From NCBI GenBank assembly GCA_965205015.1, contig OZ242029.1, positions 544,001-608,000 on the forward strand: a stretch of DNA of 64,000 nucleotides. Direction: 5' to 3'. A program made the position numbers and the translations under genes. The first letter of the stretch is position 1. The number at the start of each line of letters is the position of its first letter. This stretch comes from Candidatus Poribacteria bacterium. Its GTDB lineage: Bacteria; Poribacteria; WGA-4E; WGA-3G. Under the pieces are notes generated by a model. The model was given only the letters and a program-made list of their open reading frames with translations. It was not told where the DNA came from and searched no databases. Positions 1 through 64,000 of this stretch are shown here, piece after piece.

Positions 1-1
1 C

Positions 2-1510
2 CGTTTTAATCGACGGAATACCACCTGGGGCATCAACTTTTGGCGGGTACGTCCGATAAATAGTCAATCCCATTCATGGGCAGAGACGGCTTTTTTCTCG
101 CGCGTATCGGAATATGGCAATTTAACGGGATTGGATTTAGAAAGGGTCAAAACAGAGCAAAAAGTTGGGATTCTTCCGTATGGCAGTTATCGTGCACTCG
201 TGGATCGTCCCAACGATCTTGATGGCGGATTGGACCTGATTCTTCCGATCTCGACACATCTGACCTCGAATGTAACGCTCAATCCTGATTTTTCACAGTT
301 GGAGAGCGATCCGACGCAAATTAACGTCTCAAGCGACCGGGAGTTGTTTCTCCCAGAACGCCGCCCGTTTTTCAGGGAGGGTGCTGAGTTATTTGAGTTA
401 CCGCTGGATTTATTCTATACCCGGCGCGTCCAAGAAATTGATGTGGGCGCGAAAACGACGGGTAGAATTGGGGATTCCAATTTCGCCGTCATCAATACCT
501 ACGGCAAAATGATCGACCGGTACGATGGAGATGAGAAAAAGCAGGTGAATCTCTTAGCCGGTCGGATTAATCACGATATCGGTGAGAGAACTGTCGTCGG
601 CGCGATGGGGATCCATAAACACCAAGCCGATCGAGATGTCGCGCTCCTATCGCTCAATGGGCGGTTTGGATTGCATCGAGACTGGACGGCGGCGTCGCAG
701 TACGCTGTGGATTGGGTCGATGGCGAGATGCACTGGGCGTACCACACCGCCACGGAATGGATTCACGAAGGGTGGCTGGGCGAGGTTCAGCTTGAAGAAA
801 TTCAGGACGGCTTTCGTCCAAACGAGATGGGGCTCGAAGAGGAGGCGTTCCGTCGGGCGCGCGCACGGCTCAGGTACAGATATGAGTTTCCGGAGGCACA
901 TTTCGTGGAATCTGTTTGGATTGATACACGTCATTTTTATCAAACCAATGCCCAAAGGCTGCTACGGGAACGGCTGAGCGAATCCCGTTTCTACATTGAC
1001 ATCGGGCGGTTTAACTTCTTCACTTCGGGTGGGTTCGGGCGGCTTCGCGAAGTCGGTCAACTTTTTGATACCAAGTTTATTCGATCAGAGATTGATTATC
1101 AGGCACCGTGGGGACAATTGTCGGTCATAAATCGGTTCGGTGTCCGTCGAAATGAATTCAATCGGTTCACCAGTTTCTCTGGAGGCGTCAACCTCTCCGG
1201 AAAACTTACCATCGATCTGGATCTCGATAATTTCTTTTGGCGTGCACACCGAAATACGCTTATTTTCCGGCTCCGCAGCAATTACCAATTTACCCAAAAG
1301 ATCGGTTGGCGTATCTTCGTTGAACGTGTAGATGAACGGATGGTAGATGAGATCACCTACAACTTCAATTCTATCTTCGATTACGAATTCACGCCGGAAA
1401 GCCACTTCTTCTTTGTGGTTGTTGATAGCCTGCCTGGGGATCGGGCTGTGTTTGCGAAATTGGCATATCTTTTTGAACCGAGTCTTCCAACTTTCGCTCA
1501 GTTTAATTGA
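2..1510 (+). CDS. DUF5916-like outer-membrane protein (5' end outside window)
   Basis: Frame is open from base 2 (RFNRRNTTWGINFWR...). Motif 'TLNPDFSQLESD...LFLPERRPFFREG...LFYTRR' and a beta-strand-rich C-terminus. Confidence 0.7.
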   Translation, partial: RFNRRNTTWGINFWRVRPINSQSHSWAETAFFSRVSEYGNLTGLDLERVKTEQKVGILPYGSYRALVDRPNDLDGGLDLILPISTHLTSNVTLNPDFSQLESDPTQINVSSDRELFLPERRPFFREGAELFELPLDLFYTRRVQEIDVGAKTTGRIGDSNFAVINTYGKMIDRYDGDEKKQVNLLAGRINHDIGERTVVGAMGIHKHQADRDVALLSLNGRFGLHRDWTAASQYAVDWVDGEMHWAYHTATEWIHEGWLGEVQLEEIQDGFRPNEMGLEEEAFRRARARLRYRYEFPEAHFVESVWIDTRHFYQTNAQRLLRERLSESRFYIDIGRFNFFTSGGFGRLREVGQLFDTKFIRSEIDYQAPWGQLSVINRFGVRRNEFNRFTSFSGGVNLSGKLTIDLDLDNFFWRAHRNTLIFRLRSNYQFTQKIGWRIFVERVDERMVDEITYNFNSIFDYEFTPESHFFFVVVDSLPGDRAVFAKLAYLFEPSLPTFAQFN

Positions 1511-1570
1511 AGAGGATTCAGCGGCGTTACCGGACTGCCAGGAAAAGGGATGTTGAACAAAGGAAACCCG

Positions 1571-2326
1571 ATGTCAAATACTGAACTCAAGACCACGTTT
1601 AATACTGCTCCAACGCTCTATGAAGATGTCCGACCCGGATATCCTGAAGAACTGATCCAGGATGTCTTGGACCTCTCTGGACTCAACGACTGCAGTAGAA
1701 TCCTTGAGGTTGGCTGCGGGACAGGCAAAGCGACGCGCCCCTTTGCTGAATGCGGATACGAATTGGTTTGTCTGGATATTGGTGCCGATTTAATCGCCGT
1801 TGCAAAAGAAAAGTTGAAGGCGTTTCCAAACGTTTCGTTTATAGAACAAGCATTTGAGGAATGGGAATCGGACGGAAAGTTTGACCTGATTATCTCTGCC
1901 ACCGCCTTTCATTGGGTAAATCCAAAAGTGAGATACTTGAAAGCATTCGAGGTGCTTAAATCAAAGGGTCTCCTCGCCGTTTTCTCGAACCAGCACGTCA
2001 GAAAAGACGAAGGATTCTTTGCGGAAAGTCAGCGTCTCTACAACAAATACTACGCGCCGCTGACCACGAATCGTCCGACACACGCCACAAACTTTCCGGG
2101 TGTGGAAGCCTTTCAAGCGCCAATTAAACGCGTCTACCCATGGACACAAACGTATTCATCTGAGCAGTATATCAAACTTTTGGGGACTTATTCAGGACAC
2201 ATCGCGTTGCCGGACGAAAATAAACGTCTTCTGTTTGACGGAATTACCAATCTCATTGAGACAAAGTACAATGGACGGATCACCAAACACTACGAAGCCG
2301 TTCTTGACCTACGGGAGACAAAATGA
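1571..2326 (+). CDS. Class I SAM-dependent methyltransferase
   Basis: LEVGCGTGKAT motif I and 'FDLIISATAFHWV'. ATG at 1571 follows AAGGA. Confidence 0.85.
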   Translation: MSNTELKTTFNTAPTLYEDVRPGYPEELIQDVLDLSGLNDCSRILEVGCGTGKATRPFAECGYELVCLDIGADLIAVAKEKLKAFPNVSFIEQAFEEWESDGKFDLIISATAFHWVNPKVRYLKAFEVLKSKGLLAVFSNQHVRKDEGFFAESQRLYNKYYAPLTTNRPTHATNFPGVEAFQAPIKRVYPWTQTYSSEQYIKLLGTYSGHIALPDENKRLLFDGITNLIETKYNGRITKHYEAVLDLRETK

Positions 2327-3399
2327 AAATTACAAAAGTTGAGACATTCCAGATTGAGACCCCGCGTTATTACGGTCACGTATCAGGTCATGTGATCGTC
2401 AAAGTTCACGTAGACGATGGTCCTGTGGGGTTAGGAGAAGCCTCAGACAGTCGGGCTGACGATTTAGGCGCAGTAACCAAACGCTATAACGATTTACTCG
2501 TCGGACGTGATGCGACCCGTATCACCGAGATCAACGAGTTGTTACAGACACAGAACTTCGATAGCACGGTGAGCAATCTACACCTCGCCTCCGCCATTGA
2601 TCTCGCACTCTACGACCTGAACGGTAAGATCCAAGGGGTGCCGGCTTACCAAATGCTCGGCGGTAAGATGCGAGATAGCGTCTATTGCTGCTATCCAATC
2701 TTCGGATGGCAAGTCACCGAGGGCTTTGAAAAAGCCGCGGGTTATCTGCAACGGTTGGTAGACCTCGGACACCATCTCTTCCGCTACTACGTGTCGGGGG
2801 ACAGCGCGCTGGATGATCGATTCCTGACTGAGATGACGTTGAGGTTTAGCGAGCAGATCAAGCTCAAACAGATCGATTTCTCCGGTCGCTTTAACGACTG
2901 GGAAACCGCCTTACGCTATGCCGATGTCCTTCGGCATCACACCCCCTATCACTTTGAACAACCCTCACGGAACCTGCGCGTGTGTGCGGAGTTCACCAAA
3001 CGCATCGACCTACCTGTGAGTCTGCACATCGGTAGTTTAGAATACGGGTATGAGGCAGCCGAGCGCGGTGCTTGCACAGTTTTCAATGTAGCGTGCGTCG
3101 CAGGAGGTCCGACCCATATCCGTCGCTTGTTCGCGTTGGCGGAGGCAGCCGGGTTTCGGTGTCTGATTGGTACAGATCAGGAATCGACGCTCGGAACAGC
3201 CGCACAAATCCACGTCGGTGTTTCAATGCCCAACCTTGCCCTGCCCTGTGATCCGATGGGACCCGTGCTCTATACAGCATCGCCAGCGAAGGAACGCATC
3301 CGAGCAGAAGCCAGCCATCTCTATCCACCCGAAAGACCGGGCTTAGGGGTCGAATTAGATTCGGACAAACTGAAGGCACTAACAGTTGCCTCAGCATAA
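2323..3399 (+). CDS. Mandelate racemase/muconate lactonizing enzyme (enolase superfamily)
   Basis: 'MKITKVET', 'SAIDLALYDLNGK...PAYQMLGGK', EQP and C-terminal 'PGLGVELD'. Confidence 0.85.
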   Translation: MKITKVETFQIETPRYYGHVSGHVIVKVHVDDGPVGLGEASDSRADDLGAVTKRYNDLLVGRDATRITEINELLQTQNFDSTVSNLHLASAIDLALYDLNGKIQGVPAYQMLGGKMRDSVYCCYPIFGWQVTEGFEKAAGYLQRLVDLGHHLFRYYVSGDSALDDRFLTEMTLRFSEQIKLKQIDFSGRFNDWETALRYADVLRHHTPYHFEQPSRNLRVCAEFTKRIDLPVSLHIGSLEYGYEAAERGACTVFNVACVAGGPTHIRRLFALAEAAGFRCLIGTDQESTLGTAAQIHVGVSMPNLALPCDPMGPVLYTASPAKERIRAEASHLYPPERPGLGVELDSDKLKALTVASA

Positions 3400-3515
3400 C
3401 ATTTCGACTGTGAACTTAGGAATGGTTTCTGAATATAGCAATATCCTTTGTAGGACCGATCTCCTGACCCCAACCTTTTCCGACAATCGAAAACTCATAG
3501 TTGACAACCATTCAA

Positions 3516-3544
3516 TTGACATCTATTCCTAATCGTGATAGGCT
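3516..3544 (+). promoter_or_regulatory. Putative sigma70 promoter TTGACA-17-TAGGCT with TG extension
   Basis: ttgaca tctattcctaatcgtga taggct, upstream of the 3619 CDS. Confidence 0.45.
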
Positions 3545-3618
3545 AATGTGACTTCGGCATCTGCATACCGAAGTGAAAATAGAATCCACATTGAAAATTG
3601 TTTATAGGAGGAAAAAGC

Positions 3619-3939
3619 ATGTTTGTTATCATCGCACCGATTCAGATTAAGGAAGGTCACAGAGATGCGTTCGTCGAATCGATGATAGACGACGCGAAAG
3701 GCTCCGTTGAGAACGAACCCGGTTGCCTGAGATTTGATGTGATTCAAGATGGTGCCGATCCAAACCGGATCTGGCTCTATGAAGTTTACGTGGACGAGGC
3801 AGCGTTCCAAGAACATCTGAAAGCTCCGCACTTCATCAAATGGCGGGATACCGTCAAGGATTGGTTTGCTGAGAGCGAATTTAAAGGCGCAGGCAGCGGA
3901 AGTTCCATGATCTATCCGCCAGATGACGACTGGAAGTAG
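3619..3939 (+). CDS. ABM-domain putative quinol monooxygenase (LsrG-like)
   Basis: 'EPGCLRFDV...LYEVY.DEAAFQEHLKAPHF'. RBS AGGAGG before the ATG at 3619. Confidence 0.85.
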   Translation: MFVIIAPIQIKEGHRDAFVESMIDDAKGSVENEPGCLRFDVIQDGADPNRIWLYEVYVDEAAFQEHLKAPHFIKWRDTVKDWFAESEFKGAGSGSSMIYPPDDDWK

Positions 3940-3945
3940 CCAATT

Positions 3946-4317
3946 TTGATAGTTGATGCACTGTCCATAGTTTCACCGTCCGTGCAGCGTATTGTTGCAG
4001 GAAAAAAGATGGTCGAAATCCGGCGTTGGCTGCCGCCGAAGATCCCCTTTCTCAATCTCGTGCTTGTAGAAAATGAGATTTATCTGACCGAAGAGGGACA
4101 AGAAGACCCGAACGGACTGGCACGCGCAATTGTCGATATTACAGGCATTCACGATTGGACCCCTGAAGAAGCGGAATCGCAAGGAGTAGAGTGGATCCCT
4201 AACTATGTGTGTTGGGAACTCTCAAATGTGAGGCGTATAGAGCCACCTATCCCATGTGTCGCTCGACGGAAAATCTATAAAATCGACATTGACGCGCGCC
4301 TCCCTATGGGTCGTTAA
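3946..4317 (+). CDS. ASCH/PUA-like domain protein
   Basis: 'ALSIVSP...IVAGKKMVEIRRW' ASCH signature. Confidence 0.75.
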   Translation: MIVDALSIVSPSVQRIVAGKKMVEIRRWLPPKIPFLNLVLVENEIYLTEEGQEDPNGLARAIVDITGIHDWTPEEAESQGVEWIPNYVCWELSNVRRIEPPIPCVARRKIYKIDIDARLPMGR

Positions 4318-4358
4318 GACCTAATCGTTGAAGTACCAATTGGAGTTCGATAGGAGCG

Positions 4359-4985
4359 TTGACCGACATGATGCAATTCACTGACGGACTTGTGAAGTCA
4401 TACGAGAAGTACGCCCATGAAAGAGCATCTCATTCTCCTGACACATTCAAGGTCCGGGAGCGATCAGAATTTCTAAAATTCTCGCAGGATGAGGGCCGAG
4501 AGACGCTCCTTGAAATTGGGTGTGGTCCCGGCGCGGATGCGCTGTTTTTTCAAAATCAAGGGCTCCGCGTTCTGGCGGTGGACAATGCACCAACAATGGT
4601 GCAACTCACCACAGAAAAGGGGGTCCCTGCGCGAGTCTTGGATTGCTACAATCTTGACGAGATTAATGAGCGTTTTGATGCGGTATATACGATGAATTGT
4701 CTCCTGCACATACCGAAGCGGGACTTTGATCAGGTTTTAGATTTAATTTCAGGGCGACTCAACGAAAACGGTATAATGTATATTGGTATTTGGGGAGACC
4801 AAAACTTTGAGGGTATCTGGGAAAAAGACAGATATGAGCCGAAACGGTTTTTCTCTTTCTGGAAGACAGAGGCACTTCTTGAAGTCCTACAACGATCATT
4901 TAAGTTAGAGTACTACCGAAGATTAGAGCCTCATGAAGGCAGGATATTCAATTCTATTGTTGTCCGTAAACACATGGAGGTTTAA
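4359..4985 (+). CDS. Class I SAM-dependent methyltransferase
   Basis: LEIGCGPGAD and 'FDAVYTMNCLLHIP'. Confidence 0.85.
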   Translation: MTDMMQFTDGLVKSYEKYAHERASHSPDTFKVRERSEFLKFSQDEGRETLLEIGCGPGADALFFQNQGLRVLAVDNAPTMVQLTTEKGVPARVLDCYNLDEINERFDAVYTMNCLLHIPKRDFDQVLDLISGRLNENGIMYIGIWGDQNFEGIWEKDRYEPKRFFSFWKTEALLEVLQRSFKLEYYRRLEPHEGRIFNSIVVRKHMEV

Positions 4986-4986
4986 A

Positions 4987-5751
4987 GTGAAACGAATAGT
5001 TTCCTATATTCTGAGCGTGGCATTCATTTTGATATTTCCCTTCGTAACCGAAGCGATTGAGGATGATGCAATGGTCCTCTACTACCCGTTTGACGAAGGA
5101 AAGGGAAAAGAGATTGAAGACCTGAGCGGCAAGGGGAACCACGGCACGCTCGAAGGCGATGCCAAATGGGAGAAAAACGGAAAGGTCAATTCGGGGGTAT
5201 TTTTTAACGAACAGATTCAGAAAGGGGTCGTCGCCGCGGAAGCGTCTGACAGTCTGGCGATTACCAAGAACTTGACGATGGAGGTATGGGTATACCCAGA
5301 GAGCGTCGGCGATTATCGTAATGTGCGCGGACAGGCGGGACCCCATACGTATTATCTGAGTATCCATCAAGGTAGACCCTCAGTGTGGATGGGATGCCCT
5401 GGTGCTGGGGGACGCACCTGGAACAGCACAAAAAACGAGATTCCGAACGATAAGTGGTCGCACGTTGCCGCAGTTTACGAGTTCAATAAGGAACTTCGAC
5501 TCTATATCAACGGCAAACTTGACAATACCTATAAAGTGCAAGGCGAAATTCCGGTTTCCCAAAACGATCACTGGTTCGGCAATCGCTTGGATGGTCCGTG
5601 GCCCTATGGCGGAAAGCTCGATGAATTCGTCATCTATAACCGTGTCTTAACTGAAGATGAGATTCAGCAAGACATGGAGCAGGTATTGAGTGTATCACCG
5701 TTGGACAAAGCCACGACGACCTGGGGACTGCTCAAAAAGGTTAAAAGATAA
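4987..5751 (+). CDS. Secreted LamG/concanavalin-like domain protein with TWG C-terminal motif
   Basis: GTG after GGAGG. Signal peptide, 'LYYPFDEG...DLSGKGNHGTL', 'WSHVAAVY...LYING', 'LDEFVIYNRVL', and it ends 'VSPLDKATTTWGLLK'. Confidence 0.85.
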   Translation: MKRIVSYILSVAFILIFPFVTEAIEDDAMVLYYPFDEGKGKEIEDLSGKGNHGTLEGDAKWEKNGKVNSGVFFNEQIQKGVVAAEASDSLAITKNLTMEVWVYPESVGDYRNVRGQAGPHTYYLSIHQGRPSVWMGCPGAGGRTWNSTKNEIPNDKWSHVAAVYEFNKELRLYINGKLDNTYKVQGEIPVSQNDHWFGNRLDGPWPYGGKLDEFVIYNRVLTEDEIQQDMEQVLSVSPLDKATTTWGLLKKVKR

Positions 5752-5779
5752 GCGTCCGACTTTAAGCAAAGAAAGGAAT

Positions 5780-6478
5780 ATGTTGGACATTAGATTGGCG
5801 CGCTCAGATGATGCGGAAGCAATCCATCTAATATTACAGGAAACATGGGGAGACTCACTTCTGTTTGACGTGTTCATGGATCATATTTCGTCGCCTGAGC
5901 ATCAGGTCTTCGTTGCAGTGGATGGTGGCGAAAGCGCAGGGTTTCTTTCCGCGTTTCTGGTCCCTAGTCCAGTCCCTCGATGGGAAATAGATCTTATCGT
6001 TGTCGGTTCTACGCGTCGAGGAAAGGGAATAGGAACTTCTCTCATTGCGGAAGCGTTGGCATACGGTTCTCATCTCGGCGTGCAGTGGGCTAAGGCATCC
6101 ATCCGCATTGATAATTATGCAAGTCAGCGCGCCTTTTCCAAGACGGGCTTTAGGGTAGACACTCAAGTGCGTAGTCTTCTTCTTTGGGATCCGTTGGCTT
6201 GCGAATCTCCTCCTGATGTGCCTGAGATTGTTCGTTTTATACCTGTCGATACATTAACCTATCGCGGGTTGTGGATTGAGGGGTTTATTGAGTCTCACTT
6301 ATTCCTGAAGGAACAACACAATGTGATCCGCGCGGCTCGAAATTCTATTTTTCATGAGGACCGCTTAAATACAGGATTGTTTATACCAGACAGTTTCAAA
6401 CACACGCTCGCGCCGGATCTATTAACCTCCGCTACCGATTTTGGTCAATATCACCGGTGGGCGTATACATACAAATAG
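5780..6478 (+). CDS. GNAT family N-acetyltransferase with extra C-terminal domain
   Basis: 'RRGKGIGTSL' acetyl-CoA motif A and 'N.ASQRAFSKTGF'. ATG after AAGGA. Confidence 0.8.
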   Translation: MLDIRLARSDDAEAIHLILQETWGDSLLFDVFMDHISSPEHQVFVAVDGGESAGFLSAFLVPSPVPRWEIDLIVVGSTRRGKGIGTSLIAEALAYGSHLGVQWAKASIRIDNYASQRAFSKTGFRVDTQVRSLLLWDPLACESPPDVPEIVRFIPVDTLTYRGLWIEGFIESHLFLKEQHNVIRAARNSIFHEDRLNTGLFIPDSFKHTLAPDLLTSATDFGQYHRWAYTYK

Positions 6479-6486
6479 AAATTGCT

Positions 6487-7206
6487 ATGCCACAATCGTC
6501 GCTTCCAGTTGGAAACACCGTCCAACCTATCGCTCATGTTGACTTGCCTCAAAAGACAGACTACGTCGGTAAATTCATTACCCTGTCTTCAGTCGATCCA
6601 CAAGCCGATGTTGCGGAACTCTATGCGTGTTCTCACGGTTCAGATATAACGGAGCAAATCTGGACCTACATGAGTTACGGTCCCTTTGACAACAGATACA
6701 GCATGCAGCACTGGCTTGAGGAAGGTGCAGAATCGACAGACCCACTCTTCTTTACCGTCCATCACCATGAATCGAAGCAACGCGTGGGAATGGTAAGTTT
6801 CCTGAATATCACTTCGGATATGCGACGATTGGAACTCGGACACTTATGGTATTCACCGACCTCTCAGCGATCAAACGTAAACACGGAAGCCATATACTTA
6901 ATGCTCTGCGAGGCTTTCGATAGGCTGAAATACCGACGCGTTGAATGGAAATGCGATTCTTTAAATGCGCGTTCTCGATCGGCAGCACTGCGTCTCGGTT
7001 TCAAGTTTGAAGGCATTTTCAGACAGCACCTGATTATAAAAGGACGAAACAGGGATACGGCTTGGTATTCAATGTTGGACAGCGAATGGACTGCTATTAA
7101 GAAGAACATGGAGACGTGGTTGTATCAGAACCCCGATCGAAAATTGTCCTTAACAGCACTCAATAAGAATAAAATTCATAGTGAAGTAAGGAGGAGAAAT
7201 AAATGA
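6487..7206 (+). CDS. RimJ/RimL-type GNAT acetyltransferase
   Basis: 'YRRVEWKCDSLNARSRSAALRLGFKFEGIFRQH..IKGRNRDTAWYSMLDSEW'. Confidence 0.9.
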   Translation: MPQSSLPVGNTVQPIAHVDLPQKTDYVGKFITLSSVDPQADVAELYACSHGSDITEQIWTYMSYGPFDNRYSMQHWLEEGAESTDPLFFTVHHHESKQRVGMVSFLNITSDMRRLELGHLWYSPTSQRSNVNTEAIYLMLCEAFDRLKYRRVEWKCDSLNARSRSAALRLGFKFEGIFRQHLIIKGRNRDTAWYSMLDSEWTAIKKNMETWLYQNPDRKLSLTALNKNKIHSEVRRRNK

Positions 7207-7721
7207 AGAGATTTTCGATCATTAGTATTATATGTACATTTTCGCTAATTATAGTCTTCAGTGCGATTTTTTTCGGAGCATTTGTTGCTAATGAAAGCAA
7301 AGCACAGATAAAACCAATCAAGCCAATACCGCCAAAATACGCAGATGCCTTAAATTTGACGTTTGCAGAGGTTTGGGATATACTCAAAATCAAGGCAAAA
7401 ACTGACCTTTGGAACGCCTCTATTATTGCTGATAATAGTAAAAACACGCTCCTTGGTAAAATAAGTTCAAAATACGATAGCGATTCCGTTTTTAATAATT
7501 ATGGTGATTATGGCAGTAAATATGGAAGTAATTCCATTTGGAATCAGTATGGTGATTATGGCAGTAAATATAGTCAACATAGCGCCTTTAACAGGAACAC
7601 TTTTTCGCCGCCATACATTGTGAAAAATCAAACAATTATAGGTCGCCTTACACTTAATAATTCAATACCGGGAGCAATAGATCCGTATTTACTTAAGGCC
7701 TTATTCCCTGATGAACTATAA
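7203..7721 (+). CDS. Hypothetical exported protein with YGDYGSKY repeats (AT-rich)
   Basis: N-terminal hydrophobic segment and an internal duplication tatggtgattatggcagtaaata. Visibly AT-richer than its neighbours. Confidence 0.65.
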   Translation: MKRFSIISIICTFSLIIVFSAIFFGAFVANESKAQIKPIKPIPPKYADALNLTFAEVWDILKIKAKTDLWNASIIADNSKNTLLGKISSKYDSDSVFNNYGDYGSKYGSNSIWNQYGDYGSKYSQHSAFNRNTFSPPYIVKNQTIIGRLTLNNSIPGAIDPYLLKALFPDEL

Positions 7722-7813
7722 TTAACGTGAGTTGAAAAATAAAATACACCTATAAATGTAGGTTCGGTTGGGCATACGTGAAATCCAACATCATATCTAA
7801 AAGGCAGCTCCTT

Positions 7814-7964
7814 GCTCCAGAGGAGCAATATGTCTATAGCAGCGAATCGGCCCGACGCTTCCGCTCCAGCGGAGCGGTATGTCATTACACGACACATAGC
7901 ACTCCTCTGGAGTGCAAGAATTTGGAAATCCACTTTTCTATAGACATAGCACTCCTCTGGAGTG
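7814..7964. repeat. REP/REPIN-like cluster of four ctcc-nnn-ggag palindromic units in nested inverted arrangement
   Basis: 7815-7839 is a near reverse complement of 7938-7962. The inner pair is 7863-7882 / 7894-7914. The 21-nt acatagcactcctctggagtg occurs twice. Confidence 0.7.
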
Positions 7965-8049
7965 TTGGAGACCATGTATCACCAAATTTGCGCCAGACAC
8001 AATGTATCGTAACGGGTTCCTCTAAATCTTTAAATCAAACTCACGTTAT

Positions 8050-8186
8050 AATTACTCCTTTTTCGCCGGTCAAAAGGTGATATTTTTAAATTTGCTTTTA
8101 CCAAGCAGACACGGAAAATTCCAAGGTCAGACATTCATACAGCCGAACAGAGAAAACGAGATTATTTCAGGAGGAAACAACAGTGA
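8050..8186 (+). pseudogene. Remnant of RelE/HigB (Gp49-like) toxin gene
   Basis: Reads YSFFAGQKVIFL, then a frameshift, then FAFTKQTRKIPRSDIHTAEQRKRDYFRRKQQ*. The TGA overlaps the GTG of the HTH gene. No 5' half or start codon. Confidence 0.7.
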
Positions 8187-8458
8187 GCGACTTAAAACAG
8201 TATATCGAAAAGCGTAGAGTCAAAGACCCTGAGTTTGCCGAAAATTACGAGACGGGTTATTTAGAGTTCAAGATCGGTGTCCTCCTTCGGCAAGCCCGGG
8301 AGGAAGCTGGCTTAACCCAAGAAGATGTTGCGCAAAAATTGAATACGAAGAAATCTGCTATTTCAAGAATGGAAAACCATGCAGAAGATGTTAGATTGTC
8401 AACCTTAGGAAAATACGCAAAAGTACTCGGAAAGAAATTGTATTTATCAGTTGGATAA
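8183..8458 (+). CDS. XRE-family HTH protein (HigA-like antitoxin)
   Basis: 'LRQAREEAGLTQEDVAQKLNTKKSAISRMEN...RLSTL'. Confidence 0.9.
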   Translation: MSDLKQYIEKRRVKDPEFAENYETGYLEFKIGVLLRQAREEAGLTQEDVAQKLNTKKSAISRMENHAEDVRLSTLGKYAKVLGKKLYLSVG

Positions 8459-8474
8459 GTAAGGAGACATATTC

Positions 8475-9272
8475 ATGAGTAAATTCAGACTCGCCTGCCA
8501 CCTCATCCAATTTGGAGGTGAACAGCGAGATAATCCGGAAAAAGTGTTGCGTGAAGTCGCTGACGCTGGGTGGGACGGCGTAGAAGGTTTAGGAATAGAA
8601 ACAGCCGATGAACTCGTTGAAATGGCGACGCTCGCACGGAGTCTCGGACTCCATATCGTCAATGCCGGTGGGGCAGGGCTTGACAGGGTTAAGTTTAATA
8701 TCGCCCTCGGCAATGATGCCGCCGAAGTCCCTTCATTGAGACGCTCAGAATGGGGTGGACCCGACCCAAGCGATACAGATTTCGAGAACGCCGCCCGAAC
8801 GTTAGACGACGTACTCGCCTTCTGTGACGCACACAATATTAAAGGCTTCCACCACGCCCATCTCGGTACACTGCTTGAGACGGTTGAGGATGCCGAACGC
8901 CTCTTGGCAGCCGCACCGAGTCTCTGGCTGCTGTTTGATACGGGACACATGCTCGCCGCTGGCAGTGATCCGATGCAGGTTTTTGAGAACGAAAATTTGC
9001 GCAATCGGATTGGGCATGTGCATCTCAAGGACTGCCACGCCGATGATCCCGAAACATGGGATTACAGAACGCAACGTTTCGGGGAGCAGGCGCGCTTTGC
9101 TGAACTCGGTGCCGGAAATCTGGGACTCGATGTCAAAGCTGCACTCGAAGGACTCAAATCCGTCGGTTATGACGGATGGGTCTCAGTCGAACTCGACCGT
9201 CCCTATCCGCCACGTCCACCCGCCGAAGCCGCGGTGGTTAATCGGGAATACCTACGGAGTCTTGGATATTGA
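8475..9272 (+). CDS. Sugar phosphate isomerase/epimerase, TIM barrel (IolE-like)
   Basis: 'FHHAH', 'FDTGH', 'IGHVHLKD', 'GYDGWVSVELD'. Confidence 0.85.
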   Translation: MSKFRLACHLIQFGGEQRDNPEKVLREVADAGWDGVEGLGIETADELVEMATLARSLGLHIVNAGGAGLDRVKFNIALGNDAAEVPSLRRSEWGGPDPSDTDFENAARTLDDVLAFCDAHNIKGFHHAHLGTLLETVEDAERLLAAAPSLWLLFDTGHMLAAGSDPMQVFENENLRNRIGHVHLKDCHADDPETWDYRTQRFGEQARFAELGAGNLGLDVKAALEGLKSVGYDGWVSVELDRPYPPRPPAEAAVVNREYLRSLGY

Positions 9273-9288
9273 ACGGAGGCATGTCACT

Positions 9289-10611
9289 ATGCTGAAGCGA
9301 ATCAAAATTCAAGGGTATAAATCACTTGTGGATCTTGAGTTAAATCTTAAACCGCTTTCTGTGCTTGTGGGTCCCAACGCCTCAGGAAAGAGCAATTTCC
9401 TTGATGCCCTACAACTTCTGTCCCGGATAACGACCTCCCAGACTTTGGAAGAAGCATTTGACCCACCGTACCGAGGACATCCGTTGGAATCGTTCACTTT
9501 TGGGGGTGAAGGTATCAAGAACCTCCTGGAAAAGGAAAGTGTCTCATTGCGTATAGAGGTAGACGTCCAACTTTCCACGACTGTTATCGAAGGTGTCAAT
9601 CGGCGTATCCAAGAAATAAGGGAAACAGCAGCGAAAAATACACAAAGTGTAAGTAAATCTGCATCAGACCGACTGCCGCCCGTGCGCGAGGAGGACTTGC
9701 GGTACCGGATTGAGATTGAAATGCTCCCAAAGCAAGGAATTTTGCGAGTAGCGGATGAACATCTCGCAGCATTAACCGACGAAGGACACCCCAAACAGAA
9801 CAGAAAGCCTTTCTTAGAGCGAATGGAAAATCGATTGCATCTACGGATGGAGGGGCAGGCGCATCCACTCTACTATGAACGCTATCTTGACTATAGCATC
9901 CTTTCGAGATCGCACTATCCACCCCACTATCCTCATTTGACTGCGATGCAACGAGAGTTGGCAAACTGGCTTACGTTCTACCTCGAGCCGAGAGAACAGA
10001 TGCGACTCCCAAATCCAGTCAAGGCAGTTCACGATATTGGACCAAAGGGGGAAGATCTCGCAGCCTTTCTTAATACCTTGAAAGCCCGTAATAAGCAACA
10101 ATTTGAATCCGTAGAGAAATCGCTTCATACCATGATTCCATCTATAACCGGGATTGATGTCAATGTTAACGAATTAGGTGAAGTTGAATTGGACCTTCGT
10201 GAAGGTGAAACGCGCGTTTCTGCCCGCGTCTTATCGGAGGGCACCCTCCGAATTTTAGGAATCTTAGCACTTGTTAGTGCCGAAGAACCTCCGGCGTTGA
10301 TAGGATTTGAGGAACCCGAGAATGGCATTCATCCCCGTAGGATTCGGCGCATTGCTCGGTTTTTGGAAACTCGCATGCTTCCTGAAGATATCCAATTCAT
10401 TGTGACGACGCATTCATCACTCTTGCCCGATCTCGTTCCCCCCGAATCGTTATATGTTTGTCGTAAGGTCAACGGAAACACAGAGATTGAGCCTTTCACC
10501 ATGATGCATGTAGGTCCCCTATGGAAAAAATCAGATATTGAGGTCGCATTGGACGACGAAGATGCTTTATCCCCTTCGGAACGTATCTTACGGGGAGACT
10601 TTGATGCGTGA
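9289..10611 (+). CDS. AAA_21-type ABC-like ATPase
   Basis: ATG at 9289 after GGAGG. 'MLKRIKIQGYKSL', Walker A GPNASGKS, 'LSEGTLR', 'FEEPENGIHP', 'VTTHS'. Confidence 0.9.
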   Translation: MLKRIKIQGYKSLVDLELNLKPLSVLVGPNASGKSNFLDALQLLSRITTSQTLEEAFDPPYRGHPLESFTFGGEGIKNLLEKESVSLRIEVDVQLSTTVIEGVNRRIQEIRETAAKNTQSVSKSASDRLPPVREEDLRYRIEIEMLPKQGILRVADEHLAALTDEGHPKQNRKPFLERMENRLHLRMEGQAHPLYYERYLDYSILSRSHYPPHYPHLTAMQRELANWLTFYLEPREQMRLPNPVKAVHDIGPKGEDLAAFLNTLKARNKQQFESVEKSLHTMIPSITGIDVNVNELGEVELDLREGETRVSARVLSEGTLRILGILALVSAEEPPALIGFEEPENGIHPRRIRRIARFLETRMLPEDIQFIVTTHSSLLPDLVPPESLYVCRKVNGNTEIEPFTMMHVGPLWKKSDIEVALDDEDALSPSERILRGDFDA

Positions 10612-10613
10612 TA

Positions 10614-12233
10614 TCAATCCATCATTCCCGCTGCATGCCTCCCTGCAGCTGGATCACCAGCAGCATAATAGGTTCCGCTATCTTTGTCAATATGGATCAT
10701 GGAAGGCGCAGCAATAGCACCGCCGTGCGCTCTAATTTGATGCCCGCGACCGGCAAGCTCCTCTCGAACGCTCTCACTCACACTATCGTTGATGGTTAAC
10801 GAACCCACTTGTCCGAACGTCTCTATACGGTTCGGATTCGGATCAAACGAATCTTCGTGATGTGCGGTGGCAAAGCGTGGGGCTGTGACAGCCGCTTCGG
10901 GTTGCATACCGAACTCAACGAAATCGAGCAGTAAATTCATCGTCGCTTGATCTTGCAAATCACCACCGGCAACGCTGATCGATAAAATTGGGGCACCCTC
11001 CTTGAGAACGAGTGTCGGGGTCAGCGTGATTCTCGGACGTTTTCCGGGTTGGATACAGTTCGGATGCCCGAGGGTTGTGTTAAGACTTCGTAAGCGATTG
11101 CCGTAACTGACACCTGTAGGACCGACCATACCCCCTGCGTGATAGACGTTAGCACTCGGGGTCGCAGCGACGACATTCCCCCACCGGTCGGCGACCGCAC
11201 AGGTCGTCGTCCCACCGACTCCGGGTCGAAATACACCACCAGGCTTTAGCGGCTGCATGTTATCCACGTCGCCGGGGCGCGCCTCGAGTGAGGCTTTCTG
11301 CATATCGATGAGGGGTCGGCGAATCTCAGTATAGGCATCCGAAAGCAGCTCGGATAAGGGAACATCTACAAATTCCGGATCGCCATAGTACGCGTCGCGG
11401 TCAGCCATCGCCAATTTAAGTGATTCCGTAACCACATGCACGTAGTCTGTCGAGCAATTGCCCATCGCTTTGAGATCGAAGCCCTCCAGCAGACGCAACG
11501 CCTGACAGAGATAGGGACCTTGCGTCCACGGACCGCACTTGTATACCCTATACCCTCGGTAATCGACTGCCACAGGATCCTCAACAAGCGTAACATGGGC
11601 AGCGAGGTCCGCCTTACGGAGAAATCCACCCTTGTCAATGTAAAAACCTTCTAATGCATCGGCAATATCGGTATCAGCCCCGTTCCGCCCGTAAAACCGA
11701 TCGCTTGCGGCTTGGATTTTTTCCTCACGGCTCCCAGATGTCTTCTGTTCCGATTCAACCATCCGACGCAGGGTAACCGCCAAATCAGAATGCCAATCTG
11801 CCTCGCCAGCATCCAGCAGTGCCAATGTAGGTGCGATAATTTCCTCAAACGTCAGGGTTCCATACAGTTTGAGTGTCGTCGTGCAGAGGTCCACAACCGA
11901 CGGAACGGGTGCCATTTTGATATCGCCATTCGGGATTCCGTTTTCCATGTACCAGTCGATAGCAGTTTGGGAAAGCGGTGCACGCCCTTGTCCGGAGAGG
12001 GATTTTACTTCCTGTGTGTCCGAATCAAAGATAAGGAGCGGCACTTCACCCCCAATAGAACAGGCACCGTGGTCTGTGACATTGAGTGCAAAAATCGTTC
12101 CTGCCGCTGCGTCTGCCGCATTTCCGCCCGCCTCCAGAATCTCGATCCCCGCTGCGACAGCCTTGGCACCACCCGCAGCAACGACCCCCGTTTTGCTAAC
12201 AGCATTCCAACCAATTTCTCGAGTGTTCGGCAT
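10614..12233 (-). CDS. ggt: Gamma-glutamyltransferase family protein
   Basis: 'ILEAGGNAADAA', 'LAMADRDAYYGDP', nucleophile region 'GGTTTCAVADRWGN', 'PGKRPRITLTP'. Confidence 0.88.
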   Translation of the reverse strand: MPNTREIGWNAVSKTGVVAAGGAKAVAAGIEILEAGGNAADAAAGTIFALNVTDHGACSIGGEVPLLIFDSDTQEVKSLSGQGRAPLSQTAIDWYMENGIPNGDIKMAPVPSVVDLCTTTLKLYGTLTFEEIIAPTLALLDAGEADWHSDLAVTLRRMVESEQKTSGSREEKIQAASDRFYGRNGADTDIADALEGFYIDKGGFLRKADLAAHVTLVEDPVAVDYRGYRVYKCGPWTQGPYLCQALRLLEGFDLKAMGNCSTDYVHVVTESLKLAMADRDAYYGDPEFVDVPLSELLSDAYTEIRRPLIDMQKASLEARPGDVDNMQPLKPGGVFRPGVGGTTTCAVADRWGNVVAATPSANVYHAGGMVGPTGVSYGNRLRSLNTTLGHPNCIQPGKRPRITLTPTLVLKEGAPILSISVAGGDLQDQATMNLLLDFVEFGMQPEAAVTAPRFATAHHEDSFDPNPNRIETFGQVGSLTINDSVSESVREELAGRGHQIRAHGGAIAAPSMIHIDKDSGTYYAAGDPAAGRHAAGMMD

Positions 12234-12455
12234 TGGTTTCTCCTTTGCTTAAGTGTCAGAGATAGTTCTGATTTCCTTCTTTGCCTGAGAGCATAGCATA
12301 AACTTTTATCTTATGCAATGTCTAAACCAAAAATGGGTTGAATAATCAGACGGAGTCGGTTAAAATATTGTTCAAACAGTGAGTCAAGTACATGATAATC
12401 CTCACAAAATCAGCCCATTTGAAAATGCCAACAATCAACCCAAAAAAGGATTTGA

Positions 12456-12725
12456 ATGCCTGAGATTTGTCGATTTTTCGGTATCATAATACGAATGTAT
12501 GCAGAGCCTCGAACACCTCATCATCGTCCCCATTTTCACGCTTATTACCAAGGAGAGGTTGGTGTATATGCGATTGACAGAATTGAATTGATCGCAGGTC
12601 AACTTCCCAGGCGACAGCACCGTCTGGTCGAGGCTTGGGCAGAGTTACATCAGACAGAATTGTTGTCAGATTGGGAACGATTACAATCAGGTCGAACACC
12701 ATTCAGCATTGACCCACTTCAATAA
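12456..12725 (+). CDS. DUF4160 domain protein (putative toxin)
   Basis: 'MPEICRFFGIIIRMY...PHFHAYY...LVEAWAELHQ.EL..W'. Confidence 0.88.
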   Translation: MPEICRFFGIIIRMYAEPRTPHHRPHFHAYYQGEVGVYAIDRIELIAGQLPRRQHRLVEAWAELHQTELLSDWERLQSGRTPFSIDPLQ

Positions 12726-12736
12726 AGGAGGGCGGT

Positions 12737-13039
12737 ATGAGTCATCCAATATATCGCGTGGTTTTTTTCGAAATACAGGCACCCTACACACTTCGCGTCT
12801 GTTTTGATGACGATACAGAGCAAGTTATAGACTTCCAACCCACATTAGAAGGTGAATTATTCGGTCCACTTCGCGATAGTTCTTTATTCAACCAAGTGCG
12901 GATTGATCCGGAAGTTCATACGTTGGTATGGCCGAATGGGGCTGATTTTGATCCAGCGACCTTACATGATTGGCCTGGGCATTTGCCTGAACTTAAGAGG
13001 ATGGCCAAGTGTTGGTCTAAGGCAATCGAAGCATCATGA
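12737..13039 (+). CDS. DUF2442 domain protein (putative antitoxin)
   Basis: 'L.V.FDD...G.LFGPLRD..LFNQV.ID...TLVWPNGADFDP..L'. Directly follows the DUF4160 gene. Confidence 0.88.
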   Translation: MSHPIYRVVFFEIQAPYTLRVCFDDDTEQVIDFQPTLEGELFGPLRDSSLFNQVRIDPEVHTLVWPNGADFDPATLHDWPGHLPELKRMAKCWSKAIEAS

Positions 13040-13914
13040 TCGAAATACAATCTCACACCCATGCAAGCGAACTGATCTCACTTTCAGGCACTTACTTGGA
13101 ACGGCATGAGAGTGAAAATAATTTGCCGATTGGTCTGGCTTATAGGCTCGCTGAAGATCCATACTACTACGGGTCCGAGGTGCCGCTGCTGCTGAGTATT
13201 TTGGAGCGTGGGAAAGTCGTCGGGGTCGCAGTAATGACACCCCCTAAAAGAATCATTTTGAGCAAAATTGACGCGAAAATCCAACCCGTTGTCGTGCATC
13301 TTGTGCGTCACCTACGTGAAACTGATACGCAAATACCGGGGGTCGTTGGACCAATGGTAGAAGCCCAAACCTTTTCAGAGCATTGGATTGAGGGTATAGT
13401 TGGTATATCCGCCAAAATAGACAAGCGAATGCGTGTATTTGAAGCAAGAGAGGCAGCGGATCTGCCACTTTCAGCGGGGAAGTTACGTTTGGCTCGTCCG
13501 GATGACCACCTACTTATGGCGCGATGGATTGTCGGTCTCTCGGAAGCAATAGGTGAACCTGTCGATCTTGAGAGTGCCAGCAGCCGCGCTGAGAAACTCA
13601 TCAAGGATCAGCAACTATACGTATGGGATCGCAACGGTCCCGTATCTATTGCCGGTGTGTCCCGTCCCATGAGAAATGGAATGACAATCGGTCTCGTGTA
13701 CACACCACCAGAGCATCGCAAGAAGGGATATGCGACTTCATGTGTTTTGTTGTTGACGAAGAAACTGTTCTCGGATGGGTATTCATTTTGCAGCCTATAC
13801 ACCGATCTATCAAATCCAACTTCTAACAGCATTTACACTAAAATCGGTTATGTGCCTGTCGGGGATGCGTTGGCATTTGATTTCATATCTTCAGATCGAC
13901 ACAATGTCGTCTAA
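13036..13914 (+). CDS. GNAT family acetyltransferase (FR47-like C-terminal domain), paralog 1
   Basis: 'VYTPPEHRKKGYA...LYTDLSNPTSNSIYTKIGY'. Confidence 0.88.
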   Translation: MIEIQSHTHASELISLSGTYLERHESENNLPIGLAYRLAEDPYYYGSEVPLLLSILERGKVVGVAVMTPPKRIILSKIDAKIQPVVVHLVRHLRETDTQIPGVVGPMVEAQTFSEHWIEGIVGISAKIDKRMRVFEAREAADLPLSAGKLRLARPDDHLLMARWIVGLSEAIGEPVDLESASSRAEKLIKDQQLYVWDRNGPVSIAGVSRPMRNGMTIGLVYTPPEHRKKGYATSCVLLLTKKLFSDGYSFCSLYTDLSNPTSNSIYTKIGYVPVGDALAFDFISSDRHNVV

Positions 13915-13995
13915 CATCCTGCCTTCAGTTGTAGTCCAAGATAACTTTCGCCAAACCATGGCACCGGCACCATTTTAGCACTCACAGGAGAAAAT

Positions 13996-15060
13996 ATGGC
14001 TGAATACAAAATTGCGGTCATTCGAGGAGACGGTATTGGAATTGAAGTGATGGAAGAGGGACTCAAGGTCCTCAACGCTATCGCCAATAGATACGGCATC
14101 CAATGGGACTTCGTGGAGTTTCCTTGGGGCTCAGACTACTATTTCAAGCACGGACACATGATGCCAGCAGATGCGATTGATACTCTGGCGGCGTTCGACC
14201 AGATTTATCTTGGCGCAGTCGGACACCCTGACATCCAAGACCACGTTACGCTCAATGGGCTTTTGCTGCCGATCCGACGTAGATTCGATCAATACGTCTG
14301 TGAGCGACCCAGTGTTCTCTATCCCGGTATTAACACACCGCTCAAGAACAAAGGGGCTTGGGAGATTGACTTAGTGGTAATCAGAGAGAATACAGAAGGG
14401 GAGTATGCCAACGTCGGTGGATTCCAGTACCAAGGGTTCCCGGAAGAGGTCGGCGTGCAGGTTGGCGTATTTACGCGCCACGGCTGTGAGCGTATTATCA
14501 CTTATGCCTTCGAACAAGCTCGGGCACGAGACAAAAAACGCAAAGTCACTTCAGTCACCAAGTCGAACGCGCAAGGCTACGGCATGATTGTCTGGGATAC
14601 AGCCTTCGAACGAGTCGCTGCAAAGTATCCCGACATAGAGGCGGAATCGTTGCTTGTAGACGCAGCATGTATGGATTTCGTGCGGAGACCCGAGGACTTT
14701 GATGTGGTCGTCGCCAGCAACCTGTTTGGAGATATCCTCACGGACATCGGTGCGATTATCACCGGAAGCATGGGACTGGCACCGAGCGGCAATATCGATC
14801 CGCAACGTCGATTCCCGTCGATGTTTGAACCTGTTCACGGGAGTGCACCGGACATCATGGGGATGGGTATCTCCAATCCGCTGGCGGCGATCATCTCTGG
14901 TTCGATGATGTTGCGGTTCATGGGTGAGGTGGAAGCGGCGGAAACGATAGATGCGGCTGTGCTAAAGGTCGTTGAGGATGGCAAAACCCTCCCACCTGAC
15001 CTTGGGGGTCAAGCCACAACCTCACAGGTTGGAAATGCTGTAGTGAATGCGCTCGGCTAA
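13996..15060 (+). CDS. Tartrate dehydrogenase/decarboxylase (D-malate dehydrogenase; IsoDH/IPMDH family)
   Basis: 'GDGIGIEV', 'IRRRFDQYV', 'RENTEGEY', 'TKSNA', 'NLFGDILTD', 'SMFEPVHGSAPDI'. Confidence 0.85.
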   Translation: MAEYKIAVIRGDGIGIEVMEEGLKVLNAIANRYGIQWDFVEFPWGSDYYFKHGHMMPADAIDTLAAFDQIYLGAVGHPDIQDHVTLNGLLLPIRRRFDQYVCERPSVLYPGINTPLKNKGAWEIDLVVIRENTEGEYANVGGFQYQGFPEEVGVQVGVFTRHGCERIITYAFEQARARDKKRKVTSVTKSNAQGYGMIVWDTAFERVAAKYPDIEAESLLVDAACMDFVRRPEDFDVVVASNLFGDILTDIGAIITGSMGLAPSGNIDPQRRFPSMFEPVHGSAPDIMGMGISNPLAAIISGSMMLRFMGEVEAAETIDAAVLKVVEDGKTLPPDLGGQATTSQVGNAVVNALG

Positions 15061-15180
15061 TGTGTTTTGTCATGTTCCAATATGAAATGGGAATTTGGTG
15101 ATATTGGATCGACTTATAAAACTGCGTGTGCGCGACATTCCTTTGTTTGAAAGGCTGTCAGTTAGATTAATACCTATCTC

Positions 15181-15747
15181 ATGAATACCACTCGTGAACT
15201 TGGAAAAATTATCCTCATCAACGGCGCGTCTAGTGCTGGAAAATCAACACTTGCTCGTCAATTACAGCAAAAACTGCCAATCCCATTCTGGCACCTTTCG
15301 TTCGATCACCTCCGTGATTCCAATGCCCTACCGATGGCACGTATTCTCAGCGGTGAAATCGATTGGCCAACGATGAGACCTGCCGTCTTTGATGGATTTC
15401 ATCGGTGTCTGCCAGTTTTGGCTGAGGTAGGTAACAATCTTATCGTCGATCATATTATTGAAAATGAGATATGGATGTCGGATCTGGTGCAATTACTCGC
15501 CGGTTTGGATGTATTCTTTGTTGGCATACACTGCCCACTTCCTGAACTTGAGCGTAGGGAGTGTGAAAGGGGAGATCGGCGAATCGGGGAAGCTCGAACG
15601 GACTATCAAGTCATACACAGTTTTACCGAGTATGATCTGGAAATTGACTCAATGCAGCCGTGCCAAACCAATGTAGATATAATAATGAATGCTTGGAAAG
15701 TTCGCCAGCCTCCTAGTGCCTTTGACCGGATGGCTGCGCGAGAATGA
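15181..15747 (+). CDS. Chloramphenicol phosphotransferase (CPT)-like P-loop kinase
   Basis: 'IILINGASSAGKST', 'GNNLIVDH', 'VGIHCPLPELERRE..RGDR..G.A', 'YDLEIDS'. Confidence 0.85.
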   Translation: MNTTRELGKIILINGASSAGKSTLARQLQQKLPIPFWHLSFDHLRDSNALPMARILSGEIDWPTMRPAVFDGFHRCLPVLAEVGNNLIVDHIIENEIWMSDLVQLLAGLDVFFVGIHCPLPELERRECERGDRRIGEARTDYQVIHSFTEYDLEIDSMQPCQTNVDIIMNAWKVRQPPSAFDRMAARE

Positions 15748-15780
15748 AAGCACAATTAACCTAATACTTGGAGAATAGAT

Positions 15781-16473
15781 ATGACACTCGGTTCGATTCA
15801 TGACGCCGCAGCAAACGGGGACCTCAATGCCGTAAAGAAAATCCTTGAACAGGACCCTCGTCTGGTCAACCAAGACGACAGATACGAATGGCGTCCTATA
15901 TTTCATGCCGGATTAAGACGGCACTACGATGTTGTTAAATATCTCATAGACTGTGGTGCCGATCTGGCAGCGCATGATGGCTATGCGATTCACTATGCAG
16001 GAGAAGTACCAGACAATAAGGAAGTCGTATCATTACTCATTGCGTACGGTGGCTTGGATGCACATGCCAAACCCTCAAGCGAAGCCGCGCGTCAGTTTAT
16101 ATACGCCGTTTTCTTAGCCAATGTGCCGCGAGTTAACGCAATGCTCCGGGACACCCCAAAGTTAGTGCAGGAGCGTTACGCCCGTGGCGATACAGCCTTG
16201 CACCATGCGACTCGAAACGGGGATCTGGAAATTGTAGCACAATTGGTCGGCAGTGGTGCAGATGTCAATGTAACGTCAGATCACGGGCATTTTCCCCTCT
16301 ACTGCGCAGCCGGTCATGGACATGTAGAAACGACGCAATATCTGGTAGAACACGGTGCAGATTTACAAGCCAGACTCGGGGACGGCAAAACGGTCATTGA
16401 GTGGCTAAAACAGTTTGCGAATCATGACCGTCGCTTGAAATCCTGTCTTGATGTATTAGAGAGAGAACAGTAA
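15781..16473 (+). CDS. Ankyrin repeat protein
   Basis: 'GDTALHHATRNGDLEIVAQLVGSGADVN' and 'PLYCAAGHGHVETTQYLVEHGAD'. Confidence 0.9.
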   Translation: MTLGSIHDAAANGDLNAVKKILEQDPRLVNQDDRYEWRPIFHAGLRRHYDVVKYLIDCGADLAAHDGYAIHYAGEVPDNKEVVSLLIAYGGLDAHAKPSSEAARQFIYAVFLANVPRVNAMLRDTPKLVQERYARGDTALHHATRNGDLEIVAQLVGSGADVNVTSDHGHFPLYCAAGHGHVETTQYLVEHGADLQARLGDGKTVIEWLKQFANHDRRLKSCLDVLEREQ

Positions 16474-16509
16474 TAATATGCAAAAATAAGAACCTAACGG
16501 AGGAGTAAT

Positions 16510-17181
16510 TTGAAAGCCGTTTTCTTCGATCTATTCGAAACCCTTATCACTGAGAAAACGAGAAAAGATTTCCAAGCAAGGGCTTCGTTTCACGAGCGAC
16601 TGGGCACGACTGAAGATAAATCTTTGCTTTGGTGGGGGGAAAATGAGGATGCCGCGATGATCGGAAAATTTTCTGATTGTCTGGCGAGATTCACCGATAT
16701 GTGTATAGCAGTCGAGTCGCCACTGACGAAAAATGAGATTATCATGGCTGCCCAAGAGCATGAGGTATGGAAATCAAAAGTCTTGCGTCAAGTCGAGCCT
16801 CAGATATTTGAAATGTTGCGCGCAGTCCGGGCGCGTGGGCTGAAAGTTGGAATTATCAGCAATGCCTTACCAGAAGAGGTTCTCGCTTGGCGATTTTGTC
16901 CACTCCAAGATCACGTGGATCCGGTCGTGTTTTCCTGCAGTGTCGGCGTAATGAAACCCGATAGGGAGATATTCGAACTGGCTTGTTCGCGCATGCGTGT
17001 CCAACCTTCTGAAGCATATTTTGTTGGCGATGGCGGTTACGATGAACTGCAGGGCGCGGTATCTGTCGGCATGAAGGCGATTCAGGCAGCGTGGTATCAA
17101 GATCGAGACGTGCCATGGTCCTGCACGCCTCCTTTAGTCCGGGCAAACTCGATAAAAGACCTTCCTCTGCTACTGTGTTAG
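16510..17181 (+). CDS. HAD-superfamily hydrolase
   Basis: 'AVFFDLFETL', 'IISN', 'KPDREIF', 'FVGDG..DEL.GA'. Confidence 0.88.
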   Translation: MKAVFFDLFETLITEKTRKDFQARASFHERLGTTEDKSLLWWGENEDAAMIGKFSDCLARFTDMCIAVESPLTKNEIIMAAQEHEVWKSKVLRQVEPQIFEMLRAVRARGLKVGIISNALPEEVLAWRFCPLQDHVDPVVFSCSVGVMKPDREIFELACSRMRVQPSEAYFVGDGGYDELQGAVSVGMKAIQAAWYQDRDVPWSCTPPLVRANSIKDLPLLLC

Positions 17182-17211
17182 GTGAGGTTACACAAAGGAA
17201 ACCGAAGCATT

Positions 17212-18093
17212 ATGATCGAAATACGATCTCACACCCATGCCAGCGAACTGATTTCACTTTCGAGGGCTTACCTGGAACAGAATGAGAGCGAAAACAACAG
17301 ACCCCTCGGTTACGCGTATAGGCTCGCTGAAGGTTCAGACAATTACGACTCTGAGTCGCCCGTTTTGTTAAGTATTTTGGAGCACGGGGAAGTCATCGGG
17401 GTCGCAATAATGTTCCGACCTTATGGCGGTATTACTTTGAGCAGGATTAGCACAAGCATCGACGCTGCTGTCCTTCAACTGGTGCGCCACCTCCGTGAAA
17501 TTGATGTCCAGATATCGGGGATTATTGGACCTACGGCGGAAGCTCAAGCCTTTTCTGATTTTTGGGTTGAAGGTATGCCTGATGTATCCGCCAGAATAAG
17601 CATGCGGATGCGTGTATTTGAAGCAAGACGTGTCGAAAATCTGCCACTTTCACCGGGGAAGTTACGTCTCGCACGTCGGGAGGACCACCCGCTCATGGCG
17701 GGATGGATTTCAGACTACTCGGAGGCAGTAGGGAAACCTCTCAGCTTTGACAATGCTAAAAGTTGGGCTGAGAAGTGCATCCAGAATCGGCAATTACATA
17801 TTTGGGATATCAATGGACCTGTTTCTATCGCCAATGTGGCCCGCCCGACAAGAAATGGTATAGCAATCCACTCGGTCTACACGCCTCCAGAACATCGCAA
17901 TAAGGGATATGCGACTTCCTGCGTTTGGGCGTTGACACAGAAGATGCTGACGGCTCGCTATTCATTTTGCAGTCTATACACCGATTTATCAAACCCAACT
18001 TCTAACAGCATCTACGCCAAAATCGGTTACGTCCCAGTCGGGGACGCGCTGGCAGTCGATTTTCAATCCAATAGGGTTAAGAGTAAAATATGA
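17212..18093 (+). CDS. GNAT family acetyltransferase, paralog 2
   Basis: Collinear with 13036..13914, with near-identical DNA at the start (atgatcgaaatacRatctcacacccatgc). Confidence 0.88.
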   Translation: MIEIRSHTHASELISLSRAYLEQNESENNRPLGYAYRLAEGSDNYDSESPVLLSILEHGEVIGVAIMFRPYGGITLSRISTSIDAAVLQLVRHLREIDVQISGIIGPTAEAQAFSDFWVEGMPDVSARISMRMRVFEARRVENLPLSPGKLRLARREDHPLMAGWISDYSEAVGKPLSFDNAKSWAEKCIQNRQLHIWDINGPVSIANVARPTRNGIAIHSVYTPPEHRNKGYATSCVWALTQKMLTARYSFCSLYTDLSNPTSNSIYAKIGYVPVGDALAVDFQSNRVKSKI

Positions 18094-18299
18094 TAAAGGT
18101 CTTCTCAATTTCCAATTAGAAGCGAGGGTGACTTGGGGAAAACCGCTGGCATAGGACAAAGCACTGTGACTCCTAACACCATGTTTTTATAATTTTATGC
18201 ACCCTTTTTGCCTCTAAATTGTGTCACTAATGATCGTAAAGTTATCTATCATTGATTCAGATAGTGAAAAGTGCACAATAATAGTAGGAGGCCCCTTTC

Positions 18300-19175
18300 A
18301 TGGTTACCAGCTTTAAGTTTCTGCTCATCGTAGCTCTGTTTCTCAACTTCGGTGTGCCCGTTTTTTCTTTCCAACCTTCTGGTGGCGTTTTGTCGCTGGA
18401 TGGGATTGATGACTATGCAGTATATCCGTTTGCGGAACGCGGATTTCTTTTCCCAAAAAACACCGATAAATTTACTGTCGAGATGTGGTTCTATCCGAAA
18501 GATGGACCGAAGAACGGAGAGAGGGATCTCATTTTCAGCCAGCAAGTTTATTTCGAATTGACTTCATTCCTCACTGGGTGGTGTAAAGACCTTGTCGATG
18601 AACTGTGTTGCTTCGGTGGTGCTTATCTGGATGGACCAGGCACCAGGGGAAACTTGACTTTTAAGGCGCCAGTGGAGATAAACCGATGGAACTATGTGGC
18701 AATCATCTACGAGAAAAGCACATTTGCTTATGTATATAACAATCGGATTCGAAATAGTGGTAGACTTGCCGTGATGGATCGGATATCTGCGGAAGTTCTC
18801 GAAAGACCTAAAGATTTCTTCGTAGGTGGATATGCGCAAGAGCATATTCTGTTCCCTGGAGCCGCGCCAACTACCGGCTTTCATGGCGACATTGATGCTA
18901 TAAGATTTTCAAAAATCGCCAGGTATGACTTACCTGAGGTAGCGTGGGTCGAGGAACCGTTCGAGCCACCCCATCGTTTTTCTCTGGATCAGCACACTAT
19001 AGCACTCTGGAATTTTGACGAACGAAAAGGGGCAACTCGCTTCCAAGATGAATCGCAAGATGGAAAGATGTTAATCGGAATGAATGGGGCTTCTATCGGC
19101 AGCGCGCTTGCGGTTGACCCGGCGAATACCTCCCTAACGACGACATGGGGACAAATCAAGGCGAGATCGCGTTGA
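18300..19175 (+). CDS. Secreted LamG-like protein with TWG C-terminal motif, tandem copy 1
   Basis: Signal peptide, 'LSLDGIDDY', 'FTVEMWFYP', 'IALWNFDE', ends 'LAVDPANTSLTTTWGQIKARSR'. Confidence 0.82.
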   Translation: MVTSFKFLLIVALFLNFGVPVFSFQPSGGVLSLDGIDDYAVYPFAERGFLFPKNTDKFTVEMWFYPKDGPKNGERDLIFSQQVYFELTSFLTGWCKDLVDELCCFGGAYLDGPGTRGNLTFKAPVEINRWNYVAIIYEKSTFAYVYNNRIRNSGRLAVMDRISAEVLERPKDFFVGGYAQEHILFPGAAPTTGFHGDIDAIRFSKIARYDLPEVAWVEEPFEPPHRFSLDQHTIALWNFDERKGATRFQDESQDGKMLIGMNGASIGSALAVDPANTSLTTTWGQIKARSR

Positions 19176-19286
19176 ACCTGATACACCAAGTCTAAGAGAA
19201 CCTTAATAGTTGAATAGGATTCGGAGAATTGACCGAATTTACGAAACAAAACCAAGGCATGCATTCTGAATCCGAAGGAGATTTCG

Positions 19287-20147
19287 ATGATTATTAACTT
19301 TAAGTTCCTACTCATCGTAGTTCTGTTTCTCAATTTCGTTGTACCAGTGTTTCCATTTGCGCCTTCTGGTCGCGTTTTGTCCTTGGATGGTGTTGATGAC
19401 TATGCAATACTCCCGTTTGAGAAACACGGGTATTTGTTTCGAAAAAACACCCGTGAGTTCACTGTTGAAATGTGGTTTTATCCGAAATCTGGACCAACAA
19501 ATCACGGTGAGAGAAATATCATTTTTACTCAGCAAGTTTACTTCGGATTGAGCGCAAACCTTGAGGAATGTAAAAGCGATGCGAGTCAACTGTGTTGCTA
19601 CGGTGGCGCATATCTCGATGGAGAAGACGCCCACGGCGTCTCGTTTTTTTATGCACCACTGGAGAGAAATCGATGGAACTATGTCGCAATCATTTACAAG
19701 AACAGCACATTTGCCTATGCATATAACAATCGGATGCGTCGGAAAAGTAAATTTGACGTGATGGATCGAGTGACTGCGGAGGTTCGCGGAGGACCTACAG
19801 ATTTCTTCGTCGGTGGGTATGATCAGGAGATGGTCCGAATGATTCGCTTTCATGGCGAAATTGACGCTATAAGATTTTCGAGGATCGCTCGATATGACCT
19901 ACCTGAGGTAGCATGGGTCGAGGAACCGTTCGAGCCACCCGATCGTTTTGTACGTGATCAGCACACTGTCGCACTTTGGAACTTTGACGAACGAGAAGGG
20001 ACAACTCGTTTTCAAGATGCAGCAAAGAATAAAAGGACGTTAATTGGGATGAATGGGGCTTCAATTAGCAGCAGTACGCTTGCTGTTGATCCGACGAGTA
20101 CTTCTCTAACGACGACATGGGGATACATCAAGGCGAGATCGCGTTGA
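19287..20147 (+). CDS. Secreted LamG-like protein with TWG C-terminal motif, tandem copy 2
   Basis: Paralog of 18300..19175, ends 'LAVDPTSTSLTTTWGYIKARSR'. Confidence 0.82.
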   Translation: MIINFKFLLIVVLFLNFVVPVFPFAPSGRVLSLDGVDDYAILPFEKHGYLFRKNTREFTVEMWFYPKSGPTNHGERNIIFTQQVYFGLSANLEECKSDASQLCCYGGAYLDGEDAHGVSFFYAPLERNRWNYVAIIYKNSTFAYAYNNRMRRKSKFDVMDRVTAEVRGGPTDFFVGGYDQEMVRMIRFHGEIDAIRFSRIARYDLPEVAWVEEPFEPPDRFVRDQHTVALWNFDEREGTTRFQDAAKNKRTLIGMNGASISSSTLAVDPTSTSLTTTWGYIKARSR

Positions 20148-20193
20148 ACCCGACACACGAAATCCTAAAAGGGAAACCAAACATTTCACCGAA

Positions 20194-22347
20194 TCATTGG
20201 TCCTTGGTTTCTTCGGGAATACGGAAGCGTAGCTCGCTATCGGTCGATTCGATGGTAAAGCCACTCCAACCCCACCGTTTGTGTTTGCCTTTCCCGCGGG
20301 TATATATCACCTGCGTCAAAAGTTCATCGGTGATCGTGATGTCGTAACGCCTTTCAACCGTCTCATTTCCGACAGGAATCTGCAACCGCTGAATCGGTTT
20401 CTCACCATTCGCAATCAGATTTATCTCCAACGGTTCAGGTTCCTCTCCTTCATCTGCGCTGAAATAGCATGTCACTTCGTATGTTCCATTCGGAAGTGCG
20501 ACTCGGAAGACCCCATCTTCTTTCCCCAAAATGCTATCCCCGTAAGGTTGTGATACCTCAGATTCCCTTTGTGAGTCTTCACGCGCTGACACTGTTAACC
20601 AGCCGTATTTTCCATCGGTGTAAGCCGTATCCACAGACACAGGGATATGTCCCGATGCTGTCTGACCCTCCTCAGGCTGCATATCAAAGGCAAGTACAGT
20701 TCCTCCACCCCACATTTGCGGATCCGGTGCTGCGCGCTTGCGACGATAGACCCGATGGTAGTCGTTAGAATGGATAAGGTCATATTCTTCTTCCAAACCG
20801 GCGACATCACCATACTCCGTCCGCCAAATGATGGCGAAATCAGCAGGCAATTCTTTCTGCTTATAGCGTAGTGGGAAATGGTCCGTATTTGCCTCGTAGT
20901 TGTCAAGATAGGCGATCCCCATCTTCACTGCCAGTAGACACTCGGTGTGCCCAAAGGGTTCAACGTATTTGGACTCAAAACCGAGTGAATCAGACAGACC
21001 GTTCCATTCTCCAGGCTCGCTCGTAAGAATCGTATTTTTTTCATACAAACCCATCGATGAGTGGACGTTGGCGATGTCCCGATTCAATAAGGCATACGTG
21101 TGGACATTGTAACCGAGATGCCATAGGGACAGGGCAATGATAACTCCCGCTACGCCATAGTTTACGTACCGATGGAGGTAGTAGGCAGACTCCGCTCTGC
21201 CGTTCACCCGGTTGACAGCAAAAAATGGCAGCAACACGAGGAATATGTACAGATGAAATCGATCGTTTATCCACCCTCCGCTATAGCCAGACCAAGGGGC
21301 TATGTAATACATCGCAGTGATGAGGACTGACATAATCAGAAACCCATCCATTTGCGTCACAACGCGCATCCAGAGCCGTTCGCCCGTCTCTTTCCATTCC
21401 TCCGATTTATAGAATTGGGAACACTGCCGGATTCTATTGATAACTGTGAGTACAAAAACGATAGCAAGAAAAACCAACAACACGCGTCCGATCAGGATAT
21501 GATCATCTCGAAAAGCGACCAAGGATTTCATGGAGAAGAAGTAGTCATTTAGCCACTCAAAGCCTTTATGGTTGCTATCTGTCCCGTGAGCATTGGAAAG
21601 GTAAAAGTAGTAGGAAAATAGGATAAAATACGCAGGTATAAGACTCCCTACGAAGGTCAGCACCGGTTTGAGCGTCACCACACCCGCCCTAAGTCGGTGC
21701 ATGAGGGGTTGTGATGTTTCCTTATGTCCCCATACCCCTTGTAGGACCTCGTAACCCGATGAGAAAAGGGCAAAGAACGTCAGGGACATGACAAGCAACG
21801 CATAGGAATGGTAGTGGGTGAGATAGGTCGCCAACAGCAATATGTAGATGATCACAATGTTTGTCAATCGGAGTTTATCCTTGACTCTCCACCAATAGCC
21901 CATCGTGAAGAAAAATAGGGACATACTGAGGACAAAGTTATAGAACCCCATGTGAAGCAGATAGTTGTAGGCGAAAAGAAACCCAAGCAGTCCAAAGACT
22001 ACGTTCCTCTTTGCGATACCGTTGAGGAAATAGAAGAGGGAGAGCGGTAGGAGCCCGATACAGAGCGTCAGCACTATCTTTTCGCAAACGAGTGGCGGAA
22101 AGACGTACAACAGGACGACAAGGAGCGCGTGGGAGGTCCAGTTCGGGAAGATCGTGGCGTTCAGTTCGTAGACTTCGCGCAGACGATAGTTTTCGTGCTT
22201 ATGGTACTCCTTCACCACGTATGAGTTGTAGATATGACTGAGCCCATCCTGCGTTGGGAAATACTTGAAACCCCAGACGGGTAGAAGATGTAGCACCAGC
22301 ATCACAAAAACTGTAATATATCCAACAGATAACAGACGTGTTTTCAT
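20194..22347 (-). CDS. Polytopic membrane protein, probable GT-C-fold glycosyltransferase with C-terminal beta-sandwich domain
   Basis: Many TM segments. First loop 'PTQDGLSHIYNS'. Soluble C-terminus 'AFDM..YTDGKYGW...FRVALPNGTYEV' resembles galactose-binding-like folds. Confidence 0.55.
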   Translation of the reverse strand: MKTRLLSVGYITVFVMLVLHLLPVWGFKYFPTQDGLSHIYNSYVVKEYHKHENYRLREVYELNATIFPNWTSHALLVVLLYVFPPLVCEKIVLTLCIGLLPLSLFYFLNGIAKRNVVFGLLGFLFAYNYLLHMGFYNFVLSMSLFFFTMGYWWRVKDKLRLTNIVIIYILLLATYLTHYHSYALLVMSLTFFALFSSGYEVLQGVWGHKETSQPLMHRLRAGVVTLKPVLTFVGSLIPAYFILFSYYFYLSNAHGTDSNHKGFEWLNDYFFSMKSLVAFRDDHILIGRVLLVFLAIVFVLTVINRIRQCSQFYKSEEWKETGERLWMRVVTQMDGFLIMSVLITAMYYIAPWSGYSGGWINDRFHLYIFLVLLPFFAVNRVNGRAESAYYLHRYVNYGVAGVIIALSLWHLGYNVHTYALLNRDIANVHSSMGLYEKNTILTSEPGEWNGLSDSLGFESKYVEPFGHTECLLAVKMGIAYLDNYEANTDHFPLRYKQKELPADFAIIWRTEYGDVAGLEEEYDLIHSNDYHRVYRRKRAAPDPQMWGGGTVLAFDMQPEEGQTASGHIPVSVDTAYTDGKYGWLTVSAREDSQRESEVSQPYGDSILGKEDGVFRVALPNGTYEVTCYFSADEGEEPEPLEINLIANGEKPIQRLQIPVGNETVERRYDITITDELLTQVIYTRGKGKHKRWGWSGFTIESTDSELRFRIPEETKDQ

Positions 22348-22420
22348 TACCTCTATAACCTCACCAATACATTTACCTGGACCTCATCAAATAGATTTTC
22401 GCCTTGGTTCTACCGCCTTT

Positions 22421-22594
22421 TTATTTTACCCCACTCGATGGGTAGCAGCTTAGGTAAATCTCGCGGTTAAGATCACGGGCAGACACAAATGCGATTTTGG
22501 CAGTTCCCGGTGCCTGTGCCGAGATAGGGCAAACCGCTCCGTATAATAAGACAACACTTAACACGAAGCAGAACAATAGAGATGAACCTTTCAC
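22421..22594 (-). pseudogene. N-terminal fragment of a secreted TolB/PD40-repeat protein
   Basis: GGAGG-GTG, then MKGSSLLFCFVLSVVLLYGAVCPISAQAPGTAKIAFVSARDLNREIYL followed by unrelated codons and a stop (57 aa). Homologous to the start of the 29705..30694 protein. Confidence 0.75.
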
Positions 22595-22765
22595 CGAATT
22601 ACCTCCAAGAGATCATGAAAAAACAAATTTCCTTTTCCGTCTGAACTCCATTCTAATAGATTTTCGCTTTTGTTTCAAGGGAATAGTCGGTTTTGGAATC
22701 CCAATGCTTTAGCTTTGGGAGGAAAATCCGCCCTCTTGGAAAGGACCAAAACGTTCATTTTTCCC

Positions 22766-22795
22766 TTGACATTTGGTCCGAAAGTGTGTTAGAAT
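22766..22795 (+). promoter_or_regulatory. Sigma70 promoter of tnpB element 1 (TTGACA-18-TAGAAT, extended -10)
   Basis: ttgaca tttggtccgaaagtgtgt tagaat. Confidence 0.65.
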
Positions 22796-22799
22796 TAGA

Positions 22800-22881
22800 G
22801 TATCAGGTTGGCAAGTATTATCAGCGTTACCGCTTGGTAACGTACTTGCCTCCCACTGATAAGGGGATAAACACCTGATAC
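22800..22881 (+). ncRNA. Putative pseudoknotted 5'-leader RNA motif (copy 1)
   Basis: P1 gtatcaggt/acctgatac; P2 ggcaagta/tacttgcc; P3 cgttacc/ggtaacg; P4 tccc/ggga. The bulge ttatcag is complementary to the P4 loop ctgataa. Confidence 0.65.
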
Positions 22882-22891
22882 CTGATATACC

Positions 22892-24121
22892 ATGAAATTA
22901 ACTTTTAAGTATCCTGTGTATCCTACCAGAACACAGGAACAAACAGTGTTAGCGTGGCTTGACCACCTGTGTGACCTTCAGAACTCTGCTCGCCACGATC
23001 GCAAGGTAGCGTTAGAAGTTGAAGATCGTTTCGTCACGCTCTCCGAACAGCAAGACAAGTTAACAGCCGCTCGTGAGAAATATGACGACTTCCGAGAAGT
23101 GCCACAAGATTTCCAAAATCACGCCCTGCGAAGAAACGATAAAGCCTTTACTGCCTTCCGCAAACGTTGTAAAGAAAACGCTGCGAAAAAAGGGTATCCT
23201 CGCTACAAAAAGCGTGTCCGTTCTCTGACGTGGAGCCTTCGCAAATATACGAAAGTGGTTCGTCGAAAGACCAAAGACGCTGAAAAACAGACGCTACGCG
23301 TTCGCGAGAATCCAATCATAGAAACGCCCTTTCGCCATAACCGCTTGAAAGTGCCAAAGTTGGGTGAAGTCAAGATACGCATGCACCGCCCGCTTGAAGG
23401 GGATCCCAAAGAAGTTACGCTCGTGAAAAAAGCAAGTGGCTGGTATGCTCATATTACCTGTGAACTCCCCGATACTCCGAAAGTTGAACCGACAGCTGCG
23501 ATCGCTGTTGACGTTGGCACAACGCACTATCTGACGACTTCCGAAGGCGAAAAGGAAGATAACCCGCGCTGGTATCGCCAAGCAGAAGGACTGCTCCACA
23601 AACATAATCAGACGATGGCCCGCCGTAAAAAAGGGAGCAACCGCTGGTATAAAGCCGTGCATGCCGTTGCCTTGCACCATGAGCGAACTGCTAACAAACG
23701 CAAAGACTTTATCGGTAAACTCGTCTACAAACTTTTTCATCATTGCGGAAAGCACGTCCTCGTTGCGGAGGACTTGCAAACCTCTAACATGGTTCAGAAT
23801 AAGCACCTCAGCAAGAGCATTTCGGATGCGTCTTGGGGTATCTTCTTTCAGTGGTGTGGGAACATAGCCGAAAGAGACGGTTTCCACGTCCACCAAGTGA
23901 ATCCCAAAAACACTTCGCAAACCTGCTCTGCTTGTGGTAAGAAGTCGCCAAAGAAACTCTCTTTAGCGATACGGACCTTTGATTGTAGTTTTTGTGGCAC
24001 TTCGTTAGACCGAGACCACAACGCTGCGATAAACATACTTTTGCGGGCGGCTTGCGCCCATCGTGGAGAGCGTTGGGTTACCAACCTCTGTGAAACGAGA
24101 AACTTACCGGTAGACCGGTAG
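22892..24121 (+). CDS. tnpB: RNA-guided endonuclease TnpB (InsQ family)
   Basis: RuvC residues intact: 'AVDVG', 'VAEDL', 'DRDHNAAINI'. Zn ribbon CSAC...CSFC. Confidence 0.95.
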   Translation: MKLTFKYPVYPTRTQEQTVLAWLDHLCDLQNSARHDRKVALEVEDRFVTLSEQQDKLTAAREKYDDFREVPQDFQNHALRRNDKAFTAFRKRCKENAAKKGYPRYKKRVRSLTWSLRKYTKVVRRKTKDAEKQTLRVRENPIIETPFRHNRLKVPKLGEVKIRMHRPLEGDPKEVTLVKKASGWYAHITCELPDTPKVEPTAAIAVDVGTTHYLTTSEGEKEDNPRWYRQAEGLLHKHNQTMARRKKGSNRWYKAVHAVALHHERTANKRKDFIGKLVYKLFHHCGKHVLVAEDLQTSNMVQNKHLSKSISDASWGIFFQWCGNIAERDGFHVHQVNPKNTSQTCSACGKKSPKKLSLAIRTFDCSFCGTSLDRDHNAAINILLRAACAHRGERWVTNLCETRNLPVDR

Positions 24122-24190
24122 GCTTGTTAACACTCTTAACAAGCCAAAGTCTTTAGACTTGGGTACATTGACTACCTCAAATCTTACAGA
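24040..24190 (+). ncRNA. Predicted omegaRNA of tnpB element 1 (boundaries approximate)
   Basis: Stem-loops overlap the tnpB 3' end and the RE hairpin. The guide would begin at 24173 (tacctcaaatcttaca). Position follows established TnpB biology. Confidence 0.6.
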
Positions 24191-24316
24191 TTCCCAAACT
24201 TGCTATCTATTCCCAATTGTGATAAACTACTCTCAAGCTTAATGCGTCTGATATTGAAAAATATGAGGATGAACATGTCCCAGAATTGACGGAAATATAG
24301 CCTATGGGGGGCAGGG

Positions 24317-24895
24317 ATGGAAATCCCAAGTATTGTTATTATCGGTGATGATTCACAGGCAGGTACCTATATCTTGCGAATCCGCCTTAAAGAGAAGACC
24401 GCATTAAAATTTGGGAGATTCAAGAAAGGGAAACTTATTTCATTACCCGCTGGTGATTACCTTTACATCGGCTCTGCACTCTCGGAGAAGGGAGCCATTT
24501 CGTTAGCACGGCGGCTGATCCGGCACGCAACACGGCGTAACCCTCAGCCACCACATCCTATCCGAGAAAAAATGATAGACCGATTCAGTGAATGCGGTTT
24601 GGGACCTCGCGACCTATTACCAAAACGTGGTAAAACCCTACACTGGAACGTTGATTTCCTCTTGGATCTGCCATCGGCGGAGCTCGTCGCTATCCTTGCT
24701 ATCCGTTCCGCTGAACGCTTGGAGAAGAGTCTTGCCAAGCGACTTGAACAGGATCCACGCACGGAGATTATCGAACCCGGGTTAGGTGCAAACGATGCTC
24801 CAGGTAACACACACCTGTTACGCATCCGATCAGATAGCATGGGGTGGGCATCTCTCACAGACAAAGTAAGAGGGATTCTGAAAGAAACACCTTAG
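24317..24895 (+). CDS. GIY-YIG (Uri superfamily, DUF123) nuclease-family protein
   Basis: 'GTYILRIRL', 'GDYLYIGSA', 'RRLIRH', 'LHWNVDFLL'. Confidence 0.8.
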   Translation: MEIPSIVIIGDDSQAGTYILRIRLKEKTALKFGRFKKGKLISLPAGDYLYIGSALSEKGAISLARRLIRHATRRNPQPPHPIREKMIDRFSECGLGPRDLLPKRGKTLHWNVDFLLDLPSAELVAILAIRSAERLEKSLAKRLEQDPRTEIIEPGLGANDAPGNTHLLRIRSDSMGWASLTDKVRGILKETP

Positions 24896-24935
24896 ACCAG
24901 CAGAATTCACAAACATTAGCCCGTAATGTAATGAA

Positions 24936-25050
24936 GGGGTTTTTGCTTGGGGTCTTTGCTTGGGGTTTTTGCTTGGGGTCTTTGCTTGGGGTTTTTGCTT
25001 GGGTGTTTCTGCGGATTTCTGCGGATTTCTGCGGATTTCTGCGGATTTCT
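24936..25050. repeat. Compound tandem repeat: 5x 13-mer ggggtYtttgctt plus 4.5x 10-mer tttctgcgga
   Basis: Read directly at 24936-25000 and 25006-25050, inside a copy of the dispersed repeat. Confidence 0.95.
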
Positions 25051-25129
25051 TCAACTCGAACACAGAACGCACTAAGGTTTCAAACCACGTCCTTTGTCCG
25101 TAAGGTATAATTAAAAATTTGAGGTAGAT

Positions 25130-26242
25130 ATGCACGATCCACGACTTGATAAACTCGCAAATGTTCTCACAACCCATTCCACGAAAATTCAACCCGGCGA
25201 ATGTGTGCTCATTGAAGGCATTGATATCCCACAAGAGATGGTCATTGCCCTCATCCGAGCAGTCCGGAAAGCGAGCGGGATTCCCTTGGTGGAACTCAAA
25301 CAGAACCGTATCCACCGTGAAATTATTCTCAACGGAGACGATACTGGGATAAAATTGATGGGTGACTACGAAATATATCGCATAAAGAAGGTCCAAGCGT
25401 ATATCGGTATTCGGGGAAGTCACAATATCACAGAGCTATCCGATGTCCCAGGGGAGGCACTGCAACGCTACCAAAAGTATTGGCAGCGGCCCCTCAACGA
25501 TATTCGCGTGCCACATACAAAATGGGTTGTCCTACGATGGCCCCTCCCGGCAATGGCACAACAGGCACAGATGAGCACAGAGGCGTTCGAGGATTACTAT
25601 TTCGACGTTTGCACGCTTGACTACAGCCGAATGGAACAGGCGATGGGACCACTCAAGTCTCTGATGGAGGAAACGGATGAAGTTCACATCGTCGGTGAAG
25701 ATACCGATCTCCGGTTCAGTATCAAGGATATCCCTGTGATCCCATGTGCTGGCGAGAAGAATATTCCCGATGGTGAATGTTTCACCGCACCCGTGCGAGA
25801 CTCCGTCAATGGTACTATCCACTTCAACACACCCACAATCTATCAAGGCACAACCTTTACTGATATCCGACTCCACTTTGAAAACGGCAAAATCGTTGAG
25901 GCGACAGCGAATAACAGTGAAAGGTTGAACGATATTCTTGATACAGACGAAGGGGCGCGTTATATCGGTGAGTTTTCCATCGCCTTTAACCCGTACATCA
26001 CAAATCCGATGCTCGATATTCTGTTCGATGAGAAAATCGCGGGCTCATTTCATTTCACGCCCGGTCAGGCTTACGAGGAGGCGAATAACAGTGTCCGCTC
26101 CGCCGTGCATTGGGATATGGTCATGATACAAACACCGGAGCACGGTGGTGGAGAGATGTACTTCGACGGAAACCTTATTCGGAAGGACGGACGATTTGTC
26201 CATCCTGAATTGGAGGCACTGAATCCGGAGAACCTTAAATGA
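25130..26242 (+). CDS. Aminopeptidase, M29 family (AmpS/AmpT-like)
   Basis: 'NIPDGECFTAP', 'GARYIGEF', 'ILFDEKIAGSFHFTPGQAY', 'SAVHWDMV'. Confidence 0.92.
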   Translation: MHDPRLDKLANVLTTHSTKIQPGECVLIEGIDIPQEMVIALIRAVRKASGIPLVELKQNRIHREIILNGDDTGIKLMGDYEIYRIKKVQAYIGIRGSHNITELSDVPGEALQRYQKYWQRPLNDIRVPHTKWVVLRWPLPAMAQQAQMSTEAFEDYYFDVCTLDYSRMEQAMGPLKSLMEETDEVHIVGEDTDLRFSIKDIPVIPCAGEKNIPDGECFTAPVRDSVNGTIHFNTPTIYQGTTFTDIRLHFENGKIVEATANNSERLNDILDTDEGARYIGEFSIAFNPYITNPMLDILFDEKIAGSFHFTPGQAYEEANNSVRSAVHWDMVMIQTPEHGGGEMYFDGNLIRKDGRFVHPELEALNPENLK

Positions 26243-26724
26243 GCAGAAAACAACACCCGGTATACGGCGATCCGCAGCGATTTGAAGTTGTCGCTGATTT
26301 CATTGCTGAACGATACGGCAGTACAATCCACTCTATTGCCGACGTTGCTGGCGGGAAAGGCATATTAACTCGCCTTCTCACAAAAAAGAAAAACTTCGCC
26401 TGCGAACTCATTGACCCGCGCCGCACTGTGCTCAAAGGCATTGACCATCGTCCTGATCAGTTTGACCCTGAGATGGCAGATTACTATGACCTGTTGGTTG
26501 GACTCCACCCCGATGGGGCGTTGCGTCAATTGGGAGAGGCAGCCCTCGTCCGACCCGCCGTGATAATTCCGTGCTGCAACTTCTGGGATGAACAGCGGCG
26601 CGGGCAATATGAATTGTTGACGGCAATCGAAGATTTCTATCGGCAACATTCAATCCAGTTTGAGCGAATTGAACTCGACTTCAAGGGACCGAAGAACATC
26701 GCTATTGTCTCTGAACCTTTTTAA
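26239..26724 (+). CDS. Small SAM-dependent methyltransferase-like protein
   Basis: 'IADVAGGKGIL', 'LLVGLHPDGA', 'IIPCC'. Confidence 0.6.
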   Translation: MSRKQHPVYGDPQRFEVVADFIAERYGSTIHSIADVAGGKGILTRLLTKKKNFACELIDPRRTVLKGIDHRPDQFDPEMADYYDLLVGLHPDGALRQLGEAALVRPAVIIPCCNFWDEQRRGQYELLTAIEDFYRQHSIQFERIELDFKGPKNIAIVSEPF

Positions 26725-26751
26725 CTATGGGGTCATGGATTAGATTCTTCC

Positions 26752-26782
26752 CTGTACGGGCGAGGTTACCTCGCCTCTACGG
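26752..26782. repeat. REP-like hairpin (gtacgggcgaggttacctcgcctctac)
   Basis: ggcgaggt/acctcgcc stem flanked by GTA.../...CTAC. Confidence 0.6.
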
Positions 26783-26812
26783 TTACGAGTAGGTCCTCGG
26801 TTTTAAGAAACC

Positions 26813-26901
26813 GTAGCCCGTAATGTAATGGAGGGCGGCTCTACGGAAAGGCACATCAATATCCAAACCCGTCTGACCGAACCGCAAGGAAAATTTAAAA
26901 T
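26813..26901 (+). repeat. Dispersed ~85-bp intergenic repeat (copy B)
   Basis: gcccgtaatgtaatgga...ccgcaaggaaaatttaaaa aligns over its full length with 61500-61586. Partial copies at 24917-25118, about 31000-31044 and 59529-59590(-). Confidence 0.75.
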
Positions 26902-28368
26902 ATGGCACGACAACCCAATATTCTTTTTCTTCTCACCGACCAGCAACGTTTCGATTCACTCGGTTGCAACGGAGCACCCATTTGCCGAACGCCTGCTATC
27001 GATGAAATTGCCGCAACAGGTATGCGGTTCACCAATGCCTATACTCCTATCGCGCTCTGTTCACCGGCGCGCGGGTCTCTACTCACCGGACTTTACCCCC
27101 ACAATCACGGACAGTTGTCAAACATGGGCAATTTCAACGCTGTGTTTGCAAACCAGATCCTCGACAAACCGGCGTATCCTAAACTTCTTGACGAGGCAGG
27201 CTATCGGGTCAGCTGCATCGGTAAGTGGCATCTTGCGAAGGAAGGCGACACGGAGTTTTGGGGTTACGATAAGTGGCATCCGTATCGCGAGTGGCACCAG
27301 TGGCTCCGCGAGGACGGGATTGACTTCCGAATTGATAGGGATGCCGTCCAACCGTATGAGTGGGGCGGTGAGGCACCTTTCTACGGAAGACACCCACTCC
27401 CCGCTGAACGGACAATGGAAGCGTGGACCGCAGACAAAACGATTGAACTCATCAACGGCTACTCCGATGCCGAACACCCTTTTATGATCGCTGCGAATTT
27501 CTTTGGACCGCACTTTCCTTACGCAGTGCCAGCACCTTACGACACGATGTATGATCCCGACACTGCCGAACGGTGGGGCAACTTTGACGAGCAATTCATC
27601 AACAAACCCCTCATCCAGCAGAAGGAGATGCTCCGGTGGAACGCCAGTCACTTGACATGGCCCGATTGGCAGAAGGTCATTGCGGCTTACTGGGGATTCT
27701 GCACCTTCATTGACGATCAGGTGCGGCGAATTCTCGACTGCCTTGAGGCGAACGGTTTGACGGAAAACACCGTCATTATCTTCTCAACCGACCACGGCGA
27801 TATGCTCGGCAGCCATCGGCTTTTCAATAAGGGGTTCCACATGTACGAAGAGACGCACCACATTCCGCTCGTCATCCGGTGTCCCGGCGCAACATCACCC
27901 GGAACGACGTGTGATGAATTCGTGAATCTTGTGGATCTCATGCCGACGTTTTTGGAACTCGGGGGTGCAAAGATGCCCGAACGTCTTAATATCGGCTCGC
28001 AAGCTTCACCGGGGCTTGACGGTAGATCGATTGTGCCTCTGTTGCGAGGAGAAAATGTGGAGGATTGGCCCGATGATGTGTTCGCCGAATTCCATGGATA
28101 CGAACCGACGCTTGCTTCTGTCAGGATGGTACGGACGGATTCGTGGAAATACGTCTATAACCCATACAGCGAGGACGAACTCTACGATATGAAGAGCGAT
28201 CCTCACGAACTCCATAACGTGGCGAACCATCTCGGTTACAAACATGTACTCCGACGTATGAAAGAGCGCATGGTCGATCGTCTACGCGAAACGAGGGACA
28301 ACATCGTTATGGAAGGCGGATGGCAGAGCAATTCGTTCGACCTGCTCGTCTCAGAACGGGAGCGGTAG
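26902..28368 (+). CDS. Sulfatase (Cys-type formylglycine-dependent, S1 family)
   Basis: 'PNILFLLTDQQR', 'CSPARGSLLTG', 'GKWHL', 'TDHGDMLGSH', 'ELYD...DPHEL.N'. Confidence 0.95.
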   Translation: MARQPNILFLLTDQQRFDSLGCNGAPICRTPAIDEIAATGMRFTNAYTPIALCSPARGSLLTGLYPHNHGQLSNMGNFNAVFANQILDKPAYPKLLDEAGYRVSCIGKWHLAKEGDTEFWGYDKWHPYREWHQWLREDGIDFRIDRDAVQPYEWGGEAPFYGRHPLPAERTMEAWTADKTIELINGYSDAEHPFMIAANFFGPHFPYAVPAPYDTMYDPDTAERWGNFDEQFINKPLIQQKEMLRWNASHLTWPDWQKVIAAYWGFCTFIDDQVRRILDCLEANGLTENTVIIFSTDHGDMLGSHRLFNKGFHMYEETHHIPLVIRCPGATSPGTTCDEFVNLVDLMPTFLELGGAKMPERLNIGSQASPGLDGRSIVPLLRGENVEDWPDDVFAEFHGYEPTLASVRMVRTDSWKYVYNPYSEDELYDMKSDPHELHNVANHLGYKHVLRRMKERMVDRLRETRDNIVMEGGWQSNSFDLLVSERER

Positions 28369-28530
28369 CACCTTGTGATACTACCCAACGCCTAAAGGCG
28401 TGGGCTTCGGTTTCATAGCGATTGCGGTTTTCGCTCAAGCGTCCACCGTCTTACTATCGCTCCACCAGCAGGCTCTTATTCCGAATCAGATCGGTTTTAT
28501 CTGGCTTAGGTCCAGGGTACCCCAGCCCGC
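28355..28530 (-). ncRNA. Predicted omegaRNA of tnpB element 2 (boundaries approximate)
   Basis: About 155 nt from the tnpB 3' end to the RE are conserved with 50383-50540. The guide would be aaggtgctaccgctcccg. Confidence 0.65.
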
Positions 28531-29682
28531 AAAATGTTTATCGCAGCGTTTATATCTCTGTCGTGGTGTGAACCACAGTCAGAACACGTCCACTCCCTAT
28601 CTGAAAGTGTTAGGGTTTTGTTGTGATAGCCACAATCCGAACAGGGTTTTGTTGTGGCTTCCCAACGTCCCGCTTTCAATAACGTTTTACCATATTTGGC
28701 ACATGTCCATTGGAGGATCCATGAGAACTCACCAAAAGCAAGGTCAGAGATTTTTCGTCCCCACAGGCGTTTCATACCCGATAGGTTCAGCGTCTCAATC
28801 GCAATCTTATCGTATCTACGCACAAGGCGGAGTGCCAACTTGAAAAACCAATCTCGTCTTCTATTGGCTATATCCTTATTGACGCGTGCGAGGTGTCGTT
28901 TGGCACGAAACCAGCCATTAGAAAGATACTGCTTACGAGAGAGTGTCTTGTTTGCGGAACAAATTTCATTGAGACTTTGCTTGAAAAACTCTGGTGAGGC
29001 TATCTTGATACCGTCTGAAAGGGTCAGAAACGTCTTCATACCGAAGTCTGCCCCTGCCGCATTACTGGTCAGTGGGAGTTTTTCGGCGGGTTCTGAACCT
29101 TCACAACTGAGATACAAGTGATAGTCGCCCACAGGATCACGCTTGATTGTTACCGTCTTTATCGTTCCAGTCCATTCACGGTGTTTCCAAAACGTGAACG
29201 ACTTCTTCAGACACTTGATATGAATGCGATTGTCTTTTATCTCATAACCTGCTTGCGTGAACGTCAATGAGTTATACTTGTGTTGTGGCTTTATCTGTGG
29301 CTTGCCGACTTTACGCGGTGATAATCCTTTCTTTTTAGCATCAAGATAGTCAAAGAACTTTTCATAGCCGAGATGGATACGCTTGGCAACCTGTTGTATA
29401 ACTTGGCTCGGTAGTTGTTTCCAATGCGGTTTCGTCCGACGCTTTAACTTCGTTATATGCGAGCAGATACGCCCAAAGGACGCATACTTGCCATAGATAC
29501 GATAATAGCGTCTCTGCAATAAAAGCAAGTGGACATGCACGCCATGCAAGTCGTCAAGCAGATTCCCCATCTGTATGAGATTCGACTGATGATAAAACTC
29601 ATATTTTTCAGTTTTCATGGATTCCCACGTATCACGCCTTTTACCCCAGCTAAAGCATTGGGACCTGACGCCCGAAGTCCCG
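28375..29682 (-). mobile_element. IS200/IS605-family (tnpA-less) element 2
   Basis: On the minus strand: TTTA|cg...AGGT-cccaatgctttagctgggg (LE), tnpB, then GAAG-cccacgcctttaggcgttggg-tagtaTCAC (RE). Ends are shared with the 50383-50827 mini-element. Confidence 0.82.
28506..29618 (-). CDS. tnpB: RNA-guided endonuclease TnpB
   Basis: RuvC 'GADFG', 'IAIETL', 'DRDINAAINI'. Zn ribbon CSDC...CSDC. Confidence 0.95.
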   Translation of the reverse strand: MKTEKYEFYHQSNLIQMGNLLDDLHGVHVHLLLLQRRYYRIYGKYASFGRICSHITKLKRRTKPHWKQLPSQVIQQVAKRIHLGYEKFFDYLDAKKKGLSPRKVGKPQIKPQHKYNSLTFTQAGYEIKDNRIHIKCLKKSFTFWKHREWTGTIKTVTIKRDPVGDYHLYLSCEGSEPAEKLPLTSNAAGADFGMKTFLTLSDGIKIASPEFFKQSLNEICSANKTLSRKQYLSNGWFRAKRHLARVNKDIANRRRDWFFKLALRLVRRYDKIAIETLNLSGMKRLWGRKISDLAFGEFSWILQWTCAKYGKTLLKAGRWEATTKPCSDCGYHNKTLTLSDREWTCSDCGSHHDRDINAAINILRAGVPWT

Positions 29683-29704
29683 TAAATGAGGCGGTTCAGT
29701 TAAT

Positions 29705-30694
29705 CTACTGCTGCTTTACTCGTCCCCATATTCCTGTTGCCAATTGAGGTTGGGGTGCAACCGGCAATGCGAACGCCGGATCGAACCAATCACCTAAAAA
29801 ATGTGGAGGTCCTGATTTGGTAAGCTGCACTGGAGGCCCGCCATTCAACGTTATTTTGAAGATTTGCAGACCATTGTTTGCCTCATGCTGCTCATAAAGG
29901 AGTTCGTCCCCTTGCGGGGACCACACCGGGTTGACAGCAGCTCCTCCGGCTTCACCAACAATTTGTTGGGTTTCCATGCTGCCACGATTTAGAACATAGA
30001 TCGTTTCTATCTGAGCGTTCTCTCGTCGAAACTCAACGCGATTGTACCACGCAAACGCCAATCTATCTCCTTCCGGAGACCATGAATGATGCCGAACCCA
30101 TGCCGGTCCCTTGGGCGGAAAAAAGAACTTATGTTTACGCGTCCGCACATTTAACATACTAATCCGCTTGGGGTCTCCGGGTGCCCCTACACTAAAGGCG
30201 ATCTCCGTACCATCCGGAGACCATGCAGGTAGGCTGCCAAGTGCGATACGATCCTCTTTTTTGCCATCTATTGGCGCAATATAGATAAAGAACTTTCCCT
30301 GTTCCCAGCGGCTGTAAGCAATCTGTTTGCCATCCGGGGACCATGTTGCCCTGCCCCTTGCCGCTTCCTTCTCAAACACGCGCCGCACATTCGATCCATC
30401 GGCATCCATCAGATACAGATCCCAGTCTCCTGGAGCCCCGTCTCGGTCAGAGCTAAAAAGAATCCTTTCGCCCGTCGGAGACCATTTCGGACCGGCATCC
30501 CTTGCGAGATGGTGGGTGAGTCGCACCTCCTCACTGCCATCGGGATCCATCAGAAAAATATCCATATTCCCATCACGCCACGACGAATACGCTATTTTCG
30601 GTGATGTGGGGGCTTCTGCCCATACACCACAAACACTTGAACTTAACAAGCCAACGATCACGACAACAGATAGAAAGAAATATCTATATTGCAC
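29705..30694 (-). CDS. Secreted TolB-like PD40 beta-propeller protein with TWG-like C-terminus
   Basis: GTG after GGAGG, signal peptide, repeated 'WSPDG.IA', ends 'LPVAPQPQLATGIWGRVKQQ'. Confidence 0.85.
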   Translation of the reverse strand: MQYRYFFLSVVVIVGLLSSSVCGVWAEAPTSPKIAYSSWRDGNMDIFLMDPDGSEEVRLTHHLARDAGPKWSPTGERILFSSDRDGAPGDWDLYLMDADGSNVRRVFEKEAARGRATWSPDGKQIAYSRWEQGKFFIYIAPIDGKKEDRIALGSLPAWSPDGTEIAFSVGAPGDPKRISMLNVRTRKHKFFFPPKGPAWVRHHSWSPEGDRLAFAWYNRVEFRRENAQIETIYVLNRGSMETQQIVGEAGGAAVNPVWSPQGDELLYEQHEANNGLQIFKITLNGGPPVQLTKSGPPHFLGDWFDPAFALPVAPQPQLATGIWGRVKQQ

Positions 30695-31044
30695 CAGAAT
30701 CCCTCCACAAGGCAAGCATAAGACCTACTACTATATTAGTCAGTATATACCAATTGCACACAAAAGTAAATATTTTGGGGTCAAGGTTGACGCGAACTCG
30801 ATCCCACCGCATCCCATTTCCTACGGGATGGAATCTGGGGAAAATCCGAAATTCAGATTTGAAAAAAATGTGGAAATGTGATAACATGTTCACAATTTAA
30901 AATTCAAAAACGATAGCCTGCAACAACGGTGCAGGGTTTTTGCAAACGCTAAAAATCCAATGCAAAGAAAGTGTTTCTTCAGATTTCAGGAACGGATCTC
31001 ATAATTTTAACGCCCGCTACTTCTCCGCAAGGTAAATTAAAAAA

Positions 31045-33231
31045 ATGATTATCAGAGTTGACAAAAGCTATCGCCAGAAGAGAGATCTCACCGAACAGCA
31101 GCTTTTCGCGGTGGTTGAACAGAATACGCCGGATTCCATAAAAACACCCCTGTTTCCACAAGATGAACCCAATGCATTCACGTTTCAACTTGATAAGGAA
31201 CTGATTGCGCGTTTGAACCTCTGGGAATGGTTCCGTAACTACGCGAAAGAGGCACAAGTCTCGACCGCCGGTATCCGCGGTCCACAGAATATTTTATACC
31301 CTTGGGACACCCGCTTCCCAATTAATCAGATCGGGATTGCTTTAGCGACGCTCGGCAAGAGTCTTGTTGCAAACGAGAACGCAAGCGGAAAGCAGGTTAA
31401 GAAAATCGCAGGATGCGAGGTGCGCTACAACTCACAGAAATATGTCGAGTCCATCGCCCGCATTCAAGCCGCACAAGGGATTCGGACGTATGTACCGAAA
31501 TCATTTGGCACATTACCTATCTGGATGGCATCCTTCCTGATTTTCATGCTCGACCTGGACGGTGGTGAACATGTCACGTCAAGCCACTCCGTCAGCACAA
31601 AAAACGCCACCAAAGACCTCAACAATCAAGGAAGTCAATATCTGCCCGAGGAATCCATGCGATTCGTCAACAAAATTGAAGAGATCCTCAAGATCGCTGA
31701 GACGGACGGCTATCCCATTCAGTTCAGTGCTGTTACCGATGCGCATATCGACTTTGAACGATTGGATGAACTCCATGACGGTGTCCAACTCTATGTCGGC
31801 TATCTCAAAGGCGGTGTCGCCACAGATACCAACCTCAAACTCATTCGAGCGACGAAACCCTCCATCGTCGTCGATTGCGTCGGTGGGTGTATGTATCGTC
31901 CGATGCGTGCCATCTTTGAACGATTGGGAATCGCTAACTCCGTTCGCTGGCTCCACGTTGAGGCGGACCCACTCTATCATAATATTGGAAAACTGGACCG
32001 GAATCCGAAAACGGGTGAAGCTGAATTTTACGATCTCGGTTGCGACTTCAGTATCCTTGATGTCGTCACATCCACAGATTACGCAACGAAACTCAAATCG
32101 CAGCCTATCGGTACCATTATCGAAGCAACCGACCCAGATGGCGATCGACTCATCGTTTGTGAGATAGAAAACGCATCGCGGGCGGAAACATTGGCGTCTC
32201 TTGGCGTTGACTTCCTCGATCTCGGTGATGACCGACTTCTGACGATTTACACACCGAATCAAGCGTTTCTTATGCTGATGGACTTCTACGCCAAGCAACT
32301 GAAAGCCTCCGGTCTTTGGGCGGATCATCCGCGGTTCATGATTAAGACAACACCCTCCGCGCTCGCTTGGGATCAGTGGGGTGATGCGAACAATGTGAAG
32401 GTCATTAACGTTCCTGTCGGTTTCAAGGAGATTGCAGCAATTATGAAAAAGATTGAACGGCAGTTGGCTGATGCCCCAGAGGCACCCGTTGTTGTTCAAG
32501 ATGTCTACGGCGAGACGATTTCACTCGGGGTCCAACCGCGACTGATTTTCGCAGGTGAAGAGAGCGGCGGAATGATTACCGGTCCTGAGGAACTCATCCA
32601 GAGCCAAGGCGGTCGTACCGCGATTGCGATGCGTGAAAAGTCGGCAGGTGAATCCATGGTTTTGGTTACAGCACTCGCAGCACATTGCAAAGCCGCAAAT
32701 GTTACGCTCTCTGACTATCTTGCCGCTGTCTTTGCGGAGAGCCAAATCACCGCAATGTATGACGTGAGAGAGGACATCACCTATTACAATGAATCTGAGC
32801 CGAATCCTGAAAAACTCCAAGCAGCGAAGCGCGAAGGCGAGGCGAAACGCGATAAAAACGACCTGTTTTTCCTTGGTATCGCCATTGCCCTACGCGACGG
32901 AAAAATAGATGTAGAACAAGCCCGTGCCCTCCTTTCAGATGCGCTGCCGAGTCTTAATTTCACAACGCTTGAGGATGTCAGATTTGTCGGCGACGGGAGT
33001 TATCTCAAGTTTCGTGATAAGTGTGTTGAGGTCCGAAAGTCCGGTACTGATGCGAAAACCAAAGCCTACGCCTCCGGTAGCAATAAGGAGGAGTGTCGGC
33101 AGTTCGCCAAAGCCTTCGGTGAGGCGAGCGGGGAATTAACCGAACTTTACACCGAACAAATAGGTCAAAATTACTTAGGGAATGTTGAAAATAGAGCACG
33201 ACAGATTTATGATGCCTTTCAGTCAGGTTAA
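31045..33231 (+). CDS. Phosphoglucomutase/phosphomannomutase-superfamily protein (divergent, long)
   Basis: 'STAGIRG', phosphoserine loop 'TSSHS', metal loop 'DPDGDR', 'PVGFK', 'GEESGG', 'VRKSGT'. Confidence 0.85.
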   Translation: MIIRVDKSYRQKRDLTEQQLFAVVEQNTPDSIKTPLFPQDEPNAFTFQLDKELIARLNLWEWFRNYAKEAQVSTAGIRGPQNILYPWDTRFPINQIGIALATLGKSLVANENASGKQVKKIAGCEVRYNSQKYVESIARIQAAQGIRTYVPKSFGTLPIWMASFLIFMLDLDGGEHVTSSHSVSTKNATKDLNNQGSQYLPEESMRFVNKIEEILKIAETDGYPIQFSAVTDAHIDFERLDELHDGVQLYVGYLKGGVATDTNLKLIRATKPSIVVDCVGGCMYRPMRAIFERLGIANSVRWLHVEADPLYHNIGKLDRNPKTGEAEFYDLGCDFSILDVVTSTDYATKLKSQPIGTIIEATDPDGDRLIVCEIENASRAETLASLGVDFLDLGDDRLLTIYTPNQAFLMLMDFYAKQLKASGLWADHPRFMIKTTPSALAWDQWGDANNVKVINVPVGFKEIAAIMKKIERQLADAPEAPVVVQDVYGETISLGVQPRLIFAGEESGGMITGPEELIQSQGGRTAIAMREKSAGESMVLVTALAAHCKAANVTLSDYLAAVFAESQITAMYDVREDITYYNESEPNPEKLQAAKREGEAKRDKNDLFFLGIAIALRDGKIDVEQARALLSDALPSLNFTTLEDVRFVGDGSYLKFRDKCVEVRKSGTDAKTKAYASGSNKEECRQFAKAFGEASGELTELYTEQIGQNYLGNVENRARQIYDAFQSG

Positions 33232-33349
33232 TAGCAGTCAGCGATCAGAAAAATAACCCTTAGCAGTTGGCAATCAGCAGTTAGTAAGAGAATGTAACTT
33301 CACCAGAAACCTCTTTGCTGAAGGCTGAAAGCCGATGGCTGATGGCTAA
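33232..33349. repeat. Inverted arrays of ~7-nt (tcagc/gctga) short repeats
   Basis: gcagtcagcgatcag...gcaatcagcagttag faces gctgaaggctgaaagccgatggctgatggc. Similar tracts at 34497-34650 and 43375-43465. Confidence 0.6.
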
Positions 33350-33366
33350 TCAAAAAGGAGATTACC

Positions 33367-34491
33367 ATGACAAGAACAAGTATCCCCCTTTTCGCAACGC
33401 TTATTGGTGTTGCTATCTTCTTTTCTCACGCAACAGTTTCCGATGCCGAGTGGACGATCCTGCGCGAAGACAACTTCGTCCGAGATGATGGAATTCACGC
33501 GAGGTTACAAGATGTCTATTTCAGGGATACCTTGAACGGTTTGGTCGTTGGAGATGACGGTTTAATATTGGTGACGACGGACGGTGGCAAAATCTGGGGC
33601 AAAATCGAAGTTGATATGCGTCCCCCCGGTGCCCAGCAAAGACAAGGTGGACGTCCGGGTGCTGGCGGTGGTCCCCCGGGTGGCGGTGGCGGTCCTCCAC
33701 CTGGTTTCGGTGGTGGTGGCGGTGGCGCACCGCTCTATAATATCTACTTTGTAGATGAAAACGTCGGATTTATCACGGGTGGTAGAGCGACTATTCTGAA
33801 AACCGAAGATGGCGGTAAAACTTGGGCACGGAAAATGGCGATGAGCGACACCCCAGGACGGGATGGAAGACCAGGACGCCTTCGCGCCAATCTGATGGGT
33901 ATCCAGATGATCAGCGAGACGACCGGTTTCATTGCTGGATCGGAGAATACAATTCTCAAAACAACCGATGGCGGTGAAACATGGATAGGCAGTTCCGAAC
34001 GAGCACGTGTCGGCGAAACCCGAAACAACCTTGAGAATATCTGGTTCGTCTCCCCAACAACCGGCTGGATTATCGGTTCATTCGGGACGCTCATGCATAC
34101 CACGGATGGCGGTGAAACCTGGGAGAAACGCAACCTTGCAAGCTTCGATGATAACCTGTTTGGTATCCATTTCCTTGATGAAAATACCGGTTGGATCTGC
34201 GGACAGGGGGGCTTAATCTTGCACACCACCGATGGGGGCAAAACCTGGAATAAGCAAAAAACTGAATCTTATGACGATCTCCACGATATTATTTTCGTTG
34301 ATGCCATGGTCGGTTGGGTAGTCGGGGGCTACAACACTATTTTACACACCACCGATGGGGGCAAAACTTGGAATAAGCCCACTGCATCGGTGAGTGGAAT
34401 TGATAGTTTTAAAGGCGTTTATGCAATCGATCAGAACAACTGTTGGACTGTCAACGATGGGGGTATCATCACAGGATACAAAGGGCAATAG
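33367..34491 (+). CDS. YCF48-related/BNR-repeat secreted beta-propeller protein
   Basis: Signal peptide and repeated 'G.ILHTTDGGKTW' units, with a Gly/Pro-rich insertion. Confidence 0.88.
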   Translation: MTRTSIPLFATLIGVAIFFSHATVSDAEWTILREDNFVRDDGIHARLQDVYFRDTLNGLVVGDDGLILVTTDGGKIWGKIEVDMRPPGAQQRQGGRPGAGGGPPGGGGGPPPGFGGGGGGAPLYNIYFVDENVGFITGGRATILKTEDGGKTWARKMAMSDTPGRDGRPGRLRANLMGIQMISETTGFIAGSENTILKTTDGGETWIGSSERARVGETRNNLENIWFVSPTTGWIIGSFGTLMHTTDGGETWEKRNLASFDDNLFGIHFLDENTGWICGQGGLILHTTDGGKTWNKQKTESYDDLHDIIFVDAMVGWVVGGYNTILHTTDGGKTWNKPTASVSGIDSFKGVYAIDQNNCWTVNDGGIITGYKGQ

Positions 34492-34529
34492 TTAATGGCT
34501 GTCAGCCATCGGTTTCCGTCAGCAAGAAA

Positions 34530-34630
34530 CTGGACTGGAAGACTCTCGGATGGAAGGGGGAAGGGGGAAGATTGGGGAATATCCCTCCTTCCAGTCTTCC
34601 AGCCTTCCAATCACCAGCCTTCCGACCAAG
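34530..34630. repeat. Inverted 7-8-nt ggaag/cttcc repeat array
   Basis: tggaagactc..ggaagggggaagggggaag faces ccttccagtcttccagccttcc. Similar tract at 38409-38460. Confidence 0.6.
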
Positions 34631-34670
34631 TCCCATCTGTCGATAGCCACACGAACTGAAAGGACAGAAT

Positions 34671-35882
34671 ATGTCAGAACTCAGAAGTCATAAAGTCACA
34701 ATGCTCGGGACTGGGCTCATCGGAATGTTCTACACGATGACGCTCCACAATCAACGCGGGACAGACCGCGTCCACAACGTTTACTCTCGACGTGAAGAAC
34801 GTGCGACAGCGTTCGCCGAAGAGTGGACTATCCCTCACGCAACAACCGATCTATCAGAGGCGATCAATCATCCTGAAACGGATGTCGTCGTCATCGGATT
34901 ACCTAACAATTTGCATCTAAAGGCGGTTGAACTCGCTGCAGCAGCCGGCAAAGGTATTCTCTGTACGAAACCGCTTGGACGTACCGCTGAAGAGGCAAAA
35001 GCGATGTTGGACATCGTTGAAAACGCAGGCGTGTTTGGCGGTTATCTTGAAGACCTCGTCTATCCGCCCAAAACCCTCAAAGCGTTAGAATCCGTCCAAA
35101 ACGGGGCACTCGGTAAGATTCTATGGGTGCGTTCCCGTGAGACGCATCCCGGTCCGCACAGTGATTGGTTCTGGGATCTGGAACAAGCGGGCGGCGGTGC
35201 CATTGTTGACATGGGATGCCACTGCATCGAGATCATCCGAAACTTCGTCGGGAAAAACAACAGACCGCTTGAAGTGATGTGTTGGGCGGACACGCTCGTT
35301 CACCCGATTGATGCTGAAGATCACGGCATTGCACTCATCCGATTCGAGAGCGGGGCAATGGGGCAATTTGAGGTAGGCTGGGCATTTCGCGGGGGTATGG
35401 ATTTACGCGACGAAGTCTCCGGTAGCGAAGGGACTATCTGGCTCAACCATTGGCTCCGCACAGGCTATGAGATGTTCACGGCTGTTGGACAAGGTGGATA
35501 TGTCGCCGAGAAAGCGGAGAGTGACACCGGTTGGCTCTTCCCCGTTGGCGATGAGGTCGCGGAACTTGGCTATCGCGATATGTTCCTTGATATGTTCAAC
35601 GCGATTGACGAAGGACGTGAACCACTGGAAACCTTCTACGATGGCTACGTCGTAAACGCGATTATCGATGCCTGCTATAAATCCGCCAAATCCAAGCAGT
35701 GGGAAGCCGTTGAAATTCAGGATTGGCGAGGTACCACTGAAACCGCTGACGCACAAGCGAGTCAGCCGGGCACTGATGAGCGATATGCTCCGCTCAAGAG
35801 TGAACGGATGCCGGATGGCAGAATGAAACGCATCTTCAGGGATCGGGAAACGGGAGAAATTATTGAGAAGGTAGAGGATTAA
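34671..35882 (+). CDS. Gfo/Idh/MocA family oxidoreductase
   Basis: 'GTGLIG', 'CTKPLG', '[14 protein letters not shown]'. Confidence 0.9.
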
Positions 35883-35975
35883 ACGGCGATCGTAGTTCGG
35901 TTTGCAGGAGCACGATTGAAGGTCACACGACTATTGTTTATGAACTGATCAGGTTAAACATAGGAGGGACTTCCG

Positions 35976-36734
35976 ATGAATCACATCCTAACAGCTATTG
36001 TCCTTGCTCTATGTCTTGGCGTAAGTTGTTTCGCTGCGTTTGAAGAAGACACTGTGCTGCTATACCTCTTTGATGAAGAGACAGCCGATGAAGCGATAGA
36101 CGCATCCGATTTTGAGAACCATGGGGAAGCCACCGATACTGAATGGACAAAGGACGGAAAAAATGGGGGTGCCATGGTGTTTGATGGCGCGAGCAGCGTC
36201 ATTGAGGTGCCGCATCACGAAAGTCTCTTTCCTGGAGGCGATGAACTAACGATCGAGGCGTGGTTCAAGCCGGCTTCATTTCCAGGTGGACACCCACCGA
36301 TTGCACGGAAAGGCTCTGTCCCTGAAAGCGGATGGGGCTTTGATACACCCGGCGGAAAGATTCGCGGATTCGTCTATACTGCTCCGGGGGACCCCGTTGT
36401 TGTACAAGGAACGACCCCGATGAAAGTAGACACATGGCATCACCTCGCCATGGTCTACGACGGGAAAGAAATCCGCATCTATCTGGACGGTGAACTGGAG
36501 GGAGAAGTCCCGCGAAAGGGAGACATCAACAAAAACGAAGCCTCGGTCTGGATCGGTAAGAAAGCAATTGAAAGTGTCTGGCTTGATGGAACGCTTGATG
36601 AACTCCGAATTCTCAACATCGCCATCACGCAAGAACAGATCCAAGCGGATATGGAAGGCATCGTGTTTGCCGTTGAAGTCACTGGGAAACTCACAACGAC
36701 ATGGGGACGGATTAAAACGCAAATCCGCCGTTAG
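35976..36734 (+). CDS. Secreted LamG domain protein with TWG C-terminal motif
   Basis: Signal peptide, 'LLYLFDE', 'LTIEAWFKP', 'WHHLAMVYDG', ends 'AVEVTGKLTTTWGRIK'. Confidence 0.88.
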   Translation: MNHILTAIVLALCLGVSCFAAFEEDTVLLYLFDEETADEAIDASDFENHGEATDTEWTKDGKNGGAMVFDGASSVIEVPHHESLFPGGDELTIEAWFKPASFPGGHPPIARKGSVPESGWGFDTPGGKIRGFVYTAPGDPVVVQGTTPMKVDTWHHLAMVYDGKEIRIYLDGELEGEVPRKGDINKNEASVWIGKKAIESVWLDGTLDELRILNIAITQEQIQADMEGIVFAVEVTGKLTTTWGRIKTQIRR

Positions 36735-36752
36735 CAGCGAAAGGGGATAACA

Positions 36753-37604
36753 ATGGATACAAGTTGGCTGGAATACTGTGCTACGGAAGAACAACTCAAG
36801 GCATTCAATGACGAGGGTTACCTTATTGTCGAAAACGCCATAAGTTCTGAAATGGTGGACGCGTTGGAGGTCGTCGCAGATCGGCTTGATGCAGAAGAAC
36901 GCGCCAAAACGGGTTTAGCACCGCACGAATTGTTGTCGAAGTTCCGCACCGTCATTGAAGACGATGTCCTGCTGGAGCTGCTTGATAACAAGAAGGTCTT
37001 TCCGCTGCTCTGGGACATTCTGGGATGGAACATCCAACTCTACATCTCGCACCTCATCATGTACCCGCCAGAACCTCCCGATAAGCCGCGGGTTCGTAAA
37101 GGGGCGCATTGGCATCAAGACGGCGGTAGACCCGTGCCGGAGATGGAGCGTCCACACCCGCGACTCTCCTTGAAAGTTAGCTACTGGTTGAGCGACGTTA
37201 CCCACCGCGACAACGGCGCGATGCGCATTGTCCCCTGTAGCCACAAACTCGACACCCGTCCACCCAACGGCGACAACGATCCTGATGCGGATCCGGAAGG
37301 TGCGATAGATCTGACCGTCGAGCGCGGGACGGCAGTTCTGTTTGATCGCCGGATGTGGCACTCCCGTGGCTGGAATTTTTCTGACGTAACTCGGAAAGTC
37401 TTGTTTATGGGTTATAGTTACCGTTGGTTGCGTGGCTTAGATTACAACCTCATGCCACCCGAAATCCTTGAGAAATGCGATCCGATTCGACGGCAGTTGC
37501 TGGGAGACGGTGTAGACATTAAAGGGTGGTGGCAGCCCACAGACGCAGACGTGCCTTTAAAGACATGGATTGCGGAGCATCGGGGAGAGGAATACGTGCA
37601 GTAG
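36753..37604 (+). CDS. Phytanoyl-CoA dioxygenase (PhyH) family Fe(II)/2OG dioxygenase
   Basis: 'WHQD', 'NGAMRIVPCSH', 'FDRRMWH'. Confidence 0.9.
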   Translation: MDTSWLEYCATEEQLKAFNDEGYLIVENAISSEMVDALEVVADRLDAEERAKTGLAPHELLSKFRTVIEDDVLLELLDNKKVFPLLWDILGWNIQLYISHLIMYPPEPPDKPRVRKGAHWHQDGGRPVPEMERPHPRLSLKVSYWLSDVTHRDNGAMRIVPCSHKLDTRPPNGDNDPDADPEGAIDLTVERGTAVLFDRRMWHSRGWNFSDVTRKVLFMGYSYRWLRGLDYNLMPPEILEKCDPIRRQLLGDGVDIKGWWQPTDADVPLKTWIAEHRGEEYVQ

Positions 37605-37632
37605 TTGTTGAGGGATGCGTGTCGCTAAGCAG

Positions 37633-38361
37633 TTAGGTATCGTCATCGGATTTCTCCGACGGTATGCGTTTGGACGGATCATACGGGACATATTTGATGC
37701 CGTTGCGTTTATCTTCTTCCTCCAGTGCCTTCACATACGCAAAGAATTCATCCAGAGTTTTGAATTTCGCACTCAGTTCTGCTTTGATGCGATAGCATTC
37801 TTCAAGAATGGGATCCGTATATGTTTCAGGGTCAAACTCTGGATGTTTTTCAGGAACTTCTTTCATCTGAATGTCCTCCATTAATGCTATAGGTGTACAA
37901 ATGGCTATGGGTTGAAATCCAGCATTTCGGCAAACCTGATTGATACGTTCACGTTTGTGTTCATTTACAATATGCTTGTAGTTCCACGATACCAAATATT
38001 CAACGCTGTGTACCGTTGCGATAGCGATATGCTGGGCATCAAATACAGAACCCCATGGTAATGCCCCGGAATCAAGCAGTTTTTCCACAAGCATATCCAT
38101 ATCAGGTGAAACTTCCAATATCGTTAGCGAAGATACCACATCAAGTCGTTTTTGTGCTGCAGTTGCGTCGCCTTGCCTAATCTCGTCGCGAACTATCGGT
38201 GAAATGACAAACTCAAATCTGTCCGCATAGTCTTCCCACAACTGTCGACTTGCTTCTTGCCGGGCTGCTAAGATTGGATTGTTACTCGGTCTCGCAACCA
38301 AGTAACTAACAACTGTTGGTTCAATATAGACTCTTGGCTTTATCGTTGTATATTTTAGCAC
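37633..38361 (-). CDS. PIN-domain (VapC-like) protein fused in frame to a small 'DPILEECYR' domain
   Basis: 'VYIEPTVVSYL', 'DAQHIAIA', 'YLVSWNYKHIVN'. The C-terminal 77 aa are homologous to stand-alone ORF 62413..62610. Confidence 0.82.
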   Translation of the reverse strand: MLKYTTIKPRVYIEPTVVSYLVARPSNNPILAARQEASRQLWEDYADRFEFVISPIVRDEIRQGDATAAQKRLDVVSSLTILEVSPDMDMLVEKLLDSGALPWGSVFDAQHIAIATVHSVEYLVSWNYKHIVNEHKRERINQVCRNAGFQPIAICTPIALMEDIQMKEVPEKHPEFDPETYTDPILEECYRIKAELSAKFKTLDEFFAYVKALEEEDKRNGIKYVPYDPSKRIPSEKSDDDT

Positions 38362-38478
38362 AAAATACTGCTTCTTTCAAATCAAACCGCTGGTATAGTG
38401 AAAGCATAGAAGGATGGCAGATTGTGAGGTAGTTGCTCTTCCATCCTTCCATCCTTCCAACCCAAACTTAAGACAGCA

Positions 38479-39546
38479 TCACGCTAACGAATCTTCTCCA
38501 TCAGTCAGCCATGCCAGATCGAACTTTGCGAACGACACCGTCTCGTAAGCCCTCTCCTCACCACGCTCATAGAGACAACAGATACGCATGTCCGAGGCAA
38601 TACAGAGATCGGAATACGCCGCGGGACCGGCGTGCAAGACCTTGCCACTACTCCAACTTTGACACTCATCGTAACTGATACGGATCGTCATCCGCTCACG
38701 GCTCGTGCTGGCAGGATTAGAGAACAAGATACGATTCTTGTCGTGTTGATTCGCATCCGTATAGCGCACCATACTCGCCTGACAGATCGGTTCAATCAGG
38801 TCATCCTCGTAACCGAATTCCGTGAATGTATCGCCATTGTCCCTACTCCTCGCGTATGCACGCCGCTTCGGGGCGACGTAGTTCCGACAGTTGAAATAGA
38901 GTCCACCGTCCACTGTCTCAACGACGACCGATTCATTCGTCCCCGGTTGCGCCTTGCCGCCGATCCGCCACGTCTCACCGTGATCGTCACTGACAATCAG
39001 GTGCGAGTAGCCGTATTGCGCGTAGTCCCGACTGTTTCCAAGCACATGGTCACATGGAATGACGAACCTGCCGTTTGCCAGTTGAATCCCGTGGCAGGGA
39101 CCCGTTGCATACCACGTCCAATCTTCGTTTTTCGTCGTAGTTGTGATCTCTCTCGGTTCTGACCAGGTTTCCCCGTCGTCGTTGCTGGAGGTCACCCAAA
39201 CGGTGCGGGGTGCTTCCCCAGCAACAATCTTTCCCTCCGCGCCGTCAGCGAGATTTTTACAGAAAAGCAGATAGATCGCTCCTGTGTCCCGATCAACCAC
39301 TGGAGCAGGATTGCCATCCGTATCGGTTCCTGTGGAGACAGCGACTTGCATCGGTTGCCAACTTTCGCCGTTGTCAAAACTCCGTTTCAGGACAATATCG
39401 ATGTCTCCCGAATCCCCGCCCCCTGTCCGCCTGCCCTCACAGAACGCCAATAACGTTCCCTTGTTCGATCGAACAAGTGCCGGAATCCGGAACGTATGGT
39501 ATCCCTCTGTTCCCGCCATATAAAGCGGACGCTCCGTTTTGTACAT
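38479..39546 (-). CDS. Exo-alpha-sialidase (GH33-like)
   Basis: FRIP motif, Asp-boxes (SFDNGESW, SNDDGETW, SDDHGETW, SRDNGDTF), 'AYSDL', 'LYERG'. Confidence 0.92.
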   Translation of the reverse strand: MYKTERPLYMAGTEGYHTFRIPALVRSNKGTLLAFCEGRRTGGGDSGDIDIVLKRSFDNGESWQPMQVAVSTGTDTDGNPAPVVDRDTGAIYLLFCKNLADGAEGKIVAGEAPRTVWVTSSNDDGETWSEPREITTTTKNEDWTWYATGPCHGIQLANGRFVIPCDHVLGNSRDYAQYGYSHLIVSDDHGETWRIGGKAQPGTNESVVVETVDGGLYFNCRNYVAPKRRAYARSRDNGDTFTEFGYEDDLIEPICQASMVRYTDANQHDKNRILFSNPASTSRERMTIRISYDECQSWSSGKVLHAGPAAYSDLCIASDMRICCLYERGEERAYETVSFAKFDLAWLTDGEDSLA

Positions 39547-39548
39547 GC

Positions 39549-40274
39549 CTACAAGCCTCCTCCGCTTTTTACCCGCGCCCATGCCGTTGTGAGCTTTCCG
39601 ATCGGTTGCACATCTGCCGGATCATCCATCACAAACTCATTGGGGTCCTTCTGATGATCTGAGAGTCGCACCCCATCGACGACACAATTCGTTGGGAATT
39701 TGGGATCGGGCGGAGAGGCGTTGTTAATCTCAAAGGTTTCAGCGAAAACGGTAGGCCCCTTTTTGAAGGGAGCTTCACCTTCCAGCTTGCCATCTAAGTA
39801 GAGTTTCAAGCCATTAGGTCCCCATGTTCCTGCCATGTGGTGATGCTCTCCGGTTCTCCAATCAAGCGCAGCACTATTGGCGTTATGCCATGACCCGGCG
39901 CTTTTAATCCGCATCTGTGCGATCCCGCCCGTGTTAAACTGCAGGAATATCGCATCGGTGCCACGTTTATAAGTCATAAACATAAAGAGCTCACCCTTGA
40001 CGTCGCTGGCATCGAGTCCCATCGTTACCCACAACTCAACAGTCCCCTCGTCGAGGTTGACGAACCGATCATCCACAGGGAAATGGATAACGTCGCCAAC
40101 GGCTTCGCTAACGAAACCGTTGCCAAATTTACCGGGTTTGAAGTTTCCACCATCAACGGTGCCGCCCTCTTTTTCAACTTCCGCCTTGCTCTCCAAGGCA
40201 GAAAAGAAGGTCTCCTCTGCTGTAGCCACAGCAGCACAAAGCAACGTGATTGCTAAAATACACAACGTTTTCAT
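39549..40274 (-). CDS. Secreted LamG domain protein with TWG-like C-terminus
   Basis: Signal peptide, 'GTVELWV', 'HHMAGTWG..LKLYLDG', ends 'VQPIGKLTTAWARVK'. Confidence 0.85.
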   Translation of the reverse strand: MKTLCILAITLLCAAVATAEETFFSALESKAEVEKEGGTVDGGNFKPGKFGNGFVSEAVGDVIHFPVDDRFVNLDEGTVELWVTMGLDASDVKGELFMFMTYKRGTDAIFLQFNTGGIAQMRIKSAGSWHNANSAALDWRTGEHHHMAGTWGPNGLKLYLDGKLEGEAPFKKGPTVFAETFEINNASPPDPKFPTNCVVDGVRLSDHQKDPNEFVMDDPADVQPIGKLTTAWARVKSGGGL

Positions 40275-40434
40275 GAGATGTCCTCCTATTTATTAGGTTA
40301 GATTGTAATCTCGGGCTTACAAAGCCCTCCCACATGTCTGCTCCCTTTCCAATTTCCAATCCAATTAGGCTTTGAAATATCAAATTCAACAGTGAAACTT
40401 ACGAATCTATAAAAAATGATACCCTGTTCTTGAA

Positions 40435-41238
40435 TCACCCGCCATTTGGTTTTGTGGAAAGGGCATACACATAAGGCGAAGTCAATTGCTGGTTTGGCAC
40501 ACGAAGCCCCACCAAGAAATTACCAAGGACAATATCCGTCAGATTCACACACTTACAAAGCACTTCATGTCCCCATCTACCGATGACTGCTCGCCACGGC
40601 GAATAATCCACAACGCTCAATTTCAACGGACCCCCTGTATACCCAAACGCTGTGACCTGAAATCCTGTGTCTCGCAATGCCGCAGCGAGGTCAGTCGGCA
40701 AAATGACTTTGTGTGTCGCCAGAAGTTTCGGACTCGCAACGCGGGCGATCGGTGTATACATACCCCGCAGATTCGGCGTTACCGTGAGCATTGTTCCGCC
40801 CGGTTTGAGCAGACGATACATTTCCTCCAAGACCGCCTGCGGTGTACTAAAATGCTCAATCAATCCCATTGAGTAAACGAAGTCAAACATCGAGTCATGC
40901 CTTTTGGCAAATGCGAACAGATCTTCACAGAGAATTGTTCCCTGCGCGCCTGCAAGGGCAAGGTTCCGTTGTGCAAGTTGACACCCTAACTCTGAAAAAT
41001 CAACACCGTAAGCGTCACTTCCATACTTCTGAGCGAGGTAAGGGAGCCACAAGGAATCAGCGCATCCCAACTCAATGAGCGTCGGTTGTTTAAAACCCGA
41101 AAGTGCTTGATCAAACACCTTCGCGAGCTGACGGTTCGCCACATAAACCCACCGTAGGTGACGAATCTTATGCTGTTGACCGTCCCAAAGCGTCGTCCAA
41201 TAGGATTCATCCGTTAAAGGGGTAACGTGCGAATCCAT
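40435..41238 (-). CDS. Class I SAM-dependent methyltransferase
   Basis: 'IELGCA', 'GVDFS', 'FDFVYSMGLIEHF', 'LLKPGG....TPN'. Confidence 0.85.
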   Translation of the reverse strand: MDSHVTPLTDESYWTTLWDGQQHKIRHLRWVYVANRQLAKVFDQALSGFKQPTLIELGCADSLWLPYLAQKYGSDAYGVDFSELGCQLAQRNLALAGAQGTILCEDLFAFAKRHDSMFDFVYSMGLIEHFSTPQAVLEEMYRLLKPGGTMLTVTPNLRGMYTPIARVASPKLLATHKVILPTDLAAALRDTGFQVTAFGYTGGPLKLSVVDYSPWRAVIGRWGHEVLCKCVNLTDIVLGNFLVGLRVPNQQLTSPYVYALSTKPNGG

Positions 41239-41239
41239 A

Positions 41240-42700
41240 CTAACTCTCCTCCAAGCAAACGGCATCATGCTCTAAAATAGGGCATAGGTCACAGAGCCAG
41301 TCAGCACAATAATTTTTATGCAGACGGATGATCCCCTGCTCAATTTTAGCCGTCGGCTTCAGAAGACGCATCTGCTGCGTCTCTGTGAAAATCTGCTTAT
41401 CAATTTTACGGATAATCTGGTTGCCTGTTGACTTGGAACCAACACTATAAAGTCTTAGAATGCCTTCCTGCAATTTCTGACTATCCGCTTCGATTGCCCA
41501 AACATAGGCAACCGGTAAAATTTTATTGACGATGATGTCTATAGCCCGAGCCTTTCCAATCAGTCCTGCATTCTGAGTGCCGCCTGTGCCGAAGTTAGCG
41601 TGCTTTTTCCAGTAACCCGCGGGTTCAATCATCAGCAGATCCGTCAACTCTTTTTCGATAGATCGTAACAACTTTCGGGTGTCTGCAGTCGCTGCCTTTT
41701 CACATGTCGGCAGAAAATACATCATCAGACTGCCTTCGGAGCGATGGATTAACTGGCTTATCGCCGCAATACGTCGAGTCGGGGCGTTAAAAGGTCTCCC
41801 TGTGAAACTCCAGCGTGCTTCCGTCATGCGCGGGGGAAGTTCAGCATATTCTGACCCACGCCACAACGCTTCTAACGCGGTAATGCTCGGATCCTCTGTT
41901 GCTTCCGATGGGAGGGGTTTCTCCCTTTGCGAGGGTAAGAGTCCGGCAACTCCAAAAAGGATCGCTTGAATCTCCAGTTCAGATTTTTGATCCAAATCGG
42001 CGAACGGGACATGCTGCGCCAACTCTCTCAATGCCTTGCTGTTGCGTTCGTATCCCAACGCCTCCATGATCCCTTCATAGAGGAGTTGCTCGAAATCAAG
42101 ACGCGTTCTCAACAAACGCATCGACTCCGTCTTTTCCAAAAACCGTTCCCGTCCCAAAGATTCAAAAACACTTTTAAGGACTTCTATGTTCAGCTGCTTC
42201 CCCGTTACTCGGCAAAGTCCATCTGTCGTTGCTGCGTCTTGGGTATCGTCATGGAGATCGCCGGTATCTACGGCAACCCATTTCAGGAGTTCCAAGGTCG
42301 GAACGCGTTTGTTGTTCTGGAGCCGCGTTCGGAGATTAAAGTCGTCGTTAAAGAACACTGAATGTAAAATAACGCGATTATATCTGGAATTGAGGTGATG
42401 TTTATGGGCATACCACTCCGAAGATCGGACATGAATCTCAACATCGCCGACGTGGAGTTTTCCATCAATCTCAATCTCGGCGTGCATAAAGTCGGGTCCT
42501 TCGTTGTGATTCCAGACCCCAGGCTTTAGCACGCGAACCGCTCGTCTATCAATCGACGCCATATTGGTATCGAAAAAGCGTTGCTCATGCCACAATTTCT
42601 GAACGAATGCTTCATCGATCTTATCGAGGTCAGGATTATATGTCTCATCGATTTCCCTGAAGCGTTTAGAGAGGCGCCCGATCTCGGTTCTGTCATCCAT
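41240..42700 (-). CDS. DUF2851 family protein
   Basis: 'PG.WN..EGPDF..A......GDVEIH..SS.W..HKH..N..YN.VILH' and C-terminal 'C...CDLCP'. Confidence 0.85.
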   Translation of the reverse strand: MDDRTEIGRLSKRFREIDETYNPDLDKIDEAFVQKLWHEQRFFDTNMASIDRRAVRVLKPGVWNHNEGPDFMHAEIEIDGKLHVGDVEIHVRSSEWYAHKHHLNSRYNRVILHSVFFNDDFNLRTRLQNNKRVPTLELLKWVAVDTGDLHDDTQDAATTDGLCRVTGKQLNIEVLKSVFESLGRERFLEKTESMRLLRTRLDFEQLLYEGIMEALGYERNSKALRELAQHVPFADLDQKSELEIQAILFGVAGLLPSQREKPLPSEATEDPSITALEALWRGSEYAELPPRMTEARWSFTGRPFNAPTRRIAAISQLIHRSEGSLMMYFLPTCEKAATADTRKLLRSIEKELTDLLMIEPAGYWKKHANFGTGGTQNAGLIGKARAIDIIVNKILPVAYVWAIEADSQKLQEGILRLYSVGSKSTGNQIIRKIDKQIFTETQQMRLLKPTAKIEQGIIRLHKNYCADWLCDLCPILEHDAVCLEES

Positions 42701-42708
42701 ATTAGAAT

Positions 42709-43338
42709 CTACTTCGCCTCCTGAATTTCGTTCAGCAATGCTTGCGTTGCAACGTGTGGTTCAGGGTGGGCGCAAACGGCAGAAATTACCGCGATGCCGT
42801 GTGCCCCTGCCCGAATAACTTCACCTGCGGTCTGAATACCAATGCCACCGATCGCGATCACCGGACACGCCGCGATGTCGCACATCCGGCGGAGCCTTTC
42901 CAACCCCTTAGCCGTTTCCGCGTCCGGCTTTGAAGTGGTTCCATAGATAGGTCCAAACCCAATATAGTCCGCACCCTCTGAAATCGCCGCGAGTATTTTC
43001 GCCTCGGTTCGAGCAGAGGCACCAAGGATCGCTTCTGGAGATAGAATCCGCCTTCCGATGGAAACAGGCATATCGTCCTGTCCAAAGTGTGCGCCCGTCG
43101 CCCCAACAGCCAGTGCGATATCGGCTCTATCGTTGACAATCAGTGGTACCTTGTACCTTGCACATATCGTTTGCATCGACTGTGCCACGGCTATTAATTC
43201 GCGCGTCGTCCCCTGTTTCTGACGGAATTGCACCGTATCTGCCCCGCCCTCGATTGCCAATTCCGCCAATTCGGCGTGCGTAAATCGAGACTGTAGCGTT
43301 GTATCCGTGATGACGTGTAGAACGCCGATGTTTTTCAT
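42709..43338 (-). CDS. thiE: Thiamine-phosphate synthase
   Basis: 'QFRQK', 'IVNDR.DIA', 'HFGQDD', 'GPIYGTTSK', 'AIGGI', 'AVISAV'. Confidence 0.95.
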   Translation of the reverse strand: MKNIGVLHVITDTTLQSRFTHAELAELAIEGGADTVQFRQKQGTTRELIAVAQSMQTICARYKVPLIVNDRADIALAVGATGAHFGQDDMPVSIGRRILSPEAILGASARTEAKILAAISEGADYIGFGPIYGTTSKPDAETAKGLERLRRMCDIAACPVIAIGGIGIQTAGEVIRAGAHGIAVISAVCAHPEPHVATQALLNEIQEAK

Positions 43339-43497
43339 GTTGGCATATCACTCAAAATATGGTAGATTATCGATAGCGGTCAGCAGTCAGGTCGCTTCGC
43401 TTTCGACTTTCAGTAAAGAGGTTTTCGTTCAACAGAGGTTCCTTTTGGCACTGACAGCCGATAACTAATTTAGTATATCACATTTAGGAGAGACTTT

Positions 43498-44136
43498 GTG
43501 AATAATTTATTGTTTGAATCTGGGGATAAAGTGCTTTTTATCGGGGATAGCATTACAGATTGTGGGCGACGAGATGCACATGCCGCTCCATTGGGGAATG
43601 GCTATGTCCGCAAAATAACCGAACTCATCACTGCGAAATACCCGGAACGCCGCATTACCTACGTCAATAAAGGTATTGGTGGGGACATCGTGGAAGGTTT
43701 GGAAAGCCGATGGGATATCGACGTGATTGACGAAAAACCGGAATGGCTTTCGGTGAAAATCGGCATTAACAATGCGAGTCGGCAGCACGCCGAAGGTGTT
43801 TCAACGTTAGACTATCTGCCGATGTGGGAGGACTGCTATCGACGGATTCTGACACGTGCGAAAACTGAATTAGACGCATCCCTTTTTCTGTTTGAAATTT
43901 TCTATATTGCAGAAGATGTTGAGACACCGCGTCCATTAGATGTAGACGCTTACAACGCAAGTATTCATAGACTCGCGGAAGAATTCGACGCACGGTTAAT
44001 TCCGACCAGCACCGCCTTTGAGAACGCAGTCGCTGCCCGCCCTGGCGCACTTTGGACAACGCAAGACGGTGTCCATCCAAATGCGGAGGGACATACGTTG
44101 ATGGCACTGGAATTTCTGAAGCAAGCGGCGTGGTGA
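43498..44136 (+). CDS. SGNH/GDSL hydrolase
   Basis: 'FIGDSITD', 'NKGIGG', 'IGINN', 'DGVHPNAEGH'. Confidence 0.92.
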   Translation: MNNLLFESGDKVLFIGDSITDCGRRDAHAAPLGNGYVRKITELITAKYPERRITYVNKGIGGDIVEGLESRWDIDVIDEKPEWLSVKIGINNASRQHAEGVSTLDYLPMWEDCYRRILTRAKTELDASLFLFEIFYIAEDVETPRPLDVDAYNASIHRLAEEFDARLIPTSTAFENAVAARPGALWTTQDGVHPNAEGHTLMALEFLKQAAW

Positions 44137-44150
44137 ACAAGGAAGCGTAT

Positions 44151-44999
44151 CTATCGCCCCGATGATTTTTTCAATGCCTCAATTAGCTCACGCTCACGAT
44201 GCGAGTTATATTCGGAGGCAAGTCGTTGTGCTTCGATGCGATTGCCCCAATAAAACTGGCATCCGATCAAGGAGATACCCACACCGTCAACATAACGGCG
44301 TTCACGGATGGCATCCGCGACAAGATACATGAATGTCCCACCCAAAACTGCTGCGAGAACCCCTTCTTTGACTCTCCCTACATAGAGCTGCCCACTTCCG
44401 GGAACGACTGTGGACAACCATCCGGCTAATTGCGGCGATTTGTGTGGGAGGGGTGTTTTTTCAAAAAGCATGTCCGCCAATTGACGTGCATTTTTTCCAT
44501 GCGGTGCAGCAGCCTGTGGGGTTCCTACTCGTCGCAATTCCGCAATAGCCTTGTCCCAATCGGATGTCCGAACGTAACACCAACCGCGCAGATAGTGCGC
44601 TGCTGCCACAACTTCTGTATCTTTAGTCGAGTGCAGAAGTTCAAAGAGTGCTGTTCGCGCCAGTGAATATTCATCGGCATCAAAATGGAGCTGCCCAATC
44701 ATCAACTGGCTCCAAAACCGAAAGGTCGAATTCGGATGAATGGCTAAAAATTCACGAAACAGGTGTTCAGCACGCTCAGGTTGGTTTTGATAGTAATAAC
44801 TCTGTGCGATCCGGTAATCCGCCACATCCCTGAATTCCGTGTCAGGTCGATAGAAGAGGAGGCGTTTGTATGCCAACCGTGCCGCCCGATAATCGCCCGA
44901 TTCAAAAAGGTGCTCTGCGTAACGGTGCTGACTTTGCTCGTCCAAGTCACTGCTAATTGCGAAAACGATGATAGAAAGAAAAAGAGATGCTGCTGTCAT
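44151..44999 (-). CDS. TPR protein with C-terminal membrane segment (PGSGQ motif)
   Basis: TPR helices and 'KSP..A..LS.VVPGSGQLY.G'. Paralog of 46316..47263. Confidence 0.75.
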   Translation of the reverse strand: MTAASLFLSIIVFAISSDLDEQSQHRYAEHLFESGDYRAARLAYKRLLFYRPDTEFRDVADYRIAQSYYYQNQPERAEHLFREFLAIHPNSTFRFWSQLMIGQLHFDADEYSLARTALFELLHSTKDTEVVAAAHYLRGWCYVRTSDWDKAIAELRRVGTPQAAAPHGKNARQLADMLFEKTPLPHKSPQLAGWLSTVVPGSGQLYVGRVKEGVLAAVLGGTFMYLVADAIRERRYVDGVGISLIGCQFYWGNRIEAQRLASEYNSHRERELIEALKKSSGR

Positions 45000-45039
45000 A
45001 AAACTCCAACTTTTCTATAATACAATGTTTGAGCTATCA

Positions 45040-45200
45040 CTATCCTTTGCTTTTGATTGTCGCCCATAGGGCTAACAACTTTCTTTTCGGAGAAACAACC
45101 AACGGTTTGGGAAACCAAGCAGGCGTCAATGCCAGCGCCAAGTTCTCAGCAATGGCAACCCGTTCACCGCTACTGATGTTTATCACGTAGACATTATAAC
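45040..45200 (-). pseudogene. C-terminal fragment of a TolB/PD40 protein retaining the TWG-like motif
   Basis: YNVYVINISSGERVAIAENLALALTPAWFPKPLVVSPKRKLLALWATIKSKG*. No 5' part; lies just downstream of the intact PD40 gene. Confidence 0.72.
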
Positions 45201-45260
45201 GAACACGGACAAGTACACAAACTAAAAGTCAGATCCTCAAAAGAGCAGCGCGCGTAAGTC

Positions 45261-46244
45261 CTATTTAAGCTGCTTGATCGTTCCCCAGAGCGTTACCAGC
45301 TTCTCCTCGGTGGAAACTGACAGTGGTATTGGCTGCCAAGCAGGGAATATATCGTGCTCAAACCAACTTTGGGTGAGGTTAACCGGGTCGGAGCCATCAG
45401 CGTTCATCACGTAGATCTCATAATTTCCATCTCTATCCGTGGTAAAAGCGATTTGAGAACCATTCGGAGACCAGCAGGGAAAATCATCATCCCCTTGGTT
45501 TTTCGTTAACTGAATGATATTATCGCCATCAGCGTCCATGACATAGATTTCAAAGTCGTCATCTCTCGCTGAGGCAAAGGCGATTTTCTCACCATCCGGA
45601 GACCAAGCAGGATACCAATCGTCTCTTCTTGGATCTCGCGTTAGGTTGATGGGGTTGGAACCATCAGCATTCATTACGAAAATATTAAAAATGCCGCCAT
45701 TTCTCGTTGAGGCAAAGGTGATCTGTTTTCCATCCGGAGACCAAGAGGGAGATCTGTCTGTTCTTGGATTTTGCGTTAGGTTGACAAGGTTAGAGCCATC
45801 AGCGTTCATGACATAGACATCATAGATGCTATTTTTCTTTGAGGCAAAGGTGATTTGCCTACCATCCGGAGACCAAGAAGGTTCAAGATCTATTGTATGT
45901 AAGTTGTTAGTCAGTTGGATGGTATTATCCCCCTCGGTATTCATGACATAGAGGTCATAATCGCCATCTCTGTTCGAAGCAAAGGCAATTTGTCTACCAT
46001 CCGGAGACCAGGTGGGACTGAAGTCCGATGCCTGCCCTTCAGTGAGTTTGACAGGTTTTTTCCCATCGGCATTCATTACCTTGAGATCATATGTAAATGT
46101 TTCACCGCGCATTGTTAGGTAGGCAATCTTCGTAGCATCAACTGACTGACTTGCCGATGCAATCAGAACGCTCATCAATAGCAGAATAACCCGCCGCTGT
46201 AAACAGAGGTCCATCATAATTCGCTGAGAAAATGCGGGTGCCAT
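45261..46244 (-). CDS. Secreted TolB-like PD40 beta-propeller protein with TWG C-terminus
   Basis: RBS AAGGAGG. Five 'WSP(D/N)G..I.F' repeats. Ends 'LSVSTEEKLVTLWGTIKQLK'. Confidence 0.9.
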   Translation of the reverse strand: MAPAFSQRIMMDLCLQRRVILLLMSVLIASASQSVDATKIAYLTMRGETFTYDLKVMNADGKKPVKLTEGQASDFSPTWSPDGRQIAFASNRDGDYDLYVMNTEGDNTIQLTNNLHTIDLEPSWSPDGRQITFASKKNSIYDVYVMNADGSNLVNLTQNPRTDRSPSWSPDGKQITFASTRNGGIFNIFVMNADGSNPINLTRDPRRDDWYPAWSPDGEKIAFASARDDDFEIYVMDADGDNIIQLTKNQGDDDFPCWSPNGSQIAFTTDRDGNYEIYVMNADGSDPVNLTQSWFEHDIFPAWQPIPLSVSTEEKLVTLWGTIKQLK

Positions 46245-46315
46245 GGTTCTACCCTCCTTAGTTACAATGCGGGCACTTGGTTACGCAGCGATTTAGAACT
46301 GTGTAACCAAACCGA

Positions 46316-47263
46316 TTAAAACCTATACTTCCACACGACTAATTCCATATCGCCTTTTAAAGGCGATATTGCTCCGAATAACCCTGAACCCCGAATTTCC
46401 TGTTGAAGTCGGTTCCGAAATTGTGCCTCGTGTTGAATGTTAAAGACCCGCGCAGATTGAATACTCTGATAGATACCATTCCCATAGAAAAACAGACTCA
46501 GCACCCCGACAGGTATCGCAACTTCATAACGCTCTTGGTCGGCGTAATAGAAACTCGCACTCCCTAATACCACCATACCCACAAAGGTGTAAAGTCCGTC
46601 AGTCGTTCTCCCGGCATAAACCTGTCCACTCCCTGGCACTAACGCTGAAAACACACCAGCGACCGTCGAGGAACGGTGCGGAAGCGTATCAGCGTTTTTT
46701 ATCCGCCGCGCCAATCTATCGCTCACCTCAGCGAAAGGCGTATCGGGGTAGGTTGAATATACGTCGCTCCACACGCGACTCGCTTGTGTCCATTCTCCCT
46801 TATCCGCGTGGAGCATTCCAATTGTAAAGTGTGCGCGGGGTGCTAAGCTGCTCTCCTTATGTTCTGAAAGGAACCGTTTAAGGGATGCAAGCCCCTGTTT
46901 GCTATCGCCCGATAGAACATGACACTGCGCAATATTGTTTTTCGCGCGCTCGATAAGCACACTTTTCGGATAGGTATCAATCAGAAATTGGTAGGCACGG
47001 ATGGCGTTCTCCAATTTGCCTGCATTTTGATAGGAGGCGGCAACACGGAACGCTATGAAATCAATTTGAGGGGCATCGGGATGTAAAAAGAGGAGTCGCT
47101 TATACTCGTGAGCGGCGTTGAGATAATCCCCTTCTTGGAAGAGTGAATCCGCAAAAGAGGACTCTACAGCTTCAGCAGGTAACGGAAATGCACATAAGAA
47201 AATAAGCGACACGGCACAAGCAACACGCCCATATCGCTCTAAAAGGGAGAGAAAGATTTTCAT
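46316..47263 (-). CDS. TPR (BamD/CpoB-like repeats) protein with PGSGQ membrane segment
   Basis: 'A..LFQEGDY..A..EYKRLLF.HP' and 'PGSGQVYAG'. Confidence 0.75.
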   Translation of the reverse strand: MKIFLSLLERYGRVACAVSLIFLCAFPLPAEAVESSFADSLFQEGDYLNAAHEYKRLLFLHPDAPQIDFIAFRVAASYQNAGKLENAIRAYQFLIDTYPKSVLIERAKNNIAQCHVLSGDSKQGLASLKRFLSEHKESSLAPRAHFTIGMLHADKGEWTQASRVWSDVYSTYPDTPFAEVSDRLARRIKNADTLPHRSSTVAGVFSALVPGSGQVYAGRTTDGLYTFVGMVVLGSASFYYADQERYEVAIPVGVLSLFFYGNGIYQSIQSARVFNIQHEAQFRNRLQQEIRGSGLFGAISPLKGDMELVVWKYRF

Positions 47264-47754
47264 TCGGTATCAAGTTGCTTTTGCACATGCTCCTTGCTAA
47301 TTGCCCAAACGCTATTTCCGATATCTGTAAGGTATGGGGCAAATCGAGAATTCGCAATTTCGTTTTTGAAGCCATCGGGACCATAAGCGTTGAAAAGGAT
47401 GAGTGCGAAGGCGATAACAAGTCCACCAGAAACGATCCCAAAGCCGAGTCCGAGCAGATGGTTCATCCATCCCAAAACACCGCTTTCGAGAATCCGCTGA
47501 ATCCGCTCAAAAAGGGAGTCCACCAGAAGAGAGACGACCAGCACAATAGCAACAATGCTCAGCCACTTCGCCCAATCCGGATTTGCTACCAACTTCTGGA
47601 CAACTACCGCAAGTTGACCCCAAAATTGACAGGCAGCAAAGAATCCGATGCCGATGACGAATATACCCCATACACTTCGGGTGAAACCCGCACGGTAGCA
47701 ACTTACACCAGCCAATCCAACAAGAATGAGAATACCAATATCGAGTTTCGTCAT
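47260..47754 (-). CDS. CvpA family membrane protein
   Basis: 'LDI.IL...S.YRAGF.R', 'LGW.NHLLGLGFG', 'S.FAP.L'. Confidence 0.8.
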   Translation of the reverse strand: MTKLDIGILILVGLAGVSCYRAGFTRSVWGIFVIGIGFFAACQFWGQLAVVVQKLVANPDWAKWLSIVAIVLVVSLLVDSLFERIQRILESGVLGWMNHLLGLGFGIVSGGLVIAFALILFNAYGPDGFKNEIANSRFAPYLTDIGNSVWAISKEHVQKQLDTE

Positions 47755-47813
47755 TTTCGATTTTTAGTTTATGGACCCCTGGAAGGTATCATTAAAAAAC
47801 TGAGGTTGGGTAT

Positions 47814-48947
47814 CTATTCGCTCTCTTGAAGAAAAGGGATTTCTGCCAAATGGCATCCAAACACCTGTTTAATTGCAATCTCTATCGGAGTACCGTTGCC
47901 TAACTGGTGAAGCAGCTTGCGCATTTTGGGGAAACCGAACTGCTGGATGAGAAATTCTGCTACTGCAGCGGATTGGATATACGCCAATTTCCGATATTTT
48001 GCGGGAAGTTGGTCAAACGGTTTATTCAAGAGAGCAAAGGGGAGTAAACATTCCGTCTGAACCGCTTGCTGAAAGTCGCGGCGTTCAGATTCAAACATCG
48101 GGCGGGCGATGCTTTGTGAGAGTCCTTCGTCAAGCCATACCGGACAATGCCCGTGTGCTACATGATGAATCAACAGATGTACCCATTCATGTCGTAACAG
48201 GGCATATAAGATGCTTAGCACTGGCTCACCGGCTGCACAGTATACCAGACGGATGCCACCATCATAGCACCCACTCGCCCATCTTGGCATCGCATGTTGA
48301 GACGCAGCACGTCCATTTGTATTTGTGACCGATATCGCGACCGGTGAAGCCGGATAGTACCCTAACACTTCACCCAATTCCGAGTAAGTCCGATGAATCA
48401 GGCGACAGATATTCCAGATTGTCTGGGAACTCATTTCGGAATGACTCGTGAGATCGAAAAATTCCGAATGGACAACCTGTTTAGGGAATCTTATAGGACC
48501 GACTTGTAACTGTTCAAGGAATTGTAAGGGAGGTGGTTCCTTAAAGTCATCTAAAGAGATCAGTGTATCATAACATGCTTTCTCATCAAGAATGCGCGCT
48601 TTACGCCTAAGAGCCGTTGGCGAATCAGGACATAATCGCAGGGCAATGTCTAAACACGCCAATGCCGTATCCCACTCTCCAACCATCTCATAGGCTTTCG
48701 CAAGGTCGGCATAGATATAGTGATGCTGTGCCGCGCCTAATTTCAAGCCAGCGAGATAGTGGTGGATCGCTTCAACATAACACGCCTGTCCATAACTAAG
48801 GGTTGCCTGCTGAAAATGTGATAGTGCCAATGAGTTGGTATGTCCAAAGTGCACAACTTTCCTAAGGAACGGTGGTGCATTAAAGGCGCATCCCTCAATG
48901 CACAACGCAATCCCTCTCCCAGTAAAATTAGGACCGTTCAATATCAA
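47814..48947 (-). CDS. TPR plus peptidase MA-like (HEXXH) domain protein
   Basis: TPR N-terminus, 'LRHEWVH', 'PVWLDEGL', 'LAYIQS..VAEFL'. Start uncertain. Confidence 0.78.
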   Translation of the reverse strand: MILNGPNFTGRGIALCIEGCAFNAPPFLRKVVHFGHTNSLALSHFQQATLSYGQACYVEAIHHYLAGLKLGAAQHHYIYADLAKAYEMVGEWDTALACLDIALRLCPDSPTALRRKARILDEKACYDTLISLDDFKEPPPLQFLEQLQVGPIRFPKQVVHSEFFDLTSHSEMSSQTIWNICRLIHRTYSELGEVLGYYPASPVAISVTNTNGRAASQHAMPRWASGCYDGGIRLVYCAAGEPVLSILYALLRHEWVHLLIHHVAHGHCPVWLDEGLSQSIARPMFESERRDFQQAVQTECLLPFALLNKPFDQLPAKYRKLAYIQSAAVAEFLIQQFGFPKMRKLLHQLGNGTPIEIAIKQVFGCHLAEIPFLQESE

Positions 48948-49587
48948 CCACTTTGAAACTCACTTTCCCGCATCTGAGTGTAGAACCATCTTGAATCCGG
49001 GTCGGTGCTTCAACACGCGTGTCATCAAGATAAGTCTCATCAGAACTACCCAAATCCGTGACGTAGACGTCGTTATCCTTCTGCTCAAATCGGACGTGTA
49101 CACGAGAAAGCGTCCGGATTGCGTTGTAACGCTTCAACATCTCTGGGGATTCAACGGTTTGTTCAGTATCCCACTTCTGCAGGGCATCGGCGTCGGGTAA
49201 AGATGCATCGACCTGCATGATTTCGGTAGTTTCACTGCCCATACCCTGTGGGCTATAACCGGGTCGCAGTTCCAGTCCTTCTACATCAAGCGGCTCAGCT
49301 TCTACGGCTTCGCCCCGAATTTCTGCCATCACACGTTCGCGAGCGCGCTGCTCGGCACCAGGCGGTAGCATAACGTTCTCTCGTTCCTCAAATCGGTAGT
49401 GTGAGAAGTCTATTAATTGTTTCAATGGCTGAAGTTCCGGGAAGTTGTGAATTTCCTTTAGAAGGCGTTTCTGCCTACGTGACAACCGCTCATTTTTCAG
49501 CCAGCACGTATAAGCTTCCAACATCTCTGCCTTTTTCAAATCATCTGCCGAGATGCCGGCCCTTCGCCATTTCTTCCAGAAGCGCAT
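48928..49587 (-). CDS. Putative anti-sigma-like protein with degenerate C-terminal FHA domain
   Basis: 'SRVHVRF......VTDLGS..ETYLD..RV.....IQDG..LRCG'. Lies directly after the ECF sigma gene. Confidence 0.65.
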   Translation of the reverse strand: MRFWKKWRRAGISADDLKKAEMLEAYTCWLKNERLSRRQKRLLKEIHNFPELQPLKQLIDFSHYRFEERENVMLPPGAEQRARERVMAEIRGEAVEAEPLDVEGLELRPGYSPQGMGSETTEIMQVDASLPDADALQKWDTEQTVESPEMLKRYNAIRTLSRVHVRFEQKDNDVYVTDLGSSDETYLDDTRVEAPTRIQDGSTLRCGKVSFKVVDIERS

Positions 49588-49603
49588 GCGTTAATCCTCC
49601 AAA

Positions 49604-50218
49604 TTAATATATCCACTGAATGCCTTTTGCAATCAGAATTTTCCGCAGTTCCTCGGTGCACCGAAAAATCCAAATTTTCACAGTGCCGTCCTTGCGGTTG
49701 AGAATGCGGGCAATCTCTGCGATACTATAGCCTTCCAAGTGCCGTAACATCCACGCAATCCGATGATTTGGTTTCGTTACCTGTTCAAGGGCACCTTCCA
49801 AAATCTGTTGTGCTTCTGCGGCTTCTAATTCTTGCTCGGGACCTGGGCGCGGGTCCTCGTATTTACTCAGCGGCTGTTCATCCTCATCAGGTGAACCACT
49901 GAGCGGGTGTTCCCGGATCCTGTCCCGCTTGCGTATCGCATCGATAATCGTATTTCGCGCTACCGTATTTAACCACGCCTGAAAACTACCCTGCTCTGTG
50001 TCCCATTTGCCCAGCTTCTGCCAAACTTTAACGAACACATCCGAGGCAACCTCTTCAGCATCTTGATAATTTCCAAGCATTCGGTAGGCTTTATTATAAA
50101 CCCACTTATAATGCTTGTCGAACAATTGCCTAAACGCGGCTTCGTTGCCTGCTTTCGCTTGCGTCGCGAGATAGGTATCTTCGACAGCAGATAAGTCATT
50201 AGATATTTGGCGCGCCAT
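49604..50218 (-). CDS. ECF-family RNA polymerase sigma-70 factor
   Basis: 'AF..LFDKH', 'DAEEVASDVFVKVW', 'SFQAWL..VARN..ID', region 4 'LRHLEGYSIAEIA......GTVK'. Confidence 0.93.
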   Translation of the reverse strand: MARQISNDLSAVEDTYLATQAKAGNEAAFRQLFDKHYKWVYNKAYRMLGNYQDAEEVASDVFVKVWQKLGKWDTEQGSFQAWLNTVARNTIIDAIRKRDRIREHPLSGSPDEDEQPLSKYEDPRPGPEQELEAAEAQQILEGALEQVTKPNHRIAWMLRHLEGYSIAEIARILNRKDGTVKIWIFRCTEELRKILIAKGIQWIY

Positions 50219-50362
50219 TCAAATCTGCTCCTTCGCCTATAAGGATCTACTCTTCCGCCTATAAGGACCCTTTTCAGCAGGCTATGCAATGTAACGTCAA
50301 TGAATTCGATAACGTTTCAAAAAAGGAAAAGAGTGGCACGCTGTAGAGAATTAACGCGCTAC

Positions 50363-50540
50363 CAACGTTCACTAATAGACTTGTGATACTACCCAACGCC
50401 TAAAGGCGTGGGCTTCGGTTTCATAGCAACTGCGTTCTTCCGAAAGGGTTGAACGTCTTATTATCGCTCCACCCGTAGGCTCTTATTCCGAATCAGATCG
50501 GCTTTATCTGGTTTATGCCCAGGGTACCCCAGCCTACAAA
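50363..50540 (-). ncRNA. Orphan omegaRNA scaffold plus flanking guide (predicted)
   Basis: Homologous to the tnpB2 3' end and RE. The tnpB relic reads ttgTAGgctggggtaccctgggcaTAA. The guide would be aagtctattagtgaacgttg. Confidence 0.62.
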
Positions 50541-50641
50541 GAATGAATGAGAGGGTACCGATACAAGGCGTTGGGTCATTACGCCACAATCGACTTACAG
50601 GAACGATACCCGAAATGTATTTTAGAGTGATTGCGCACTTC

Positions 50642-50716
50642 GCACTCTATGCCCTTCTCACGGGGCGGTTAGGACTCTGCCAGAGATTGGCAGAGGTGAG
50701 AACCCTAACCAAGTGC
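50642..50716 (-). ncRNA. Putative pseudoknotted RNA motif (copy 2)
   Basis: P1 gcactt/gagtgc; P2 ggttaggg/tcctaacc; P3 ctctgcca/tggcagag; P4 gccc/gggc. The bulge ttctcac is complementary to the P4 loop gtgagaa. Confidence 0.65.
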
Positions 50717-50723
50717 TGATACA

Positions 50724-50752
50724 AGTATACTACAATTTACTGTGAATGTCAA
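50724..50752 (-). promoter_or_regulatory. Near-consensus sigma70 promoter inside the mini-element
   Basis: Minus strand ttgaca ttcacagtaaattgtag tatact (17-nt spacer). Confidence 0.75.
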
Positions 50753-50845
50753 GTTTATTTTTGATTTTCAACGATTAACGATATTAGACCCAACGCTAAA
50801 GCATTGGGACCTGTTAAGGGAGGATCGTAAAAACTAAAATGATCT

Positions 50846-51724
50846 CTATGAAACACTTCCCAGAACAATCCGTTCCTTCCCCGCATAGTCTTTGCGCAGT
50901 TCATACGTGGAATAGGCAGATTCAGCATCAAGAAGCGTGCGAACGGTGTCGGCTTGCGTCGCACCAATTTCAAGGATAAGCTTTCCACTCGGTGCGAGAT
51001 ATTTCGGTGCCTCAGCAATTAATCGACGAATAACGTCAAGACCGTCATCTCCAGCAAAGAGGGCAATTTCGGGTTCATGGTCCCGGACATCTGGACTCAA
51101 GGTGTCACGCTCCGTATTTTTGATATAGGGTGGATTGGAGGCTATCCAATCAAATTGGGCATCCCCATTCGCACATATTGCGTCTACTGGTTCAAACAGG
51201 TCTCCAGACAAAAACTTAATTTGCGCTGCGGAGGCGTGCGTTTCAGCGTTCTTTCGGGCAACGGCGAGAGCGGGATCAGAGATGTCCGTCGCAACGATCT
51301 CCCATTCTGGTTGTTGCACGGCAAGACTCGTCGCAATTACACCACTTCCTGTACCGAGTTCCAGTAAACGTTGGGAATTTCCGGCTTCTGTTGTGAGGAT
51401 CGTTTCAACGAGCTGTTCTGTCTCCGGGCGCGGAATGAGGACCCGTTCATCCACATAGAAATCCAAGGACATAAACTCCTTGCGATTCGTGAGGTAGCTA
51501 ACAGGTGTACGCGCGATTCTCTTTTTTATTAACTCTCGGAACGGTGTGAGGTGTTCTTGAAAGACGGGCATTTCAAAATGGAGATAGAGTTGCAGGCGGC
51601 TTTTTTCGAGCAGATGCCCAAGCAATACCTCAGCATCTAATCTCGGATTTGGGATGTCGTGCTGTTGGAAGTATTCCGCTGTCCAATCGAGCAGATCCAC
51701 TACGCGCCACATTTTACTCGGCAT
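50846..51724 (-). CDS. prmC: Release factor glutamine methyltransferase
   Basis: 'VLIPRPETE', 'ELGTGSG', 'SNPPYI'. Follows prfA. Confidence 0.96.
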   Translation of the reverse strand: MPSKMWRVVDLLDWTAEYFQQHDIPNPRLDAEVLLGHLLEKSRLQLYLHFEMPVFQEHLTPFRELIKKRIARTPVSYLTNRKEFMSLDFYVDERVLIPRPETEQLVETILTTEAGNSQRLLELGTGSGVIATSLAVQQPEWEIVATDISDPALAVARKNAETHASAAQIKFLSGDLFEPVDAICANGDAQFDWIASNPPYIKNTERDTLSPDVRDHEPEIALFAGDDGLDVIRRLIAEAPKYLAPSGKLILEIGATQADTVRTLLDAESAYSTYELRKDYAGKERIVLGSVS

Positions 51725-51750
51725 AGTTTCGTGTCCCTTAACTGGAGGGT

Positions 51751-52818
51751 TTAAACCTCCTGCAACTTTTCCGCCTGATCGGCAGTTGTTAACCGCTCAA
51801 TAAACGTTTGTAGGTCACCGTCTAAAACGGCATCAAGTTGATAGGAACTGAATTGGACCCGGTGGTCAGTTACACGAGATTGTGGGAAGTTATAGGTGCG
51901 AATCTTTTCGCTTCTGTCGCCACTGCCAACCATAGATCTACGGGTTTCGGCTCTTTCATTGTTAAGTTCAAATTGCTTCTGCTCTTGGAGGCGGGCACGG
52001 AGAATCTTCATCGCCTTGGCACGATTTTTATGTTGAGACTTTTCGTCTTGGCAGGTCACAACCAGTCCCGTTGGGAGGTGGGTAATCCGAATAGCAGAGT
52101 CGGTTGTGTTAACGCTTTGTCCACCGGGACCCGAAGATCGGTAGGTATCAATACGTAATTCGGTTGCCTCATCAATCGCCAAATCGAGTTCCTCGGCTTC
52201 CGGAAGAACAGCGACTGTGGCAGCAGATGTATGAATGCGTCCACTCGCTTCGGTTGCAGGAATTCGCTGCACACGATGTATACCGCCTTCAAATTTCAGT
52301 TGACTGTATGCGTTCTGACCTTCAATTGAGAAAACGACCTCTTTAAATCCTTTTAAGCCAGTCGCATTTGAACTGAGGAGTTCCAGCCGCCAGTTTTGAC
52401 GTTCGGCATAGCGGGTGTACATTCGAAACAATTCGGCTGCGAAAAGACTGGCTTCTTCACCACCGGTCCCTGCTCGGATTTCGATGATGACGTTTTTCTC
52501 ATCGTTCGGATCTTTTGGAATCAGAAGAACCTTAAGCACCTCAGTAAGTTGCTCTTTTTTGGCAGTGAGAACGTCCAACTCTTCCTGAACTAATCCAAGC
52601 ATTTCCGCATCCGTTTCCGCTTCTATTAGGAGCAGCGTCTCTTCAAGGGCGGATTCTAACTGCTGGTACTCCTGATATGTGGACACAATTGGCGAAAGTT
52701 CGGCGTGGGTTTTAGATAACTCCATTAATCGCTGTTGATTTGAAATTTGCGCCGGATCTCCGAGTGCTTTTTCGACTTCAGCGTATCTGTTTTCAATATC
52801 CTTGAGTTTCTCAAACAT
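51751..52818 (-). CDS. prfA: Peptide chain release factor 1
   Basis: GGQ motif, PAT recognition loop ('QRIPATE'), 'EIRAGTGGEEA'. Confidence 0.97.
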   Translation of the reverse strand: MFEKLKDIENRYAEVEKALGDPAQISNQQRLMELSKTHAELSPIVSTYQEYQQLESALEETLLLIEAETDAEMLGLVQEELDVLTAKKEQLTEVLKVLLIPKDPNDEKNVIIEIRAGTGGEEASLFAAELFRMYTRYAERQNWRLELLSSNATGLKGFKEVVFSIEGQNAYSQLKFEGGIHRVQRIPATEASGRIHTSAATVAVLPEAEELDLAIDEATELRIDTYRSSGPGGQSVNTTDSAIRITHLPTGLVVTCQDEKSQHKNRAKAMKILRARLQEQKQFELNNERAETRRSMVGSGDRSEKIRTYNFPQSRVTDHRVQFSSYQLDAVLDGDLQTFIERLTTADQAEKLQEV

Positions 52819-52860
52819 TTTTGTCACCGCTTGCAAGTTAAAACTTGCGATTAACCGTTA

Positions 52861-52908
52861 AAAACAAGAGATGCTCCTCTACATTTTCGGATGTAGGGTA
52901 GATCTCTA
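52861..52908 (-). terminator. Possible intrinsic terminator between rpmE and prfA
   Basis: Minus strand agagatctaccctacatccgaaaatgtagaggagcatctct followed by tgttttt. Confidence 0.4.
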
Positions 52909-53021
52909 TCCTGCTTGATTTGTGTCCTAAGCATCAGGGATTTCCCGCGCCTGCTGTTGTTAAGGCACGGGTACCCACGCTTGGAACACCGATCAATAGA
53001 CTTACCGGCGAAACGATACCT

Positions 53022-53237
53022 CTAATTATCGTCTGCGGTGAGTCCGTAACGTCGGCGGAAACTTTCAACGCGTCCGGCAGTGTCAATAAATCGAGCTTGT
53101 TGTCCAGTGTAGAATGGGTGACATTTTCCACAAATATCTACCCGCATCTCGGATTGGATCGCGAGCGTTTTATGGGTCGCGCCGCAAATGCATGTAATCA
53201 CGCATTCTACCATTTCTGGATGTATTTCGGCTTTCAT
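53022..53237 (-). CDS. rpmE: 50S ribosomal protein L31 (Zn-binding type)
   Basis: 'MKAEIHP...CICG...[12 protein letters not shown]....[14 protein letters not shown]'. Confidence 0.97.
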
Positions 53238-53326
53238 AATTTTTCTCCTTTGAATCGACAATTTACGATTCTCTAAGCGTCTTGTAACCGCGCTTCTGAG
53301 GCGCGGAAGTTTAAGTGTATAGGCAC

Positions 53327-54661
53327 TCACGCGGATCGCTTTGAACGAGCGTTGGTTCTCACTGACGCATTACTGTAAGTCGCATTGTCTACCATCCGCT
53401 CGAGGAATTCGGCGTTTGTACCAGTTCTGCCGAATTGCTCAATGAGCATTTCAAGCGATTCTGCGTCGTCCATCTGGCTGGTGAATTTCCGCAGCACCCA
53501 GACCTTGTTAAGAACATCGGGTGCCAATAAGAGTTCCTCACGACGTGTTTTCGATTTCTCGATGTTAATCGGTGGATAGATGCGGAGATCTAACAAAGAA
53601 CGCTCCATGTGGATTTCCATGTTGGCAGTGCCTTTGAATTCTTCGTAGATGTACTCATCTTGCCGACTTTCCGTATCAACGAGCACAGATGCAATAACCG
53701 TTAGACTTCCACCTTGTTCAAATTTTCGGGCTGCACCGCAAAACTGACGAGGCTTTACAAATGCCATAGCATCTAAACCCCCCGACAACGTTTTTCCGCT
53801 GTGTGGCGTCATGACATTGTGTGCCCGTGCGAGTCGGGTCATGCTATCCAACAGAACGACGACATCTTTCCCGTACTCTGCCCACCGCTTCGCCTTCTCA
53901 ATCGCCATCTCCGCGACTTGGATGTGCCGTTCCGGATGTTCATCAAAAGTAGAACTAATAACTTCCCCTTTGACAGAACGAGCGACATCTGTAACTTCCT
54001 CAGGGCGTTCATCAATGAGCAAAAAGATGAGAATAACTTCTGGATGGTTCGCCTCAATGCCGGCGGCAATATTCTTCAGCAGCGTCGTCTTACCACTGTA
54101 AGGCGGCGCAACAATCAAGCCGCGTTGTCCCTTGCCGATCGGTGCTATTAAATCCAACATCCGAGTCCCGTATTCTGACTGATTATGTTCCAGCTTCAAT
54201 TTTTCGTACGGGTGGATGGGAGTCAGGTGCTTGAAAAGGATTTTCTGTTTGACGGATTCAGGCACCTCTCCGTTAACCTTCTCAATTTGTAACATTGCGA
54301 AGTAACGCTCTGCTTTATTTTCCGTTTTCTTTGGGGGACGAATGACCCCTTCAACGACGTGCCCGGTTTGTAAATCGAAGCGTCGGATTTGCGATGAGGA
54401 CACGTAAATATCCTCGTTGCTCTGTAAATAATTGGAGCGCGACGAACGGAGAAACCCATAGTGTTGGTCCCGATCATCAAGGATTTCCAAAACCCCACCA
54501 CCATAAAACTGGGTATCCCCCTCAGATTTAGCCTCTATAATTTCGTTAATTAATTCCTCTTTCCGAGACCCATCGTATTCGACCACTCCGAGAGTTAGGG
54601 CAAAGTCTTTGAGTTCCGAGAACTCCATTTCTTGGAGCTTGCGAATGTCCAAGCTCTCCAT
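53327..54661 (-). CDS. rho: Transcription termination factor Rho
   Basis: 'GFLR', '[12 protein letters not shown]', '[19 protein letters not shown]', '[11 protein letters not shown]', '[10 protein letters not shown]'. Confidence 0.98.
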
Positions 54662-55373
54662 AGTTTCTAATACTCCTCATTGTGCCCGGTTCCAAGGTAA
54701 TCGTTCCACCATGGCGTTCATCTAACCACCCAGCGAATTCTTTGTCTCCACGCAAATGTGCGATATTTTGAAAATGGAGCCGCAATTTGAACGCAGTCGC
54801 TAAAATAGGAGACAAAACAGAGGTTAAAATGGAATCGGGGCTGATTCTATAGAATAATTGACTGAAGTTGGTTTCCATTACTTTCGGTTCGCGACTGAAA
54901 ACCACATCTACCGGGTTTCACTACTCTGTCGTTTAATTCATAAATCGGCACAACAGAACCGAGGCACGAAAACTGGGTTTTTCCACCAAGCTGGTTAATC
55001 TGGCATGACACTCCAACCAAACGCATGAGACTTCTGAAGACGCGCTTGTAAGCGACGCGCGACGCCGTTAAGATACGCGACAGAGCAAGATGCAAGGTAT
55101 ACAGGGATAGCGATGGAGTAGGTGCAACGTTGCCCGTGGGAATGTTTCTTGTATGGTTGCGTCGAGATACGTGTTAGAAGGTGGTTTCGACCTAAAGGTG
55201 CCACTTGGTTTTCCATATCAAAACTGGCGTTGCACGCGCTACCTTACAACCAGTGACTCGTTTTTCCTCAAAGGACGCTTCTTTCGGGGTTTACACTGTT
55301 TCATCAGGGGAAAGCTGCGAACTGCACCCTTAAAGCGTGCTTGCGCTTAGGAAGTTAAGAACCTTAATTGTTA

Positions 55374-55402
55374 ATTATACACCATTCAGAATAAAAGGTC
55401 AA
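55374..55402 (-). promoter_or_regulatory. Sigma70 promoter about 700 nt upstream of rho
   Basis: Minus strand ttgacc ttttattctgaatggtg tataat (17-nt spacer). Confidence 0.65.
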
Positions 55403-55480
55403 GTTTTTTTCTAAAAAGACGAATTCTTCCGAAATCATGATGTAAGGCGCGGTTTTTTTCAACCGCGCACTTCACACCCC

Positions 55481-57481
55481 TTATTCAGCGTCTTCGCCTT
55501 TCAATTTCTTAAGCCTGCGACGGACTTTCTGGTTATATTGATTTTTCGCTAAGTAGTTTTCCCAAAGGGCTATCGCGTCGTCATTAAACCCTTGTGAGAC
55601 ATAGTAATCACCGAGGGCTATCAGCGGAATATCAGAAAGCGGGTTCCTCTCAATCGCCGTTTTGAATTCAGCAACAGCGGTTTCCGCATCGCCGTTTAAA
55701 AGTGCCAACTCACCCCTACCGTAAGGAATCAAGGCGTGGTCGGGGTACTCTGCCGCCAATTCATCTATCATCTTCTGCGCGTCTTCCAATTTCTTCAAGT
55801 GGTAGGTTGCACGCGCAGCGAGGATCGTCGCATAAACGATCTGATTGCGAAGTTTTTGTTGTTCGACCTTGCTTTCCGATTTGTTGAGAACCCGTTTCGC
55901 CGTCCGAGCGGCGGCTCTATACTTGGCACGGGATTGTACATAATTCCCGTACTTATAGGTAAGGTCACCGAGGGTTTTAGAGCCGATGTATGAATCACCT
56001 TTCCCATCAACGAGATCCTGAAAAATTGCGGCGGCTTTTCGATCCTTTAACCGATAATGGAGGACCTCGGCAAGGCTTTGTAACGCATCTAAATTCTGTG
56101 TGTTCGCCGCGACAGACTTCTCCAGCACCTCCCGTTCTTTCTCAGGTTCACCTAACTTTTTGTGCGCCAGCGAGAGTAACCAGTAAATCTCGGAATCTTT
56201 TCTTTTCGCCATTCCAAGAACAGAATTGTAGGTTTCTATCGCTTTCTCATAGGATTCGGAAGTATAGTGAGTTCGTCCGGTGTCGATGACGGCTTGAATA
56301 ACGCTACCATCTCGGTTTGCAGCTTTCTTGAGGACCTCTCTCGCCCGTTGATGCATCCCTACTTTTCGATAGCAAATCGAGAGTTTGAGGTAGGAATACG
56401 GGTCAAGCTTCACATTCGCCGCCTCTGCGCGGGCAATTGCATCGAAATATAAAGCCCCCGCGTCCCGGTAACTCTCATCACCGTAGAAGAAGTTGGCAAT
56501 CATCAACTCAGCATCATAGTAAGTGCCTTGTTCATCGCCTGCGATACCCCCTTGACCGCCGAAATTCCGCATGACCTCCGATGCACTCACTCCGAATCCG
56601 GAGTCTGCGATTTGGGTATTGATATTCCCCATGGCGCGACTTCTCTCAACACCCCCGCGCGGGCGGTCCATTTCACGTCTCGCTTCTTGCCGGGCATAGG
56701 CTCTTTCTACCTGTGTTGCCAGTGGGTCGTCGGGCTCTGGAATGCTGGCGTTGAGGTCTGTCAGTTCCTGTTTCGCTATCTCAATCTCTTTTTCAGTCCC
56801 TTCGACCTTACCATATCTTTTAACGAGTGATTGATACGTGCGTTTCGCTTCCTCTTCGTTTTTGAGGTGCTGTCGTTGGATGCGTCCTTTATTGGCGATA
56901 GCGAGCGCTGCGCGTTGGCTTCGAGGGTTCCGGTTTGCGAAGTTATCGAAAACCTCTACCGCCTGTTCAAAGTCCTTTGCCTCTTCAAAACTTTTCGCCA
57001 GCATCAGTTGTGCGTTGTGGCTCAATTCAAGGTTCGGAAAATTGTTGATAACCGCGTCAAATTGGGTTTGAGAGGCTTTAAAATCCTTTTCCCGGAAATG
57101 GTGCATCCCGAGTTCATAATGCGCCTCAGCAGCTTCATCACTCTTCGGTGCAGCGGCGATGACGGCTTCATAGGCTTTGACGCCTTCCGCGGGTTGATTC
57201 ATTCGGTCAATGGAAAGTTTACCTATAGCGAGTTGTGCTTGCAATGCCTCAGGCGTGCCGGGTTGGGCATCCACGATATTTTGATACGCCTGTATTGCAC
57301 CTGGGTAGTCTTTCTGTTCAGCGAGCTTTTCTGCGGCGCGCAGTGCGCTACCAGATAGGCAACCGACGTGTACCACCGCTACTAAAACAGCCACGACGAG
57401 CGCGCAATACTTCATACTTTTGACAGCGAGTTTTCGCCAGTGCTCATACATCCTGATTGCGAGTTGTGCTGAAAATTTCAC
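55481..57481 (-). CDS. Large TPR-repeat protein, probable lipoprotein
   Basis: GTG at 57481 after AGGAG (alternative ATG at 57415). Hydrophobic stretch ending 'HVGC', then many TPRs. Confidence 0.8.
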   Translation of the reverse strand: MKFSAQLAIRMYEHWRKLAVKSMKYCALVVAVLVAVVHVGCLSGSALRAAEKLAEQKDYPGAIQAYQNIVDAQPGTPEALQAQLAIGKLSIDRMNQPAEGVKAYEAVIAAAPKSDEAAEAHYELGMHHFREKDFKASQTQFDAVINNFPNLELSHNAQLMLAKSFEEAKDFEQAVEVFDNFANRNPRSQRAALAIANKGRIQRQHLKNEEEAKRTYQSLVKRYGKVEGTEKEIEIAKQELTDLNASIPEPDDPLATQVERAYARQEARREMDRPRGGVERSRAMGNINTQIADSGFGVSASEVMRNFGGQGGIAGDEQGTYYDAELMIANFFYGDESYRDAGALYFDAIARAEAANVKLDPYSYLKLSICYRKVGMHQRAREVLKKAANRDGSVIQAVIDTGRTHYTSESYEKAIETYNSVLGMAKRKDSEIYWLLSLAHKKLGEPEKEREVLEKSVAANTQNLDALQSLAEVLHYRLKDRKAAAIFQDLVDGKGDSYIGSKTLGDLTYKYGNYVQSRAKYRAAARTAKRVLNKSESKVEQQKLRNQIVYATILAARATYHLKKLEDAQKMIDELAAEYPDHALIPYGRGELALLNGDAETAVAEFKTAIERNPLSDIPLIALGDYYVSQGFNDDAIALWENYLAKNQYNQKVRRRLKKLKGEDAE

Positions 57482-57545
57482 GATCTTTCTCCTTTTTTGA
57501 TATTGACTCGGTTCCAAGACACCTACGCGAATAAGCATCCCTGCT

Positions 57546-58682
57546 TTAATAACACGATTTGGATGCACATTCATCAATCAATTCTAAGACTTCTTGCCGA
57601 GTGTATCCCTCTTTCTGAATGAGTTCGTCGCAATTGACACTGTTTTTTGCGTCGGGTCCCTTACCGGCTTCAAGGATTGCATTTGTCAACCAACTGGTGC
57701 GTACTCCATTGATGCCAGAGGTGTAGTTCGCCTGGTACTCGCCTTTTACCAAACCGACGAGCTGATCGACCTTGTTGCGGGGATACCCTTCCGGACGCGG
57801 ATAAGCAAGCGGTTCTGGCGCACCACCTTTGGGCGTGTAACGAATACCATTTTTGATTTCGATCGTTCCCTCATCACCTTCCAGAATTACCCATTCTTCA
57901 AACCCAACGCGCGTGTTGCCGAGGATGGTGATTGTGCCTTCGGCACCGTTATCCAGTGTGACATCGGAGTAAGAATTAATTTCAACGAACTTTGGAACGA
58001 GGTTTCCATCGTCGTCCTCAAATTTCATGTCAGTTGTCCCGTAGACCTCAGCAGGCAAGGCACTCGTCATCCATAAGAATATATCTTGGAGGTGGCTTCC
58101 TGAGTCATTGGGCTGTCCACCGCCAGAGAAGCGTGGATCCCCTCGCCACCCACCTGCTCCCCACCGCTGCGCCATGTAGACCTCAAATTTCTGGAGGTTC
58201 CCGATCCGTCCTTCAGAGATTGCGCGTCTGGCTGCCATGTAGGTATCCTCATAATGGCGTTGATACCCACCGACGAGATGTAATCCACTGCCCATTGCGA
58301 TTTTGGTTACAGCGATTGCGTCACCAACGACATTCGCCATCGGTTTTTCGACGATCACGTGGCATCCGGCGCGGAGCGCGTATTTCGTGTGAATATCGTG
58401 AAGGGAGTGAGGCGAGAATACACCGACGATATCCAGATCTTCGTGATTGAGCATCTCCACGAACTCGTATTCACCGAGGTAACGGTTGAAACTATTCGCT
58501 TCATAGCCGTCAACCTGTTCTTGGAGCGCACTTTCTAAAGCGTCCAAACTCGCTTCGTGAGTGTCCACAGCGGCAACGACTTCAGCGTCGGAACGGGTTG
58601 CGAAACCGAGTGTATTTCCCCGTCCTGCACCGCCGGGTCCAATCACACCAACTCTTAAAATATCATTTTTGCGGGTTCCCAT
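57546..58682 (-). CDS. Gfo/Idh/MocA family oxidoreductase
   Basis: 'VGVIGPGGAG', 'HVIVEKPM', 'GGGQPNDSGSHLQD'. Confidence 0.9.
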   Translation of the reverse strand: MGTRKNDILRVGVIGPGGAGRGNTLGFATRSDAEVVAAVDTHEASLDALESALQEQVDGYEANSFNRYLGEYEFVEMLNHEDLDIVGVFSPHSLHDIHTKYALRAGCHVIVEKPMANVVGDAIAVTKIAMGSGLHLVGGYQRHYEDTYMAARRAISEGRIGNLQKFEVYMAQRWGAGGWRGDPRFSGGGQPNDSGSHLQDIFLWMTSALPAEVYGTTDMKFEDDDGNLVPKFVEINSYSDVTLDNGAEGTITILGNTRVGFEEWVILEGDEGTIEIKNGIRYTPKGGAPEPLAYPRPEGYPRNKVDQLVGLVKGEYQANYTSGINGVRTSWLTNAILEAGKGPDAKNSVNCDELIQKEGYTRQEVLELIDECASKSCY

Positions 58683-58787
58683 GATTCTAACCTCTCTGGA
58701 TGACATCTGTCAAGAGATTTTACTTGACCTACTAACTCAAAAACGGTGATTCACATTCACTGCGGTTTAAACAGGCACGTGAGTTTC

Positions 58788-59528
58788 TCAACGATTAAAG
58801 ACTCGGAACAATTTTTTAATCGGATCGTAGAATTGGTCCACGACGCGCTCCTTGAGTGGGATGATAGCGTTGTCCGTAATCGTGATATGTTCCGGGCAGA
58901 CTTTCGTACAACATTTGGTAATGTTACAATACCCGATACCGTCCGAATCCTTCAATTCTTCGAGTCGGTTTTCAGTGTCTATCGGGTGCATTTCTAAGGA
59001 AGCGGCGTAAACGAAGAATCTCGGTCCGATGAACTCGTCATGAAGATCGTGCTCTCGAAGGACATGACAGACATCCTGGCAGAGGAAACACTCAATGCAC
59101 TTTCGAAACTCTTGGATGTGATCGATGTCTTCCTGTTCCATTCGCCATGTGCCATCTTCGACATCAGGGGGTCGTGGCGTGAACGGCTTCATTTTCTCTT
59201 TAACTCTGAAGTTCCATGATACGTCTGTAACGAGGTCTTTAATGAGCGGGAACGCCCGCATCGGTTCAACGGTAACAGGTTCATCAAGGGGTAAATCGTT
59301 GAGGCGCGTCATGCACATCAATTTCGGTTGCCCGTTGATTTCGGCGGAACAGGAGCCGCATTTTCCCGCTTTACAATTCCATCGAACAGCCATGTCGTTT
59401 GCTTGCTCGGCTTGGATACGGTGGACAGCGTCTAAAACCACCATACCCTCAGAAACCTCGGTGTCATAATCGACAAATTCCGCGCCATCCGCATTGCCAC
59501 GCCAGATCCTAAATGTTGTTTTCGCCAT
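58788..59528 (-). CDS. sdhB: Succinate dehydrogenase/fumarate reductase iron-sulfur subunit
   Basis: 'CKAGKCGSC', 'CIECFLCQDVC', 'CNITKCCTKVCP'. Confidence 0.93.
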   Translation of the reverse strand: MAKTTFRIWRGNADGAEFVDYDTEVSEGMVVLDAVHRIQAEQANDMAVRWNCKAGKCGSCSAEINGQPKLMCMTRLNDLPLDEPVTVEPMRAFPLIKDLVTDVSWNFRVKEKMKPFTPRPPDVEDGTWRMEQEDIDHIQEFRKCIECFLCQDVCHVLREHDLHDEFIGPRFFVYAASLEMHPIDTENRLEELKDSDGIGYCNITKCCTKVCPEHITITDNAIIPLKERVVDQFYDPIKKLFRVFNR

Positions 59529-59601
59529 TTTTTAATTTTTCCTTGCCGTTCGGTCAAGTCTGTTTGATGATCGTTAAAAACCCTTGCGAACAATTAAAAT
59601 A

Positions 59602-61434
59602 CTATCCGATTTCATCTATGATCTCCTGCAGATCGGCTCGGAGTTCATCAACCGGTTGACGGCGAATCTCCATAGTGCCATCGGGTGCCTTCTTAACGAT
59701 GGTGTTATATTTGCCTGCGCCGGGTTCCTCTTTCTCTGGGTAATCGTCCCGTGAATGCGCACCGATGCTTGCCCTGCGTTCAAGTGCCGCAAGTGCAATC
59801 GATTCGGAGACCGTGATCAAGCAGTCGAGATCGAGCGCGGTATGCCATCCGGAGTTGTACTCTCGATTACCGATAGCATGGACGTTCTCTGCCTGTTCGC
59901 GCAGGTGCTGGATCTCCTCCAAGGCTTGCGTGAGGCTTTCTTGACTGCGAGCGATACCCACCAGTTCCTGCATTTTGTCCTGGAGTTGTGCCTGAATGTC
60001 GTAGGGTCCCATCTTTTCACCACTGCCATCGTCTGCTGGATTCTCAAAGGGTTTTAGCGTGTGAGCAGCGATTGCATCGACTTGTGTTTCATCAAGCCGG
60101 ACAACTTCGTTCTCCTCCGCAAACCGTGCCGCATATTCCCCCGCACGTTTACCGAAAACGAGCAGATCGGAGAGTGAATTACCGCCAAGTCTGTTGGCAC
60201 CGTGTAATCCGGCAGCGCATTCACCCGCCGCAAAGAGTCCTGGAACCGCCGTCATCTGTGAATCCGCATCGACCCGAATGCCGCCCATGATATAATGCGT
60301 TGTGGGCCCGACTTCCATCGGTTCCTGCGTGATGTCGATGTCGGCAAGTTCCTTGAATTGGTGGTACATACTCGGCAGTTTTCTACGGATATGCTCCGGC
60401 GCGTTCGAGATTTTTTCCTTAATCCACGCGATATCCAAGAATACACCACCGTGTGGACTTCCCCGACCCTCCTGTACTTCTCGGACGATGCACCGTGCGA
60501 CGTGATCGCGTGTAAGAAGCTCGGGTGGACGCCGCGCATCTCGGTCGCCTTGTGTATACCGCCATCCCTCTTCAGGACTATCCGCCGTCTGGTGCACATA
60601 GAGTTCAGGGATGTCATCAAACATAAAACGTTTCCCCTCACTGTTTGTGAGGATACCGCCTTCGCCACGCACCCCCTCCGTGACCAAGATACCTCGGACA
60701 CTGGGGGGCCACACCATACCCGTTGGATGGAATTGCACGAACTCCATATCTATGAGTTCCGCCCCGGCGTGGTATGCCAGAGAATGTCCATCGCCGGTAT
60801 ACTCCCAACTATTGCTTGTAATCTTGTATGCTTTTCCCACGCCGCCTGTTGCCAACACGACCGCCTTCGCGGAAAAAACTTTGAACCGTCCCTTTTCACG
60901 TTCGTAACCGAACGCACCTGACACCCTCTCACCCGTTTTGAGGAGCGAAACGACGGTATTCTCCATGTGTACTTCAATACCTTGATGGATACCGTGGTCC
61001 TGTAGCGCGCGGATCATTTCCAATCCAGTGCGATCCCCGACGTGTGCAAGGCGCGGGTATTGGTGTCCACCGAAGTTCCGCTGAAGGATGCCTCCATCCT
61101 GTGTCCGGTCAAAGAGCGCACCCCAAGCTTCAAGTTCACGCACCCGATCGGGTGCTTCTTGCGCATGGAGCTCTGCCATTCGTGCGTCGGAGAGATACTG
61201 TCCACCGCGCATGGTGTCAGCGAAATGTACACGCCAACTGTCCCTTTCATCAACATTTGCCAAAGCGGCAGCGACGCCACCTTCTGCCATAACGGTATGC
61301 GCCTTACCGAGCAAAGATTTGCACACAAGCCCTACCTTTAGGTCACCTGCGGCGGCTTCAATCGCTGCACGAAGTCCAGCACCACCGGCTCCAATTATCA
61401 ATACATCATATTCATGCGTTTCGTAAGATGCCAC
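59602..61434 (-). CDS. sdhA: Succinate dehydrogenase/fumarate reductase flavoprotein subunit
   Basis: 'GAGGAG', 'KAHTVMAEGG', 'QFHPTG', 'TEGVRGEGG', 'HGANRLGGNSL'. Confidence 0.95.
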   Translation of the reverse strand: MASYETHEYDVLIIGAGGAGLRAAIEAAAGDLKVGLVCKSLLGKAHTVMAEGGVAAALANVDERDSWRVHFADTMRGGQYLSDARMAELHAQEAPDRVRELEAWGALFDRTQDGGILQRNFGGHQYPRLAHVGDRTGLEMIRALQDHGIHQGIEVHMENTVVSLLKTGERVSGAFGYEREKGRFKVFSAKAVVLATGGVGKAYKITSNSWEYTGDGHSLAYHAGAELIDMEFVQFHPTGMVWPPSVRGILVTEGVRGEGGILTNSEGKRFMFDDIPELYVHQTADSPEEGWRYTQGDRDARRPPELLTRDHVARCIVREVQEGRGSPHGGVFLDIAWIKEKISNAPEHIRRKLPSMYHQFKELADIDITQEPMEVGPTTHYIMGGIRVDADSQMTAVPGLFAAGECAAGLHGANRLGGNSLSDLLVFGKRAGEYAARFAEENEVVRLDETQVDAIAAHTLKPFENPADDGSGEKMGPYDIQAQLQDKMQELVGIARSQESLTQALEEIQHLREQAENVHAIGNREYNSGWHTALDLDCLITVSESIALAALERRASIGAHSRDDYPEKEEPGAGKYNTIVKKAPDGTMEIRRQPVDELRADLQEIIDEIG

Positions 61435-61499
61435 GTTGAAAAATTTCCCCTAATTATGAATGTATGTTTCTCCAGTGTTAAAATTAGACGCGAACGGCA

Positions 61500-61586
61500 A
61501 GCCTGTAATGTAATGGAAGGCGATTCATAAGAAAGGCACTTCAAATATGAAACCCACTTGAGAACTCCGCAAGGTAAAATTAAAAA
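61500..61586 (+). repeat. Dispersed ~85-bp intergenic repeat (copy E)
   Basis: Aligns with 26816-26900. Its end overlaps the stop codon of the Sdh anchor gene. Confidence 0.75.
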
Positions 61587-62386
61587 GTAATCCAGTCCTG
61601 ACCAAGCGCCGGTGCTATAAAACGGACGTATATATCAGAAAAACCGACCCAACAGAGACTCATCCACGCCCAGAGCATATGTCGCTCGTTCAAGCAGGTC
61701 ACACAATTATACGCGCGTCGACGAATTGGTGCTTTAGAGAGCAGATCCACAATTCCACCGACTAAGTGGCGTAAAGAGTGGCATCCGAGCGTATAACCGC
61801 CTAAAAAGATGACATTGCCTGCCAAAACGAGCGTCCCGATGCCGATGCCGAGGGTTTTTCCACCATTTCCATCAGGAAACCAGAGTGCCACCCAAACATC
61901 ATAACTGAGGATGACGAGGAAAATGAGGGCGAGATAGAGAAAATACCGATGGATATTCTGGATAATCAGCGGGAAGGAGTGCTCACCCCGATAGCCTTTA
62001 CGCGGTTCCGATACCGTGCAAGAGGGCGGATCTGCCCAAAACGCTTTGTAATACGCCCCTCGGTAATAGTAACAGGTGAATCGGAAGCCTGCAGGTGCCC
62101 ACAAAATCAAGGCGGCAGGTGTAATCAATGCCGGCATCCAGGATGGCATCTCACCAAACCAACTGTGCTCAAGGCTATGCGCATCCGTACCGAAAAGTAG
62201 TGGCGAGTAGAAAGGCGACAGGTAGGGACCAGAAATAAAATGCTCCCCCTCCAAAACCCGGAAGGTCGCATAGACAATGAATGCCCCCAACCCGACAAAT
62301 ACGGCTAAGGGTTGCAGCCACCAAGTATCTCGGCGCTGGGTGTGGAACGGACGGCGTTCCGTTAAGGTGAGTTCAGGGTGCGTCAT
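61580..62386 (-). CDS. Succinate dehydrogenase membrane anchor, mycobacterial Sdh1 (Rv0249c-like) type
   Basis: 'YLSPFYSP', 'GFRFTCYYYRGAYY..FW.DPP.C', 'QNIHRYF', 'GCHSLRH', 'HMLWAW.SL'. Lies upstream of sdhAB. Confidence 0.82.
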   Translation of the reverse strand: MTHPELTLTERRPFHTQRRDTWWLQPLAVFVGLGAFIVYATFRVLEGEHFISGPYLSPFYSPLLFGTDAHSLEHSWFGEMPSWMPALITPAALILWAPAGFRFTCYYYRGAYYKAFWADPPSCTVSEPRKGYRGEHSFPLIIQNIHRYFLYLALIFLVILSYDVWVALWFPDGNGGKTLGIGIGTLVLAGNVIFLGGYTLGCHSLRHLVGGIVDLLSKAPIRRRAYNCVTCLNERHMLWAWMSLCWVGFSDIYVRFIAPALGQDWITF

Positions 62387-62412
62387 AGGCAATTTTCCTT
62401 CATGTGAACAGT

Positions 62413-62610
62413 TTAGTCTTTTTTATTAGATTCGGTTCGCGGCGGTGGTGGGGGCAGATATTTCCAACCGAGTGCTTTGAATTTTTTTTGGTTCGCTTTC
62501 AAATAATTATAGAGATCTTCCATAGAATTGAATTTGGCAGCGAATGCCTCCTTCATCCGATAGCACTCTTCCAAGACAGGATCCATGCGTGTGTCCGGTT
62601 TCTCCTTCAC
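62413..62610 (-). CDS. Small protein homologous to the C-terminal domain of the PIN fusion at 37633
   Basis: 'DPVLEECYRMKEAFAAKF...YLKA......GWKYLP' versus 'DPILEECYRIKAELSAKF...YVKA......GIKYVP'. Confidence 0.72.
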   Translation of the reverse strand: MKEKPDTRMDPVLEECYRMKEAFAAKFNSMEDLYNYLKANQKKFKALGWKYLPPPPPRTESNKKD

Positions 62611-62651
62611 TTGAATTTCCTCAATTGTAGACTTTCGGTCTGGCCGTATTA

Positions 62652-62681
62652 TATTGTATCATACAATAAGGTTTTTGTCAA
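62652..62681 (-). promoter_or_regulatory. Sigma70 promoter (TTGACA-17-TACAAT) overlapped by a perfect inverted repeat
   Basis: Minus strand ttgaca aaaaccttattgtatga tacaat. Palindrome tattgtat-c-atacaata at 62652-62668. Confidence 0.65.
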
Positions 62682-62683
62682 AT

Positions 62684-63421
62684 TTACACACGTGTATGCG
62701 TCAGGGGTTCCCAACCGAGCAGGCGTTTCGCTTTTGAGAGGTTAATCTCTTTCTGTTCATGATCCCCCGCAATAAAGAAAGCATCAAACCCTTCGTGTTC
62801 AACCGAGATAGCCGCGAGATACGCTGTTGCCAAATCTTGCTCGTCCGTCCACCAGATATGCACCGATGAATCCTTGGGTTGGGCATAACGCTCAAGCCAC
62901 TGTTCCCGCGTAGAGGGACCCGTGATCCGCAGCGCGATAAGCGACATGCCGTGTTCCCGTGAGAAGTATTCGCAGACCTGCTCGCCGAAACCCTTGGTTA
63001 ACCCATAGACACCGGGATTATCGCGCGGCACGACATCCTCATACGGAAAATTGTTTCGCGTCCGCTCATGCACAGTGAAGGTACTCGTGTAGACAGCGTG
63101 CCGGATCCCCGCTTCCTTCGCGGCGTGTAAGACGATATGCAGCCCCTTCGCGTTCACCTCGTAGTTTGCGACAATGTCGCTGAAATCGGCGACAGAGGAC
63201 CGATCGCTCGTCGGTTGCAGCATTACCATGTAGACGAACGTGTCCATCCCTTTCAACGCTTCCTGAACGATAGCAGGGTCGGTAACGGAGCCTTGGATGT
63301 AATCAATGGATGTATCTTTGGGCGGATTGATGTCAAGGACTCGAAAATTGTGATGGGGCTTCATGTAAGGGAGCGTCATCGTCCCAACGTGTCCCGAACC
63401 CCCTACAAGTAAGACGTTCAT
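62684..63421 (-). CDS. NAD-dependent epimerase/dehydratase (uronate dehydrogenase-like extended SDR)
   Basis: 'LVGGSGHVG' and 'YGLTK' catalytic motif. Confidence 0.85.
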   Translation of the reverse strand: MNVLLVGGSGHVGTMTLPYMKPHHNFRVLDINPPKDTSIDYIQGSVTDPAIVQEALKGMDTFVYMVMLQPTSDRSSVADFSDIVANYEVNAKGLHIVLHAAKEAGIRHAVYTSTFTVHERTRNNFPYEDVVPRDNPGVYGLTKGFGEQVCEYFSREHGMSLIALRITGPSTREQWLERYAQPKDSSVHIWWTDEQDLATAYLAAISVEHEGFDAFFIAGDHEQKEINLSKAKRLLGWEPLTHTRV

Positions 63422-63500
63422 TTTTTAACCACGTCCCTTTCTGCTCGCCTGCCTATCCTTGTTGGCAAGCAGTTTCTGGCAACAATTACTAAACTTCATG

Positions 63501-63998
63501 CTATTCCTGATACGCATAGGCACGGTGCTGAATCCGTAGATCGAAGTCGTCTACTGGATCCCATATCGGCATATCCGATGGCACTGTATAACCAAACTGC
63601 TCGGTATCCGAGGAATACGGATTCGTCCGACGTTCGTGGAGGGCGCGTTGATAGAGTTTGCAGCGTTGCGTCAAGAACTCCGACTGCCACCATTTATACC
63701 GTTCGTTCCACTGCGGAGTCCGTTGATCGAAGTAAATCACCCGACGAAGCGTCCCGCTTGTGTTAATTTTACTGCCGTGCAAGACTTTGGTATGGTGGAG
63801 CAGAATGTCCCCAGGTTCAACCTCTGCTGGTACTGCGTCCTCACGTTCAAAATTGACTTCTCCCCTGTCGATAACCTCCTGCGCCTCTTCGATCCCCCAG
63901 AGATGGCTTTTCGGGATGACCCAGACACATCCGTTATCAACAGTCGAGTCATCTATGTAGATGTCAATGTTAAAAATCGGATGATTCTCACGGATGGC
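63501..63998 (-). CDS. PhyH-family dioxygenase (5' part outside window)
   Basis: Open to the window edge: 'NIDIYIDDSTVDNGCVWVIPKSH...PGDILLHHTKVLHGS..N.S..LRRVIY'. Confidence 0.82.
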   Translation of the reverse strand, partial: AIRENHPIFNIDIYIDDSTVDNGCVWVIPKSHLWGIEEAQEVIDRGEVNFEREDAVPAEVEPGDILLHHTKVLHGSKINTSGTLRRVIYFDQRTPQWNERYKWWQSEFLTQRCKLYQRALHERRTNPYSSDTEQFGYTVPSDMPIWDPVDDFDLRIQHRAYAYQE

Positions 63999-64000
63999 AT

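Follow-up and report, generated by a model that had tools for sequence, protein, structure and literature searches.

A covarying, pseudoknotted RNA module at the predicted 5' end of tnpB element transcripts in Candidatus Poribacteria

The window, the whole 64,000-nt stretch of Candidatus Poribacteria DNA analysed here, carries two tnpB genes, tnpB1 and tnpB2, and a mini-element without a gene (Table 1). TnpB1 and TnpB2 are only 30% identical. Relatives of TnpB1 are overwhelmingly from metagenome-assembled genomes of Candidatus Poribacteria, the best with 99% amino-acid identity. A pattern search for the left-end hairpin gave 5 matches at 3 sites, compared with 0.01 expected, and in relatives this hairpin likewise stands upstream of the RNA module described below. 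The label "mini-element", given in the original prediction, was borne out: the 3' 155 nt show ~90% mean column identity with the 3' end of tnpB2 and its right end (28367-28545, minus strand), and the identity ends after ...tatcacaag. A DUF123 ORF (24317-24895) lies after element 1.

Table 1. Features of the two tnpB elements and the mini-element (window coordinates; components of each module copy are listed singly)
Feature	Position	Strand	Remark
Left-end subterminal hairpin of tnpB element 1, cccaatgctttagctttggg	22700-22719	+	
Sigma70-type promoter TTGACA-18-TAGAAT, TG before -10 box	22766-22795	+	11/12 matches; conserved in relatives
Module copy 1	22800-22888	+	P1 through r2; ahead of tnpB1
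Copy 1 P1 5' strand, gtatcaggt	22800-22808	+	starts at predicted transcript start
Copy 1 long arm P2-bulge-P3, overall	22810-22850	+	
Copy 1 P2	22810-22817 with 22843-22850	+	RNAfold; compensatory changes
Copy 1 bulge ttatcag, pseudoknot 5' strand	22818-22824	+	
Copy 1 P3 hairpin	22825-22842	+	RNAfold; compensatory changes
Copy 1 P4 hairpin	22851-22866 (22851-22854 with 22863-22866)	+	
Copy 1 P4 loop segment ctgataa, pseudoknot 3' strand	22856-22862	+	exact complement of bulge
Copy 1 J4/1, A-rich, ataaac	22867-22872	+	
Copy 1 tandem P1 3' strands	r1 22873-22881; r2 22880-22888	+	each complementary to P1 5' strand
tnpB1, 409 aa	22892-24121	+	ATG at 22892; Pfam OrfB_IS605 and Cas12f1-like_TNB
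tnpB2 element, 370-aa TnpB, intact ORF 28506-29618	28506-29662	-	left-end hairpin 29643-29662 kept
Left-end hairpin of gene-less mini-element	50789-50808	-	pattern search
Mini-element promoter TTGACA-17-TATACT	50724-50752	-	11/12 matches
Module copy 2	50635-50717	-	P1 through r2; in gene-less mini-element
Copy 2 P1 5' strand	50716-50711	-	
Copy 2 P2	50710-50703 with 50674-50667	-	
Copy 2 bulge ttctcac	50702-50696	-	
Copy 2 P3	50695-50675	-	
Copy 2 P4	50666-50651	-	loop gtgagaa at 50661-50655
Copy 2 tandem P1 3' strands	r1 50647-50642; r2 50640-50635	-	
omegaRNA scaffold and right end of mini-element	50380-50535	-	homologous to tnpB2 3' end

The module is ~85 nt in size. Its P1 helix closes a three-way junction with two arms. 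The first arm consists of P2, a 7-nt bulge and P3, and the second is a 4-bp P4 hairpin, whose loop pairs with the bulge to form a 7-bp pseudoknot. That both window copies share this pseudoknotted architecture, as predicted, was confirmed base for base by reading the two sites and by RNAfold, which recovered P1-P4 in each of them. RNAfold gave copy 1 a free energy of -40.2 kcal/mol (z -6.68; 0/200 dinucleotide shuffles were equally stable) and copy 2 one of -36.2 kcal/mol (z -3.66; 1/200 shuffles). The P4 loop and the bulge are complementary at 7/7 positions in both copies. The 3' strand of P1 is duplicated in both copies, giving the tandem strands r1 and r2; this duplication is kept in relatives.

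The architecture is common to three sequence-divergent clades. Clade A is the tnpB1 type, clade B is found upstream of TnpBs ~40% identical to TnpB1, and clade C is the type of window copy 2. Nearly all relatives in Poribacteria have the same promoter and fold within their upstream 230 nt. The original prediction had called for a covariance-model search of related genomes; this was run with models built from relatives, and many homologues were found. The clade-A model (R1) missed copy 2 with default filters and found it at 32.8 bits with filters off. In the window, the cross-clade model (R2) finds module copies 1 and 2 and no others, with scores of 98.1 and 71.1 bits (E 2e-16 for copy 2). In each of five genomes of Poribacteria, which are sponge symbionts, it has at least 29-76 matches, from 150 candidates scored per genome. 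At E<=1e-5, it has matches in 85 of 120 sampled Poribacteria genomes, and at least 1278 matches in total, from at most 33 scored candidates in each genome. R2 had no match in 19 TnpB loci from other phyla (among 38 loci searched) or in 5 whole non-Poribacteria genomes carrying TnpB relatives. In IMG/VR viral contigs, the clade-A P4/pseudoknot pattern matches only 1 contig. The abundance of matches and the covariation of every helix, described below, uphold the claim of a conserved 5' RNA module of these transposons.

A cmscan of the whole window against all families of Rfam 15 gave 0 matches at gathering score. At E<=10, the two copies had chance-level matches only, unrelated to the module. 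In 20 related loci, Rfam had nothing at the module; a T-box and a group II intron were the only matches and lie elsewhere. The T-box leader adjoins one TnpB element (L003, 2981-3273), and the group II intron domain adjoins another (L025, 1138-1214). A tRNA-like reading was rejected, as ARAGORN found 0 genes in the window. RF03038 was considered as a Poribacteria-named motif and rejected, because it is nhaA-II. In the portions of the literature covered, we found no description of a 5' module of TnpB elements or of a Poribacteria-named or IS605-orfB RNA motif. The main text of a 2017 motif survey (PMC5737381) names neither Poribacteria nor IS605; its supplements may list a Poribacteria-named motif. 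The module is an undescribed RNA family of a known general kind, namely the structured 5' leaders of insertion sequences and mRNAs. Its unusual traits are a pseudoknot that is hypervariable but always compensated, and a closing helix with two registers that is conserved.

Covariation, which had been named among the checks, was found in all helices, including the pseudoknot. In a plain, structure-agnostic MAFFT alignment of 27 clade-A relatives (A2), 94.7% of cells are paired, compared with 82.3 +/- 0.7 in shuffles (0/500 reach it), and pairing falls to <=45.9% when partners are slid by 1-3 columns. Both sides have changed in 15/35 pairs, and the four central pseudoknot pairs carry three or four Watson-Crick types each. 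When P1 is closed by r2 instead, the helix is 93.1% paired. Two variable P1 positions covary with both r1 and r2, and in the r2-closed helix they are compensated in 9 and 12 sequences. R1, which was built from A2, yielded 61 aligned matches, 54 of them unique. In 47 of these 54, bulge and loop are complementary at 7/7 positions, and the 54 contain 28 distinct pseudoknot 7-mers. P1 is 8/8 paired with r1 in 36/54 and with r2 in 38/54. The helices of the 54 sequences contain 129 G-U pairs as against 21 A-C oppositions, and the pseudoknot shows G-U intermediates. The folded strand is therefore the sense strand, which agrees with the earlier remark that the G-U pairs of copy 2 fit the transcribed strand only. 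Across clades, 23 sequences were aligned by R1 with filters off (A4). Nested helices in A4 were fitted to the model, and 95.2% of all cells are paired, compared with 64.4% when shuffled, with 32/35 pairs altered on both sides; the pseudoknot, which is outside the model, is 93.5% paired, with 6/7 pairs altered on both sides. The module is thus firmly established as a conserved structured sense-strand element at the predicted 5' end, and its architecture is kept over deep sequence divergence.

The position of the module relative to the promoter is also conserved. A sigma70-type promoter stands directly before each window copy, as had been claimed (Table 1). The -10 hexamers end 4 nt (copy 1) and 7 nt (copy 2) before P1, and P1 starts 3-7 nt downstream of the -10 hexamer in all three clades. 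From this spacing, +1 is predicted on the first P1 bases (copy 1, ~22800-22802), and we infer that transcription starts at P1. Lying 5' of tnpB and downstream of an internal promoter, the module is distinct from the 3' omegaRNA, the scaffolds and right ends of which are located at 50380-50535 and 28372-28540; this too had been predicted. Family-like contigs that include the module region occur in four sponge and coral metatranscriptome assemblies, in which DNA carry-over is possible; they weigh on neither side. A dip in contig depth at 22771-22827 corresponds to the hypervariable stems, which are below the likeness cut-off. Around the -35 hexamer of element 1, there is an 8-bp inverted repeat, ggaccaaa / tttggtcc (22743-22750 and 22772-22779, plus strand). 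Matched variants (agaccaaa / tttggtct) are present in some relatives and the repeat is absent in others. It could be an operator, or it could fold as a hairpin, either in read-through transcripts or in single-stranded DNA.

Transposition of IS200/IS605 elements proceeds as single-stranded DNA, which favours the reading that the fold acts not as RNA but in the single-stranded top strand of the transposon while it is excised, integrated or replicated. RNA and top strand are identical in sequence, so covariation and a G-T bias fit DNA equally. However, P1 is tied to the +1 position of the promoter in three clades, GNRA-type GCAA loops cap P3 in 13/54 sequences, and elements that have lost the module have spread. 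In the window, tnpB2 lacks promoter and module. By a deletion, its left-end hairpin is fused, at the 3' arm, to the 3' strand of P4, and a remnant, 'taaaag gcgtgat acgtg' (29643-29626), which corresponds to J4/1, r1 and r2 by comparison with L023-type modules, is found directly before the ATG at 29618. Three differently flanked loci of one genome (L044, L047, L056) share an identical deletion that runs from the -10 box through the module as far as the ATG, and in L040 and L042 a different internal deletion removed P2-P4. The spread of the module-less copies (L044, L047 and L056; tnpB2) indicates that the module is dispensable and not needed in cis for mobility. A role in single-stranded DNA is thus highly improbable. 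Interrupted modules were also observed: L069 (~1320-1500) has an ~85-nt insertion in J4/1, and several copies in genome G005 (matches 128-131 nt long) have a ~25-nt insertion.

Across 22 cross-clade sequences, invariant columns number 4/140, and none is in a junction. This means that shape rather than sequence is conserved, which fits a steric or stability role. Inside clade A, the junction is well conserved, and J4/1 is ATAAAC, ATAAAT, ATAAAA or TTAAAG in 49/54 sequences. Between clades, J4/1 differs; it has 6 nt (AUAAAC-like) in A and 2-4 nt in C, and is AAUGAAAG-like in B. In all three clades, the 3' strand occurs in tandem and matches the 5' strand, and the covariation of r1 and r2 with the latter extends to clade B. 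In clade B, J4/1 holds a conserved AUG (..AUGAAAG..; e.g., L123, L145, L149-L153, L160). It is in frame in one TnpB subfamily, where it would add 7 residues (MKGKDDS-), and in other subfamilies it opens a short upstream ORF of ~13-14 codons overlapping the tnpB start. Four or five tandem copies of the P1 5' strand unit GTCTTTC are present in L161 of genome G003 (~300-345 of the oriented locus), so slippage strikes the 5' strand too. Despite this, exactly two 3' repeats are found in nearly all copies.

This variability bears on two kinds of function. Ribozymes are known at the 5' ends of retroelements, and a compact pseudoknotted junction heading a mobile-element transcript would suit a self-cleaving ribozyme, one of the four functions originally listed, or a nuclease-processing signal that parts the leader from the mRNA/omegaRNA, for example between r1 and r2. 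One near-identical RNA-library contig does begin at 22868, although an assembly that broke at a repeat is the most likely cause. An invariant catalytic core like those of the hammerhead, twister, pistol, hatchet and HDV-like ribozymes is not seen in the few invariant columns, and no junction nucleotide is invariant across clades. There was no ribozyme family match at E<=10 and no relevant Rfam match in the 20 loci. In addition, the promoter abuts P1, and hence there is no upstream RNA to remove. These points argue against the proposal, and cleavage is hardly to be expected. The second function is ligand sensing. The purine and THF-I riboswitches are three-way-junction aptamers held by a distal tertiary contact. 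The module resembles them in its P1-closed junction, in its two arms tied by a loop contact, and in an alternative P1 pairing that could serve as an expression platform; the mutually exclusive pairing is present, as r1 and r2 both covary with the 5' strand. Unlike these riboswitches, it has no core conserved between clades that could bind a ligand, no metabolic gene and no Rfam match. The statement that it is not a recognised riboswitch class is consistent with this.

The module is closely linked to the start codon of tnpB. As had been noticed, tnpB1 has no obvious Shine-Dalgarno (SD) sequence: no SD-like tetramer lies upstream, compared with its presence, by a loose motif, in 16/26 examined window ORFs. 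The ATG follows r2 by 4 nt in 50/54 sequences, and the spacing in tnpB1 is likewise 4 nt. Of a further 30 matches to the clade-A model, 27 lead into an ORF of >=365 aa that opens at the ATG of the model; these ORFs are of four N-terminal types. Three more N-terminal types are found downstream of clade-B modules. Across clades, at least seven TnpB N-terminal types with SD-less starts follow the module, and Pfam confirmed that six of them are TnpB. At other loci, clade-A cassettes (99-111 bits with R1) stand before genes of the TnpB2 type. Near-identical clade-A cassettes thus precede TnpBs that are 30% identical, and the cassette of promoter and module is therefore portable. A divergent, partly decayed module with promoter in L084 (1490-1930; 44 bits with R1, pseudoknot ~6/8) precedes a GIY-YIG-domain ORF instead of tnpB, and the locus adjoins a 306-aa ORF, by sequence a putative tyrosine recombinase.

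The link to the start codon raises the question of a two-state translational switch that sets the amount of TnpB. Pairing of the P1 5' strand with r1 would be the ON state, leaving an 11-nt open leader and a free AUG, and pairing with r2 would be the OFF state, in which the helix ends 4 nt short of the AUG. The balance would be set by a factor bound at the junction, such as a ligand or TnpB itself. The covariation of r1 and r2 with the 5' strand, the missing SD, the constant r2-ATG spacing and the conserved clade-A junction are all in favour of it. Furthermore, the two registers are near in energy. By nearest-neighbour energies that ignore the pseudoknot, the mean gap is 2.3 kcal/mol, and r1 is the better register in 47/53. 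However, the associated gene belongs to a transposon and is not metabolic. The junctions differ between clades, with none of the four invariant columns in them, and a shared ligand pocket is therefore unlikely. The module with r1 and r2 is also maintained where there is no ATG, as described next. We consider such a switch rather unlikely.

Copies of this kind are found in clade C. All 8 clade-C copies in genome G005, and the window copy, are gene-less (best ORF <=80 aa); both 3' strands are kept in them, except in L115, which has a single 3' repeat. Downstream of the module, the G005 copies have a second folded stretch, after which comes an omegaRNA-like scaffold. In 7 aligned clade-C copies (the window copy and 6/8 of G005), there are four pseudoknot variants, all 7/7 complementary, and compensatory changes are also found in P3 and P4. 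Selection thus acts on the fold even where there is no translation. Because the module heads gene-less mini-elements, it is not a purely translational device. Two mini copies belong to clade B (L141, L162). The second folded stretch lies between the module and the omegaRNA scaffold, at 50525-50634 (minus strand) in the window, and also in L111-L122. It is closed by the stem GGGTATC/GGTACCC in the window copy and by GGGCAGC/GCTGCCC in the copies of G005. Compensatory changes are seen in 5/15 of its predicted pairs, and tnpB2 has no counterpart at the matching position.

The gene-less copies shift the balance among the four functions listed in the original prediction: a transcript cap or stabiliser, or a protein platform, is favoured over a purely translational switch. 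As a protein-binding or RNP-assembly platform, the module would recruit, by its shape, a host factor or TnpB to the nascent transcript, serving either processing and loading of omegaRNA or autoregulation. Its architecture is constant while its sequence varies, and module and omegaRNA are on the same transcript in full-length and mini elements, both of which favour a platform. TnpB reportedly acts on its own mRNA, processing it into omegaRNA, according to the part of that study covered here (PMC10278001), which also counts in favour. On the other hand, the same clade-A sequence type serves TnpBs that are only 30% identical, which makes a site specific to TnpB unlikely and would call for a host factor. 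In full-length elements, ~1.2 kb separate the module from the omegaRNA scaffold. In addition, the rest of the element shows no recurrence of pseudoknot or P1 words beyond chance: pseudoknot words had 12 matches elsewhere in the 54 elements, compared with ~13 expected by chance, and P1 words had 4. The idea that the pseudoknot encodes a TAM, a target or an omegaRNA contact was rejected because of this chance-level recurrence. A platform is an unlikely reading on this evidence.

We tentatively prefer, as a real possibility that still falls short of probable, a portable 5'-terminal fold that protects and insulates the tnpB mRNA/omegaRNA precursor. A role at the level of the transcript is favoured because the module is kept in non-coding mini-elements, its shape and not its sequence is conserved, and it is portable across TnpB types. 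It would be a cis-acting 5'-terminal RNA domain on the single rightward transcript of IS200/IS605-family tnpB-only elements. When the near-consensus sigma70 promoter fires, the first transcribed bases would be the P1 5' strand. The next ~85 nt would fold into the three-way junction, with the P2-bulge-P3 and P4 arms tied side by side by the pseudoknot. This compact fold would bury the triphosphate 5' end and thereby protect and insulate the transcript, which serves both as tnpB mRNA and as precursor of the 3' omegaRNA or, in mini-elements, as omegaRNA precursor alone. The tandem P1 3' strands would keep the 5' end paired in either of two registers. The downstream register, r2, would stop 4 nt from the SD-less AUG, so that it may also damp tnpB translation. 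Both stabilisation and any effect on translation are what we infer from sequence comparison.

Some observations stand against a stabiliser. A simple hairpin would be enough for 5' protection, and a partner of greater specificity is suggested by a pseudoknotted junction that has kept its shape in at least three clades. Stabilisation alone does not account for the duplication of the 3' strand. The constant ATG spacing (50/54) points to a translational role in full-length elements. A more far-reaching reading, which we regard as speculative and improbable, is that a bistable 5' domain is a second functional RNA of TnpB/OMEGA systems, in which the register would decide between tnpB translation and a silent, stable omegaRNA precursor. 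Such a fate-deciding domain would explain why guide-only mini-elements keep the module under selection.

The putative stabiliser can be compared with known systems. The ompA 5' UTR-type stabilisers are 5'-terminal stem-loops of bacterial mRNAs. As in these, the helix would take in the first nucleotides of the predicted transcript and leave no single-stranded 5' end, and it would act in cis and is movable between genes. Unlike an ompA-type hairpin, the module is an ~85-nt pseudoknotted three-way junction with a duplicated 3' strand and is borne by a transposon, and its stabilising effect is putative. In IS200, a simple stem-loop hides the SD of tnpA and limits expression of the protein of the element. 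The module is similar to the 5' UTR and left-end hairpins of IS200 in belonging to the same superfamily and in being a structured RNA between left end and gene. However, the gene here is tnpB, there is no SD, the AUG is outside the main fold, and the module also heads non-coding mini-elements. As for occlusion of the IS200 type, there is no SD to be covered and the r2 helix stops 4 nt before the AUG, yet r1 is the favoured register (47/53).

The module also shares with the omegaRNAs of TnpB and with HEARO that it is a structured pseudoknotted RNA of OMEGA transposons. The TnpB omegaRNA (reRNA) is located at the tnpB 3' end and right end, and a guide from flanking DNA comes after it. HEARO, the omegaRNA of IscB/IsrB, has 200-300 nt, lies 5' of iscB/isrB and has its guide at the left-end side. 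In contrast to the TnpB omegaRNA, the module is 5' of tnpB, inside the element after its own promoter, and has no guide. In contrast to HEARO, the downstream genes encode TnpB (OrfB_IS605 and TNB), and there is no HEARO or IS605-orfB match in Rfam. A CdISt1-type IStron (IS607/IS605 with tnpB) has a 5' group I intron that shares a transcript with the guide RNA, as described in the part of the report consulted (10.1101/2023.11.20.567912). As far as that part goes, the module is like the IStron in being a structured RNA in the 5' part of a tnpB transposon, on the guide RNA transcript, and is unlike it in being an order of magnitude smaller, in having its own promoter, and in having no intron core or Rfam intron match.

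Cas12 descends from TnpB, which is also a compact tool for genome editing. To our knowledge, the natural control of TnpB and guide-RNA production is still little known. The module is an abundant fold with unusually clean covariation, coupled to a promoter, to an SD-less start codon and, in mini-elements, to a guide-RNA scaffold. It offers a new RNA family for Rfam, and its natural series of mutants and rescues is a test case for the pseudoknot and the two-register helix. It is also a candidate portable cassette for expression or stability. If it is true that the module partitions the transcript between message and guide, this would add an extra regulatory layer to OMEGA systems.

Follow-up and report, generated by a model that had tools for sequence, protein, structure and literature searches.

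The 64-kb stretch of DNA analysed here, referred to as the window, belongs to a Poribacteria (sponge-symbiont) chromosome. It holds two tnpB elements, element 1 (22690-24170) and element 2 (28375-29681), and, at 50383-50827, a mini-element of 445 bases that is read on the minus strand and has a gene for an ECF sigma factor downstream of it (Table 1). The closest relatives of the window TnpB all come from Poribacteria MAGs.

Table 1. Parts of the mini-element and its immediate surroundings, in window coordinates
Feature	Position	Strand	Basis or remark
Target/TAM TTTA	50828-50831	-	outside the element, directly 5' of the left end; from sequence
Left end (LE) with subterminal imperfect hairpin	50787-50827	-	hairpin GGTCCCAATGC-TTTA-GCGTTGGGTC at 50787-50811
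Sigma-70-type promoter TTGACA-17-TATACT	50724-50752	-	score 11/12
5' leader (~100 nt), pseudoknotted	50625-50716	-	covariation; leader model R1
P1 5' strand GCACTT	50711-50716	-	leader fold
P2	50704-50710 / 50667-50673	-	leader fold
P3 hairpin	50688-50695 / 50675-50682	-	leader fold
Pseudoknot: internal loop TTCTCAC with GTGAGAA	50696-50702 / 50655-50661	-	GTGAGAA is the loop of a small hairpin, P4
Tandem P1 partners GAGTGC, AAGTGC	50642-50647, 50635-50640	-	the second lies within a short hairpin ending at 50625
tnpB start remnant ACCACTCTAAAA, then mid module	50535-50624	-	colinearity with full-length copies
omegaRNA scaffold core (~152 nt), including right-end (RE) hairpin 50391-50413	50383-50534	-	87-93% identity to element 2
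Element right terminus ...TATCAC	50383	-	near-identical copies in other genomes
Would-be guide, flanking DNA AAGTCTATTAGTGAACGTTG	50363-50382	-	adjoins RE boundary; upstream region of ECF sigma gene
ECF sigma-factor gene	49604-50218	-	same strand as the mini-element, downstream of it

Ends of the mini-element and the proteins it would borrow

Subterminal imperfect hairpins are found at both ends of the mini-element, and both match element 2. The LE hairpin contains a 19-nt run (CAGGTCCCAATGCTTTAGC) common to the LE of element 2, and the RE side aligns with element 2 at 93% identity over 61 nt (50380-50440 against 28372-28432) and, in a further block, at 87% over 97 nt (50444-50540 against 28437-28533). 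There is also an inverted match between the LE of the mini-element and that of element 1. The boundaries, TTNA followed by CG... on the left and ...TATCAC on the right, were fixed by near-identical copies in two other genomes. TTAA, TTTA or TTCA stands directly before the first base of six near-identical copies, the right flanks of which are unrelated; in these six as in the window copy the element sits on the 3' side of a short conserved motif and has not duplicated its target. With both window TnpBs as queries, tblastn revealed no TnpB similarity in the mini-element, whose longest ORF is 58 aa. A comparison of 40 related copies gave no conserved ORF either, the longest ones measuring 36 to 124 aa and varying in strand and place. 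A preliminary description of this DNA had placed a protein-less element with an LE hairpin at these very coordinates, had matched its RE/omegaRNA part to element 2 and had read its guide (AAGTCTATTAGTGAACG) from the flank; the near-identical copies settle the boundary that this guide adjoins, and the locus is as described in each of these respects.

We thus favor, with a probability of roughly 0.7, the view that the mini-element is a non-autonomous, protein-less derivative of an IS200/IS605 transposon (PATE-like) that descended from a tnpB-only element. tnpB-only elements of IS200/IS605 are of the IS1341 type, with ISDra2 and IS608 as the mechanistic models. As its parents, such elements would share with it the ends, the target rule (they insert 3' of a short motif and leave no duplication) and the position of the omegaRNA, and they differ from it in the ~1.1-kb tnpB frame that the mini-element has lost.

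Both proteins would have to come from elsewhere, as the preliminary description had it. No TnpA (Y1 transposase, PF01797) occurs within the 64-kb window, and matches over the PF01797 cut-off occur in 154 of the 175 Poribacteria genomes, mostly as open frames of ~141 aa; the one in L174 has 139 aa. One PF01797 frame lies ~2.6 kb from one of the gene-less copies (L088). At that locus (G005:C1 4930780-4933985, which takes in L088 and L174) a tnpA-bearing element stops ~1 kb before a gene-less copy, and a transposase source and a mini-element are here found side by side.

As for TnpB, the protein of element 2 (TnpB2) aligns with ISDra2 TnpB (8bf8) at an E value of 2.3e-46, and the alignment with this top match displays three RuvC motifs (D, E, D) and both CxxC pairs, which agrees with the earlier claim that TnpB2 should be catalytically intact. 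Element 1 has its LE near 22699 and encodes, at 22892-24121, a TnpB of 409 aa that is ~30% identical to TnpB2; its ATG is preceded by TTGACA-17-TAGAAT and then by a pseudoknotted leader of the same architecture as that of the mini-element (fold z-score -6.1; 38.9 bits with the leader model R1 introduced below). The RE of element 1 terminates in ...ACATTGAC. BLAST found no match between the 3' end of element 1 and minis with a short scaffold, which are for this reason left unassigned to the element-1 type.

Promoter, scaffold and pseudoknotted leader

The promoter of the mini-element is the sole sigma-70-like site in 50200-51000. Shuffled sequences give a mean of 1.3 such sites, so a single one is by itself within chance, and its weight comes from conservation across copies: of 55 distinct copies, 52 have a sigma-70 match of at least 9/12 at the equivalent position; the spacer is 17 nt in 49 and the score a perfect 12/12 in 20 of the 55. 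On these counts the promoter is conserved across the gene-less copies. The same order, LE - promoter - pseudoknot - ATG, is seen in full-length relatives, of which L090 is a complete example. From Poribacteria genomes we took 80 loci of the TnpB2 family and inspected 78 upstream regions by eye; by this inspection the ATG is closely preceded in 71 of the 78 by the promoter, the pseudoknot and a tandem pair of 3' strands, and L030, L042, L047, L065, L073, L074 and L075 are the exceptions. The preliminary description had correctly recognised the promoter and the pseudoknot motif and had taken them to stand in place of tnpB. The latter part has to be abandoned, since in the full-length relatives they make up the native 5' region of tnpB and would represent the normal arrangement of the family rather than any special build. 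In two of the exceptions (L073 and L074, both full-length) the promoter abuts the ATG (CTTGACAATCTT ATG) and there is no leader; their transcript could be leaderless or differently started.

Element 2 itself has no promoter-like site between LE and ATG (29619-29681), which upholds the earlier statement that promoter and full leader are missing there. Its LE hairpin runs directly into ...GGGGTAAAAGGCGTGATACGTGGGAATCC ATG, in which ~32 nt from the 3' end of such a family leader survive, and element 2 thus lost its promoter and pseudoknot through an internal deletion. With the promoter gone, expression of TnpB2 may depend on read-through.

What follows the leader in the mini-element likewise derives from tnpB. 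Its ACCACTCTAAAA aligns with ...ACC ATG AAA AC of the full-length copies, and the mid module is colinear with the 3' coding region of tnpB (zinc-finger D-C-G ... I-L-x-A-G); this start remnant and the colinear mid module together mark the mini-element as an internal deletion of tnpB. The mid module, which had been described as a further stem among the parts in place of tnpB, is by its colinearity the former 3' end of that gene: ~95 nt, decayed, that form the 5' part of the scaffold. The last tnpB codons can, as had been noted, still be read in the frame of element 2 and contain a stop, a TAG within 50513-50544 where element 2 has CGG. The outer part of the stem as first described, GGGTATCG/CGGTACCC (50604-50611 / 50553-50560), is real, in that 3 of its 7 pairs covary in relatives, whereas the inner GGCGT/ACGCC pairing is confined to this copy, the family pairing other bases in the hairpin that the outer stem encloses. 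For the corresponding coding stretch of full-length copies the same nested topology is predicted, with almost no covariation, and we infer that this fold is the equivalent of the mid module.

For the scaffold, a joint alignment of 16 full-length and 9 gene-less copies was folded with RNAalifold, which predicts 36 pairs and shows compensatory change in 10. Element 2 and the window copy each retain 35 of the 36, and both have the same C-A mismatch at the remaining pair. A variant helix of the window scaffold (GTTCAAC.../...GAACGC) recurs in the full-length copies L006 and L079. Judged by homology and by the conserved fold that it shares with the 3' end of intact tnpB, ending at the RE, the scaffold corresponds to the omegaRNA of TnpB, in line with the preliminary description.

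The leader deserves a closer look. Leader sequences were gathered by BLAST-anchored extraction, and a covariance model, R1, was built on 37 gene-less leaders; the window copy, with its pseudoknot at 50651-50716, scores 92.5 bits with it. Among the 37 gene-less leaders 95.9% of cells are paired, 21 of 26 pairs show compensatory change on both sides and 5 of the 7 pairs of the pseudoknot helix covary. In 41 full-length leaders the corresponding figures are 97.1% of cells, 21 of 30 pairs changed on both sides and 6 of 7 covarying pseudoknot pairs, with up to four pair types, and slid registers are paired at 23-44%. The covariation score was reached by 0/500 shuffles in either set, where the shuffles ignore relatedness and the counts are taken on related sequences. 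A second copy of the P1 partner, 7 nt further on, pairs equally well with the 5' strand (93.0% of cells), and both tandem partners covary in the full-length copies. Two such partners are present in 50 of 57 distinct gene-less leaders, and the words change together: GCACTT occurs with GAGTGC/AAGTGC, ACTTGC with GCAAGT twice, and GACACT with AGTGTC twice. On this covariation the leader is a real structure, with a pseudoknot that is maintained by compensatory change.

Rfam 15 returned 0 matches at gathering score across the whole window and chance-level matches only at E values up to 10 over 50300-50900, and the leader fits no curated family. This holds also for the IS605-orfB-I RNA motif (RF03065), named in part of the text of the Rfam 15 paper, which resembles the leader in being a conserved structured RNA tied to IS605 orfB (tnpB) genes and differs in giving no match in either of these searches. 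An 18-nt word of the leader hit 10 loci in metagenomes, none of which fits the leader model, so these are chance matches. In the literature, as judged by titles and abstracts, figures and supplements aside, we found no description of a TnpB-linked 5' pseudoknot leader, and our search returned no paper treating both Poribacteria and TnpB. The shared 5' pseudoknot with its duplicated 3' strand may thus be a new part.

Could this leader be the actual purpose of the mini-element, which would then be a vehicle for a cis-acting RNA module, a switch or a stabilising fold, that operates independently of TnpB guiding? Compensatory change does keep the pseudoknot in the 37 protein-less copies, which have no translation to control, and the recurrence of two tandem partners 7 nt apart, both covarying in full-length copies, would suit such a module as well. 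So would the 85.5% identity between the leaders of the window copy and of another copy (L111) whose scaffold modules fail to align with those of the window copy, a mismatch that suggests module exchange. However, L122 (genome G114) and L164 (genome G111) have lost the whole pseudoknot through a deletion that reaches from the 5' strand to the second 3' partner (AGCAACTTGCAAGTGAGACC); both are otherwise near-identical to pseudoknot-bearing copies of the same genomes and sit at different loci, which indicates that the leader is unnecessary for spread. Moreover, the scaffold is conserved at least as well as the leader, no conserved unpaired bases hinting at a ligand pocket are seen in the leader alignments, and the failure to match any Rfam family also speaks against a module of this kind. 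We therefore give this explanation very little credence.

A further proposal, made tentatively and at well under even odds, is that the ~100-nt 5' module, with its 5'-terminal strand, its pair of nested helices, its loop-to-internal-loop pseudoknot and its tandem 3' partners set 7 nt apart, represents an undescribed class of cis-acting RNA in TnpB transposons and acts as a two-state device. In full-length copies it would gate translation of tnpB, since the AUG follows the second partner at a distance of 5-10 nt. Where the gene is missing, it would determine how stable the guide precursor is or how it is processed, which would explain why the leader is kept under selection with nothing left to translate. 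Rfam lacks this module, which is a candidate for a new RNA motif and is relevant to the little-understood control of TnpB and of guide production.

The family in Poribacteria and the insertion beside the sigma gene

Of 175 Poribacteria genomes, 54 gave BLAST matches to the central part of the mini-element (promoter to mid module), scoring being limited to 4 candidates in each genome, and R1 has matches in 84 of 150. Five complete genomes contain 10, 17, 16, 11 and 12 R1 matches, 66 altogether, of which 54 score at least 72 bits; full-length leaders score 24-47 bits with the same model. None of the best 30 R1 matches (0/30) has a TnpB within 1.5 kb, and in 27 of these 30 the RE end is reached 297-388 nt after the leader start, the remaining three being one match with an insertion of ~250 nt and two without a recognisable end. 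The mini-element thus belongs to a large, diversified, multi-copy family of the Poribacteria, with many gene-less copies, and is not the single decayed copy whose discovery the preliminary description had named as fatal to its proposal. In genomes G111 and G114 near-identical copies have unrelated flanks, and, on this evidence, show that the family has moved recently. In genome G173 the mid stem module of a gene-less copy (L128 / L190) is interrupted by ~250 nt of inserted sequence, which may be a small nested element.

The history of the window copy is less straightforward. A clean empty site, which had been suggested as something to look for in related genomes, was not found: in the 12 closest relatives, with flanks 90-92% identical, the spot of the mini-element is taken by a native spacer of 117 to ~350 nt. 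This spacer lies between prmC and the ECF sigma gene in these relatives (L140-L151), is missing from the window (50219-50382, 50828-50850) and, when tested as a repeat, proved to be single-copy in 3/3 genomes. With such a spacer in the relatives, the insertion history of the window copy is not that of a simple paste. In L140 the native spacer contains a perfect TTGACA-18-TATAAT (12/12) on the same strand, aimed at the ECF sigma gene. In the window a possible ECF-type motif (GAAAC, 17 nt, CGT) is seen, by reading only, within 50219-50382, upstream of the sigma gene.

One could argue from this missing empty site, from the lack of TnpA in the window and from the promoterless TnpB2 gene nearby that the mini-element is an inert relic, a dead product of deletion, without transcription or movement, that is now simply decaying. 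Decay, however, is hard to reconcile with a promoter that scores 11/12 here and is conserved across the family, with a scaffold that has lost a single one of its 36 pairs and with one of the highest-scoring leaders of the family. The recent movement of the family, evident from near-identical copies that relatives carry at different loci, also counts against it, and we consider a relic quite improbable.

A different possibility is that the mini-element has been co-opted locally and that its main role here is to supply the ECF sigma gene with a promoter and a 5' leader, in replacement of the native promoter. It occupies the position of a single-copy spacer that in L140 has its own perfect promoter on the same strand, and the only sigma-70-like site of the region now points at the sigma gene, so that the promoter of the mini-element may indeed feed that gene in the window. 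Read-through is moreover to be expected, because another TnpB, according to the passages of Nety et al. 2023 that concern this point, trims the 5' part of a longer RNA into the guide and leaves the 3' side unprocessed. On the other hand, the ECF-type motif, if it is one, would still be available to the sigma gene, and the family has no preference in orientation, the downstream frame being in the same direction in 11 and in the opposite direction in 17 of the 28 copies with enough flank (twelve further copies were dropped for short flank). The absence of orientation bias also led us to reject the idea that the family as a whole acts as a mobile promoter. As the main explanation of the mini-element, local co-option seems to us unlikely; as a local consequence, it can hold alongside the explanation of the element as a gene-less carrier of guide RNA. 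Positioned at the native-promoter spot of an ECF sigma gene, the mini-element offers a concrete case in which to ask whether elements of this kind rewire host transcription.

How the gene-less element may work, and how it compares with known systems

Under the preferred reading of the mini-element as a gene-less guide-RNA element, internal loss of nearly the whole tnpB frame would have produced it from a tnpB-only ancestor. It would have retained the left end, then the promoter and the pseudoknotted leader native to tnpB and a few tnpB start bases, together with the last ~95 nt of tnpB (non-coding, as the 5' scaffold stem), the omegaRNA core and the right end. RNA polymerase would start ~7 nt past the -10 box, near 50717, and synthesize a leader-scaffold RNA of ~335 nt that runs on into the flank. 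As for the leader, our best guess is that it forms a 5'-terminal fold that stabilises or gates this transcript. TnpB made by a full-length copy elsewhere would trim the 5' part, and the flank sequence would serve as the guide. TnpA from an autonomous copy would excise the mini-element and reinsert it after TTNA. Upon excision, the TnpB-guide complex would cut the rejoined TTTA-AAGTCTATTAG..., and repair from a sister copy would restore the element; this cut-and-restore step follows the model of Meers et al. 2023, transferred here to proteins supplied in trans.

With respect to expression, contigs from three sponge RNA libraries (two studies) cover the part of the scaffold at 50379-50540 that is shared with relatives, and two of them continue into sequence resembling the mid stem in the form that it has in related minis. 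As evidence of expression it is a weak hint, given that such libraries can hold DNA and that contigs cannot show transcript starts. Contigs at least 90% alike on 50565-50750 were not found in the three sponge RNA-library runs, which is uninformative either way: the unique flank 50255-50378 is almost uncovered in these runs, and so the strain may be absent from the samples.

A gene-less PATE that bears an omegaRNA and needs TnpB in trans is a kind of element already in print. Passages of the Meers et al. 2023 preprint (doi 10.1101/2023.03.14.532601) describe PATE-like gene-less elements that often encode omegaRNAs requiring TnpB in trans. The PATEs of Geobacillus stearothermophilus presented there resemble the Poribacteria family in having IS200/IS605 ends, no protein gene and an omegaRNA at the right end, and in needing TnpA and TnpB from another source. 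Compared by text rather than by figures, the Poribacteria family is set apart by keeping the tnpB promoter and a covarying pseudoknotted leader, and its 10-17 R1 matches per complete genome can be placed beside that example. The part of a 2026 OMEGA review that we consulted yielded nothing on promoter-bearing PATEs. A further relative is the PATE with IStron ends (Zedaveinyte et al. 2023, doi 10.1101/2023.11.20.567912), which is, in the portion of that text relevant here, likewise gene-less, of IS200/IS605 type and devoid of an ORF, and whose parent likewise combines an omegaRNA at the 3' end with a structured RNA in the 5' region. However, the 5' RNA of the IStron, a group I intron, removes the element from host transcripts by splicing, unlike the ~100-nt pseudoknot of the mini-element, which stands behind its own promoter and matches no Rfam family.

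The number of R1 matches in each of the five complete genomes, the conserved promoter of the copies and the spread of the family across the phylum show that transposon derivatives reduced to a guide RNA can thrive, and support the notion of TnpB, TnpA and guide RNAs as a shared pool that is used in trans. From a practical point of view, each copy represents a combination of scaffold, target motif and guide that can be tried with a matching compact TnpB.

Two repeats of the window, observed in passing, may be added. A motif of ~30-86 nt (…AGCCCGTAATGTAATGGAGGG…) occurs three times just upstream of genes, at 24906-24938, 26803-26900 and 61500-61585. At 24923-25050 two tandem arrays stand back to back, the first with a 13-nt unit (GGGGTYTTTGCTT, ~6 copies) and the second with a 10-nt unit (TTCTGCGGAT, ~4 copies).
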